Shown here: one piece after another, positions 1 through 64,000 of the stretch
Layout: every line of letters begins with the position of its first letter
Numbering within the stretch: the stretch's first letter is position 1
NCBI GenBank assembly: GCA_951406725.2
Contig: OX597840.1
Span: 17,670,001 to 17,734,000, forward strand
Direction of reading: 5' to 3'
DNA from: Octopus vulgaris
Lineage: Eukaryota
DNA length: 64,000 nucleotides
The notes under the pieces: model-generated
The model's input: only the letters and a program-made list of their open reading frames with translations
The model's database searches: none
What the model was told of the DNA's origin: nothing
Made by a program: the position numbers and the translations under genes

Positions 1-176
1 AAAAAGAACCGTTAGTAGTTTCGATGTCAAAGGCAGCTAGGAGGAGGAGAAGGGTTAAAGGGATAGTAATTAGGGAACAAATAGAGAGGGAGGGATACGT
101 TGATTAAAAGAATGTTCAAAGGCTTAGGAAAAAATTCCTCTATTGAAGTGAAGTGCAAGTTAACTAACTGTTCAAA

Positions 177-332
177 CTATAAAGACTGGCGAAATCCCTT
201 ATATGAGCTAAAAGTATGTTTCTGCCAGTGTTTATATTTGTATGATCTCTCTATGAGTGTGTTTACAAGGGGATTCTTCGAGAAGAGAATATGGAAGAGT
301 TCAGAGTTGCAAATGTTACAAAATCTCTTGTC
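177..332 (-). mobile_element. Penelope-like GIY-YIG C-terminal remnant (DKRFCNICNSELFHILFSKNPLVNTLIERSYKYKHWQK)
   Basis: CxxCxxE...N...E...H pattern, same as at 54916-55116. Confidence 0.55.
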
Positions 333-369
333 CTTCATTCACCCATATGTATATGTATATATACACACA

Positions 370-612
370 CACTTTATTATCAAAGCTACAAAAACATCAT
401 AAAAATATCGCAAAAAACTGCTACCCCTAGTTTCATGTTTCCATTCATCGGACAATTCTCAATCTAAACCGTCCGATGAATGAGAACATGAAACTCTGAG
501 TAGCACTTTGTGATATTTTTGTATTGTTTTTGCAGCTTTAATAATAATAAAGCATATTACTCTACCTTCGGTATTTGAGTACTATTTTCCCCCCACCTTG
601 TTTCACATTTAC
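370..612. mobile_element. Palindromic Penelope-like fragment with two CCGATGA...GAAA hammerhead-like motifs (416-457 minus, 466-508 plus)
   Basis: Imperfect inverted repeat centred near 464; same family at 13518-13700 and 56908-56985. Confidence 0.6.
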
Positions 613-826
613 ATACATACATATATATACAATGGGATGCTTTCAGTTTCCATCTATCGAATCCACATTTATCCTTCTCTCTGCCTCTGCTGCTCTCTTT
701 GTATGTACGTATGTGTGTACTTGCATTAGATTTCTAACAAAATTCTTTAAATACATTAGCACCGTTCTCTCAGCTGTTCTCTTTACCATTAACCTGATAT
801 ATTTCTGCTTTTTTTTTTCTTTTCAG

Positions 827-953
827 AAAAGCGGGGTTTCACCACTGTGTGCTGACTTTAAATGGGGTCATGGGAGAAAAACCTAAAACAATTGACTTGA
901 ATGGTATGGGTAGCCATGATGAGAGACATCTTGTTTTGACCGAAAACAGATAG
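827..953 (+). CDS. Probable terminal coding exon of an unidentified gene convergent with ERCC5 (KAGFHHCVLTLNGVMGEKPKTIDLNGMGSHDERHLVLTENR*)
   Basis: Very strong polypyrimidine tract and CAG at 824-826; unique sequence; frame ends in tandem TAG TGA, followed by an AT-rich UTR-like region with ATTAAA near 1186. Reading frame is not certain. Confidence 0.55.
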
Positions 954-1450
954 TGACTGCGACCGGAATGGAAACGTTTTGGAGAGGATTTTAATGGAAG
1001 TTTATCAACAGGGATTTTGGGTGAAAAGGTCTGATGGGAATCTGCAAAGAAAAGTTTAATGAAAATTTTTTTTTTGAAAGAAGTATTTAGATGTATTTGA
1101 AAGGTGTCTTTTGGAAAGAAGCTTTGCAGAAATAAGTTGAAAAGGATATTTTTAAAAACAATGCTGTACAAAGAAACTTTTGAACATTAAAAAAATAGAT
1201 ATATATATAATTCAAAAGATTGTAATTGTCTGCTTATAAAAAATTGTTAAAGTTTGAGTGTTGGCATGTGGCCTGGTGGTTGGTAAGGGTGTTTGAACCA
1301 AGAACATAAGGGCATGGTTTTAATTCCTGCACTAGACTGGACTGGACTGGAAGTGGAGTGGACAGTGCATTGTATCCTTAAGCAAGATACTCTATTTCAC
1401 ATACCTCCAGCCTACTCAGATAGTAATGAGTACCAACCAGGTACTGGTGC

Positions 1451-1484
<34 letters not shown>

Positions 1485-2488
1485 GTGAAACATGCTGGAG
1501 GTTCTGAGTTGAGGGTGAGAAACCCAAGATGGTGTCTACGTCTACTTGTGACTATACAGGTAACTGAGACAATTAGCAAAACCATGTTACTAGTTTGTAG
1601 TTGCTCACAACTGACAGCTGGTTTTTCTTGTAAAATGCTATACAAAGCTCATCTGCTGCTATTGGCTATCTGATGTCATCATATAGTGGAAGTGCTTATT
1701 TAAATAATCACCTGAGGAAGTGCATTCTACTCCTTGGATGTGTGCTAATGATGAAACAACTTCTCACCGGGACCTATGATCAACTGCATTTCATGCCAAG
1801 GTTATCTGAGACTACATTATTCTATGTCTTCCTCTTTTATAAGAGTAATGAAGTTGACAAGGGCAAGGATATCAGAGAGCGGTGGGTGGAGTGAGAAGAC
1901 ATCTATTGTCTCCTCCCGACAGGGAGAAGTTGGTGGTGGTTTGCGGACCTGTAGAGGGAGCAGGCGTATTTTGACAAGTGGTTGGGGAGGGGAGAGTGCG
2001 TTGTACTTTGAGCCGGGGCGAGGGATTCTTATTTCAAGCAGAAGGTCCAGTGTTACATCATCTCCCATCGCTTACTCTCCTTTATCTTTTATCTTTTGTT
2101 TCAGTCATTCGACTGTGGCCATGCTGGGGCACCGCCTTGGAGGGTTTTACTCAAACAAATCGACCCCAGGACTTTATGTCAAAGCCTAGTACTTATTCTA
2201 TCGATCTACTTTTACTGAACCGCTAAGTCACAGGGATGTAAACACATCAACAGTAGTTGTCAAGCGGTGGTAGGGGACAAACACACATAAAGATACACGC
2301 ACACATAGACATACACACACACGTGTGTATGTGTGTGTATGTATATATATATATATATTATATTAAATTAGAGATAAAACCACTATTAGGCATCTCATAC
2401 AATGAAAAACTTAAGCCATACATAAGATTATTTAATTTATATTATTTAAATATATAACAAAATTATTAAAAAAATATAATTAATATAA

Positions 2489-2550
2489 CACTACGATCGT
2501 TTCATGGCTGTTAATTTCTTTAAATTTTCGAGTTAGTCATTCATCAGGTG
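2489..2550 (-). ncRNA. Minimal type-I hammerhead ribozyme motif
   Basis: CAC-CTGATGA-ATGACT...AGCCAT-GAAA-C-GATC-G-TA-GTG; GUA triplet, palindromic loop, one mismatch in stem II. Confidence 0.7.
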
Positions 2551-2674
2551 GTTTAAATATTTAACTTGGCGAGGTTTTATCTCTAATTTAATATAATATA
2601 ATATTTTACTATAAAATTGGATTCAATCCTAAATCTGATTTTTCCCTGTAAGTTTGGATTTATTCCCTAATATT

Positions 2675-2715
<41 letters not shown>

Positions 2716-3126
2716 CATACATACACACACACACGGTGGGTTTCTTTCAGTTTCCATCTACCAAATCCACTTACAAGGCTTTGGTCAATCTGAGGCTATA
2801 GTAGAAGACACTCGCTCAAGGCACCATGCAGTGGGACTGAACTCAGAATCCTGTGGTTGGGAAGCAAGCTTCCTACCACACAGTCACACCTTTTCGAGGA
2901 ATTATCACATGTGGGCAGTATGGGCGATTAACACCCTACACACACACACACACACACAGACAAACTAAATAGACTTATAGTATTTCGCTGCACCCCACCC
3001 CCATGGGGCTGTAGTTCTCAGTTCAAATCCCGCTCACCTCGACTCACTTTGACATGTATAAAATGTCCAAAAAAAAAAAAAAGGCCATGAAACCAAACCA
3101 AGATATCAACAAAATTTCTGTCAGTC

Positions 3127-3504
3127 TCAATTGACATCCGAATCACTGCTACTACTTTCAGAAAGTTTATAATCCACTGGCGCAGTTGAACGGGCAACTT
3201 TGGCCGAAAGCGGTTGGCTCCCTCTGCTGGAAACTGCTTTGGTCTTGCTGCCCTGCCCTTTTCTTTTAGCTGCTAACGAAGGGTGACGTGGGGGTAGCGA
3301 ACCCACTTTTCTCATCTGTTCAACCACTTCTTTAGCCTTCTTCATTCGCTGTTCATTGAGTGAAGTCGTAGGTTTGTCATCACAAACTGCTATCACCTGT
3401 TGGCTGCGCTGTAATGCACGTTGTACCCTCTTGCTGGTAAATTTCTTGCTGCCAAATGCATCTGGTGGTTCCTTAATGAAGAAGCTGGTGATTTCAAGTT
3501 GTTG
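3127..3504 (-). CDS. ERCC5: ERCC5 last coding exon with PCNA-interacting PIP box (QLEITSFF) and basic tail
   Basis: QxxIxxFF followed by SKRVQRAL; acceptor ttttttcacgcag; TGA at 3129-3127. Confidence 0.93.
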   Translation of the reverse strand, partial: QQLEITSFFIKEPPDAFGSKKFTSKRVQRALQRSQQVIAVCDDKPTTSLNEQRMKKAKEVVEQMRKVGSLPPRHPSLAAKRKGQGSKTKAVSSRGSQPLSAKVARSTAPVDYKLSESSSSDSDVN

Positions 3505-3549
3505 CTGCGTGAAAAAACAATAGATAAAGTAAATATATATATATATATC

Positions 3550-3985
3550 TAATATAGGATAACATTTTTCGAAAAAAATTTTATCAGTGGCCAGCATATT
3601 AAGAAATACCTTTAAAGGTTAAATTTATAAACAACTTATAAATAAGGGCAAAATAAAAAAAATTCTAATGCCAAATATGCCGAAACTAGACACATCGTCC
3701 ATAACCATATAATTCATCACTACAAGCACACGTCTCGAAGAAAGCCAACAGAAATTTCTAAAAAATTCCGTTATTACTATATTGGATCCAATTTCAGAGT
3801 TAATTCATAAGAACCTTCTCTTCGTCAGTGATAAATGCAGCAAAGAAATAAATGAAATACTTACTTACACCCATGGAAGAAGCAAACACTAAATCACGAG
3901 CACAATTAAGTACCCCAAATATATCCAAAATAGAAATTCTCCAGCCCATTCGAGACACATGTGATCGGACTGAAAACTCTCATAA
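3550..3985. mobile_element. Penelope-like/retrozyme-like repeat unit in (TA)n
   Basis: Circularly permuted homologue of 35547-36430; carries the hammerhead at 3775-3833. Confidence 0.7.
3775..3833 (-). ncRNA. Type-I hammerhead motif in the last ERCC5 intron
   Basis: TATCA-CTGACGA-AGAG...CTCT-GAAA-TTGGATCCAA-TA-TAGTA; palindromic stem III; one mismatch in stem I. Confidence 0.65.
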
Positions 3986-3987
3986 GT

Positions 3988-4037
<50 letters not shown>

Positions 4038-4417
4038 CGTGTGTGTATATTGTAAAGACAACAAGGTAATATTTCAAAGACAGTATTACCATGGAAACAT
4101 CAGAAAAATTGGGTATTATTACCCTTGCAAGACAACTTTTTCCATCTTGTAAGGGTAATAATACTCAATCTTTCTGCTGTATGAAATATTACTTTCTTGT
4201 CTGTATGATACGAAACACATTTGATGCCTCTGTAAAACAAATATAATCTTAAGTTTAAAATGTTGCTTTTTTCAGAAAATGGAAAAATAGTTTTACCATT
4301 CCATAGCAAAATTGTTTGACCAAAAGAACCGGCATTTGCAAGTAAAAATAAATACCGAAAAGAACGCATTTGGCCAAATTTGGACATACAACGATATGTG
4401 TATGTATATATATGTCA

Positions 4418-4495
4418 GGTCACTTTTGAGTGCTACTGGTAACATGTAACCCAGTACAACCTGTTGCATGGTCGGGTCGTCGGCGACTAAACTGG
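4418..4495 (+). ncRNA. HDV-like ribozyme fold at the 5' end of a retroelement
   Basis: P1 GGTCAC/ATGGTC, P2 CCAGT/ACTGG, P3 ACA/TGC, L3 ACCTGT with CC pairing GG (P1.1), P4 hairpin TCG-TCGG-CGA, J4/2 C-T-A-A; one mismatch each in P1 and P3. Confidence 0.6.
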
Positions 4496-4966
4496 CAACC
4501 CCACCAAGGTTGCTTGGTGAGGAGGGTGTTTATTGGACACCCTGCGGGATGAAAAACAAAACCCGTCAAAGGGCGGAGGAACTCTTGAGAGTCAACGGCT
4601 ATCCAATAAATGTCTTAAAGCTGTATCATGCGCGGGGACAGAGAAATAATAGGACTGAATACCCGGTCGCGCGATTAAACCATTGGGAGTGAAGGACTCC
4701 TAGCCTTTGTTAGGGCATCCTTCTAGGAGAAGGTAACTCAGGTAACTGGGATAACTCCAACATAAAACCTGCGGCTCAGTGGTTACCGATGATGTTGACT
4801 TGTTCTTCTTTTCGGATTATGGCTGCTGTTGCTTTGTGAGTGGGATTGACTCAGTGCACAACCTTTCCTCACTTTAAAAAAAATCTTCTTGCACAAGCAT
4901 TGCATGATAACAACATTGATTAAGCTTTGTGCAATGGCCATACTCGATAACGAGGGGGCAGCCACC
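4418..4966 (+). mobile_element. About 550-nt non-coding retroelement resembling an RTE-clade 5' UTR
   Basis: GC-richer block inserted in TA/TG microsatellite; contains GGCATCCTTCTAGGAGAAGGTAACTC, reminiscent of RTE 5' UTRs; no credible ORF. Confidence 0.55.
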
Positions 4967-5697
4967 ATGTATGTATACATATTTATTCAAATATGTATTA
5001 AAAGCCGCTCGAGATATATAAACGAAATCGAACACACCTGCACAAGGTGTGTGTGTTGTTAGTTCGTGGATCAGCTGCAGATTTTAGGTGTAAGAGAATA
5101 CATTCTCTCTGTGCCAGATCTAAAAAACACCTGAAAGTGTGTCATAATCAAGTGAGAAGGGAACCTGATGCGAGTTGCCTCCCTTGACTATGACCTACTT
5201 TGAGGTATTTTTTTTTTACACCAGACACATTGAGAATATATTCTCTTATGCCTAAAAACCATAGCTAACTCCATGTTTATAAATAAACCTTTCGCCTAGT
5301 GTGCTAATGTTTCTGCCAGCTCGCCACCTTAGCAAGGGGGTTATACTACCCAGCTTCGGAAACAAGTTCTTTAGGCAAATCACTATGTTACAAACCAACA
5401 TTGGTTATGGAGCATTATGTGGTGAGGGACAAGCACAAACACACATATACAGTTTCCATCGACCAAATTCACTCACAAAGCATTGGCTGCCCTGGCTCTA
5501 GAGTAGAAGACAACTTTCCCAAGATACCACATAGTGGGACTGAACCTGAAGCTACAAGGTTGCAAAGCAGGCTCCTTGACCACTCAGCCACACCTGTGTA
5601 TATTACATACATATATGTAATTCAAGAGGGTCCTGCCAAACCAATCAACTCCCCAGCCCTTCTACATATGTGTTTACAATAAAATCTGGTCCCTTAC

Positions 5698-5785
5698 TTT
5701 GGCAGGTTTATTCAATGCAGACAGAACGGGAAGTAAGATTTCATCTGTTTTATTCCTGGACCAACCTAACTTCTCGGATGTGTAT
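5698..5785 (-). CDS. ERCC5: ERCC5 coding exon 13 (YTSEKLGWSRNKTDEILLPVLSALNKPAK)
   Basis: GWxxxKTDExLxPV motif; cag acceptor, gtaagg donor. Confidence 0.95.
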
Positions 5786-6963
5786 CTGAGAGTCTGGAGT
5801 TAAGGGTACTGCATAAAAGACATGTTTAATTCAGAATGGTAATGGTTCTTGGATGGAATGAAATGGTGGCTTTGAAATGGTCATGTAATAATCCTTTCTA
5901 CAATAGGCACACAACCTGGATTTTGTGGGGAGGGGGACAGTAGAGTCAATCAACTCGACCCCAATATTCAACTGGTACTTTATTGACCCCGAAAGGATGA
6001 AAGGCAAAGTTGATCTTGGTGGAATTTGAACTCAGAATGTAGTGACGGGCGAAATACTGCTAAGCATTTTGCCCTGTGTGCTAACGATTCTGCCATCTGG
6101 CTGCCTTAATGGTGATGTAATAATGGTAGAGAGAGCAAAAGAATGTGAGGATAGCATGGAAATATGATGGTTGTGGATGGTAGGTAGAGGTTGGTGATGG
6201 TATGGATTTTTGATGGCAGTGGATGGGTTCTAAAGTACAGGTAGGTGATGGTGGTGGTAGTGATACAGGTATGTGATGGCAGTTACAGTACAGGTATGGA
6301 CGTGATGGTAGCAAGCATAGTGGCAGGTGATGGCAATCGTCTAAATAATAGATATGCGATGGTAGCTAGGGCAGACCATTGGGATGGTAATATGGAAATG
6401 TGATGTGATGGTAGTTAGAATAGGTATAGGGAGTGGTATGGACATAAGGCATATAAGGTGGATGGTAGCTATAGAAGTGGTGGTGGTGGTGCTGGTGGTT
6501 GTTACTGGTGGTGAGCAGGAAAATGAAATGGTGGCTTGTAAAATGGTAAATGGTAATTCCAGACAAATTTCTGATGTGAATATAGTTTTCAAACCTGTCC
6601 TAGCTGCAGCAACAAAGCAAAAACGAAAAGAAAACATGCATCGTAAGGATGATTATCATGGTGGTCATGGATGGTGATGATGGTGGTGATGGGTAGTTGT
6701 AGATGTGATGGTGATGATGGCTGTTGTGATGATGATGTGTTAAAATGCAGTGAAACAAAAACTAAAAATAAAAAAAAATTATTGTATAAAACAAGAACTT
6801 GCAAACTGCTGGAAACAGCAGCTAAATATCACTCAAGTGATACACTCTTTAAAAAAAGGGATGAATTTGAAAACAAGACTGGAGTGTCATGGCTGGAGCC
6901 CCTTGATCAAGGATCTCCTGGATCAGGGTTGGTTTGGGGTTAAACAACAACAACAAAGGATAC

Positions 6964-7066
6964 AGTCGGAGCTCATCCAGCTTGGGTAGGGCCCAGGAGA
7001 AAGGCTCCTCGGACTCGTCAACTTCAGGGTTTTCATAAGCTTCAACAACCGAGGGATTTGGGAAAC
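6964..7066 (-). CDS. ERCC5: ERCC5 coding exon 12 (GFPNPSVVEAYENPEVDESEEPFSWALPKLDELR)
   Basis: FPxxxVxxAYxxPxVDxSxxxFxWxxP motif of XPG; ttccag acceptor, gtatcc donor. Confidence 0.95.
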
Positions 7067-7785
7067 CTGGAAATGATTAAGGATAGAATATGTACAAGGA
7101 TTATCATTAACACCACCACCGATGTCATCACTACCATCATCATTACCACCACCACAACTATAATCATCATCACTATCACCACTGCCACCACCACCATCAC
7201 CATCATCTGCAACTGCCATTTCTAGGAGTGTTGGGTGGTTCTTTGGAGCCTTCTCGATTTTCTGGAATTTTTTTTTTTTTTTGGTGTTAGAAAGATTTTC
7301 TTCACCTTCCTGACATCACAGACATGGTAAATGGTGTTACATAACTCTATCACAGCCAAGAGAGAGAGACAGACGGAATTGACCCCTAGAAGAATGAAAG
7401 GTAAAGTTGACCATGGCAACGTTTGAACTCAGAATGTAAAGAACTGGAACAAACAGCACAAAGCATTTGACAGACACTCTACTGATTCTGACAACCAACC
7501 ATCTTACACACACACACAGATACTGACATACAAGCACACATACATTATATATACACATTTCGTTTCACCTAGCTTTGAAGTATTCTGTGTTATTTTTTTA
7601 ACACAATATGTTTTTAAGGGATTCCTGCAAAACGTAATACCTCAACTATGAGCTTTTAACAACACACATATATTAACTATATGATATTGGTAATGTTTAT
7701 AATATTAAGCTGCTTGTAACACAAAATTTGAATTTTCTTCTACTTGTGCAGCACTTTTGCACATCAGCAAATAGATTTTATGCTG

Positions 7786-8180
7786 GTTATATGACTAGAA
7801 GAGAATTAATGCATTCAAGCTTTGGTGTTGGAGAAGACTTTTACAGATTCTATGGACAGTGAGGCTCACCAATGGAGAAGTTCTTAAGATCAGGCCGAAA
7901 CAGTCGCTGGAGGCTAGGATCACCAAGCATAGATTGGCATATTTTGGTCATACTATGCAGAGAAAATCCCTGGAGAAGGGCATCATGCTCGGAATGGTCA
8001 GTGGCAAGAGAGGAAGAGGCCGACCAAGAACCCGCTGGCTTGACACCATCAAGAGGGATACCAGAATGGACATGGCCAATCTGAAGGAAGCGGCCCAGGA
8101 TAGAACTGACTGGAGGACACTGATCCATCGAGTAACCGAGAGTCGACTTCGACTGAGTGGATAGATAGATAGATAGATAT
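7786..8180 (+). mobile_element. 5'-truncated RTE/BovB-like LINE with (GATA)n tail
   Basis: LWCWRRLL...YFGH...SLEKGIMLG...GKRGRGRPRTRWLD...WRTLIHRVTESRLRL. Confidence 0.9.
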
Positions 8181-8906
8181 GTACTTCTATCTGGCAATTC
8201 AATTTCATTTTGGAAGCAGGGTAAATGTGTAGCACTGGTGGGTGGAGAGGACTGCAAATATCAATACTTGTTGTTCTTGTATACTTTTGGGAAGATTATT
8301 GTTTCACCTAGCTTTGATGTATTCGGTGTTTATCTTTAACACAATGTCTTTAAAAGGATCCCTGCAAGATGTAATATCTCAGCTACAAGCATTTAACAAA
8401 CACACGTACATCAAGTGTATGACATTGATAACATTTCTAACACAAAATTTGAATTTTGTTCTACTTGTGCAACACTTTTGCACATCAGCAAATAGATTTT
8501 ATGCTATTTGTATATACTTCTGCCTGGCTGTTGCAGATTCATTTCAGAAAAGAGTGGAGTATATAGCATTGATGTTCAAAAAACACAGCAAAATATCGAT
8601 ATTTTTAGTTCTTGTTCACTTTCAGGGGCATTTCTTTTCACCCAGTTTTGAAGCAAAATTTGAATACACATATATTAATAGCTATGCATTAAAATACGTT
8701 AATAGATACACACATATATGAATATATACAGATCTATACATAGACACATACATAATAAACAGACACGTTCATACATGCACACACATTAACATATACACAT
8801 CCATACATAGATATGAACACACAAAATATATATATATATATATATATACATCCATCACACACAGACACACACACACAGAGCAATATTATAGGAACTGTGC
8901 CATTAC

Positions 8907-8995
8907 CATCATGAATTTCCATTTGTCTAAGTTTGGATTTTAGTTTGATTTCTTGAGGAATTTTAATTTGATCTCTTGTAGAATCCCACCAGGTT
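8907..8995 (-). CDS. ERCC5: ERCC5 coding exon 11 (TWWDSTRDQIKIPQEIKLKSKLRQMEIHD)
   Basis: Conserved WW and KxKLR; ttccag acceptor, gtaatg donor; phase fits. Confidence 0.92.
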
Positions 8996-9089
8996 CTGGA
9001 AACAGAAAATTCAACAGTTTTGTTTGGTTGGCTTGTGAGACGACAGTGACATAATAATAATAATGATGATGATAATAATAATAATAATG

Positions 9090-9145
<56 letters not shown>

Positions 9146-10975
9146 TGTTTCAAATATTGCCACAAGGGCAGCAATTTTGGGGGAGGGGAGGAATGATTTA
9201 TAACGACCCCACTGTTCAAGTGGTACTTATTTTATCGACCCTGAAAGGACGAAAGGCAAAGTTGGCTTCAGCGGCATTCAAATTCTGAATGTAAAGATGG
9301 ACAAAATGCCGCTAAGCATTTTGTTTGGCATGCTAACAATTCTGCCAGCTTGTTGCCTTAATAATAATAATAATCTCCGTATCCTCACCTTTGAGAAGGG
9401 CCAAATGGTGATGTTAACCCTTTGAGAATCAACACACCTGAGGTTGCCCTGGTTCTAAGATATAAACTCTTCATGCTTTAAAGTGATCTGAGTTTAAAGT
9501 TTGCATCTGCGTTTTATGTTCCAAACACCAGCTGAATAACGACAAAAGTAATTTTACAAAATTTTACTACTACATAGGTGCAGGTGTGGCTGTGTGGTAA
9601 GAAGCTCACTTCCCAACCACATGGTTCCAGGTTCAGTCCCACTCGGGAAAGGGTCTTCTGCTATAGCCTCAGGACAAACAAAACCTTGTGAGTGGATTTG
9701 GTAGACAGAAACTGAAAGAAGCGGCGAGCTGGCAGAAACGTTAGCACACCAGGCGAAATGCTCAGTGGTATTTCGTCTGCCTTTACATTCTGAGTTCAAA
9801 TCCCACCGAGGTCGACTTTGCAATTCATCCTTTTGGGGTCAATAAATTAAGTACCAATTACGCACTGAGGTTGATGTAATCGACTTAATCCCTTTGTCTG
9901 TCCTTGTTTGTCCCCTCTATGTTTAGCCCCTTGTGGGCAATAAAGAAATAAGAAACTGAAAGAAGCCCATCACATATACATACATACATATATATATATG
10001 AAAAATAAGTAACAATAGGGTAATAAGAAATTATTATTACCAGTGGCCTAGCACAAAAACGAATTAGTCATTAGACTATATATTATTCACATAGAAATAC
10101 AATAAGAGGCTTCTAAATAGGAAAGCCTTGAGCTAGAAAGAGCAGTAGAAAACTCAAAACCACCAAATAAGGATATATATATAGATATCATCATCGTTTA
10201 ATATATATATAGATATCATCATCTTCCATGCATGCATGGGTAGGATGGATGACAAGAGCCAGCCAGGTAGTAAACTACCCTAGGCTACTGTGTCTGTATT
10301 GGTAGGGTTTTTATGGCTGGATGCCCTTCCCAATACCAACCACTCTGCAGAGTGGACCCAGTGTTTTTCACATAGCACTTGCACAGGTGAGGTTAGTTTC
10401 GGCATGATTTTTACAGCTGGATCCCCTTCCAGATGCCAACCACTTTACAGTGTGGACTGGATGCTTTTTATGTGGCACCAGCACTGGCAGGGTCAGCAAG
10501 TAACTTGCAAGACAAGGAATTTTGAGAGGGGCAGGGGCATTTTATATATACATATATCTATCTATGTGTGTGGGTGTGCCTCTCTGTTTGTCCCACCACC
10601 CACCACCACCTGACAACTGGTGTTGGTGTGTTTGCATTCCCATAACTTAACAGTTTGGCAACAGAGACTGACGGAATAAGCATCAGGCTTAAAAAACGAA
10701 ATAGTGGGGGGGGGGGGTCGATTCATTTAACTAAAGATTCAAGGCGGTGCCCCAGCATGGTCGCAGTCTAGTGACTAAAACAAGTAAAAAATAAATTCTT
10801 CATTATTTTCAAAAATCTATTTCAACAGAAATATGGCAGTGAAAGAGTTTGGCCATGCAATGGATGAACTTCACCACACAACATTAACTGGTCATGGCTG
10901 GAGAGTGTTTGATTATAGTCTAACCAACATCAACAGCAACAACAACAATACTACTAATAAGCTACATTTACTTAC

Positions 10976-11120
10976 TTGAGTGTCTGTAAACCTTCCAAGT
11001 GTTTCCCGTTGAATTCAGCAAGTATTTCCAGGGCCGTCACAGGACCAACCCCTGCAATACCAGGGGTGTAGTCACTGCCACACAGGAACGCCATCTTGAT
11101 TAATTTCTCTCGCTCCAAAC
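10976..11120 (-). CDS. ERCC5: ERCC5 coding exon 10, H2TH ([25 protein letters not shown])
   Basis: GSDY...GVGPVTA motif; tag acceptor, gtaagt donor. Confidence 0.97.
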
Positions 11121-11731
11121 CTACGGGTAACAACAATAACAACATCATTATCATCATCATGTCCATCATCACTGCAACCACCACTATCGTCATCATCATC
11201 ACACATTGGGAAGTGTTAGTGTGTATCTGTATGCATGTTTGTGTGTGTGTGTGTGTGTGTGTGTGAAGTGTCATCAGACAGGGTGGACACATTGGTGGTG
11301 ATGATGATGGTGAAGAATCATCATCATCCAACATCCGTTTTCCATGTTGTCATGGATGGGTTGGATGGTTTGACAGGAGCTGGAAGCCACACCATGCTCC
11401 ATTCGTCTGTTTAGGCTTGGTTTCTACGGCTGGATACCCTTCCCAACACCAACCACTTTACAGAGTGTACTGGGTGCTTTTCACGTGGCACCCACACCAG
11501 CAGGGTCACTGAGCAACTTGCAAGATGGGAGGGAGAGGAGGTGGCTTCACCTTTGGTTGGATAAATCCCATCACCATTGCTGTCATCATCATCATGATGA
11601 CAACCACCACCATCGTCGCTGCCACCACATCTATCTTCTTTCATATTCCATCTACCATATCTATGAGAGCATGTATCCCTGCCCCATAAAATTCTGTTGA
11701 CTGTTCTTTGAGCCACTTCTTCACTACAGTT

Positions 11732-12071
11732 TACACTTCCTCATCAATGGAATAATTTAGCATCTTCAGACTATCATCTCTTCCACCCCATGAAAGAGGG
11801 TTTGAGAGGCAAACATTATTTCAGTGACGAGGAAGTGAAAACTGTAGTGAAGAAGTGGCACAAAGAACAGTCAACAGAATATTACAGCGCAGGGATACAT
11901 GCTCTCTTTCGAAGGTGGAACATTGCTATTGAGAGAAAAGGTGACTATGTTGAGAAGTAGGGATCTGATCCAAAGAGGACCAGCTTCACTTTGATGTATG
12001 ATGCATGTTCCTGTGTTGTTAATTATACATGTCCTAAACAAAATGGCATTACTTTTTGACTTACACTCGAA
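11732..12071 (+). mobile_element. Mariner 3' fragment
   Basis: LASSDYHLF...MKEGLRGKHY.SDEEVK...GIHALFRRW...GDYVEK* plus TIR. Confidence 0.85.
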
Positions 12072-12268
12072 ATTAAAAGTTGGGAGTGGGTGGAGGGAAA
12101 GAAAATGCAAAAAGGAAGAATGGGGAAAGAGAAGAAAAAAATGAGGAATAAGAACAAGGATAAAGAAGAGGAAAAACGATGAAGGTGAAGAAAAGATGAA
12201 GGAAAAACAAGGAAGAAAATGAAGGGGTGGGGAATCCCAAATGAAAATTCTTCTTCATTAATTCTTAC

Positions 12269-12482
12269 CCAACACATTATTCACATCAGCCATTGTGAAT
12301 AATTCCACCTGTTTATTTTGGTTGAAGAAGTTCTTGTAAACCCTCTGTCCACCAAATAACCACACATCGCTATCGTCTGTAATGGAACCATCTGTCTGTT
12401 TGGTGATGTCCAGGTAAGCACACTGCGCCTCGGCTTCCATTGGAGACACAAGGAATGGCACACCAAACAACAGCAGCAGTTC
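12269..12482 (-). CDS. ERCC5: ERCC5 coding exon 9, XPG-I core ([17 protein letters not shown]...[12 protein letters not shown])
   Basis: Catalytic EAEAQ and TDDSD motifs; cag acceptor, gtaaga donor. Confidence 0.97.
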
Positions 12483-13517
12483 CTGTCAACATAGAAAAAT
12501 AACATAAACAAATTCCTTAATACAAACATTGTTGTTTTAACTGTTTTTGAGGGGCAGGATTAACCCATAAAGCCCTGGGATTTGCACTCACATAGCATGG
12601 ACTGCTGAACACATTTTACGAAAATGAGACTACCATGCACACATAAAAAACAAAAAAATAATGGCAGTGTGGTAAGTAGCTTGCTTACCAACCACATGGT
12701 TCTGGGTTCAGTCCCACTGCATAGCACCTTGGGCAAGTGTCTTCTACTATAGCCTTGGGCTGACCAAAGCCTTGTGAGTGGATTTGGTAGATGGAAACTG
12801 AAAGAAGCCCATCATGTATATATATATGCGTGTGTGTGTGTTTGTGCGCCCCCCCCCCCACCAGCATTGCTTGACAACTGATGCTGGTGTGTTTACGTCC
12901 CCATAGCTTAGCAGTTTGGCAAAAGAGACTGATAGAATAAGTGCTAGGCTTACAAAGAATAAGTCCTGGGATCGATTTGCTCGACTAAAGGCGGTGCTCC
13001 AGCATGGCCGCAGTCAAATGACTGAAACAAGTAAAAGATGTAAGTATATAATGGTGGCAAGTTTTACGTCACCTGAAAAGTCGTTAGTTGAACTATCTCT
13101 TGGCAGACATTTCAACAAACGCCCATAAATTAAATGCATCAATCTGGGCCATGATCATGGCCTGTTGACCTATGCCTGACAGCCATGATTGTGGCCTGTT
13201 GTGCTTTGTGTTAATCTGGCTCCTTGTTTGACACCAAACGCTTTCATTGTTGGTTGCATTTAACACTTCAGCATTTAAACCAGCCGCTCCCAGCCCCAAA
13301 TATTCTACCAGCTTTATGTTCAAGCTGGCCATATCCAGCCTCTCACACCTACCCTACAATGTCATGCTAAAAATAAACACATCATTGAAATCTCAAAGTT
13401 ACAAGATAATGCATGATGAATTGAAACAAGTAAAAAATAAAAAATACATATATATACATACACACAATCATACATACATACACATGTGTGTATGTATATA
13501 TATATATATATATATAT

Positions 13518-13697
13518 ACCAGAGTAAGCACATAAATGTGAAACAAGGTGGAAAAAAGAGTACTCAAATACCAGTGGTAGAGTAATATGCTTTATTTAAA
13601 AGCAGCAGAAAATTCAACAAAACCGGTTACTCTGAGTAACGGCAACGGGAAACTCAGAGTAACAGGTTTTGTTGAATTTTCTGCTGCTTTAAATAAA

Positions 13698-13700
<3 letters not shown>
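13518..13700. mobile_element. Same Penelope-like family, with internal hairpin
   Basis: Inverted repeat 13590-13698 with a GAAACTCAGAGTA half-hammerhead; (TA)n flanks. Confidence 0.6.
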
Positions 13701-13743
<43 letters not shown>

Positions 13744-13886
13744 GTGTACATTTAAACACATAAGAGGTATCAATCATAGGATACCTGGCATGCTAGAAGG
13801 AATAGCCAATAGTCTATTGACTAATTTTTCTACACACTAGGCTGGTAGTAAAAATTTTTTTAATATTTTCTTACCCTGATATTATT

Positions 13887-13918
<32 letters not shown>

Positions 13919-13982
13919 TCACACAACATACAGATAATACAATAGGTGGGGGTTGTGTATATAAATATATATATAAACACAC

Positions 13983-14102
13983 CTGAGCTTCCAGGCGCAT
14001 CTGGTCAGAAATGGTCATGGCTAATCTCTCCTGTTTTCCCCGTTCTTGTAGTAACACATTACTCTCAGCTTCCAGTTCTGACCTCATAGTGGACATAGTT
14101 TC
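13983..14102 (-). CDS. ERCC5: ERCC5 coding exon 8 (ETMSTMRSELEAESNVLLQERGKQERLAMTISDQMRLEAQ)
   Basis: Helix leading into XPG-I; tag acceptor, gtgtgt donor. Confidence 0.94.
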
Positions 14103-15917
14103 CTATAAACAAGTGACCAGTGGTCAAAGAAAGACAACAAATACAAAATATAAACACCAAATAACAACTTACAAACAAAACATGTTCCCTAACGAATAAC
14201 AGAATTAGATTAAAACATTTTAAAACTGAATAAAAAGTATTTATCCTTTGTGGCTTTGGATAAAAGAGGATACAGGAGGGTCAGTTAATTATTATTTTAT
14301 TCCTGTAGGTGCAGGGGTGGCTGTGTGGTAAGTAGCTTGCTTACGAACCACATGGTTCTGGGTTCAGTCCCACTGCGTGCCATCTTGGGCAAGTGTCTTT
14401 TATTATAGCCTTGTGAGTGGATTTGGTAGACGGAAACTGAAAGAAGCCCGTCGTATATATGTATATATATGTATGTGCATGTATGTTTGTGTGTCTGTGT
14501 TTGTCCCCCTAGCATTGCTTGACAACTGATGCTGGTGTGTTTATGTCCCCGTCATTTAGCGGTTCGGCAAAAGAGACCGATAGAATAAGTACTGGGCTTA
14601 CAAAGAATAAGTCCCGGGGTCAAGTTGCTCGATTAAAGGCGGTGCTCCAGCATGACCATAGTCAAATGACTGAAACAAGTAAAAAGAGAAAAAAAAAGAG
14701 AAAGAGAATACTGGACTATCCGTGACCTGTTGGGTCACTAGAAAAGTCTGAGTTTCCTAGCAACGGAGTCTTGTTTTGTAGGTTTTTTTTTTCTTTTCCA
14801 GGTTATTTTGCATGCTATCAATGAATGTGACATTGACATCATGTGTAAATGACTCTTTTCCCCAGAAAAGGAAGGAGTTGGCTGCTATTTCTTGCATGCC
14901 TTGCTACTACATAACAGGTATTTTGGGTCCTTTATCGCAAATAGCTGTTATATGGTAGCAGGGCGTGCTAGAAATAGTAGTCAAATATTTGGAAGTGAGA
15001 GACGTTGAATGCACTCAAAAAAACCTAAGAAAGAAAATTATTTCACCCAGGTTATGAACAGGTCTTTAACGAAATATTCACCATATTTTTAAAGTCATTT
15101 TTACTTTAAAATATTTTTTAAATATGTCACAAAAAACTTTTGTATTGGAATTCACTTGAAAATAATTTTAAAAAACATTAAAATATTGTCTGTTTATAGA
15201 AAACTAAAATATAAATACTTACTGTACAAACAGCTTACATTTTTGAAATTACATTCACTTAAAAATATTTCTAAATGATTAAAATATTGTGTTTAACAAA
15301 AGTGAAAATAGAAACAACTACTGTAAAAAACAAATAGTTTTCTTTGTCAAGCCACTGTGTCTAATAGAAAGGTAAGAGTTTCTTCCCTTTCAGGGTTATT
15401 TTCGGAATACTTTTCCATTATGCACTGTTTTGGGTATTTATACCCCAATATCTCAAAAACCACTTGTCTGAATTATGCGAAACTTGTCTAACTCTGTTCA
15501 TATTAACATTCCAGGTCCAACTTAATCCATAGTATTTTCCTATTATGCGCCAGTCTGATTGGGTAACATTGCAAGCAAGCAAGCAAGATTCAAGCTAACT
15601 TCTAATGTATTATAGATATTCCCCTCTCAGATTCACCCATTTATTACAGTAGTCCTTCGATTTTTCCAAGCCCTGTAAAAGAACTTGGAAGGTTAAGCCT
15701 CCAACCAGGCCTTTCACAATACCCTTAAATCCAGGAACTTTTCAGCACCCCCTTGTAAAGTTTGACACTGGTTGACACCTGCTTACTCCTTCCTCACACC
15801 CTTAAAAAATGCATCCACTCTCTCATCCTCTCCCATGACTCACTATCCATGTCTTCTTTTTTGCTCACCTTCATTTAAACGATCTAGCCTCATACTTTTT
15901 AAACATAAACATCTTAA

Positions 15918-16397
15918 CCTTTTTGATACCAAATCAGCTGAAACCACCTATGGCTCTGTAGTACAAATGTTTTGTTTCCAAAAGTTCTGAATAAAAATCT
16001 TCCACCAAACCTTAGCCACAATTTATGTTCCTAACACTAGCTTAATGATAACTAAGTCATTTTACTAAATTCTTTGTTATATTTTAAATAATTGAAAGAA
16101 ACACAGAGCATCTCAACAGAAGAAATATGGTAACAAAAGGGTTAAAATATATAATAGAGAAACAATTCTTAACCCTTTCGATACCAACCCGCCTGAAACT
16201 GCCTCTGGCTCTGAAGTACAAATGTCTTGTTTTCATAAGTTTTGAATTAAAATCTTCCACCATTCCTTACTCACAATTTATGCTCCTAACATTAGCTTAA
16301 TGATAACTAAGTTATTTTACTAAATTCTTTGGTATATTTAAAATTAATTGAAAGAAACACAGAGCATCTCAACAGAAGAAATATGGTAACAGAAGGG
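15918..16397 (+). mobile_element. Two head-to-tail piggyBac-type MITEs of about 225 bp (15918-16141, 16173-16397)
   Basis: TTAA-CC(C/T)TTT..ATACC ... GGTAAC..AAGGG-TTA ends. Confidence 0.8.
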
Positions 16398-16515
16398 TTA
16401 CACATAGACAATGGCATCATTGAAGCGTCAAGGCAACAAGATGATGCAGGATAAATTCAAAACAATAAGCTTTACATCTGGCAGACGAATCTGAACCCTA
16501 AAGGGCTAAACTTAC

Positions 16516-16787
16516 CTGAGTGAGCCCTTCAAATTCATTTACTTCCACCTTCCTTTGGAAGTCTCTTACTGCCTCCTCTTCTTCCTCCTCCTCCTTCTCT
16601 TCCTCCTCATCGTCTTCATTGTAAAGGGTGTGGATGCCAGCCCTGTCATCGGGCATCTGGTTGCCTTCTTCATTGGCCAGTGACACAGTTGCCGTGGTGA
16701 TGTCATGTGGCTGGTCACTGACAGAATGGAATCTGTCGTTGTAGAATTTTTCCACATCTTCGATTTCGTTCACTTCGAGAAGGTCTT
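16516..16787 (-). CDS. ERCC5: ERCC5 coding exon 7 (acidic spacer, DLLEVNEIED...NEFEGLTQ)
   Basis: Phase 1 to 0, fits both neighbours; tag acceptor, gtaagt donor. Confidence 0.88.
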
Positions 16788-17522
16788 CTACATTGGAAGG
16801 GCATCAATGGTGGTGGCCGTGGTGGTTGTGATGGGAGAGTTGTGGTATTGGTGGTTATGAGGATGGAGGAGAGGTTGATGGTGGTGGTGTATACACAGTA
16901 ATGGTTGTTATGGTGATGGAGGTGGAGTAGGAGTGATGGGGAAAGGGGAAAGAAAAGAGAAAACAGAGAATTAACATGAAAGATGTCCTCCAGAGATAAT
17001 AACAAATAATAATAATAATAATCTACAGCTGGATGCCCTTCCTAATGCCAACCACTTTACAGAGTGAACTGGATGTCTATTACATGTCGCTGGCACAGGT
17101 CAGGTTCTTTTTACATGTCACTGGCACAGGTGCCCAAAATGTGTCACTGGCACAAGTGCCTTTTGCTTGAATTTCTTTTTGATTCTGTCCGTTAGTTTGC
17201 TTGTAATAGTTACCCTTGAGCTGTCTATGCAACCATTTATTTGTTTTTTGCTTAGGAACCCAGGTGGAGGATAAAGTTAGACACAAGGGCCCAGGTCTGA
17301 GAGGGTTAATTTAGATTTGTTTTAAACCAAGAAGCTTGTATAAAAGAACCAGAGGCAGTTTCAGGTGGGTTGGTATCACAAGGGCTTAATGGTAAAAGCT
17401 TTTATTTTCATTCCCTTTGAAATTGCTCTTAAATGTGGTTTTGGACGTTTTGACTGCTCCATCAAGCATATAAGGCTGCCTGTTAAGAATTACCTCTTTC
17501 GTGTTTAAATGTACACTAATTT

Positions 17523-17554
<32 letters not shown>

Positions 17555-17830
17555 TACGTATACATACATACACACACACTCAACAAACTTCTAGTTTCCA
17601 TCTACCAAATCCACTGACAAGGCTTTGGTCAGCCTGGGACTATACCAGAAGACACTTGCCAAAGTGCCATACAATGGGTGGTTGGGAAGCAAGCTCCTTA
17701 ATCTTATCAAAGACCTGCAGGCTCTTTCCAGTTGCAAATCTCCATGATGTCACATGACACACAGAAACCCTAGAAATTTTCAAACTTCACAGTAAGATAT
17801 CAACATAAATCTTAATAAAATGTAACTTAC

Positions 17831-18770
17831 CATCTTCGCTCTCGCCAGAGTCTGATTGTATTTTCTTCTCTTCAAAGTCTTCATCTGGAACAATCACATC
17901 TTTTTTGGATTCATCATCAGTAATAACATCTTTTACAGTCACATCTATCTTAGCTGCATCATCTACAGTCACACCTTTAGACAGCACTGAACTGTTGTCC
18001 AGGCTGGTACCATGTTTCTCAGAACTAAAAGAATCTTTTAATCTACCGACAACACCTGGTTTATTTTCTGTTGCTGTCACACCTGATGCTGCCTTCTTTT
18101 GATTTAAAACCGTTTTTGGTGGAACAGAATCCTCTTCTGATTCTCCGCTGTCAGAATCTGACAAAGAAACCTTTGTTTCAAGTGTTTTACTGCTATTATT
18201 TTCTGGCTCTCCAAGACATGTTTGGTCAGCACTGTGACTTCCTGATTCTGCAAATTTGGCCCAATTAAACAAAATATTTTTATCAACATTGAAAATATTT
18301 TGTGAATTAGCAGAGCCCTCACTGTCCTCTTGCAATTTCACTTTTGAGTTCAGAAAATCCTTTTCCTGTTTAATGTTTGGCAGCTGTTCACATGGTTTCT
18401 TTTTGACACCATATTTCATCTCTTCAACCCACAGATTACCACTGGTATTTACAGAATCAGGACATTTATAAGATGGAGCTGGTTTTGATGATTCTCCATC
18501 CGACTCCTCGCTATCCTTCATCTCTTCTTTCTTCTTTTCTATAACCTCGAGCGCAGTGTCTTTCTGCAGACCTTTCACAAATATGAAATGAGAGCTGTCT
18601 TCTGAAGCGATCTTCTGGATATTAACAACTTGGTCAATGATGCCAGATTCAGTAGAGATTTTCCCAGACTTTCTGGCAATTATCTCTTCTTGAACTTTAT
18701 CAATTTGGTTTGTGATTTTGTTCTGCTTCAGAAGTTTTGATATTTGATACGAAGCAAAGCCACCAGCATC
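17831..18770 (-). CDS. ERCC5: ERCC5 coding exon 6 (DAGGFASYQISKLLKQN...IASEDSSHFIFVKG plus acidic/Ser-rich spacer)
   Basis: 940-nt open exon containing most of track ORF 17787..18578; conserved FxxYQ and SEDxxHxxxxKG motifs; tag acceptor, gtaagt donor. Confidence 0.93.
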
Positions 18771-20769
18771 CTAATCAAATGTAAAAGAAAAATCAATAAT
18801 TTAAAGCAGGGAAACTACAAGAAGAACAAGAAAGCATCAAAACTTTGGTAAAGCAAAATCAAGTTTCCTTATTCTTTCACCCAAGGAATTGTTGAATTAT
18901 ACAACAAACCACTCCTATTAGTCGTTAGTTGTCAGGACACTGTATTCCTTCACTCTTTTGCATTTAATCTGGGCATATCTGGCCCAAATATTTTACCTGT
19001 TTTATGTTCAAATTAACCAGATCCAGCCTCTCACACCTACCCTACAATGTCATTCTAAAAATATACAAACACACCATTGAAATCTCGAAGCTACAAGATA
19101 AAGCATGATTAATTCAAAGCAATGTGAATAAATTAGCATTACATTTGAAAGAGTAATCTGAATGCTAAAGGATTAAAGAATTCCTTGTTTTTTGAAATTC
19201 ATCAACATCGTTTTTATTCTGCTGCCCTGTACTATCTCCTACACACACACACCCTTGGTACCCCTGCTCCATCCATTCCAACTTGATGGTCCACTCTCAC
19301 GCCATTTATAGAACTTTCCAACTCCCCATCACCACCATCACACATGCACCATCATCTCTTCTAAAATATAAGTTAGGTCATTCTTCTTCAGCACTGGTTC
19401 TCAGTCAGGGTCCATACAAGATTTTTTTGGAGTCCACACAAGCAAAATGATAAATTAGGGATCCACAGTAATAATTTAAGGGCCCATGAAAAAAAGTTTA
19501 CTTTAGATGTGTTAATTGAAGAAACAGTGAAGTTTCTTTCTGTGATGTTTTACATAATTTAACATTTTTCCAGCCCCTGAAACCTGTTCCCTATACAAGT
19601 GAAGGTGTGAAAAGCAAAATGGGAATTTTAAAAGAAGTCTCTATATAAAGCTAGAGTGCCCATGACTTTTGGAAGCAATTTTTCAGGCTCAGAATTGCTG
19701 AAGTATGGAATAAACCTACCTGCATCAGTAGTTAGCTGTTGGGACACCAGATTCTTCAAATCTTCCATGTTTCCTGAAATTCACCAACTGTACCCCCCAT
19801 GCCCCCACCACTAACTGTTTTTTTTTTTTCTTGAAGACTTATTCACAATTCACTTCATGTACAAGTTCTATGTACTGTTCATGTGGTTTTGGTTGCTTTT
19901 TCTGATAAGTTGTAGAGCACCAAAGAACTGTATTCAATAAATTGAATATTATTATTATTATGACATCAAATGGCAATGGGTCTCCATCAGAATAAAATAG
20001 TAATCAAACAGGTCTTGCAAGGTACACAGTGACCTCACTAGTGCTGGTGCCCCATAAAAAGCACCCAGTAGACTCTGTAAAGTGACTGGTGTTAGGAAGG
20101 GCCTCCAGCGGTAAAAACCAAGCCACACAAACACTAGAGCAGAATGAGGTTCTTGGACCTATTGGATCCTGTCAAACTGACCAACTCATACCATTATCCT
20201 CCTCCTCATCATCATAATCCTTTAACGTCTGTTTTCTATGCTGGCATGGGTTGGATGGTTTGACCAGAGCTGGGAAGCTGTACCAAGTTCCAGTCTGATT
20301 TGGCTTGGTTTCTACTGCTCGGTGCCCTTCCTAATGTCAACCACTTTACAGTGTGTTCTGGGGGCTTATAATGTGCCACCAGCATGAGTGCTTTTTACGT
20401 GGCACCAGCACAGGATTCTTGCAGACCAATTCTTTTCACCAGGAGATGCAGCCTTAATACTTCTACATTGGAGGACTGAAATTTAAAGGATGATAATGGT
20501 GACTACCCCCAACGTTCCTACACACTCTTTTCTCTTTATAACTCTTTTACTGTTCACTTTTCTATGTTCTTATGTTTTATTTTATGTTCTAGATAGTGAC
20601 AATGTCGGGGTCTTTCCACCTGTCAGGTATAGTCTTCCCCAGTCAACAAAGAAGAAACAAAGAGTGAAGATGGGATGTGAGGTGAGGGATGCCATACCTG
20701 TAAATCTCACCTGGAATCCCATTGTCACGGGGAGAGGGCCCATTGCACCACATTAAGGGTTGTGGGGGA

Positions 20770-21010
20770 AGGGGTTGTCAAGCTCTGTCAGGATAGCAAG
20801 ATCTGGAATCTCTTCAAGTGCTGTGTGTAGGGGGGGGGGGTCTGTGGGGTCAACCCTATTCAAAAGTTCTTGAAAATGTTTGACCAACCTGTGAAGTATA
20901 CACAGTTTTCTCAGTAAGGTGCCACTGGCTGATCTCACCAAAGCAATCACCTCTCTGCATGGGTCAAAGATTATCTTAATCAAATTGTAGAATTCGTGTT
21001 TTGTTCTCAA
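20770..21010 (-). mobile_element. Decayed LINE ORF fragment (region between endonuclease and RT)
   Basis: FYNLIK...VRSASGTLL...ILHRLVKHFQELLNR resembles the RTE linker. Confidence 0.55.
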
Positions 21011-21315
21011 TCTGCAAAACCTTGGATTTCTTCCAATACTGTATATTGGGGAGGCTTAGTGAATCTAAAACTACCTCATTATCCAAAGTATATTTCCTAC
21101 TTACCAGACAGTAGGTATGAATCAAAAGAGATTTGGCTGCTATTTCTAGCAGGCCAACCAAACTCATAGAGGATCTCCCTTGAATCAAGGAGCTGAGAGG
21201 ACAAGATGGCCATGACTGGAATGGAATTCTTTTAATCAGGTCTGCTCAGAGTTGACCTGGGGCTAAACAACAACATCAAACAAACAAACAAACATGCATA
21301 TCCTGTTAGATTTAC

Positions 21316-21459
21316 CTCTGGTAATTCCTGAATCTGGTTCCATGATGACCGTTTCATGGATTCTTTGATTTCTTTGAGGAATTCATGTTGGATCTCAGGA
21401 GGCAATGCCTGGAATTCTTCAGAATCAACATTGATGTCTTTGATATTTTGATAACGGGA
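21316..21459 (-). CDS. ERCC5: ERCC5 coding exon 5, ubiquitin-binding-motif-like (INVDSEEFQALPPEIQHEFLKEIKE)
   Basis: Matches the XPG 'DxxSxxFxxLPPExxHE' motif; tttcag acceptor, gtaaat donor. Confidence 0.95.
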
Positions 21460-22188
21460 CTGAAAATAGGTAAATGGATAAGTTTATAGATAGATGGATG
21501 GACAAATAGCTCAAACAGGTATGGTTGTTTGGTTGGTTGGATGATGGGTAAGAAGATGGATGCATGGATACATAGATGGGTGGATAGACAGATAGAATAA
21601 ATAAATAGACTGATGGATAGACAGATAGATGGATGCATGGATGGATTGATAGATGGAGTAATAGATTTATTGTTTGTTCCTTTTCAAGCCATCCCTCACT
21701 CATTTGGGCCAGTTTCCCGGTTTCCTTGGCATATAGGTTCCCCACCTGGACAGGATGCCAGTTTGTCGCAGGTGAGCTGCAAGATGCAGGAGGAAAGAGT
21801 GAGAGAAAGTTGTGGCGAAAGAATCAGCAGAAGTTCACCATTACCTTCTGCCGGAGCCACATGGAGCTTAGGTGTTTCGCTCATAAACACACACATCGCC
21901 CGGTCTGAGATTCGAACCTGTGATCCCTTGACTGCAAGTCCACTGCTCTAAATACGAAGCCATGTGCCTCCATGGAGTAATAGATAGATAGAGGCAAATA
22001 GATATAGCTAGACGGATGGATGGAGACAAATATATATACAAATGGATGGATGGATAAAGTAGAAACCAGATCTGTATGTCTATAGATAGATGACAGGGCA
22101 AATAAGTAGGTTTGTGGAGAGATGGTTGGTGAAAGGAAGAGTCAGGAAAAAGGTGAAAATAAAAGGGGCCAAAAAAAGATTAACTTAC

Positions 22189-22246
22189 ATCTAACATGGA
22201 ATGGTGGTGATCCCAAGGGTCTTCCTCATTCAGCTCATCAAAGTAT
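22189..22246 (-). CDS. ERCC5: ERCC5 coding exon 4 (YFDELNEEDPWDHHHSMLD)
   Basis: 58-nt exon restores phase between exons 3 and 5; aag acceptor, gtaagt donor. Confidence 0.85.
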
Positions 22247-22900
22247 CTTCACAAATAGAAAACAAAACAAAGCATAAATAAAGGGGTGGCAGAGAGTTGG
22301 GTAGAATTGGTGAAGTGTTGGATGAAATGATTTGTGGGATTTGTTTACATCAGTGGTTCTCAACCATTTTTTACCTATGGATCCCTTTAATTCCTATTCT
22401 ACTCTACTGGACCCTCAGCGTGCCAGGTGAAATGCTTAACGGAATTTTGTCTGTCTTTAGAGTGGCTGTGTGGTAAGTAGCTTGCTTAACAATCACATGG
22501 TTCCGGGTTCAGTCCCACTGCGTGGCACCTTGGGCAAGTGTCTTCTACTAAAGTCTCGGGCTGACCAAAGCCTTGTGAGTGGATTTGGTAGATGGAAACT
22601 GAAAGAAGCCTGTCATGTGTGTGTGTGAGTGTGTATTTGTCCTCTACCATTGCTTGACAACCCCTGTTGGTATGTTTACATCCCCCATAACACAGTGACA
22701 TAAAATAAGTACCAAGTTTAAGAAAGAAAAAAAAAGCCCTGGGGTTGATTCATTTGACCAAAAATTCTTCAAGGCAGTGCCCCAGCATGGCCACAGCAAA
22801 AGATAAAAGATTAAAATAAATGTGAAAAAAAAAAAGCAAACAAGCACCCCCAAGCAAATTTATCCCAAACCCAAGAATTCTGGCAAACAAAGCAACTCAC

Positions 22901-23145
22901 TTCTGGCTTGTTTCTGGGAGTTCATCCAGTTCAAACAAGTCCCGTTGGCGAGGTTTAGAAGAGATGAGGCGGGCAACCGTTTTTGAAGGGGATTCCTCAG
23001 CATTACTATTACCAACTTTCTTTTTGGGGCTGTTCTTCTCAATGGTTTTGTTCAAGAGTTGCTGTTTTAGAAGATTGTGGAGAAGCTTGTTGGAAATTTC
23101 ACCTGATTTATCAGCAGCCGTTTCCTTTTGTTCACGACGGTGAGC
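22901..23145 (-). CDS. ERCC5: ERCC5 coding exon 3 (AHRREQKETAADK...RDLFELDELPETSQ)
   Basis: Continues the frame with the conserved RR helix; cag acceptor, gtgagt donor. Confidence 0.93.
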
Positions 23146-23149
23146 CTGA

Positions 23150-23628
23150 GAGAGAAGTGAAAGACAGATAAATAGAGAGAGAGAGAGAGAGAGAGATAAG
23201 TAGATAGATAGAGAGAGCGAGAGATAAGTAGATAGAGAGAGAGAGAGAGATAAGTAGATAGAGAGAGAGAGAGATAAGTAGATAGAGAGAGAGAGAGAGA
23301 GAAGTAGATAGATAGATAGAGAGAGAGAGAGATAAGTAGATAGATAGAAAGAGAGAGAGAGATAAGTAGATAGATAGAGAGAGCGAGAGATAAGTAGATA
23401 GATAGAGAGAGAGAGAGAAGTAGATAGATAGATAGAGAGAGAGAGAGATAAGTAGATAGATAGAAAGAGAGAGAGAGATAAGTAGATAGATAGAGAGAGC
23501 GAGAGATAAGTAGATAGATAGAGAGAGAGAGAGAGAGAGAAGTAGATAGATAGATAGAGAGAGATAAGTAGATAGATAGAAAGGGAGAGAGAGAGAGAAG
23601 TAGATAGATAGAAAGAGAGAGAGAGAGC
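23150..23628. repeat. Compound (GA)n/(GATA)n satellite with higher-order AAGTAGATAGA(GA)n units
   Basis: Directly visible; abuts the ERCC5 exon 3 acceptor. Confidence 0.95.
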
Positions 23629-24274
23629 AAGACATGCTGAGATTTGTTGGAAGTCAACAAACATGAGGACAGAGGTACACAATACACAGTATTTAATCCT
23701 CCTCCTCCTCATCATCATCATTTAATGTATTTTCCAAGCTGGCATGGGTTGGATGGCTAGACTGGTAAGAACTGGTAAGGCCAAGGACCATTCCAGGCCC
23801 CATTGTCTGTTCTGGCATGGTTTCTATAGCTGGATGCCCTTCCTAATGCCACCCACTCCACAGAGTGTACCAACTGCTTTTTATGTGGTACCATCACCAG
23901 TGCGTTTTACTTGGCAGCAGCACCCACACCAATGCAACCATTAACTGCAGCAAGTGGTTAGAGGTTTTACTCCATGGTTTGGACAAACCCTCTCCTTTTT
24001 CTGCAAAAGAAGTAGAGACACCCTCAGTGACACTTTTTACAAAAGACAGTTTTTGAGATTTTTCTAAACCTTTTTCATGAAACATCTCTTTGCAGGGCAA
24101 GAATCAAATACTTTTAGAAGCAGAGAATATCAGTTCTGTTTTTTTGGTGGATAATTAATATCATTTCAGGAATAGTCATGAAATTTAATTAAGTAGTCAA
24201 GGGGTTAACATTGCATTCATGATTTACAACTAACAGGTTCAAATCAAACACAAGGCAGTATTATGCTCACACTA

Positions 24275-24488
24275 AGGCGGCAAGCTGGCAGAAACGTTAG
24301 CACGCCGGGCGAAATGCGTAGCTGTATTTCGTCTGCCGTTACGTTCTGAGTTCAAATTCCACCGAGGTCGAATTTGCCTTTCATCCTTTCGGGGTTGATA
24401 AATTAAGTACCAGTTACACACTGGGGTCGATATAATCAACTTAATCTGTTTGTCTGTCCTTGTTTGTCCTCTCTGTATTTAGCCCCTT
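24275..24488 (+). mobile_element. SINE with Deu/Nin-like central domain (many copies, e.g. 5950-6107, 9722-9950, 27250-27630, 56480-56710)
   Basis: Core CCTTTCATCCTTTCGGGGTYGATAAATTAAGTACCAG; TSD GTATTATGCTCACACTA. Confidence 0.8.
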
Positions 24489-25170
24489 GTATTATGCTCA
24501 CACTACCTCAAAGATGGTAACCATCTCCTATCAGGGCTGGATTAAGACCCATAGAGGCCCTGAGCACTTAAAAGATTCTGGTGCCGCCATATATTTGTAA
24601 TTCAAAATATAAACAATAATAAACCATAAAATATATTTTTATTTTTCAAAGTGAAACAAAACTAACAGTAAGATGGAGAATAATGTTTAGTTCTGAATTA
24701 TTTCATTTTATTTATATTTTACAAGTTTTTTCCTACTTTTCTTAATTGCAAAGTCTTTGATCAAATCTTCACTATAACACCATGAAGACTGAAAAATTAT
24801 ATTTCCAATCATATTCTTGGATAGGCTGCCAATCAGTCAAAGGATTACAACTCATTTTGTTGGCTGAGTGAACTGAAGCGATGTGAAATGAAATGATTTA
24901 CTCAAGAACACAACATGTTGCCCAATCCAGGAATTGAAACCACTATCTTACGATCATGAGTCCAACATTCTAACCACTAAGCCGTGCAAAAATTAGTAAT
25001 CCTGTAACTGACTGGCATCCTATCCAAGGGAGAATATATTTGACACAGAATATTATTTTAGCAAGTTTAAAGTGCTTTCATTTGTGCTGTAAACCAGTTA
25101 CCATTTCTGTGTCCCTCCCCACCACTTCCCTCGATGCCCAAAGCACATGCTTATTTTGCTTAATGGTTAA

Positions 25171-26254
25171 CCCTTTCGTTACCAAACCGCCCAAAGCAGC
25201 CCGAAAAACATTTTGGTTAATGTGACCAAACCGCCCAAACCCGCCCGTATTTATCTATTCATATTTAAATGAGAATATCAGAGCAAATCTCTTTAGTACA
25301 TTCGTGAAAACACTGATTATACTTCGTAAACAGTCCATCTACAGTTTTGTACAACGATCGAAGTGTAATTTTAATTCCGTGAATTTTGGGAGATTTTTTT
25401 CCGAAATTTGTTCCTATTGTTATCAAAATTTGTAATTCTGACAAAAAATGGATACGAATTTCATTATATCAAGCAGCGAGTCAGAATTCGAAGGATTTTC
25501 TACTGAAGACCTTGATAAATCTAACTCTATGACTGAAAAAAAAAAGCACGTGGTATTTGATAATGAATCTGATGTTTCATTTTCCGAAAGTGAAAACAGT
25601 GAATCCGAGAGCTCCGACAGCGATAAAGAAAATGGATTGGCACCTGAATGGAGTGAAAATTTAAAAACTGTTTCTTTCGGTGATTTTTATGAAGAAACTG
25701 GACTAAGCCACAGACTATCCCAGGAGAGTAAAGCCTTAGACTATTTCTTTTTACTTTTTCGAATGAGCCTATTTGAAATCATTACGGCAGAAACGAACCA
25801 TTACGCTAAATGTAAACAAAGTGAAAGAAAAGATAGTTAGTGGTTTCCCACAACCTTAAATGAAATTAAGACTATTTTGCCATAAATATTATTATGGGTA
25901 TCAGAAAGTTACCCAGAATAACAAACTCTATCGTAAAATTTTGTTGTATACCCAATTGAATATTAGCTAATAACCCATTTTCTATAGCTATGTTTGAACA
26001 AAATTTTAATAATTTTATATTTTGTTCAATTTACCTGTATCTACCTGCAATTAGAGTCACTTTGTGACAAAAATTATAGTATAGAATTGGTTGAGAACAT
26101 TTCATTAAATTATCTTCCAAAAATCACATTAATATATTAATAAATAAAAAAGTTATAGTTGTTTAATGAAACCAGACTAAATTTATGATTATGGTAGAAA
26201 TTAATTGAAACACATAAGGGGTGTATTTTGGTCAGAAATATAGTAACGAAAGGG
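25171..26254 (+). mobile_element. Internally deleted piggyBac transposon in ERCC5 intron 2
   Basis: TTAA on both sides; TIR CCCTTTCGTTAC; ORF 25448-25840 is an acidic transposase N-terminus (LDYFFLLF...ETNHYA), then decayed W.PTT..E...IIMGIRKLP. Confidence 0.92.
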
Positions 26255-26970
26255 TTAATCCAGTGTTCTCTCCTATAATCCATGGTCTGTATTCAGTTAC
26301 CCCAATCAACCTAAATCAGAGATGTGCACATGTACACACTGTCTCACCATCATGTAGCGATGTAACCAGCAAGCCACCATGTAGCCATCTGACAACACTG
26401 TCATGTAATTTTCCCAGTATGCCAGCATGCGTGGAGGCACATGGCTTAGTGGTTAGCGTGTTGCACTCAGGATTGTACAATTGTGGTTTCAATTCCTGGA
26501 CCAAGTGACGCATTGCGTTGTTGAGCAAGACACTTGTCTTCATGTAGGCGCAGGAGTGGCTGTGTGGTAAGTAGCTTGCTTACCAACCACATGTGTTTGT
26601 CCCCACAGCATCGCTTGACAACCGATGCTGGTGTGTTTAAGTCCCCGTAACTTAGCGGTTCAGCAAAAGAGACCGATAGAATAAGTACTAGGCTTACAAA
26701 GAACAAGTCCTGGGGTCAATTTGCTTGACTAAAAGGCAGTGCTCCAGCATGGCCACAGTCAAAATGACTGAAATAAACAAAAGAGTATCTGCCTTGAAGG
26801 ATGATAAAATAAGTACCAATCAAGCACTGGGGTCGATGTGAATGACTTTCCTGTGAAGATTGCTGGTCAAAATTAGAATTCTTACGATGTACGATTGTCT
26901 CCCTACTTCCAATGTCTAATCCTCACTCAACCATTTCCTACAGAGATTAGGAAAACAGAATCCCACTTAC

Positions 26971-27146
26971 CAAAGTTTGCCATTTCAACACTGGTACACC
27001 ACCATCGAATACGAATATTGGTTTGATCCGGTAGTAAAGCAGCTTGCAGACACGGTTGAACAGTACGATAAGGTGGGCGTTGGGGACAGGATTTCCAGAA
27101 CGATCCCTCATTCCTTTCGCAGCTTGGTGAAGCCAGAGGCTGACAT
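26971..27146 (-). CDS. ERCC5: ERCC5 coding exon 2 ([59 protein letters not shown])
   Basis: XPG-N catalytic motifs DxSxW and VFDG; cag acceptor, gtaagt donor; absent from the ORF track. Confidence 0.96.
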
Positions 27147-28441
27147 CTGGAGTAAAAAAATGTTAAGGAAAAGATACGGACTAAACGGTATGGCTATCAC
27201 CATTATTATCACTTTGATAACCTTCACTGCCATTATTTACCATATAAGGAAGCAAGCTGGCAAAATCATTAGCTTGCCAAGCGAAATATTTAGCAGTATT
27301 TCGTCTTTATGTTCTGAGTTCAAATTCTGCCAAGGTCGGTTTTGCCTTTCATCCTTTCGGGGTCGATTAAATAAATACCAGTTACGCACTAGGGTCGATA
27401 TAATCGATTTAATCCGTTTGTTCTCTCTGTGTTTAGCCACTTGTGGGTAGTAAAGAAATAGGTATTTCGTCTGTCTTTATATTCTGAGTTCAAATACCGC
27501 CGAGGTCGACTTTGCCTTTCATCCTTTTGGGGTCAATAAATTAAGTACCAGTGAAACACTGGGGTCGATGTATTCGACTAGTCCCCTCCCACAAAATTTC
27601 AGGCCTTGTGCCTTTAGTAGAAAGGATTATTTACCACGTATGCAATGGTGCAAGGGAAAACACCCATTGGATATCAATAAATGAACAATTGAGAAAAATG
27701 GGTTCAAAGGTCAAAACTGGATGTTTTTCCATACAATCTGTAGTAAATGACTGCAGTTTGAATATCAAGGGTTCTACTAGTTTTATGAATGAGACAAGGT
27801 TAAAGTTGTGAAAAGTTTTCGGTTCTCAAAAAGGCCACTTTTCTGGGTCATGTCTGCTTACCTGAGAAAAATGGCATATCTTGTTCAAATATTAAGATAT
27901 CTGAAAAATTTAAAGTGTTCTGAAATCTGTGAGTTATGCTCTTTCTGAATAAACCATTTCAAATTTTTCATTATATTAATGGTTTTTCCAGAGATGTAGC
28001 ACACACACTCACACACACACGTGTGTGTGTGTGCTTCTTTGGTGATAGTTGTAAATGAGCATCACCATCATACAAGTGGTGTTGTTTGTTTCCAGTTTTC
28101 CAAGAAAATTGTGTCTGACCATGGGAAACATTAGCTTTCTTGGAAACAGAGGGTTGGTGACAGGAAGAGCCTCCAGCTGTAGAAAGTTTGCCTCAACAAA
28201 TTCTTTCTGACCCATGCAAGCATGGAAAAGTGGATAGAAACATTTTGTGTAAGTAGCTTGCTTATCAACCTGGTGTGTTTACATACCCATAACTTAGCAG
28301 TTCGGCAAAAGAGACTGATAGAATAAGTACTAGGCTTACAAAGAATAAGTCCTGGGGTCGATATACTTGACTAAAGGCGGTGCTCCAGCATGGCCACAGT
28401 CAAATGACTGAAGCAAGTAAAAGAGTATATATAAATATATA

Positions 28442-28481
<40 letters not shown>

Positions 28482-29204
28482 CACACACAAATACACACAC
28501 AAACACAGAGGGAGGGAGAGCAATGGTGTTTGATGAAAGAATTTGTAATATCTTAATATTTGTTCTGTGCAGAGTTGCAGTGACTCCCTTGTCACTCCCA
28601 ATCTTCGGAAAAACCATAAACCAATAACATTGTGTATTTTGTCTCTGATCACTAAGTGCTATTTCTTATTTGCTTCTATCTAGAAATCAAAGGAAATCAC
28701 GACTGGTCCCTTCAAATTTTGCTTTCCTGGCCTGGACATCAATGTTTTTAAACTGACCTATTTTCCATTACATTTCACACAGATTCAGTGCTGAGTTACT
28801 GAAGCAGAAATATCATTATAGCAAATATTCTGTTCAATACCACAGATTTGCTTCTCAGTTATTTGACCATAACCATTTGTGCATGTCCCTTAGTGGCTGA
28901 CAAAATATGCATCTCTGATGATAAGCAGGAGTGGTTGGGGAGCATCACAGCCATGCATTGAGAGGGATTCTTGGGGATTTGAATAAATGTAAGAAAAGCA
29001 TAGCTTGAAGGAAATATTAGCCTCTTTTCATACTTTCTAGGGGTAAGCAAATAGGAAATAACAATTGCTACCGAAGGACAAAACTTGTGTTATTGGTCCA
29101 GTGGAAATATGTAAGTATGTAGTTGATGTGACACTAAAAAATAAAAATAAACAAAATAAACAAAAGCACAAAAACAGGAAACAAAGAATGAGTGGAAAGG
29201 ATAC

Positions 29205-29292
29205 CAATGGCAAGAATTTTGCCCTCGAGTGCTTCCAGTCGAACTGGCTTCCCAACAGGTTGAAGCAGAGACCAAAGGCCGTGAACTCCCAT
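29205..29292 (-). CDS. ERCC5: ERCC5 coding exon 1 (MGVHGLWSLLQPVGKPVRLEALEGKILAI)
   Basis: Canonical XPG-N start; donor GTATCC at 29204; acceptor tttcag ends at 29306, leaving 13 nt of UTR before the ATG. Confidence 0.96.
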
Positions 29293-29344
29293 CAGTAGAA
29301 TAAATCTGAAAGTATATAAATAAATCTCTATATAATAATAGCCA

Positions 29345-29399
<55 letters not shown>

Positions 29400-29409
29400 C
29401 ACACACACA

Positions 29410-30232
29410 CAGGGTGCAATGGGCAAATTGTTGCCATTTTATATTTTCAATTTCATGCATGCACATTGTTTGTCTTTGATTTTGTTGACTACGCAGTATA
29501 GTAGGGTCAGTTGGGCACTGTCTGTGAGAAAAACACCACTATCTATGATGCAATTCACTCTGCCAGATATTTGGAAACAACATTCTGTACTGCTTGGCAT
29601 TTGCGCCAGGAGCTCCAACACAAACATTTCAGAGTGTTTGGGAGTCAATCTGAAGACAGTGCATGTACCAAAAGTGATGGAAATCAAACATCCAGTGAAC
29701 ATCATGATGTTTGGAGTGATCACTAGTGATGGCGATGTTATGCCTCCATTCATCTTGCCACACAGCCTCACACTCAACACAGAGGTCTACATCATGTGCT
29801 GCCCTGGGTCAAGAAGGTGTCTGCTGGAAGACCCTATGTCTGCCAACAGGATTCTGCACCATGCCACACAAGCAGGAGAACCCAGTCATGGCTGTCAGAC
29901 AATTTCTGTGACCACATCACCCCTAACATCTGGCCACCTAACCCCCAACACTACAACCCCCTTGATTATTATGTGTGGAGCACAATTGAGAAAGAGACCA
30001 ACAAAACTCCTTGTAACACCAAAGATAAACACCAACTTAAACAAGGAGACTGTCCAGAAGAGTTGCAGGAGATTCCGAAGCTGTCTGGAGGACATGATTG
30101 AAGCCAATGGTGATTTTATTAAATAAATTTACTCTTTTAGTATTTCAAGATATTTTTATGTAATTGTGGTAAATACATTTGTTAAAATGAGATGTCAGTG
30201 TTATTTTCACTTTTGCGTAATTTAGACAACAT
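29410..30232 (+). mobile_element. Decayed DD37D (maT-type) Tc1/mariner element
   Basis: TIR CAGGGTGC; QQDSAPCH...WPPN...NPLDYYVW with 37 residues between the two Asp. Confidence 0.85.
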
Positions 30233-30394
30233 TGTGGCCATGTTGGGGCACTGCCACATCAAATTTTTTAGTTGAATGAATCAATCCCAGCCACGCTCTT
30301 ACTTGTTCAAGCCTGGTACTTCTATTGGTCACTTTTGCTGAACTGCTAAGCTACAGGGACGTAAACAGACCAACACAGTCACAAAGACACACAC

Positions 30395-30446
<52 letters not shown>

Positions 30447-31126
30447 GATAGGCTTCTTTGAGTTTCCATCTACCAAATCCACTCACAAGGTTTTGGTCAG
30501 CTATTTTTCAATGACCTTTACTACAAATACTTTTCAGGATGTGTAAATTACGATTATATCGGAATTTTGCGTGAAAAGGTAAAAATGATCCCGTACAGAT
30601 ACATACTGACACACATCATTGTTTCTTTCGAAATTTCAGTTTTCCTTTTATAGATATATGTGATGTATAACAGTACGTGTACGAACCCACAAAATTTATT
30701 GTTTTCATATTAAATTCCGATACAATGGCAATCTACAAAGACTGAAAGGTATTTACAGAACATTTCATTAAAAAAAAATAATAAACCATTTTTCTGAAAG
30801 TTACGAGTAAAGAAAACCGACTCGTGTGAATTTTCGGAAACCCACCGCCACCCTCGGAAAATCATTTCCCCACATATTCCAATATGATCGGAATCTACGC
30901 CATCCGAAGCGTATTTCTAGAAAAATTCCTTACAAAATATCCATTTTACTGGAAGCCGAGGGGAAGACATGTGGACGCCTGCCTTCTCTTTTAATCTTTT
31001 CTGGCGGATTTTGTACACCTGAACGAGAGCCCTGCATATATGCAATAAGCTGATATATTATATCATACCATATATTATATTATAAATCATTATTTATTAT
31101 ATTAGAAACGATGCAAAAATACTCAC

Positions 31127-31330
31127 AGCTGACATCAAAGAGCTTTTGTTTGTGATTGTTGCACTTTTGTGTTTTCTATTGTCAGAAGATTTCCACTTCC
31201 ATTTGATTTAAAGCTTAAAGTAAACCCGGTGTCTCTACTTAAAATCCCTCTTTGTATTTATTTCCACAAAAGTGTGAGACTGCAGACATATGCTTTCTGG
31301 CTGTGACCGTCAGAAACCAGCGAAGCAGTT
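31127..31330 (-). other. Putative non-coding 5' exon of ERCC5 (5' boundary uncertain)
   Basis: Coding exon 1 is preceded by a strong acceptor, so an upstream exon is expected; unique sequence here ends in donor CT|GTGAGT at 31126. Confidence 0.45.
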
Positions 31331-31808
31331 ATGTTTCACTTTTGGAAATTTGTAACCAATGACGATGTTGTTCACAGATATATGATATAAAACAAAATAT
31401 AGAATAAATAAAGATATCTATTTTATTGATTGCAGAAAGATGAAGGCAAAGTGATCTCCGGTGAGATTTGAGTTTAGGATGTAAAGAGAATTCTGGTTTA
31501 AGCAACTCATATAACCTTTCATAGCTCTTTTATATTTTGGAATATTTAGAAAATGTTTGCGAATTTGTCTTCTACACACAGGAATTCATACGACTATGCA
31601 AAAAAAAGTGTGTGTGTGTGTGAGATTAAAGGGCGATTTAGCTGTTATTTTTAGCACACCTCATGACCACCTGATAAATTCCTGGTTTTTTTGTCACTGC
31701 GACATGTACTGGTATTTTTCAATATTTTCTTCTCCATAAACACTTTTAATGGTCCATCGCTGCGATTTAAACCTAAAATTTAAACTGTCCGTATTTTAAA
31801 CTCTTATT

Positions 31809-32220
31809 GGATCATTTCGGTTTGAACGGCAGTTTTTAAAAATAATTTCCACGTAACTAAACACTTTTAAACTTCGTATACTGGTAGAATGTGTTTATAA
31901 AACGTCTTTTTCTTTTGGCTTTATTGAGAAAATTCTATAGTTTGTAAGATATTTGTTGTTTTTTTTCTCTTCAATTTCTGCAATTTCAACCAATCACTGA
32001 CGTCTATTGAGGTGAAAACATTCTGTGCCATATGAATATGTCCCTCGTTTAAGAAACAGATTGGGTTTATTTACATTTCTGAAGAAAAAAAGATACCCTT
32101 CCCCCACCCCTAACCCTAAAACATATTGAAATGCAATAGATCGATACTAGGGTCATAATTATGGGTGACAATTTCATATGACACCGCTAGAAAAAACTGC
32201 CGTTCAAACCGAAAAGATCC
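31809..32220. mobile_element. MITE with TIRs of about 28 bp, nested in an older foldback element (about 31487-32437)
   Basis: GGATC.TTTCGGTTTGAACGGCAGTTTTT at both ends; outer degenerate inverted repeats 31487-31608 and 32318-32437. Confidence 0.8.
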
Positions 32221-32599
32221 ATATTATTTAAAAATAAAACAATAGAATTGGGAAAAGAGTGGAAAATTTAGGATTTATGGAGAAAGAGGAGGCTTTTAAA
32301 GAATTAAAGAAAACATATTTTTTTATAATCGTATGAATTCCTGTGTGTAGAACAGAAATTCACAAAAATTGTCTGAAAATTTGCCCCCAAAATGAAAACG
32401 TTACGAGGGGTTATATGGGGTGCTTAAACTAGAATTCCGCTGAAATTCTTTGCACTATAATATAAACTTGACAATAAATCACTTCTTGGAGAAAAGAATG
32501 AGATAGATTTGATGTGTCTGTCATTGTTTTCTGGGCACAGCGAATCTACGAGGGTCTCATTTTTTCAGCAAGGAATGATTTGACGAAGTTTAATGATCA

Positions 32600-33037
32600 C
32601 TTAAAGCAACGGTCTTTAAACAGACAAAAGTACCCGTTCACCAAACACTTTTCTCTTTATTAAGGAACCAGAATATAATTTAGCTCCCATCCATTTAATT
32701 GCTTTTTTTTTCTTCTTCGCCATGTTGTTGAACAGATCATAAAAAGTTTAAATCTTAAAACCGTCTCAATCATTTAAAATTAAACTAGGCATCTCTCTCT
32801 GGCCACCTTTTCAACTTTAAAGTGTCCTCCCAGCCAGCCACCCGCTGGGAAAGGAAAGCCACCCGCTTCTCCCCTCACGACTGAGTCTCTCGTCGGTTCG
32901 GAGTGGTTAGAGTTATTCCCCTTGATTCAATTAGTTTCCTTAATTCAATTTCCCCCTCCCCCCCACAACCACCTTGTTTGTCAGTCGACCGCTTCCTTAC
33001 ACAAAGATCTCCCATTCATACTAAACAGTCTGTAAGT
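32600..33037. promoter_or_regulatory. Putative bidirectional promoter and first non-coding exon of a plus-strand gene
   Basis: Repeat-free, locally GC/CpG-richer island; YY1-type CGCCATGTT at 32718-32726; consensus donor GTAAGT at 33032. Confidence 0.5.
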
Positions 33038-34800
33038 ATTAATATTATTATCATTATTCCTTTCAACGTGTTCACCGGCTTTATCAATTAACGTCGTTGT
33101 TTTGTGAAATAATTGAATTACATAAATGTTTCAGGTTTTTCTTGCGGCAAATTCTGTTCATTGAAAGTTTTGTTTAGCTTCGATGTAATTATTTTGGGGG
33201 TGGTGCTCATATTTTGGACATCTAACGTGTATTGTGATTTGGAAGACCGACGAGAAAGGAGATGACTGTCTTAACTAACAGCAGATGGAGTAATTTACGT
33301 TAAAAATTATTATATTTTGAAATAAGATAGCAGATCGGCTTGTGGAGCAATCTTCGATTTTAGGTAGAAATTAATTCGGAAAAATAAAAGTAACATTTCG
33401 GAGATCTACTTGTTTGGGGAGACATTGTGTTGCAGCGTGGGAAACACATATTAGTCATTCAAAATCACAGGAAAACTGTTAACTCCACTTAAATATTTAT
33501 TATTTGGGGTAAAAATTTTCGTCGTACCAATTGCGACCTGGTCACTGACACGCATCCACAACATTTTATATTAGCATTTCGAAAAGTCAAACATACACAA
33601 AATTAAATTTTGTGTTTTGTTGTTAAAAATAAATAAATAAATAGAAGGGTTCGTTTAATTAATTCAATCAGAAACGCAATATCTGTGATGATAACATCCT
33701 TCCCGGAAGCGTTTCATTGTCTCATCTGACCAAACTAATAGAACACCAGGCTCTTCTGCCATTCGACCTGTTAGAAGTAGCAGCCAAAATGATGCCTTTG
33801 CTTCAGTTTCTTTGTGCCTGAAATATTCTGAAAATATTTGGAATGAAAAACATGTTTTCGAAACTGTAGATAATAGAATCGTTTATATTTCATTTCTTTG
33901 TTTCAGTCATTGGACTGCGGCCATACTGGGGCACAGCTTTAAAGAGTTTAGTCGAACGAATCGACCCTAATACATAAATAAAAAAGCCTCGTAATTATTC
34001 TATTGATCTCTCTTGCGAACCGCTAAGTTAAGGGGATGTAAACAAACCAACACCGGGTGTCAAAGGGTGATGAGGGCAAACATAACACATACACACATAT
34101 CCATTCTAAAATACATATATATAAATATATATATATATATGTATATTTATTTATTTATTTATTTATTTAATGTAGTCATTGTTTATGGCCAGTCAGAAGG
34201 TTACCACTGGTTTCGCACCTGTTATGCTCTCACTGAAAAAAATCCATTTTATATATAAATAATATATATATATATTATTTATATATATATCCCAGTGGTT
34301 GGGGCAGCGGACTCGTGGTTGTAGGATCGCTGTTTTGATTCCCAGATCAGGCATTGTGAGTGTTTATTGAGTGAAAACACCTAAAAAGCTTCACGAGGCT
34401 CTGGCAGGGGTAGGTGGCTATCCCTGCTGTACTCATTTGCCACAACTTTCTCTCACTCTTTCTTCTGTTGGCCTGCTCGCACACACACACACACACATAG
34501 GTATAGTAAGTATATGATTTGTGGAGATACATGGCCTAGTGGTTAGAGCAGCGGACTCGTGGTCGAGGGATCATGGGTTCGAATCTCAGACCGGGCGATG
34601 TGTGTGTTTATGAGTGAAACACCTAAGCTCCATATGGTTCCAGCAGAAGGTAATGGCGAACTTCTGCTGACTCTTTCCTCATTCATCTTGCTGCTCACCT
34701 GTGATGGACCAGTGTCCCGTCCAGGTGGGGAACCTATACACCAAGGAAACCAGGAAACCGGCCCTAATGAGCCAGGCTTGGCTCGAGAAGGAACAAACAA

Positions 34801-35268
34801 GTATATGATTTAACTTATTAAACAAAGTTCAACAAATTCAATCATATTTTACGTAAATGGGGGAGATTAGCTGCTAAAATGGATGGTGATGATTATTTTT
34901 ACTCAAGTAGCTCTAAAATCGTTTTATACAGAAAGACAATAAGTTCATTTTAAGAATTGTCAAAAAGTACTCATCAGAAGCCCAAAATAAGAAAAAATGC
35001 TAAAGAGACGTTTGGATTACACAGGTAAGGTGTTCGTACTCATTTTTGTGATGTGTTATTGTTCTTTGAATCATGTCTCTTTAAAACAAGAGTTTTGTTT
35101 TTTTCTTATTTTTGGCTACTAATGAGTACTTTTTGTCAATTCAGATTCTTAAAATAAATTTATTGTCTTTCTGTATAAAACGATTTTATTGCTACATAAA
35201 TAAAAAAAAAAATTATCATCCATATTAACATCTAATCTCCTCCATTTAAGTGAAATATGATTGAATTT
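34801..35268. mobile_element. Foldback element with long TIRs, split by later insertions (right arm resumes at about 37405-37445)
   Basis: 34835-34997 is inverted at 35098-35268; 34801-34838 is inverted at 37405-37443. Confidence 0.7.
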
Positions 35269-35496
35269 AATCTTTTACTCTTTTACTTGTTTCAGTCATT
35301 TGATTGTGGCCATGCTGGAGCACCACCTTTAGTCAAACAAATTGACCCCAGGACTTATTCTTTGTAAGCCTAGTACTTATTCTATTGTTCTCTTTTGCTG
35401 AACCGCTAAGTTACGGGGACGTAAAACACACCAGCATCAGTTGTCAAGTGATGTTGGAGGGGCAAACACAGACTCGCACACACATATACACACGTG

Positions 35497-35546
<50 letters not shown>

Positions 35547-35550
<4 letters not shown>

Positions 35551-36430
35551 ACTTATAAATGAGGGCAAACGAAAGAATTTCTAATGCCAAATATGCCGAA
35601 ATTAGACACATTGTCCATAACCATATAATTTTTCACAATACGCACACTACTCGAAAAAAGTCAACAGAAATTTCTAAAAAATTCTATTATTACCATATCG
35701 GACCGATTTCAGGGTTAGTTCATGAGAACCCTCCCTTTGTCAGTGATACATGTGGCAAAGAAATAAATGAGATACTTACTCATACCCATGGAAGAATCAA
35801 AACACTAAGTCATGAGCACAACTAAGTACCCCAAATACATCCAAAATAGAAATACTCCAGCCCATTCGAGACACGTGCGATTCGAACTGAAAACTCTCAT
35901 AGAGTGAGAGAGTCCAGAAGTGAACACTATTAAATTTATATTTAATGTAGGATAAATTTTTTTTTCGGAAAAAAATTTTATCAATGGTCAGCATATTAAA
36001 AAATACCTTTAAAGGTTAAATTTATAAACAACTTATAGGGCAAACGAAAGAATTTCTAATGCCAAATATGCCGCAAAATTGGACATATTGTCCATAACCA
36101 TTATAAGTTTTCACAATACGCACGCTACTCAAAGTATCTCATTTATTTCTTTGCCACATTTTTCACTGACAAAGGGAGGGTTCTTATGAACTAACCCTGA
36201 AATTGGTCCGATAATGGAATTTTTTAGAAATTTCTGTTGGCTTTTTTTGAGTAGCGTGCGTATTGTGAAAAATTATAATGGCTATGGACAATGTGTCTAA
36301 TTTCGGCATATTTGGCATTAGAAATTCTTTCATTTGCCCTATAAGTTGTTTATAAATTTAACCTTTAAAGGTATTTTTTAATATGCTGGCCATTGATAAA
36401 ATTTTTTTTCGAAAAAAAAAATTTTATCCT
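35547..36430. mobile_element. Penelope-like repeat: about 485-nt unit, partial tandem copy, then inverted copy
   Basis: Direct repeat restarts near 36030 and inversion starts near 36135; hammerhead motifs at 35691-35748 (-) and 36161-36218 (+), both with core CTGACAA. Confidence 0.75.
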
Positions 36431-37219
36431 ACATCATCATCGTTTAACGTTCGTTTTCCATGCTAGCATGGGTTGGACGGTTCAACTGGGGTCTGGGGAG
36501 CCTGTAGGCTTCGCCAGGCCCAGTCTGATCTGGCAATGTTTCTACAGCTGGATGCCCTTCCTAACGCCAACCACTCCGTGAGTATAGTGGGTGCTTTTTA
36601 CGTGCCACCTGCACAGGTGCCAGACGAGGCTGGCAAATGGCCATGATCGGATGGTGCTTTTTACGTGCCACCGGCACGGGGGCCGGACAAGGCTGGCAAC
36701 TGCCACAATTGGATGGTGCTTTTTATGTGCCACCGGCACGGCGCTGGCAATAGTCACTGGCAACGGCCACGTTCGGACGGTTCTCTTATGTGCCACCGGC
36801 ACTGGTATCACAGCTACAGTTTCCATTGATGTTGATCGATTTCGATTTTCACTTGCCTCAACAGGTCTTCACAATTAGGGTTTGTGTCACAAGAAAGAAA
36901 GGTATGCGTAAGTGGGCTGGCTACATCCCAGGTAGAGGCCATGGGTTATGGTCTCACTTGTCCTGCCGGGTCTTCTTACGCACAGCATACTTCCAAAGGT
37001 CTCGGTCTCTGGTCATTTCCTCGGTGAGACCTAAAGTTCGAAGGTCGTGCTTCACCACTTCGTCCCAGGTTTTCCTGGGTCTACCTCTTCCACAGGTTCC
37101 CTCAACCGCTAGGGTGTGGCACTTTTTCACACAACTATCTTCATCCATTCTCGCTACATGACCATACCAGTGCAAACGTCTCTCTTGCACACCACAACTG
37201 ATGCTTCTTAGGTCCAACA
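36431..37219 (-). mobile_element. Shorter 3' fragment of the same RTE LINE family
   Basis: Near-identical C-terminus (RRLHWYGHVARMDEDSCVKKC...GRGRPRKTW) and 3' UTR. Confidence 0.9.
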
Positions 37220-38138
37220 TATATATACACATATATACGACAGGCTTCTTTTAGTTTCCGCCTACCAAATCCCCTCACAAGACTTTGGTCGGCCTGAGGC
37301 TATAGTAGAAGACACTTGCCCAAGGTGCCACACATTGGGACTGAACCTGGAACCATGTGGTTGGTAAGGAAGCTACTCACCACACAACCACTGCTATGCC
37401 TAGGATTTGTTAAACTTTGTTTAATAAGTTAAATCATATACTTAATACACTTATATAAATTTTCGTATCTATGCTAATTCAAAGTAAAGTATGAAGAAAC
37501 GACATTCGAAATCCTTCAGAAATTACTCCAATTAAAGGATGAATTCAACCTTTCAAAAAACATATGGTCGATGACAGTACTGCCTGATTGGCACTTGTGC
37601 CAGTGGAACGTTAAAAGCACATCCGAGCATGATTGTTGCCAGGGCCATGGATTGGCTTCCATACAGGTAGCATATAAAAAAACATCTTTCAAGCGTGGTC
37701 GTTGCCAGAACCGTCTGACTGGCCCTCGTGTTGGTGTCATGTAAAAGCACCCACTACACTTTTGGAGTGGTTGGTGTTAGGAAGGGCATCCAGCTGTAGA
37801 AACTCTGCCAGATCAGATTGAGCCTAGTCTCACCAGTCCTCAGTCAAAACATCCAACCCATGCCAGCATAGAAAGCGGATGTTAAACAATGATGATGATG
37901 ATAGATAGATAGATATACATTAATGCTTTGATATAAGAGTTAATTTGTTCCCGGAGACTGCTCGTAAAATGAAAACTCATAGATCAGAGCAATAGTTACC
38001 CATAGTAGTAATGTTATAAATTGTAATTCATTTCAAGGAAAATATTTTACCTATAAAATTTATAATACTTGTAAGTAAATAGCAATAAAATAACAGTAGA
38101 ATGTAAAAGATATTTTATGTAAAGTAAAAGGAATGTCA

Positions 38139-38435
38139 GTGGAGGTGCAATGGCCCAGTGGCTAGGGCAGCAGACTCGCAGTCAGAGGATCGCAGTTTCA
38201 ATTCCCAGACTGGACGTTATGCATGTTTATTGAGTGAAAACACCTAAAGCTCTACGAGGCTCCGGCAGGGGGTGGTGGCGACCCCTGTTGTACTCTTTCT
38301 CTCACTCTTTCTTCCTGTTTCTTGAGTAACGCTGCAATGGACTGGTGTCCCATCCAGCTGGGGGGAACACATACGCCACAGAAACCGGGCCCATGAGCCT
38401 GGATAAGCTTGAAAAGGGCGCATAAATAAAATAAA
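38139..38435 (+). mobile_element. Related tRNA-derived SINE (same head also at about 34290-34480 and 62665-62960)
   Basis: A/B boxes; TSD TAAAAGGAATGTCA. Confidence 0.85.
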
Positions 38436-38799
38436 TAAAAGGAATGTCAAGATAATTTATGATAAAAAAATATTATTATAATCGTTTTCTGAATCACTTT
38501 CACTCACACTAGACTCATGCACACCATCACTTGTAGATGCGATTTCCGATTCACAAGCACTCATAGACGGACTTGTAGGTTTCTTTTTAAAAAACAAATC
38601 TAGAGATATTTGCCTAGAGGAAGTTTTTTTCGCTCTCTATAAATTTCCCTGTAACACGCAGCTTTTGTGATGGAAGTAGGAACTTTTGCACTTGATTCAA
38701 AATTTGGATCTTGTGCTTGAAAAATAAAACTTGTGAAGCGGGTCCTTGTAAAGTGAGGTTTTACTGTATATATATATACATATATCAATGATAACAAAG

Positions 38800-39127
38800 G
38801 GTAAAATTAATTAATTAAGAAGTAATCAATAATTTCACCAAGTAGAATTCGGCATGAAAAAAGGACCATTTCACGGTAAACTTAAGTAATACTAAATAAT
38901 TAGGGTTCAGCAAAGATTTGCTTTACCACATACCGAAGTTTAGAAATAGCAGCCAAAAAACGTTAGCTATTTCTTCTACTTTAAAAAGGGACTCCCAGAA
39001 AAACCAAAATACTTGAAAACAATTCTACTTTATAAAGTAGAAGAAATAGCTAACGTTTTTTGGCTGCTATTTCTAAACTTCGGTATGTGGTAAAGCAAAT
39101 CTTTGCTGAATCCTAATTATTTAGTAT
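38800..39127. mobile_element. Inverted-repeat fragment in (TA)n, Penelope-like architecture
   Basis: 38889-38983 is nearly the exact reverse complement of 39033-39127. Confidence 0.6.
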
Positions 39128-39135
39128 ATATATAT

Positions 39136-41147
39136 CATCATCATCATCATCATCGTTTAGCGTCCGCTTTCCATGCTAGCATGGGTTGGACGGGTCAACT
39201 GGGGTCTGTGAAGCTGGAAGGCTTCGTCAGGCCCAGTCAGATCTGGCAGTGTTTCTACGGCTGGATACCCTTCCTAACGCCAACCACTCCGCGAGTGTAG
39301 TGGGTGTTTTTTACGTGCCACCTGCACAGGTGCCAGACAGAGCTGGCAAACGGCCACGAACGGATGGTGCTTTTACGTGTCACCGGCACGGGGCCAGGCG
39401 ATGCTGGCAACGGACACGAACGGATGGTGCTTTTACGTGCCACCGACACGGGGCCAGACAGAGCTGGCAAACGGCCACGAACAGACGGTGCTTTTACGTG
39501 TCACCGGCACGGGGGCCAGCCGAGGCTGGCAACGGACACGAACGGATGGTGCTTTTACGTGCCACTGACACGGTTGCCAGACAGAGCTGGCACACAGCCA
39601 CGAGCGGACGGTGCTTTTACGTGTCACCGGCACGGGGGCCAACCGAGGCTGGCAACGGACACGAACGGATGGTGCTTTTACGTGCCACCGACACGGGGCC
39701 AGACAGAGCTGGCAACGGCCACGAACGGATGGTGCTTTTACGTGCCACCGACACGGTTGCCAGACAGAGCTGGCAAACGGCCACGAGCGGACGGTGCTTT
39801 TACGTGTCACCGGCACGGGGGCCAGCCAAGGCTGGCAACGGACACGAACGGATGGTGCTTTTACGTGCCACCGACACGGGGCCAGACAGAGCTGGCAACG
39901 GCCACGAACGGATGGTGCTTTTACGTGCCACCGACACGGGGCCAGACAAAGCTGGCAAACGGCCACGAATGGACGGTGCTTTTACGTGTCACCGGCACGG
40001 GGCCAGGCGAGGCTGGCAACGAACACGAACGGATGGTGCTTTTACGTGCCACCGACACGGGGTCAGGCAGAGCTGGCAAACGGCCACGAGCAAATGGTGC
40101 TTTTACGTATCACCGGCACGGGTGCCAGACGAGGCTGACAGCGGACACGAACGGATGGGTCACTTAACCCCTGCTTTCTGATATATGATTTGATTTTGAT
40201 TGTTCTCACTGGTTTTGCCGGGTCTTCTCACGTACAGCATACTTCCATAGGTCTCGGTCTCTGGTCATTTCCTTGGTGAGACCTAGAGTTCGAAGGTCGT
40301 GCTTCACCACCTCGACCCAGGTTTTCCTGGGTCTACCTCTTCCACAGGTCCCCTCAACTGCCAGGGTGTGGCACTTTTTCACACACCTATCTTCATCCAT
40401 TCTCACCACATGACCATACCAGCGCAATCGTCTCTCTTGCACACAACATCTGATTCCTCTTAGGTCCAACTTTTCTCTCAAGGTACTTACACTCTGTCGA
40501 CTATGAACACTGACATTACACATCCAACGGAGCATACTAGCTTCATTTCTCGCGAGCTTACGCATGTCCTCAGCAGTCACGGCCCATGTTTCACTGCCAT
40601 GTATCATGGCTGATCGTACACATGCATCATACAGTCTGCCTTTTACTCTGAGCGAGAGGCCTTTAGTCACCAACAGAGGTAAGAGCTCCCTAAACTTTGC
40701 CCAGGCTATTCTTACTCTAGCCGTTACACTTTCAGCACACCCACCCCCACTACTGACTTGGTCACCAAGATAACGGAAGCTATCAACTACTTCTAGTTTT
40801 TCCCCCTGGAAAGTGACGGAAGTTGTTTTCTGCAGATTTTCAGAGGTTAATGCTCCCGAGCATCTGCCACATACAAAAACCATCTTCCTAGTTAGCCTTC
40901 CTATGACATTGCTGCACCTCTTATGTGTCCATAGCTTACACTTGGTGCATCTTATAGAGTTTCTACCTACACCTTTTCTACAGATCGAGCAGGGCCATCT
41001 ACCTGAAGGCGTTTGTGATTTGTCTACCTTCCTACTTATTAGGACTTTGGTTTTAGCTAGGTTGACTCTAAGGCCCTTCGATTCTAAACCATGCTTCCAC
41101 ACCTGAAACTTCTTCTCCAGTTCTGATAATGACTCAGCAATTAGAGC

Positions 41148-41149
<2 letters not shown>
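39136..41149 (-). mobile_element. 5'-truncated RTE-type LINE: RT C-terminus, PHD-like Cys/His finger, thumb, tandem-repeat 3' UTR, (GAT)n tail
   Basis: About 310 uninterrupted codons (GLRVNLAKTK, CSIC...CTKC..WTHKRC...CGRC, FRYLG, HGSETW, RLRWYGHV, GRGRPRKTW). Confidence 0.92.
39300..40160. repeat. About 14 copies of a 60-nt GC-rich tandem unit in the LINE 3' UTR
   Basis: Recurrent GAACGGATGGTGCTTTTACGTG core. Confidence 0.9.
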
Positions 41150-41184
<35 letters not shown>

Positions 41185-42214
41185 TAGGTACATGCATGGG
41201 TATGTGGTGATATTCGCTTTCCAAGCACAGACGTTTTAGATTTAGTTCTGCTGTGTGGTACCTTGTGCAGGTGTCTTCTACTATATCCCCTGCCAAACAA
41301 AGTCATTTGAGTGAACTCAAAAGCCAACTCAGATGAGGGCTAATCGTTTATTCGTACAGGTAGGAGGAGCATAGGTGGGTTTGTGAGTGATGGATTCGTG
41401 TCTCCTTGTCTTGTCATTGTGTGATACTTGTGAATGAGTGTCACTATCCTGCAAGCTGTGTTCTTTACTTTCAGCATCCTTTCAAAACATATCCAGCCAT
41501 TGGGAAACAGGTGAGGCTTGGTGACAGGAAAAGCATCCAGCTGAATAAATCTGCTTCTATGAATGCTTATATATGCTTATATGCAAGCATGGAAAAAGGG
41601 ACATTTAAAGGGTGATGATGATGATGATGATGATTATGTCTACATGTGCATGTAATGTATGCATGCCCTAATGCTATACAACAACAACAACAACTTGTAT
41701 CTTCAGGAAGGTAATTAATTGGTGGAGTGCCAGACTAAATGTTTTTCTGGGGTTAACTCTACAAATTTTTGCAATTAGTGGCTTTGTGCCAATGTAACAT
41801 ATTGTGAATTATAATATTGATAATAATAATAATAATATCGGTTTTAAATTTTGGCACAAGGCCAGCAATTTCAGGGGTGGTGATGTAAGTTGATTACATT
41901 AACCCCAGTATCCAACTGGTACTTATTTTATTGACCCTGAAAGGATGAAAGGCAATGTCAACCTTGGTGAAATTTGAACTCAGAACAGATGGATGAAATG
42001 CCACTAATCATTTAATGATTCTGTCAGCTTGCTTCCATATTGACAATAGTAATATTAATAATATCAATATTGCTAGTGTTAATGTTATAATATTAATGAT
42101 ATTAAGGTGGTGCCCCAGCATGGCCGCAGTCTAATGACTGAAACAAGTAAAAGAGTAAAGAGTAAGTGATTTTTCATTCCAAGTCTTTTTTTTTTAATAT
42201 CTGGTTTAAATTAG

Positions 42215-42409
42215 ATTTTTTAAAGCAAGAAACCACAACAACCAGAAAAATTTAAAGAAAGAAAGAAAGAAAAGTCTGCAACCTGCTGTTGTATACTCCT
42301 CCCCCTCCTCCTTCTCCAGCTCCTGCTCCTCCTCCTCCTCTTCCTCTAACCCCAAGAAACAAAGCTCTGCTATGCAAATTCTGTTGGACACTTTGAATTC
42401 TTGAGAAAG
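42215..42409 (+). other. Candidate non-coding exon of the plus-strand gene
   Basis: T-tract plus TAG acceptor at 42214 and AAG|GTATTT donor; unique sequence; no frame is open across the whole exon. Confidence 0.3.
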
Positions 42410-42569
42410 GTATTTAAGAAATGTGAACCAGTTCCAACCACCTGACTTTCCTTCAACAGCTTTTCCCATCACAGACTGACGCTGATACTCCATGGCATTT
42501 TTCAGAGATTTCAGGGTGTTTTGTGTATTTATTTATTTATTTGATTTCCAAGGTTACCAGTGTTGGAAT

Positions 42570-42965
42570 AGGTGGTGGTGGTAGTAGGGATGAGGGTACT
42601 ACTGGTATTGTGCTTGTGGTAATGGATGGTGGTAGTGGGTGGTGAGGAGGGGGTGATGGTCGTAGTGGTGTTGGTGCTTGATAGTAATGCTGGTGGTGGT
42701 GATGGTGGTTCTAGTGGTAACTATGGTGATGGTTGTGGTGGCAGTGGTTGTGATGATGGACCTGTTGGTAAGTGTGGTGGTGGTGCTGCTGGTAATGTTG
42801 GTGTTGGTGATGGTGGTGGTGTTGGTTGTGGTGCAGGTGGTGTTGGCGATGGTGATGGTTGTGGTTGTGCTACTGTTGATGATGATGGTGGTGGTGGTTG
42901 GCAGTAATGTTGATGGTGGTGGTATAGATGGCAATGGTTGTTGATGGTTGTGGTGGTGGTAGTGG
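42570..42965. repeat. Degenerate (GGT/GAT)n low-complexity tract
   Basis: Directly visible; similar tracts at about 6100-6740 and 43390-43580. Confidence 0.9.
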
Positions 42966-43707
42966 TCTTTGTTGATTAACCCAAGACACGCTCTGATCAA
43001 ACACCCATATGTCAAAGGCCTTCCAGCTGTGACCATCCTGTCTTATTCCTATGTCAAACCAACACAAGACCATATATCTATTCTGACATCTATTTTAAGA
43101 CAGGACAGTATGTGATATGAACAAGACTTAGCTACTATTTCTAACACATTGACTGACCACATAAAATGTCCTTCGTTCGTTGGTGATGGCTGTTGTTGTT
43201 GTTGTTGTTGTTGTTCAGCCCCAGGTCAAGCCTGATGAAGGAGGTCTATGATGAAAGGTATTCCAGATATGACTATACCGTCTGTGTAGAGCTAAGACCA
43301 CATTATCTAATGTACCTTCTTAGGATGTGATCTGAGGTCAACTGGCTTCTATTTCTAGTAGGTTGAGTAACCACATAGATGATGTTGTTGACTTGGTTAT
43401 GGTGGTGGTGGTAGTGGTGGTGATAGTAATAATGGTATAACAGTACTATCGCACACACCACCACCCTACCATTGTCAATGAGTGGTGGCAATAGAAATAG
43501 TAGTAGTAGTAGTTATGGTAGTGGTATTGGTGGTGGTGGTGGTGGTGGTGATGGTGGTGGTGGTGGTGGTGGTGGAGCAGGTATTTTCATTGCCAATTGG
43601 AATGTCAAATAAATTATATCTCACAACTGGAAATACACACACATATAAATATATATGTGTGTGTGTGTATATATATATATATACACACACACATATGTGC
43701 ATGTGTT

Positions 43708-43780
<73 letters not shown>

Positions 43781-43862
43781 AAATATATCATCATCATTAT
43801 CATCATCATTTAATGTCTGTTTTCCATGCTGGCATGAGCTGGACAGATATATAGTGTGTGTG

Positions 43863-43909
<47 letters not shown>

Positions 43910-43922
43910 ATATTTATATTTA

Positions 43923-43976
<54 letters not shown>

Positions 43977-44716
43977 TATATACACACACATGCAATATGA
44001 ACAAAAATTAGTTGGCTTTCAGTTTAATTATTTATGAGATTAACGAGCTGTGAGAAGTGGTAAATAAACCCCCGGGAGAGACAGCTAGCTCTGCCAACTA
44101 CTATAAAACTTCAACAGTTGTTGCTCTTGTTGTTGTTTAACCCTGTAATGGACCTTTGAGCAAAAGTTGTTGCTCCAGTCATGACCATCCATTTAGTTCT
44201 TTATTCAGAGATGCTCTGCCTTGGATTATAATTCACTTCCCTAACCATGTGGTTTTGGGTTCAGTCCCATTGCATGGCACCTTAGACAAGTGTCTTTTTT
44301 ATGGTCCTGGGCTGCCCAAAGTCTTGTGTGTGGATTTAGTAAAAGGAAACTGATTAAAGCTCATTGTATAAAACGTGTGTGTGTGTGTGTTGTATGTATT
44401 TTGTGTGTTGTATGTCTGTGTGTCTTCTTGTCTTGACATCACGTTATGGTTGTAAATGAGCATCACCATCATACAAGAGGTGTTTCTAGTCTTTCATGAA
44501 AAAAATGTCTGGTTTTAGGAAATTGTTACCTTGCTTTGGAGACAAGTGAGGGTTGGCAGCAGGGAAGGCACCTGGCTGTTGCAAAGCTGCCTAAATAAAC
44601 CTTGTTTGACCCATGCAAGCATGGACAATGTGGACCTTAAATGGTGATGACGATGGATCCTGCTAACTATTAGGATGAAATGAAATAATTGTGTTATAAG
44701 ACTTCTATTTTTTTCT

Positions 44717-45376
44717 TTTTTGTCTTTGGTCAATAACTGTTATTTCCTATTTGCTCCTATCCGGAAATCAAAGGAAATCAATACTCTTCCCTTCAAATTT
44801 TACTTTTCTGACCTGGATATCAACATTTTCAAACTTACCTATTTTTTCCATTACATTTCACACAGATTCAGTGCTGAGTTACTGAAGCAGAAATTTCATT
44901 ATAGCAAATATTCTGCTCAATACCACAGATTTGCTTGTTGTCTTTGGTCAGTAAGAGTTATGTCCTATTTGCTTCTATCTAGAAATCAAAAGAAATGACT
45001 ACTGGTTCCTTTAAACTTTGCTTTTCTGACCTGGACATGATGATGTTTGGAAGCTGACCTATTTTCCATTACATTTCACACAGATTCAGTGCCAAGTTGC
45101 TGAAGCAGAAATATCGTTATAGCAAATATTCTGCTCAATACCACAGATTTGCTTGATCTTAACCACGTGAGCATGTCTTTTAGCGGCTGACAATGTGTGC
45201 ATCTCTTATGATGAGCAGGAGTTGTGGAGGAACATCATAGTCATGTGTTGAGAGGGATTCTTTGGGGTTTGAATAAATATCATAACAAAAGCATAGCTTG
45301 AAGGAAGCATTAGCCATTTTCCATACTTTGTAGGAATAAGCAAATAGGAAATAACAGTTGCTACCCAAGGACAAAA
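44717..45376. mobile_element. MITE with TIRs of about 40 bp and an internal tandem duplication; homologue at about 28640-29085
   Basis: TTTTGTC.TTGG....AACTGTTATTTCCTATTTGCT at both ends. Confidence 0.7.
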
Positions 45377-46680
45377 CTCGTGTTACACAGTGTTACCTCC
45401 CTTGTAATATTGTAATAACCGTGTCCACCAGGGGAGCCACATGTTAGTTAAAAACTGTTTTACAAAAATATTTCTGTTCAGTTTTCCTTTTCTTTTCTCT
45501 TGTTTCAGCCATTGGACTGGTGGCCATACTGGGGCACCACCTCGAAGTGTTTAGTCAAACAATTCGATCCCAGTACTTATTTATTTTTCGTGTCTGATAC
45601 CTATTCTATTGAACTCTCAAGCGAACCACTAAGTTATGGGGGATGTAAACAAACTAGCAGTGTGTGTGTGGATGGGGAGGGGGCATTTGAACTCAGAACA
45701 TAAAACGCCAGACGAAATACGGCTATGCATTTCTCCTGGTGTGCTAACGTTTCTGCCAGCTCGCCATATATATGTATATATGACTGGTTGTCAAATGGTG
45801 ATGAGGGTAGGGACAAACATAAAGACACACACACACAAATGTGTATGTCTATATATATCCTTGCCAGTATGGAAGGCGGATGTTAAATGATGGTGATGAT
45901 GATGATGATGATATATATACACATGTATGTGTGTCTGTCTGTCTGTCTGTATTTGTTCCCACCCTCACCACCGTTTGACAATCAGTATTGGTGTGTTTAC
46001 ATTCCTCATGACTTGGCAGTTCAGCAAAAGAGCCTGATAAAATAAGTACCAGGCTTAAAAAAATAACTCTTGCAGTTGATTTGTTCCACTAAAACCCTTC
46101 AAGGTGGTGCCCCAGCATGGCCACCATCAAATGATTGAAACAAGTAAAAGAACAAAACAATATATTTGCGTGTGTTTCTGTGTCTGTGCTTGTCTCCCAC
46201 CACTGTTTCAATCCCCATAACTTAGCAGTTTGGCAAAAGAGACTGATAGAATAAGTACCAGGCTTTAAAAGAAAAATAAGTGCTGGGATTGCTAAGTTTG
46301 ACAAAAAATTCCTCAAGCTGGTGCCCCAGCATGGCCACAGTTTAATGACTGAAACAAGAAAAAAAAAGATATACAATGGGCTTCCACACAGTTTCCATCT
46401 ACCAAATCCACTCACAAGTTTTTGGTTGCCTCAGGGCTATAATAGAAGACACTTGCCCAAGGTGCCATTCAGTGGGACTGAACCCAAGACCATATAGTTG
46501 GGAAGAAAGCTCTTTGACCACACAGCAGTCCCTATTTTTTTTATTTGTTTTTATTTTTATTGTTTACTTGTTTATTATACCCTCTCCCCTTTTCCTCTTT
46601 CACTAATTTTCTGTTTCTAATTATAATTCCAGATAATTGTTGTTTGGTAAAGAAGACATCGGCTGCGCTATCAGCAAGTC

Positions 46681-47073
46681 ATGAAGAAATGTGGTCTGGA
46701 CAAGCAAGGCATTGGCGGCACCGAACATCACAGCAGTGGTGTCACTTTGCGCAAGGCATCGCAGAGCAGCTTCAATGACGACCACGAAGACGATGACTCT
46801 TTGGAAAACATGGAGTTCCTTTCTTGCATGCTGCCATATGATGAAGAAATTGCTGAGACAAAAAAGTCTGTGGAACGGATTCTGGGAGAGGTAAATGCTG
46901 AATACCACGAACCTCTACCATTGGAAACTGACTTGCGCAGATTTGAAGAACCCCTTCTCCATTTGAGGACTTTCTTGGACAATAACCGAGACCCTCCCAA
47001 TAGTACTACCCCAGCTGTCAATGGACCCTGTAGAGATCCAATCCAAGCTATGAGAGCGTTTCTGGATCGTTAA
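46681..47073 (+). CDS. Unidentified 130-aa acidic protein, apparently encoded within one exon
   Basis: Non-repetitive coding-like composition; acceptor ttccag at 46632 with an upstream pyrimidine tract; in-frame stop before the ATG; G at -3; ATTAAA at 47132 followed by a GT-rich tract. Confidence 0.65.
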   Translation: MKKCGLDKQGIGGTEHHSSGVTLRKASQSSFNDDHEDDDSLENMEFLSCMLPYDEEIAETKKSVERILGEVNAEYHEPLPLETDLRRFEEPLLHLRTFLDNNRDPPNSTTPAVNGPCRDPIQAMRAFLDR

Positions 47074-47765
47074 ATGTTTAAAGTGTTGTGAGAGATGATT
47101 CTTCTAGTTTTTGTTTGTTGTATTTGTTTTTATTAAACGTTGATATATTCCTGTTGGTTTCCTTATTTTGGTTCTTATAGCCTCCTCAGGTGTTTTGACC
47201 ATTCTGTACTTTGGCATTCTTCAGTTGCCTGTCATTATTAGTAGAACGGTTGGTATTGGTAGCAGGAACAGCTACCACAGCAGAACAGTAGTTAAATAGA
47301 TACATACTCATACACACACACACACACGTATATCTTTTATCTTTTACTTGTTTCAGTCGTTATACTGTGGTCATGCTGGAGCACTGCCTAATCAACCCCA
47401 GTACTTTTTTTTAATTAAGCCTGGTACTTACTCTGTTAATCTCTTTGTCAAACTGCTAAGTCACAGGATCATAAGCACACCAACACCAATTGTCAAGGGA
47501 CAAACACAAAGGCACACACACACACACATACTCTCTTTACTCTTTTACTATTTTACTTGTTTCAGTCATTTGACTGTGGCCGTGCTGGAGGGCCACCTTT
47601 AAGTCAAGCAAATCGACCCCAGGACTTATTCTTTGTAAGCCTAGTACTTATTCTATTGGTCTCTTTTGCCGAACCACTAAGTTACAGGATGTAACACACC
47701 AGCATCGGTTGTCAAGCAATGTTGAGGGGACAAACACAGACACACAAACATAGACACATACACTT

Positions 47766-47800
<35 letters not shown>

Positions 47801-48499
47801 CACATATATACAACAGGCTTCTTTCAGTTTCCGAGGCTACAGTAGAAGACATTTGCCCATGGTGCCACACAGTGGGACTGAACTTGGAACCATGTGGTTG
47901 GGAAGTAACCACACAGCTATGCTTATATCTATCATCATCATCATCGGTTAACGTCCACTTTCCATGCTGGCATGGGTTGGACAGTTTGACTGCGGACTGG
48001 CAAGTCAGGAGGCTGCACAAGGCTCCGATCTGATCTGGTAGTGTTTCTACAGCTTGATGCCCTTCCTAACGTCGACCACTCCGAGAGTGTAGTGGGTGTT
48101 TTTTATTTGCCACTGGCACAGGAGGTGGGGCAGTCAGGCGGCACTGGCATCAACCATGCCACCAGCACAAAAGCCATACATGCACACACATACACACACA
48201 CAACACATACATACACATATATATATGGAGTAATTTTACATTAAGGAGTGGAACATAGAATTTCCTGTGAGTTTGAGTGTCTCGTGGTCCCAGCAGACAA
48301 AATGGAAAAAGCGTTGCCCTTCAGGATAGCGAGGGAGATGTGCTGGAACAGCCACTCTGACTAATGAGACTTGCATTTACAGACAACCATCTCTGCCCTG
48401 ATAGCAGCAAGCAGGGATTTAGTCTGGGGCCACTTTCACAGATATGAACATAAACTTGTCAGATAGAACTATTACCTGGTATATTTAATGATGCTCTCA

Positions 48500-50092
48500 G
48501 AATTTTGAACCAATTTCTTTGATATTCCTTTTGCAACGATATTTCTGTGAAAGTACGCTGTCTTTGTTTCAATTAATTTTAAAGATAACAAAGAATTGTT
48601 CTTATTAAGCTGGTACTTGGAACATGAATTAAGAAATTTTGATGGAATTTGGATTAGAACAAGGTATTTGTGTCATTGAACAAGGGTAAGGAGATGTGGG
48701 TGATATCAAGTGGGTTCGTATTAGTAGGGTTAATCCATTTTTGCTACCATATTTGTATTGAAATAAGGTGGCAAGCTGGCAGACTCATTGGCCTGCCTGG
48801 CAAAATTTGTCTGTCTTTGTGTTCTGAGTTCAAATTCTACTGAGGTCAGCTTTGCCCTTCATCCTTTCAAGGTTGATAAAATATGTATCAGTTGAACTCT
48901 GGGGTCGATGTAATTGGCTTAACTCCTCACTCAAACTTGCTGGCCTGGTGCCAAGTTTTGAAACCATCATTATTATTATTATTAGGAGTGGCTGTGTGGT
49001 AAGCAGCTTGCTTACGAACCACATGGTTCTGGGTTCAGTTCCACTGCGTGGCATCTTGGGCATGTGTCTTCTACTATAGCCTTGGGCCGGCCAAAGCCTT
49101 GTAAGTGGATTTGGTAGATGGAAACTGAAAGAAGCCCATCGTATATATGTATATATATATATGTATGTGTGTGTGTGTGTATGTTTGAGTGTTTGTGTTT
49201 GTCCCCACCAACATCGCTTGACAACTGATGCTGGTGTGTTTATGTCCCCGTAACTTAGTGGTTCAGCAAAAAAGACTGATAGAATAAGTACTAGGCTTAC
49301 AACGAATAAGTCCTGGGATCGATTTGCTTGACTAAAGGCAATGCTCCAGCATGGCTGCACTCAAATGACTGAAACAAATAAAAGAGTAAAAAGTATGCTT
49401 GGCAAAATGCTTAGTGGCATTTCATTCATCCTTATGTTCTGAGTTCAAATTCTGCTGTGGTCCACTTTGCCTTTCATCCTTTTGGGGTCAATTAAGTACC
49501 AGTGAAACACTGAGGTCAATGTAATCAACTTATTTCCTCCCCAGAACTTGTACCAAAATTTGAAGCCAATATTTCTCCTGAAATGCATTACTGTGGTTTC
49601 AATTAATTTTGAAAATAACGAGCAATTTAGTAAAATATCTTTGTTTAAATTAAGCTGACATTTGGAAAATAAATTAATACGAGATTTTGACAGAAAGTTT
49701 AAATTTAGACCACGCAAAAACAGGAAGTTTGTTGTCATAGAACCAGGGATAGTCTCAGGTGGGTTGGTACCAAAACGGTTTACTGTATTCCTGTCGAAGT
49801 ACACTGCTGCCTTTGTTTCAATTAATTTTAAAAGTAATGAAAGATTGTTCTTCAGCTGGTGGCTGGAACATGAATTAACATGAAATTTTCATGGAAGGTT
49901 AATAATTTAAATCACTCTTCATTAATTTGAGATGCAAGAGTGGCAGTGTGGTAAGTAGCTTGCTTACCAACCATATGGTTCCGGGTTCAGTCCCACTGCG
50001 TGGCACCTTGGGCAAGTGTCTTCTACTATAGCCTCAGGCCGACCAAAGCCTTGTGAGTGGATTTGGTAGACGGAAACTGAAAAGAATCCCGT

Positions 50093-50139
<47 letters not shown>

Positions 50140-50995
50140 TTGTGTGTCTGTGTTTGTCCTCCCAACATTGCTTGACAAACGATGCTGGTGTGTTTACGTC
50201 CCCATAACTTAGCGGTTCAGCAAAAGAGACTGATAGAATAAGTACTAGGCTTACAAAGAATATGTCCTGGGGTCGATTTGCTCGACTAAAGGTGGTGCTC
50301 CAGCATGGCCACAGTCAAATGACTGAAACAAGTAAAAGAGTCAGAATCAGGGGCAATTTCAAGAGATTTGGTGTCAGAAGGGTCAACCCTTTATGTTACC
50401 ATATTTCTGTTGAAATACGCTGCTTCTGTTACAATTCATTTTGAAAATAACAAAGAATTTAATGAAATAACTTAGTCATTATTAAACTGGCATTTGAAAC
50501 ATAAATTAACAAGAAATTTTGATGGAAGGTTTTTAAAACAGGACATTTGTATCACAGAACCAGGGGCCGGGTTAACCCTTTTGTTACCAAATTTCTGTTG
50601 ATATTCACCACTTGTGTTTCTGTTAATTTAGGAAATAATTTTGTCATTACTAAACTTGCATTTGGAACATAAATTAAAATGAAATTTTGGTGGAAGTTTT
50701 CTGAAAATTGCATCATGGAACCAAGGGGTGGATTAATGACCCTTTGGCATTCAGATTACTCTGTCAAATGTAATCCTTATTTATTCACATCGTTTTCAAT
50801 TAATCCTGCATTATCTCATAGCTTTGAGATTTCAGTGATGAGATTGTTTAATTTTTAGAATGAGGCATTGTAAGGTAGGTGTGAGAGGCCAGATCTGGGT
50901 GGTTTGAACATAAAAACAGGGAGAATATTGGGGCTGGATATTGGCTTGTTTAAATACTATAGGGTTAAGGTAGGCTGATATGAAAAGGGTTAAAT
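48500..50995. mobile_element. Cluster of piggyBac-type MITEs interleaved with SINEs
   Basis: Several homologues of the 15918 MITE (about 48530-48730, 49580-49920, 50385-50740) and a second family at 50740-50968. Confidence 0.65.
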
Positions 50996-51293
50996 ATGCA
51001 CCTGACAGGCTTCTTCCAGTTTCCAACAGTTAAATCTACACACATGGCTTTGGTCAGCACAAGGCTATAATAGAAGACACTTGCCCAAAGTTCTATGCAG
51101 GAGGACTGAACCCAGAACCATGTGGTTGGGAAGCAAGCTTCTTACCACAGAGCCACTAAGAAAAAGATCATTTTATATACTATCAAATATGGTAATTAAG
51201 ATGAGGGTATCAAAAGTGTCTTAGTCCACCTGGGGATGAGAACCCAAGTTGTATCACTGATGACTGGTTTTGACTTATTTACAGTGGCCCCTG

Positions 51294-51598
51294 TGGAGGC
51301 ACATGGCCTAGTGGTTAGAGCAGCGGACTCACGGTTGAGGGATCACGGGTTCAAATCTCAGACCGGGCGATGTGTGTGTTTATGAGCAAAACACCTAAGC
51401 TCCACACGGCTCTGGCAGAAGCTAATGGTGAACTTCTGCTGACACTTTCGCCACAACTTTCACTCACTCTTTCCTCCTGCATCTTGCAGCTCACCTGCGA
51501 TGGACCGGCGTTCTGTCCAGGTGGGGGGAACCTATACGCCAAGGAAACCAGGAAACTGGCCCTAATGAGCCAGGCATGGCTCAAGAAGGAACAAACAA
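51294..51598 (+). mobile_element. tRNA-derived SINE (family also at 21667-21971 minus, 34521-34798, 55409-55709)
   Basis: A box TGGCCTAGTGG, B box GGTTCAAATC, (ACAA)n tail, TSD ACAGTGGCCCCTG; other copies have TSDs ATGGAGTAATAGAT and AAGTATATGATTT. Confidence 0.9.
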
Positions 51599-52093
51599 AC
51601 AGTGGCCCCTGGAGGAAAAAATTCCTTATAGATCTTGGGTTATCAGCATTATAGTGTGCCTTAAATCGAAGGTTAAGGGATGATATGAAATGGATTAGGA
51701 TTAAGTCCACCATGTATAAAGAGATAAAGACCAATTGACAGGCTTACATACTGTTTCAGTTTTTGTAATTTCTCTAAAACAAGAGAACGTCTAGAAATAG
51801 CAGCCAAATTTTCCTTGAATTACATTTTATTGTCTTCAGTCTTGACAAAGGACAGACACATTCGATAATGTAGTCCTGGATATATTATGTCTTAAAACAA
51901 ATGGTGATGGGTGGAAAGTCCGAGCGAGGTCACTGTGTATATGTATATGCATATCTCTCACTCACTCCATATGTGTGTGTATGTATGTAGGTATATATAT
52001 GTATGTGTGTATCTATACACACATGCACACACACACACACATTTATACATCTATAAACAATGTTTAAATGATACACATATATGTATATAAACA

Positions 52094-52146
<53 letters not shown>

Positions 52147-52384
52147 GTGTGTGTATGTATGAACAATATATATATATATAAACTGAGTGTTTTATATATA
52201 TTATCAATATATCATACATTATAAATATATATACACACCAACACAGAGAGAGAGGCACTCATGTTTTGCTCAGCTGATCGTCTGGTTGATTGTTCTCATT
52301 TGGGAAATGAAAAGAATTGGCTTCTAATCACTGAACAATTTAAATGGCACTCAGAACATTTTCAAATAAATGGTCACATGGCCT

Positions 52385-52394
52385 CTGACGTCAG
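52385..52394. promoter_or_regulatory. Full palindromic CRE (cTGACGTCAg)
   Basis: Exact CREB/ATF consensus inside a unique island about 120 nt upstream of the candidate exon. Confidence 0.4.
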
Positions 52395-52516
52395 TTGTCA
52401 TTTACAATCTGCTGGGAGAGTCTATCATTAAAAGTTCACGAGATGGAATTTAGATATTGGCTGATGTTTTGCAGATTGAAATTAGGGCACTTGTGCATTT
52501 GTTTCTTGACTTCCAG

Positions 52517-52575
52517 ATATATTTAGAAAATGCAGCAGTGGTCTTTAGGCGTTGGTAACGGAATCAGTGACTGAG
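52517..52575 (+). other. Candidate 59-nt non-coding exon
   Basis: tttgtttcttgacttccag acceptor and GAG|GTGAGT donor; stops in all three frames. Confidence 0.4.
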
Positions 52576-52929
52576 GTGAGTGTTCTGTGAGTTGCAGAAA
52601 TCTTAGGTCACTTGTTTAAAAATGGTAGACACTACTACAGTGGAATCATTTGTTAAGGTTATCTCTTTGTGGTATATTATGGTTGTGAAGGCGTGTGGTT
52701 TAGTGGTTAGGGTATTCAGTTCACAATCGCAAGGCTTTGAGTTCAATTCCTGCTGACACATTGTGTCCTTGAGCAAGACACTTTATTTCACATTGCTCCG
52801 GTTCACTCGGCCAACAAAAATGGGTTGTACCTGTATATCAAGTGGCTAGCCTTCCCACACTCTTTGTCATACTGAATCTCCCTGAGAAGTACCTTGTGTC
52901 TGTGGAGTACTCAGCCACATGCACGTTAA

Positions 52930-54125
52930 TTACATTCCTCCACACCTGCTTGCATTCCTCCACACCTCCTTACACTCCTCCACACCTCCATGCATTCCAC
53001 CACACTTCTTCCATTCCTCCACACATTGCATTCCTCCACACCTTGCATTCCAACACACATTGCATTCCTCCACACCCTGCATTCCTCCACACCTCCTTGC
53101 ATTCCTCCACACCTTGCATTCCTTCATGCCTCCTTGCATTCCTCCACACCTTGCATTCCTCCACACCTTGCATTCTTCCACACCTTACATTCCTCCACAT
53201 CCTGCATTCCTCCACACCTCCTTGCATTCCTCCATGCCTCCTAGCATTCCTCCACACCTCCTTGCATTCATCCACACCTTGCATTACTCCACATCTTGCA
53301 TTCCAACACACCTCCTTACATTCCGCAACACCGCCTTGCATTCCTCCATACCACCTTACATTCCTCCACACCTTGCATTTCTCCACACTTCCTTGCATTC
53401 CTCCATACCTTGCATTCCTCCACACCTCCTTGCATTCATCCACACCTCCTTGCATTCATCCACACCTTGCATTACTCCACATCTTGCATTTCTCCACACC
53501 TCCTTACATTCCTCCATATCTTGCATTCATCCACACCTTGTATTCCTCCTACCTTGCATTACTCCACACCGTCTTACATTCCTCCACACCTTGCATTCCT
53601 CTACACCTTGAATTCCTCCACACTTCCTTACATTCCTCCACCCCTCCTTGCATTCCTCCACACCTTGCATTCCTCCACACTCTGCATTCCTCCATACCTT
53701 GCATTCCTCCACACCTTGCATTCATCCACACCTTGCATTCCTCTACACCTTGAATTCCTCCACACCTCCTTACATTCCTCCACCCCTCCTTGCATTCCTC
53801 CACACCTTGCATTCCTCTACACCTTGAATTCCTCCACACCTCCTTACATTCCTCCACCCCTCGTTACATTTCTCTACACCTTGAATTCCTCCCCACCTCC
53901 TTACATTCCTCCACCCCTCCTTACATTCCTCCACCCCTCCTTGCATTCCTCTACACCTTGAATTCCTCCCCACCTCCTTACATTCCTTCACCCCTCGTTA
54001 CATTCTTCCACCCCTCCTTGCATTCCTCTACACCTTGAATTCCTCCACACCTCCTTACATTCCTCCACCCCTCCTTGCATTCCTCCACACCTTGCATTCT
54101 TCCACATCTTGCATTCCTCCTCACC
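52930..54125. repeat. About 1.2-kb minisatellite of 19-22-nt units (CACCT[CCT]TGCATTCCTCCA)
   Basis: Directly visible tandem array; very G-poor on the plus strand. Confidence 0.95.
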
Positions 54126-54711
54126 TTCTCTCTTACCCTCTTTTACCATCCTCTTCCCAAAGCTTCTCTGCCTGGGAACCTTTATTTGCATCCATACCAC
54201 CCTCCCACCATTGCTGTTGGAACCTTCCAACCTCCCCTTCTCTTTCACTACCCCTGTATATGGGTTACCCTTAACTGCTCTCTATCCCTCCCTCTATACT
54301 CCCTCCACAGCTGCCCTGCCTAGGATACTTGCTCTTCATTCACACCATCCTTTTCACATCTGTGACACCTTCCATCTTCTTTTTCTTTTTCTCTCCTTCA
54401 CCACTTCTGTGATACCCTCCAACCCCCACTCTCACTTCTTATTCTTCTTTCAGTTGCTCAGGCCCCATTTAGGGTCTCCAGTTCTGCAAGTTGCAAAGCA
54501 GCCTCACTGGTGCTGGTGCCACCAAAATAGCTCACAGTACACTCTTGAAAGTGGTTGGACCAATCCATGACTACATGAATAGCAGATGTAAAATAATAAT
54601 GATGATGGTGATGATATCTAAGTGTGTGTGTGTGTGTGTATGTGTATCTATCTATCTGTCTGTCTGTTTGGCTATTATTTTATCTATATTAGTTTTTTCC
54701 TTATATCATGA

Positions 54712-55116
54712 GTAACTGCAGACATAAAGAGGAATGCAGATTTAACAACAACTGCATGATAAAGAATGTAGTTTACAAATGTGAGGTGAAGACAGATACA
54801 CAGAAATATGTGTAGATTGGTGGCACTGGAGACACCGTGAAAAATTGTCTGTGAGACCAATCTCTTCATTTTCTAATATAAATAAAAGACACTCCACATC
54901 TCTATCGAACCTCGAGTGAAACGTACAACCAACTGGTCCATTATAAAAAATGCTGCACCATACAACAAAACATCATGTATATGCAACTTATGCCTAGAAG
55001 AAACCCTGAAAATAATCACATCTAAGGACAACGTGATGAATAGGCACTCTGAGATGATCATATCATGTAAACATAGGAAGAAAACATCATTGATGGAGTT
55101 TGAAAAAATATTTTGA
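54712..55116 (+). mobile_element. Decayed Penelope-like (Neptune-type) GIY-YIG endonuclease region
   Basis: CRHKEECRFNNNCMIKNVVYKC...IG...STSLS...WSIIKNAAPYNKTSCICNLCLEE...NRHSEMIISCKHRKK, with stops and frameshifts. Confidence 0.75.
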
Positions 55117-56273
55117 AACGAAATAATAGATTATAGAACAGAGAAGAAACCCAAACGAATAAATAAACCAATCAATATTTGAGATGTTATACACTATACC
55201 AACAGAAACAATGAAGAGTAAAGCCCCTTGTGGGCAGTAAAAAGTAAGAAACAATGAAGAGGTCACTGTAAGAAAGTAGCAGTTCTCAATTCAGTCAACA
55301 ACCTCACTGTAAAAGCAGCAGTACCTGACCATTTGTTGAGTTCAGAATTTATAGAAGATAGTCATGCCTTAAATGAAATCAAACAAAAGAATGTACTACC
55401 CATCCTTAGTGGAGGCACATGGCCTAGTGGTTAGAGCAGTGGACTCACAGTTGATGGATCGCAGGTTCAACTCTCAGACCGGGTGACGTGTGTGTTTATG
55501 AGTGAAACACCTAAGTTCCATGCGGCTCCGGCAGAAGGTAATGGCGAACTTCTGCTGACTCTTTTGCCACAACTTTCTCTCACTCTTTCCTCTTGCATCT
55601 TGCAGCTCACCTGCAACGGACTGGCGTCCCATCCAGGTGGGGAACCTATACGCCAAGGAAACCGGAAAACTGGCCCTTATGAGCCAGGCATGGCTCAAGA
55701 AGGAACAAACCCTTCCTTAACATCTGCTGAATGAATTGCAAAATAAATCCAACACCACCAAACACACCTCCATCCTCATATCACTACCATTCCTCCCTCT
55801 ATTCCCATTACCTTCCCCTCCTCCCAACCAAATACACCCAGAAATACCCACATAACTCGCTTAACCGTTATACTGGTAAAAAAAGAAAAGCATCTCTTTG
55901 TGGTTCATCAATTAATGTTATATCACCTGAAGAAATGAATCGATGACGATTGATCAGATACCTAAGGATACTATGGACTACACTGTAATCATCCCAGGCA
56001 CATGGACTCTGATCTTAAGAGACATGGGATTTGTGGAAACATGCGTAAACATCTAATGTCGCGAAGCATTAAATGTTTATAAATTCCATCCTAGGATTAT
56101 TGTTATTATTATTATATTTATCCAACACTTTATCGTTACAACTCAATGCAACCCCAAAAAACTGGTTCATCAGGGAACATCATTAGACTGTGGCCAGAAT
56201 ACTGGAATAAGAGCTGTATTTTCATATTCAAAACAACGTTTCCCATTAACAAATTTAAAATATATATACATAT

Positions 56274-56361
<88 letters not shown>

Positions 56362-56934
56362 GTATATATATGTGTGTGTGTGTATATATATATGTGTGTA
56401 TATATATATGTATATATATATGTGTGTGTATGTATATATATATATATATATATACAACAGGCTTCTTTCAGTTTCTTATTTCTTTACTTCAAACAAGGGG
56501 CTACACACAGAGGGGACAAACAAGGACAGACAAAGGGATTAAGTCGATTATATCGACCTCAGTGCATAACTGGTACTTATTTAATCAACCCCGAAAGGAT
56601 GAAAGGCGAAGTCGACCTCGGCAGAATTTGAACTCAGTACATAGCAGCAGATGAAATACCACTAAGCATTTCGCCCAGCATGCAAATGTTTCTGCCAGCT
56701 TGCCACCTTGGCTTCTTTCGGTTTCTGTCGACTAAATTCACTCACAAGGCTTTAGTTGGCTCAAGGCCATAGTAGAAGACACTTGTCCAATGTGCCATGC
56801 TGTGGGACTGAACCCAGAACCATGTAGTAGGGAAGCAATCTTCTTACCACACAGCCACACCTGTGCTTATGTATGTATGTATAGACGTGTGTGTGTGTGT
56901 GTGTGTGCTTTTATTAAAGCTGCAAAATCTTCAC

Positions 56935-56977
56935 AAACTGTTACTCAGAGTTTCACATTCCAGTCGTTGGACAGTTT
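56935..56977 (-). ncRNA. Degenerate hammerhead (AAACTGT-CCAACGA...GAAA-CTCTGAG-TA-ACAGTTT)
   Basis: Perfect 7-bp stem I and short stem III; core and stem II mutated. Confidence 0.5.
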
Positions 56978-57555
56978 TAATCAAACTGAATTAAAATTGA
57001 GATGGCACATGTAATCATCATTATCGTTTAATGTCCACTTTCCATGCTAGCATGGATTGGACGATTTTACTGAGGACTGACGAACCAGATGGCTGCACCA
57101 GGCTCCAATCTGATCTGGCAGAGTTTCTACAGCTGGATGCCCTTCCTAACGCCAACCACTCCGTGAGTATAGTGGGTGCTTTCACGTGCCACCAGCACGA
57201 GGGCCAGTCAGGCGGCACTGGCAATGGCCATACTCAAATGGTGGTGGTGGTGGTGGTGGTGGGTGGCTGGTGTTAGGAAGGGCATCTAGCCGTAAAAGCC
57301 CTGCCAAAATAGACACAGTAGCCTGGTATAATCTTCTATCTGGCTGGGACTCCATCAAATTGTACAACCTATGCCAACATAGAAGGCTGACATTAAATGA
57401 TGATGATGATGGTAGATAGGTAGGTAGGTAGGAAGATAGATATTGGGATTTCATAGATAGATAGATAACTATATATGTATATAATTTGCCTTAGTTTCAA
57501 AATGGACAACTGCACATATATATCCAGTTAGCCCATTTGGATGCTAAAGCAACAA

Positions 57556-57605
<50 letters not shown>

Positions 57606-57623
57606 TCACACACATACACATAC

Positions 57624-57654
<31 letters not shown>

Positions 57655-57905
57655 GGTGGTGCCCCAGCATGGCCACAGCTTCTGAGCTGAAACTAGATGA
57701 AATAAATAATGAAATGAAATAAATATATATATATATATAGACATGCACACACATACATGCACACACATACATGCACACACACACACAAACACACACACAC
57801 ACACACACAGAGGAAGAAAGCTTGCAAGAAAGAAAGACCGATATTTATGCAAATGTACAAACATACATAGTTCCAAGACACTACGTGACTCTACGCAAAC
57901 CTGAT

Positions 57906-57953
<48 letters not shown>

Positions 57954-58199
57954 CCATCACACTGCTTCTCTGACAATACAAACACAAAACCTAGCTTGCA
58001 TGTGACTGTCATCTGTTACATCACCGCACCCCACCACCACCACCACCACCACCACACACATACACACAGAAGCATACTTACACTAACACCCACACATAAA
58101 TGTGTCACTATGTGTGTGTGTGTGTGTTAAGGTCGGATGAGGATATGACTGTACATTATTGTTATAATAATAATAATTATTATTATTATTATTAGTATT

Positions 58200-58560
58200 A
58201 CTTAAAACGTCACACAGAATCCAATATCGTGCTGTTGTTGATTGAAGACATTGTGTCTACCGACAGATTTGTACCGTCTGTCAAGTCACAGTACCTCAGA
58301 CAGCTGGTACTTTGTGTGTGCTGTTCCAGGTAAAGCTGATTTCTGCAATACACCTAGATTGTAGGTTATTTCTAAAGTGTCCACCTGTTTCTTCAGGTTG
58401 GGTGGTATTGAACCCAATACTCTGTTGCCAACAGGAACAACCTTTATGTTTGACTCTTGTAGCTGCCACATCTTGGTCATCTTAATTCTCAGGTCACCAT
58501 TTATCTATAAATTTTTTCTCTTTCTTTCATGATAATATGTTGATCTCCTAGTGCTATATG
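58200..58560 (-). mobile_element. R4/Dong-like LINE 3' end next to (TAA)n
   Basis: DLRIKMTKMW...VVPV...LGSIP...LQKSALPGTAH restriction-like endonuclease C-terminus; TAA repeat at 58165-58200. Confidence 0.7.
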
Positions 58561-58604
58561 AACATTTAATTGGTTTTAAAGTCAAGTTTTGTCTGCTATT
58601 TCCA

Positions 58605-59251
58605 GCGTGGTGGTATCATCTTTGGTGTTACAAGGAGTTTTGTTGGTCTCTCACCTCACACCACACATAATAATCAATGGGTTGCAGTCTGGGGGGTTAG
58701 GTGGCCAGATGTTAGGGGTGAAGTGATTGCAGAAATTGTCTGACAGCCATGACTGGGTTCTCCTGCTTGTGTAGCATGGTGCAGAGTCCTGTTACCAGAT
58801 ACAGGGTCTTCTTGCAGCCAACCTCTTGACCCAGGGCAGCACTACCTCCTCCAGGCACTTGATGTAGGCCTCTATGTTGAGTCTGAGGCTGTGTTGGAAG
58901 ATGAATGGAGGCATAACATTGCAATTACTAGTGAACATTCCAAACACTATAATGTCAACTGGATATTTCGTTTTTATCACACTCAGTACATATCCTCAGA
59001 TTTCACTGTCCTCAGATTGACACCCAAACACCCTGAAATGTTCATATTGGAGCTTCTGGCCAGAATACCAAGCAGTACAGTATGTTTCTTCCAAATTTCA
59101 GGCAGAGTGAATTGCACCATAGTGGTGTTTTTCTCACAGACAGTGCCCACCTGACCCTACTATACAGTGTAGATGACAAAATCAAAGACAAACAATTTGC
59201 ATGTGTGAAATTAAAAATATAAAATGGTGACAATTTACCCATTGCACCCTG
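58605..59251 (-). mobile_element. Second copy of the DD37D element
   Basis: Homologous to 29410-30030; TIR ends GCACCCTG-TA. Confidence 0.85.
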
Positions 59252-59279
59252 TATATGTATATATTTATGTATATATATA

Positions 59280-59740
59280 TATGAGAGTTCACGAAAAAAA
59301 CAAAAGATGAAGACAGGTGGTGTACAAAACAAACAGATGTATTAGTATAATGCTCAGGAATTGAAAAGTCTTTTATGTTTCGAGCCTACGCTCTTCTACA
59401 GAAAGGTACACAGAAAAATAATAGTTTTACGTAAAGTTCAAAGGTTTTTTGACGTTGTGGTGTATTGCAAGGATTTCTCATCAAGAATAGAGTCCACAGT
59501 GATCCGTAGGTAGGAGGGGTGCAGCTGGAGGGTAAATGTCCCCATAAAGGGTAGATAGAGAGTCCAGTGGAGAAGTTCGTGTGTGGTAAGAAATGACAGG
59601 ATCAACTGGTGTGACCATGTGAGTGTGTGATATATATGAGAGTTTATGAAAAAAAACAAAAGACGAAGACAGGTGGTGTACAAAACATACAGATGTATTA
59701 GTATAGCACTCAGGAATGGAAAAAGTCTTTTACGTTTCAA
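59280..59740 (-). mobile_element. Penelope-like fragment with direct terminal repeats and a hammerhead-like motif at 59370-59405
   Basis: 59280-59380 is repeated at about 59636-59738; CTTT-CTGTAGAA-GAGC gtag GCTC-GAAAC-ATA-AAAG. Confidence 0.5.
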
Positions 59741-60152
59741 TATATATATATATATGTATGCACGTACATATATTTGTGTGTGTTCATGTACCTGTAACTT
59801 AAAGGTTCAGCAAAAGGGAATGACAGAATAGGTACCAGGCTTGAAAAAAGTAGATACTGGGGTTGATTCATTTGCCTAAAAATTCTTCAAGAAGGTGCCC
59901 CAGCATGGCCACCACCTGGTGACTGAAACAAATAAAAGATGCATATGTGTGTGTGTGTGTGTGTGTGCATATGTGTGTGTATGTGTGTGGGTGTATGTGT
60001 GTGTGTGCATGTGTGTGTGTAAAAGAACAAAGTCTGCTAAATATATTAAGTACTACTATTTTTGTCCCATTAGTATCACTAACACATGTAGGTATATGTG
60101 TGTGTGTGTGTGTATCGGTACACACACACACATATATGTGCTGACGCATACT

Positions 60153-60194
<42 letters not shown>

Positions 60195-60213
60195 AACTAT
60201 ATATATATATAGG

Positions 60214-60249
<36 letters not shown>

Positions 60250-60591
60250 GTGTTTATGTATTCGTGCACAGTTTCAACATCCATTGTTCCTCAGACAGAA
60301 GGCTGGGTGCCATTGAGATCAAATGTTTGAAATTGTAGAAGCCATATTCATTGTGTTTGGCCTTTTGCCAGCCAAACTGGGATGGTGGAATATTTTGGAT
60401 TTTTTACACACACACATATACATACGGGCATGTGGTAAGAAGCTTGCTTGTTAACTACATGATCCTGGGTTCAGTTCCACTGTGTGGCGGCACCTTAGGT
60501 GAGTATTTTCTACTATAACCTCAGGCCGACCAAAGCCTTGAGAGTGGATTTGGTAGATGGAAACTGTAAGAAGCCCATTGTGTGTGTATAT

Positions 60592-60651
<60 letters not shown>

Positions 60652-60999
60652 ATGTACACACACACACACACACACATAAATATAAATACGTATGTATATA
60701 TGTGTGTATGTGTGTGTGTGTGTGCGTGCGTGTTTGTGTGTGTGTGTGTATGCATATATCTAACTGTGTGTATCTTTGTGTCTGTGTTTGTCCTTCCATC
60801 ACCGCTTGACAACTGGTGTTGGTGTGTATATATCCATGCAACCTAGCAGTTCAGCAAAAGCGACTGATACAATAAATACTAGGCTTAAGAAATAAGTCCT
60901 GGAATCAATTTGTTTGACTAAAACCCTTCAAGGTGGTGCTTCAGCATGGCCACAGTCAGCTGACTGAAACAAATAAAAGTGCTGTTTTTCTTACAGACA

Positions 61000-61913
61000 G
61001 TACCCAAAGGAATGGTTTAGCCCCGGTAAACAAGCGACAGCATACGTGAAACAAGATTTTCATCCGCGTAAAAGGATGTTGAGCGTATGGTGGGACTGGG
61101 AAGGGATTATCCATTTCTACCTCTTTCAATGTCTTTCCAGTTCTATGCGCGGAGTTTCATTTAATACTGATGAAGAATTGAGAGCTTGGTTGGATCAATT
61201 TTACGAGTCGAAATTGGGTGATTTCTACCAATGAGGTACTTGTTTACCGGGGCTAAGCCATTCCTTAAAATGCTTCATATTGATGTACAGGCACCATTTT
61301 TTGTCGCGATTAACAATTCGGTAAAGAAATCATTGCTTGTGTCCATTAGTTGAGCGGTGACGAGCAAGCAGACCTGCGTGGATTGTGGCTCGTTGATTTT
61401 TGTTGTTGTCACTTAAAGCATGCGTAACCCATGCTCCATACTTCTGAACCTTTCTCATTGAGTGAAGATGCTTTGCTATAGTAGTGTGGGAGCATTCCAT
61501 TTTCTCTGCCGGTTTCCTTGTTATTTGACAAGAATTTTCGTGCAAAAGTTGGTTTAATCGCTCTCCATCGAACTCAACTGGATTTTTTAGGTCAAAATTT
61601 CCATTTTTGAACTTGGCATACCAATCACAAGTGGTTCTTTCAGCTATGGCACTCTCTCCATACACAGCACAAATGTCGCGAGCAGCTTTTGTGGCCTTAG
61701 AACCTTGATTAAAAGCAAAAAGAAGGCGGTGTCAAAAATGCTCATTATTTTAACTTGACATTCCATTTTAATGATCTGAAAATAAACAAAAATTAACTAA
61801 AATTAACTAGAAAAAAAAACAAAATAGATTCCAAAATGATTCAAAAATAGAATTCTCGAAAAAACTAGATTCCAAAATTTTTAAAAATGGCAGGAACTTA
61901 GTTACCAACCTAA
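61000..61913 (-). mobile_element. Mariner transposon with inverted 3' part
   Basis: TIR TTAGGTTGG at 61913; HTH and WVTHAL motif on minus (61330-61665); KRMLSVWWD and C-terminal segment on plus (61000-61237). Confidence 0.85.
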
Positions 61914-61948
61914 TATATAGGTAGATAGATAAATGGATAGATAGAGAA

Positions 61949-62017
<69 letters not shown>

Positions 62018-62247
62018 CAGGCAGATAGACAGACAGACAGGCAGACAGAGAGACAGACAGATAGATAGATATATAGATACAGCTATATATATATGTATAT
62101 ATGTATATCTATATATATATTAATAAAAGGAATTCCAACCTTGTCTGATTTTCACGTTTTATTTACAATCTTATAATGATATAATATAAGATAATATAAT
62201 ATAATAAAGTAAAATAAAATAGTAGAATGTTAAATGTTCATTCTGAT

Positions 62248-62292
62248 TGAACTAGTACTTTCATGCATTACATTCTGCAATCTTCGGGTTCA
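62248..62292 (-). ncRNA. Mirror hammerhead copy (core CCGAAGA)
   Basis: Inverted copy of 62370-62414 with U4->C. Confidence 0.6.
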
Positions 62293-62369
62293 TGTAGTAG
62301 TGGTGACAGTCATGCTTCACAATTTCTGAATGTCAAAAATTGTGAAGCATGACTGTCAACACTACTACA

Positions 62370-62414
62370 TGAACCTGAAGATTGCAGAATTTAATGCATG
62401 AAAGTACTAGTTCA
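62370..62414 (+). ncRNA. Minimal type-I hammerhead ribozyme with intact core
   Basis: TGAAC-CTGAAGA-tTGCA gaatttaa TGCAt-GAAA-GTAC-TA-GTTCA: 5-bp stem I, 4-bp stem II, minimal stem III with palindromic GTAC. Confidence 0.75.
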
Positions 62415-62576
62415 ATCAGAATGAACATTTAACATTCTACTATTTTATTTTACTTTATTATATTATATTATCTTATATTATATCATTATAAGATTGTAAA
62501 TAAAACGTGAAAATCAGACAAGGTTGGAATTCCTTTTATTAATATATTCTTCTATACACAATCACCCCCCCCCCCC

Positions 62577-62668
<92 letters not shown>

Positions 62669-63067
62669 AGGCGCAATGGCCTTATGGTTAGGGCAGCGGA
62701 CTCGCGGTTGTAGGATCGTGGTTTCGATTCCCAGACCGGGCGTTGTGAGTGTTTATTGAGCGAAAACACCTAAAAGCTCCACGAGGCTCTGGCAGGGGGT
62801 GGTGATCCCTCCTGTACTCTTTCACCACTCTTTCTCCCACTCTTTCTTTCTGTTGGCCTGCTCGCTTAGCCAGCGGGGTGGCCTCATTCGAAGGCTAAAA
62901 CAATGCGAATGCATTGTGACCAGCGATGTGTAACTACATCTGATGGACTGTCGGTCACGAAAAAGAAAAAAAAAATATATATGTATATATATATATGTGT
63001 ATATCTATACACATATATTTCATTAATGAGAGAGACAGAAGATGGAAGACACGAGAATCTTTATTGG

Positions 63068-63171
63068 TCACTACAATTGTTTCGACACATTTAGCATCGA
63101 CCCCTCAGAAGTGGGATACTGAACACCTGGTTTAGATGTATCCCTCAGTGTAGATGTGTCTCCTCTGGTGA
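63068..63171 (-). ncRNA. Degenerate minimal hammerhead with long stem II
   Basis: TCAC-CAGAGGA-GACACAT...ATGTGTC-GAAA-C-AATT-G-TA-GTGA; core has U4->A. Confidence 0.6.
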
Positions 63172-63259
63172 TTCCAAGAGGCACCTCCTTAAAATAAACT
63201 CTGTTTTGCAAGATTTCTTCTTGGTCTTCATAGATATATAAATGGCAAATTCTAGGCAT

Positions 63260-63430
63260 AGGAGTGGCTGTGTGGTAAATAGCTTGCTTATGAACCACAT
63301 GGTTCTGGGTTCAGTCCAACTGCGTGGCACCTTGGGCAAGTGTCTTCAACTATAGCCTTGGGCTGACTAAAGCCTTGTGAGTGGATTTTGTAGACAGAAA
63401 CTGAAAGAAGCCCGTCGTATATATGTATAC

Positions 63431-63474
<44 letters not shown>

Positions 63475-63680
63475 TTGTGTGTCTGTGTTTGTCCCCCCCA
63501 ACATCGCTTCACAACCGATGCTGGTGTGTTTACGTCCCCGTAACTTAGCAGTTCGGCAAAATAGACTGATAGAATAAGTACTAGGCTTACAAAGAATAAG
63601 TCCTGGGGTCGATTTGCTCAACTAAAGGCGGTGCTCCAGCATGGCCACAGTCAAATGACTGAAACAAGTGAAAGAGTATA
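63260..63680 (+). mobile_element. Abundant SINE with internal (TA)n(TG)n (copies at about 12665-13040, 14310-14690, 22460-22810, 48984-49390, 49937-50340, 60430-60980 and more)
   Basis: tRNA-like head GTGGCTGTGTGGTAA...GGTTCAGTCC; conserved 3' end CAGCATGGCCACAGTCAAATGACTGAAACAAGT. Confidence 0.9.
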
Positions 63681-64000
63681 CAGCTTCATACTTATAGAAG
63701 ATCCATAACTAATCCCAGATACAAAAAGAAACAAATACACAATACAGGGGGAAAAAGCATTATATAAAACTGTTAGTAGGCATAGACCCCTTTGGTTCCC
63801 TTTTCACTCAGGGGAGAGGGACCTCATAGCCATTTGTTGCCTGAAACCTTTTATTATATATTTATGCTTAAATATTATTAGGAATTCTATGAAAAATTAT
63901 CAAATATTTTATGTATTGCAGAGCTATAAACAGGTGTGGCTGTGTGGTAAGAAGCTTGCTGGCAGAATCGTTAGCACACCAGGTGAAATGCTTAGCAGCA

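Follow-up and report, generated by a model that had tools for sequence, protein, structure and literature searches.

The 64,000-nucleotide stretch of Octopus vulgaris DNA analyzed here (hereafter, the window) contains a 556-nt retroelement that runs from T4411 to position 4966 and, by comparison with full-length LINE copies, consists of the first 505 and the last 45 bases of an RTE-type LINE (Table 1). Its identity as an internally deleted RTE derivative is virtually certain, and this part of the result is ordinary, the element being of a bipartite non-autonomous RTE kind that is already known. A genome search with positions 4410-4975 returned 3,218 candidates, the best 40 of which are 95-96% identical (window copy aside). 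The string spanning the deletion junction has 2,003 exact genome matches, with 0 for the reversed control; as a count of exact matches, this is a lower bound of at least 2,003 copies. Among the first 30 junction matches by position, 22 extend to G4414 and eight are 5'-truncated, and at 30 of 30 loci examined from the genome search the 3' end lies at 4966 or a few bases off, with (ATGT)n tracts on both sides. A first-pass annotation of this DNA had also placed the 3' end at 4966, which the other copies show to be correct, and its description of an ORF-less, non-autonomous retroposon lacking a tRNA head is borne out: the longest stop-free frame spans 80 codons, and no tRNA gene, A box, or B box, as expected of a tRNA-derived SINE head, was found in the element. 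The tract on its left, recorded at first pass as (TA)n, is in fact a degenerate (ATGT)/(AT) microsatellite, which is the target. Because the candidate left target-site duplication sits inside this microsatellite, it is uncertain; a non-simple candidate is present in only 6 of 30 copies, and the duplication is clear in locus L023 and masked by microsatellite in most. Two sequencing runs, X19 and X20 (organisms D and E), each hold one low-depth contig of ~460 nt that is ~97% identical to the element, for which a related species, host DNA, and transfer are indistinguishable.

TABLE 1. Features of the element and of the predicted fold of its 5' head, in window coordinates.
Feature	Position	Strand	Details
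Candidate left target-site duplication	4399..4408	+	exact 10-mer, repeated at 4968-4977
Inherited 5' leader TATGT	4411..4415	+	T4411 is the 5' end of the element
Predicted three-way junction	4416..4463	+	unconstrained folds of L006 and L351; Rfam alignment; 10 groups
Predicted P1	4416-4420/4459-4463	+	5 bp, CAGGU/ACCUG
Predicted P2 hairpin	4421-4432	+	
Predicted J2/3 base	C4433	+	
Predicted P3	4434-4439/4451-4456	+	6 bp, UACUGG/CCAGUA
Predicted L3	4440-4450	+	
Predicted PK2	4443..4470	+	L3 4443-4448 with 4465-4470; core 4443-4446/4467-4470
Predicted J3/1	C4457-N4458	+	
Predicted P4	4471..4496	+	stem 4471-4474/4484-4487, 9-nt loop, then UAAACCGG
Remainder of partner LINE 5' UTR	4497..4919	+	89-92% identity to L105, L106, L112, L116
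Deletion junction	4920..4923	+	TTAA at both LINE breakpoints; ~3.6 kb lost
Partner LINE 3' end	4920..4966	+	begins 3 bases past its stop codon
(ATGT)n tail and candidate right target-site duplication	4967..4982	+	

The partner LINE was indicated by loose ends of sequencing contigs, which pointed to a second family having 4920-4966 in common with the element. The end of its ORF has 1,708 exact genome matches, and the element's 3' end is present in 20 of 20 loci found via this ORF end and in 20 of 20 fetched LINE copies, the latter having been selected for long frames. Four of these 20 copies (L105, L106, L112, and L116) are full length at ~4.2 kb and have both element ends in common, so that an autonomous LINE sharing both ends, as anticipated at first pass, does exist. 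Identity to the element is 89-92% over 4414-4918 and 94-98% over 4920-4964. Since the ends are common and the ~3.6 kb interior is absent, the element is the LINE minus its interior, joined at TTAA. The partner carries a single decayed ORF with APE, RT, and C2H2 domains, and this one ORF with APE and RT, together with a short 3' UTR and a microsatellite tail, fits the RTE clade; relatives in other animals have the same build. A 5' UTR motif at ~4715-4743 resembles RTE 5' UTR sequence in the Kojima supplement. A partner search via PF00078 gave 0 of 30 loci with the common end, and no match to RTE-2_OV (PMC9115989) was found for the partner in the eight supplementary files compared. Other deletion derivatives of this LINE, with longer retained parts (~680 nt), occur at L071, L073, L078, and L065, and the partner therefore gave rise to several non-autonomous families. 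At L112:725-1320 (oriented), the LINE 5' UTR holds the junction of the short element and part of its tail before LINE sequence resumes, forming a chimera. Loci L038-L060 belong to another abundant LINE family, unrelated to the element, in which many 949-codon frames are intact and the tail is (ATT)n.

The 5' head of the element, its first 60-85 bases, very probably has the fold of an exonuclease-resistant RNA (xrRNA) with a subclass 1a layout, as predicted from comparison of related heads. Subclass 1a is described as having a 5-bp P1, a P3 of 4-8 bp, a variable P2, and a C between P2 and P3, and further a U·A-U triple, a PK1 of 1-2 bp, a PK2 of 2-7 bp, and a P4 (PMC7527734, PMC8571300, PMC8374639). 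The design common to the groups of heads compared here comprises GU, P1, a hairpin of 11-31 nt, a C, P3, C-N, an L3 pseudoknot, and a 4-bp hairpin, and the listed subclass 1a sequence features occur in 10 of 10 groups. In the five own-genome groups, P3, C4433, C4457, and the P1 3' strand were imposed by the search patterns, whereas for the five metagenome heads (each a single copy) no subclass 1a feature was part of the pattern. The C at 4433 between P2 and P3 is thus found in 10 of 10 groups and pattern-free in five. The candidate triple bases U4415, A4435, and U4455, whose contact is proposed by position only, and the candidate PK1 bases G4414 and C4457, which show no variation, are likewise present in all 10; the triple and PK1 positions were assigned from the Rfam alignment and from what we take to be the Zika numbering. 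The length of P2 ranges from 11 to 31 nt across groups, as expected for a helix directed away from the core.

The helices were derived by sequence comparison before the Rfam alignment was examined. In a first Rfam scan, Flavivirus_SLIV (RF01415) was placed at 4409-4480 with an E of 0.17; on 106 nt, the same model scored 24.9 bits (E 0.0097), aligning over its whole length with no non-standard pair and with the same helices. The gathering cut-off of this family is 54.5 bits, and the head, falling below it, would work like that family without being filed in it. Other heads scored 24.9 (L091) and 22.7 bits (L006), and at E ≤ 10 there was no RF01415 match in L087, L096, L097, L099, L100, or L351. 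Unconstrained folding of L006 and L351 yields the same junction, and folding energies are ordinary (z 0.37 to -1.32).

Across 10 rows, 89.9% of cells are paired vs 79.8% in shuffled alignments, with eight pairs changed on both sides, and 0 of 500 shuffles are as high; these values are to be read with the structure having been derived from the scored rows, the rows being related, the fourth scored helix being speculative, and some of the double changes in the 3' helices representing CpG decay. Covariation is shown for PK2 and P4. In PK2, which has a length within the 2-7 bp range, three pairs are changed on both sides and only 74% of cells are paired: the loop and post-P1 strands are ACUG and CAGU in family C, vs CAUG and CAUG in the window (both outside the search pattern), and AGAAUG with CAUUCU in family D. 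In P4, 95% of cells are paired, and two pairs are changed on both sides in family C. P1 and P3 are invariant across rows and therefore carry no covariation, their support being complementarity only. Double changes in P3 do occur in four and six single decayed copies, with 7 of 10 still paired, and were not counted because transition bias explains them. Among young copies, no purifying signal on the head was found (1.2% vs 1.4-1.9%).

The same head stands before RTE lineages that are otherwise dissimilar. A pattern for its 3' half recovered eight metagenome contigs, among which five distinct complete heads keep the same 5' half, absent from the pattern; behind two of these heads (L096 and L100) lies RTE coding sequence. 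Mid-head patterns recovered older families in the same genome. The RTE proteins behind the head are 26% (family C), 43% (an older family), 43-56% (L100), and 39-59% (L096) identical to that of the partner, and the sequence following the head differs between these lineages. Family C, represented by L343 (G000:C3:129216800-129222800) and L344-L392, is an RTE-like LINE of young age that ends in a (TGA)n tail and whose frame of 1,051 codons is intact in several copies. No head of their own was seen at six loci from other RTE families, most of them 5'-truncated, and none occurred among 144 loci from pattern scans of prokaryote genomes (80 listed of 120 matches) and viral contigs (24 and 0). In family D (L300, L301, L432, L315, and L335), the head core occurs without the P4/UAAACCGG part, and no RT match lies in the surrounding 7-8 kb; L432 has the core twice, 200 bp apart. 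The older family has its 124-bp head in five tandem copies at L092:867-1572 (oriented). Tandem xrRNAs are common in flaviviruses.

Xrn1 halts 5-6 nt before the base of P1 (PMC5760640), and the genomic 5' ends, taken as a proxy for the RNA end, lie at this distance. Family A provided 55 distinct copies with readable P1 (from 90 loci), in which positions -1 to -5 are T, G, T, A, and T in 55, 54, 51, 48, and 51 of 55, respectively, and -6 varies (T in 21, G in 20, A in 13, and C in 1). The first break from the ATGT phase falls at -6 in 25 of 55 and at -5 in none, with no break within 14 bases in 15 copies, and the target duplication of L023 ends exactly before TAT. For family C, 54 loci reduced to 45 distinct heads, of which 38 have readable P1 and 21 have independent flanks; CT occupies -5 and -4 in 9 of the 21 independent flanks vs ~6% expected, and -6 is again mixed. 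By these counts, both families stop at -5; the metagenome heads, as single copies, show no boundary of their own. Microhomology or a preference for certain targets might also account for the -5 bases, and the CT of L384 falls within the target duplication. Half of the family C heads (19 of 38) carry one of two common upstream flanks (12 and 7 copies, ~50-500 bases), with 3' flanks that differ where seen, and two of the four full-length partner LINEs (L112 and L116) keep 104 common upstream bases. Trimming is therefore not obligatory, and the retained flanks likewise mean that upstream transcription exists and that untrimmed RNA can be copied. The common upstream flanks of the two family C copy groups vary in length, a pattern expected of 5' transduction. 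Truncated copies confounded a tree built from the 5' regions of family C, which was left out of the evidence. In L020, L095, L096, L100, and L374, extra GTCAG units precede the head, perhaps through template jumping at the 5' end.

The reading that we favor, and hold to be rather probable, is that the element is a deleted RTE copy with a subclass 1a xrRNA-like head, and that an exonuclease halt likely sets the start of its RNA. The element would be transcribed within host or upstream read-through RNA, where its head would form the predicted P1/P2/P3 junction with PK1, PK2, and the U·A-U triple, as covariation and sequence suggest. Xrn1 or Xrn2 may then degrade the upstream RNA and halt at T4411, leaving a protected, unit-length RNA; stopping a 5'-to-3' exonuclease five bases before P1, the head would likely define the RNA start. 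This RNA would be copied by the protein of the partner LINE via the common 3' end. Genomic copies do begin at T4411, the proposed halt base. The end left by an exonuclease is a 5' monophosphate, and that left by a ribozyme is a 5' OH.

The main rival, which we regard as unlikely, is that the head acts as an internal promoter for RNA polymerase II, with a start at ~T4411 and a fold that is protective or incidental. A start site would fit the sharp 5' end equally well (of the 30 copies sampled by position, 22 reach full length), and the invariant sequence of P1 and P3 could be a DNA-level feature. Promoter function was proposed, without a test, for the common ~70-bp LINE head of LP-SINEs (PMC4758252), and in trypanosomes the Pr77 head combines the functions of promoter and ribozyme (PMC4035085). 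However, a DNA element has no need for the pairing of PK2 and P4 that is kept through two-sided changes, the spacing of the conserved blocks varies by 20 bases, and copies end at the Xrn1 halt distance in two families that differ at -5 to -3 (TAT and CTT). The AGGTCA string at window 4417-4422 (P1/P2 strands), which we take to be a nuclear-receptor half-site, bears only on this promoter explanation.

It is quite improbable that the RTE protein instead uses the fold as a signal for recognition or stopping, the 5' end being set during reverse transcription or second-strand joining rather than by processing of the RNA. Such a role would agree with the occurrence of the fold only at RTE element ends in the data examined, and the GTCAG extras and microhomology at 5' junctions (L020, L095, L096, L100, L374, and L379) do show enzyme action at this end; it leaves the conservation of the xrRNA triple, PK1, and J2/3-contact bases unexplained, however, and the 5'-extended copies imply that reverse transcription can traverse the fold. 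No greater probability attaches to a ribozyme of an undescribed class that would cleave itself five bases before P1. The xrRNA architecture already accounts for the conserved bases, the sequence flanking the supposed cut is not the same in different families, and no Rfam ribozyme family matches, although HDV-like ribozymes are reported in RTE elements (PMC5786205, PMC6765202), Perere-3 carries twister variants at this position (PMC8501958), and the family D head occurs in ~200-bp tandem units. Twister, hammerhead, pistol, and hatchet, considered by their general features and by Rfam, gave no match.

Least probable is the reading with which this locus was first annotated, an HDV-like ribozyme that cuts before G4418 and uses C4487 as its catalyst, which is refuted at the sequence level. 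The strings behind it are present (GGUCAC at 4418-4423, CCAGU at 4451-4455, GG at 4474-4475, CUAA at 4487-4490, and ACUGG at 4491-4495), as are the ACA/UGC pairing with A4456 unpaired, the AUGGUC segment with A4468 unpaired, and the UCG/CGA hairpin, and the 3' half (GG, G, hairpin, and CUAA) looks canonical; the GG, the HDV P4, and CUAA all lie within the P4 region of the xrRNA-type fold. An older family carries ACUGG, which gives a perfect P2, and HDV-like ribozymes accept much variation (PMC3774820, PMC4035085). The mismatches A4456 and A4468, which G would repair, are not copy-specific: both are A in 29 of 29 other top-scoring copies, and A4468 and A4456 are each found in 4 of 4 full-length LINEs; in the 22 position-sampled full-length copies, 4456 is A in 16, G in 1, and unreadable in 5, and 4468 is A in 17 and unreadable in 5. 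No G variant at either position is listed in the contigs of four sequencing runs. The consensus thus leaves P1/P3 pairing unrestored, an outcome that had been named beforehand as counting against the HDV fold. The 5' end, placed at G4418, lies seven bases further 5', at T4411. The proposed catalytic C4487, which the HDV fold would leave unpaired, has G4471 as its partner in all 10 rows, inside the covarying 4-bp stem, and the CUAA segment is CUUA in family C and absent in family D.

The individual HDV helices fare similarly. At 4493, where the window copy carries a minority T, 23 of 29 copies have C, so that an A·C mismatch arises in the proposed HDV P2; this helix needs at least 5 bp, and 9 of 14 rows show the mismatch, although R2 ribozymes tolerate mismatches (PMC3774820). 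HDV P1, expected to have ~7 bp starting at the cut and to follow P3/L3 directly, has six positions with two wobbles, the sixth being unpaired in 10 of 11 rows. The 3-bp HDV P3 is paired in 24 and 17% of cells in two cross-family alignments, its A4456:C4467 position in none of 14 and none of 10 rows, and the whole HDV structure in 74 and 67% of cells in alignments with older families and metagenome relatives. The young majority has three mismatches to the HDV descriptor and the metagenome heads have 5-6, with no fit in families B, C, or D. A loose descriptor (≤2 mismatches) matches 2 of 1,000 shuffles of the 92-nt head and has 10 matches on the two strands of the window, the element head among them, and the Rfam scan gave no HDV-like or twister family at E ≤ 10. 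Leaving the length of J1/2 free (a long J1/2 occurs in R2 ribozymes; PMC3774820) gave only copy-specific two-mismatch folds, none in family C, L096, or L100, and hence nothing common. Other HDV registers (P1 as 4414-4420/4459-4465; CUGGU/ACCGG as P2; long J1/2) do not hold across families; the CUGGU/ACCGG pairing is present in 14 of 14 rows of A1, only partial in family C, and competes with P3. Of the idea that the element is released from host transcripts by its own ribozyme, processing from longer host transcripts is probably right and the ribozyme as the device is wrong. Single-copy HDV-like calls at RTE 5' ends can therefore be mistaken.

The xrRNA-like head can be compared with several known systems. 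It resembles the mosquito-borne flavivirus subclass 1a xrRNA (RF01415) in its 5-bp P1, variable P2, single C, and P3 of 4-8 bp, as well as in having bases for a U·A-U triple and PK1, a PK2 of 4-6 bp between L3 and downstream sequence, a following P4, and a boundary 5 nt before P1. It differs in standing at the 5' end of a cellular retrotransposon, whereas the viral element lies in a 3' UTR, and in departing from the RF01415 consensus by paired changes in P1 and P3 (of the G-C to U-A type) and by a P2 of up to 31 nt. In overall build, the element is like RTE-N, RTESINE, and Bov-A, in which the 5' UTR is fused to the 3' terminus of a single RTE LINE and which have a microsatellite tail, no ORF, and no tRNA head (Kojima 2018, PMC5786205, where RTE is named as a source of such bipartite elements). 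There, retention of the 5' end is attributed to a self-cleaving ribozyme, whereas the present head matches no known ribozyme. A folded RNA at the exact 5' end is also a feature of R2/SIDEs, L1Tc/NARTc, HDV-headed RTEs, and Perere-3 (PMC3774820, PMC4035085, PMC6765202, PMC8501958). Like such ribozyme-headed elements, the element is presumably released from a host co-transcript; unlike them, it does not form the HDV core, and its end would come from a host exonuclease. The LP-SINE head (Nimb-17_LMi, I-3_DR, and RTE-9_CPB; PMC4758252) is similarly a short 5' domain found across unrelated mollusc LINEs and short elements; it was read there as a promoter with no structure, and the likeness drawn here is to that description.

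What the present analysis adds is the refutation of the HDV reading, the identification of the partner LINE, and, for two families, the boundary at -5. Defined 5' ends of promoterless non-LTR elements have been explained in print by promoters or ribozymes. We lean toward the view that animal RTEs carry a flavivirus-type xrRNA, that carving from read-through transcripts by a host exonuclease is a third route to the 5' end, and that this would be the first non-viral subclass 1a member, with a possible common origin with the viral element. A 2021 review describes xrRNAs in cellular RNA as still awaiting discovery (PMC8374639). Among the titles and abstracts listed from the open literature, none reports an xrRNA at a retrotransposon, and no description of the head was found in the open literature on RTE ribozymes or by motif strings. 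If the head blocks Xrn1, thousands of animal genomic copies would represent cellular xrRNAs, LINEs would have a third 5'-end mechanism, and the origin of the flaviviral fold would become testable.

Several minor features were also recorded. Upstream of the element, window 4093-4184 is a long near-perfect inverted repeat, probably a hairpin of MITE-like type, to which miRNA models match weakly. A GC-rich unit of 61-63 bp forms arrays at window 36590-36741 and 39309-40158, and a U6 snRNA-like copy (41.8 bits vs a cut-off of 44) lies at L006:498-597.
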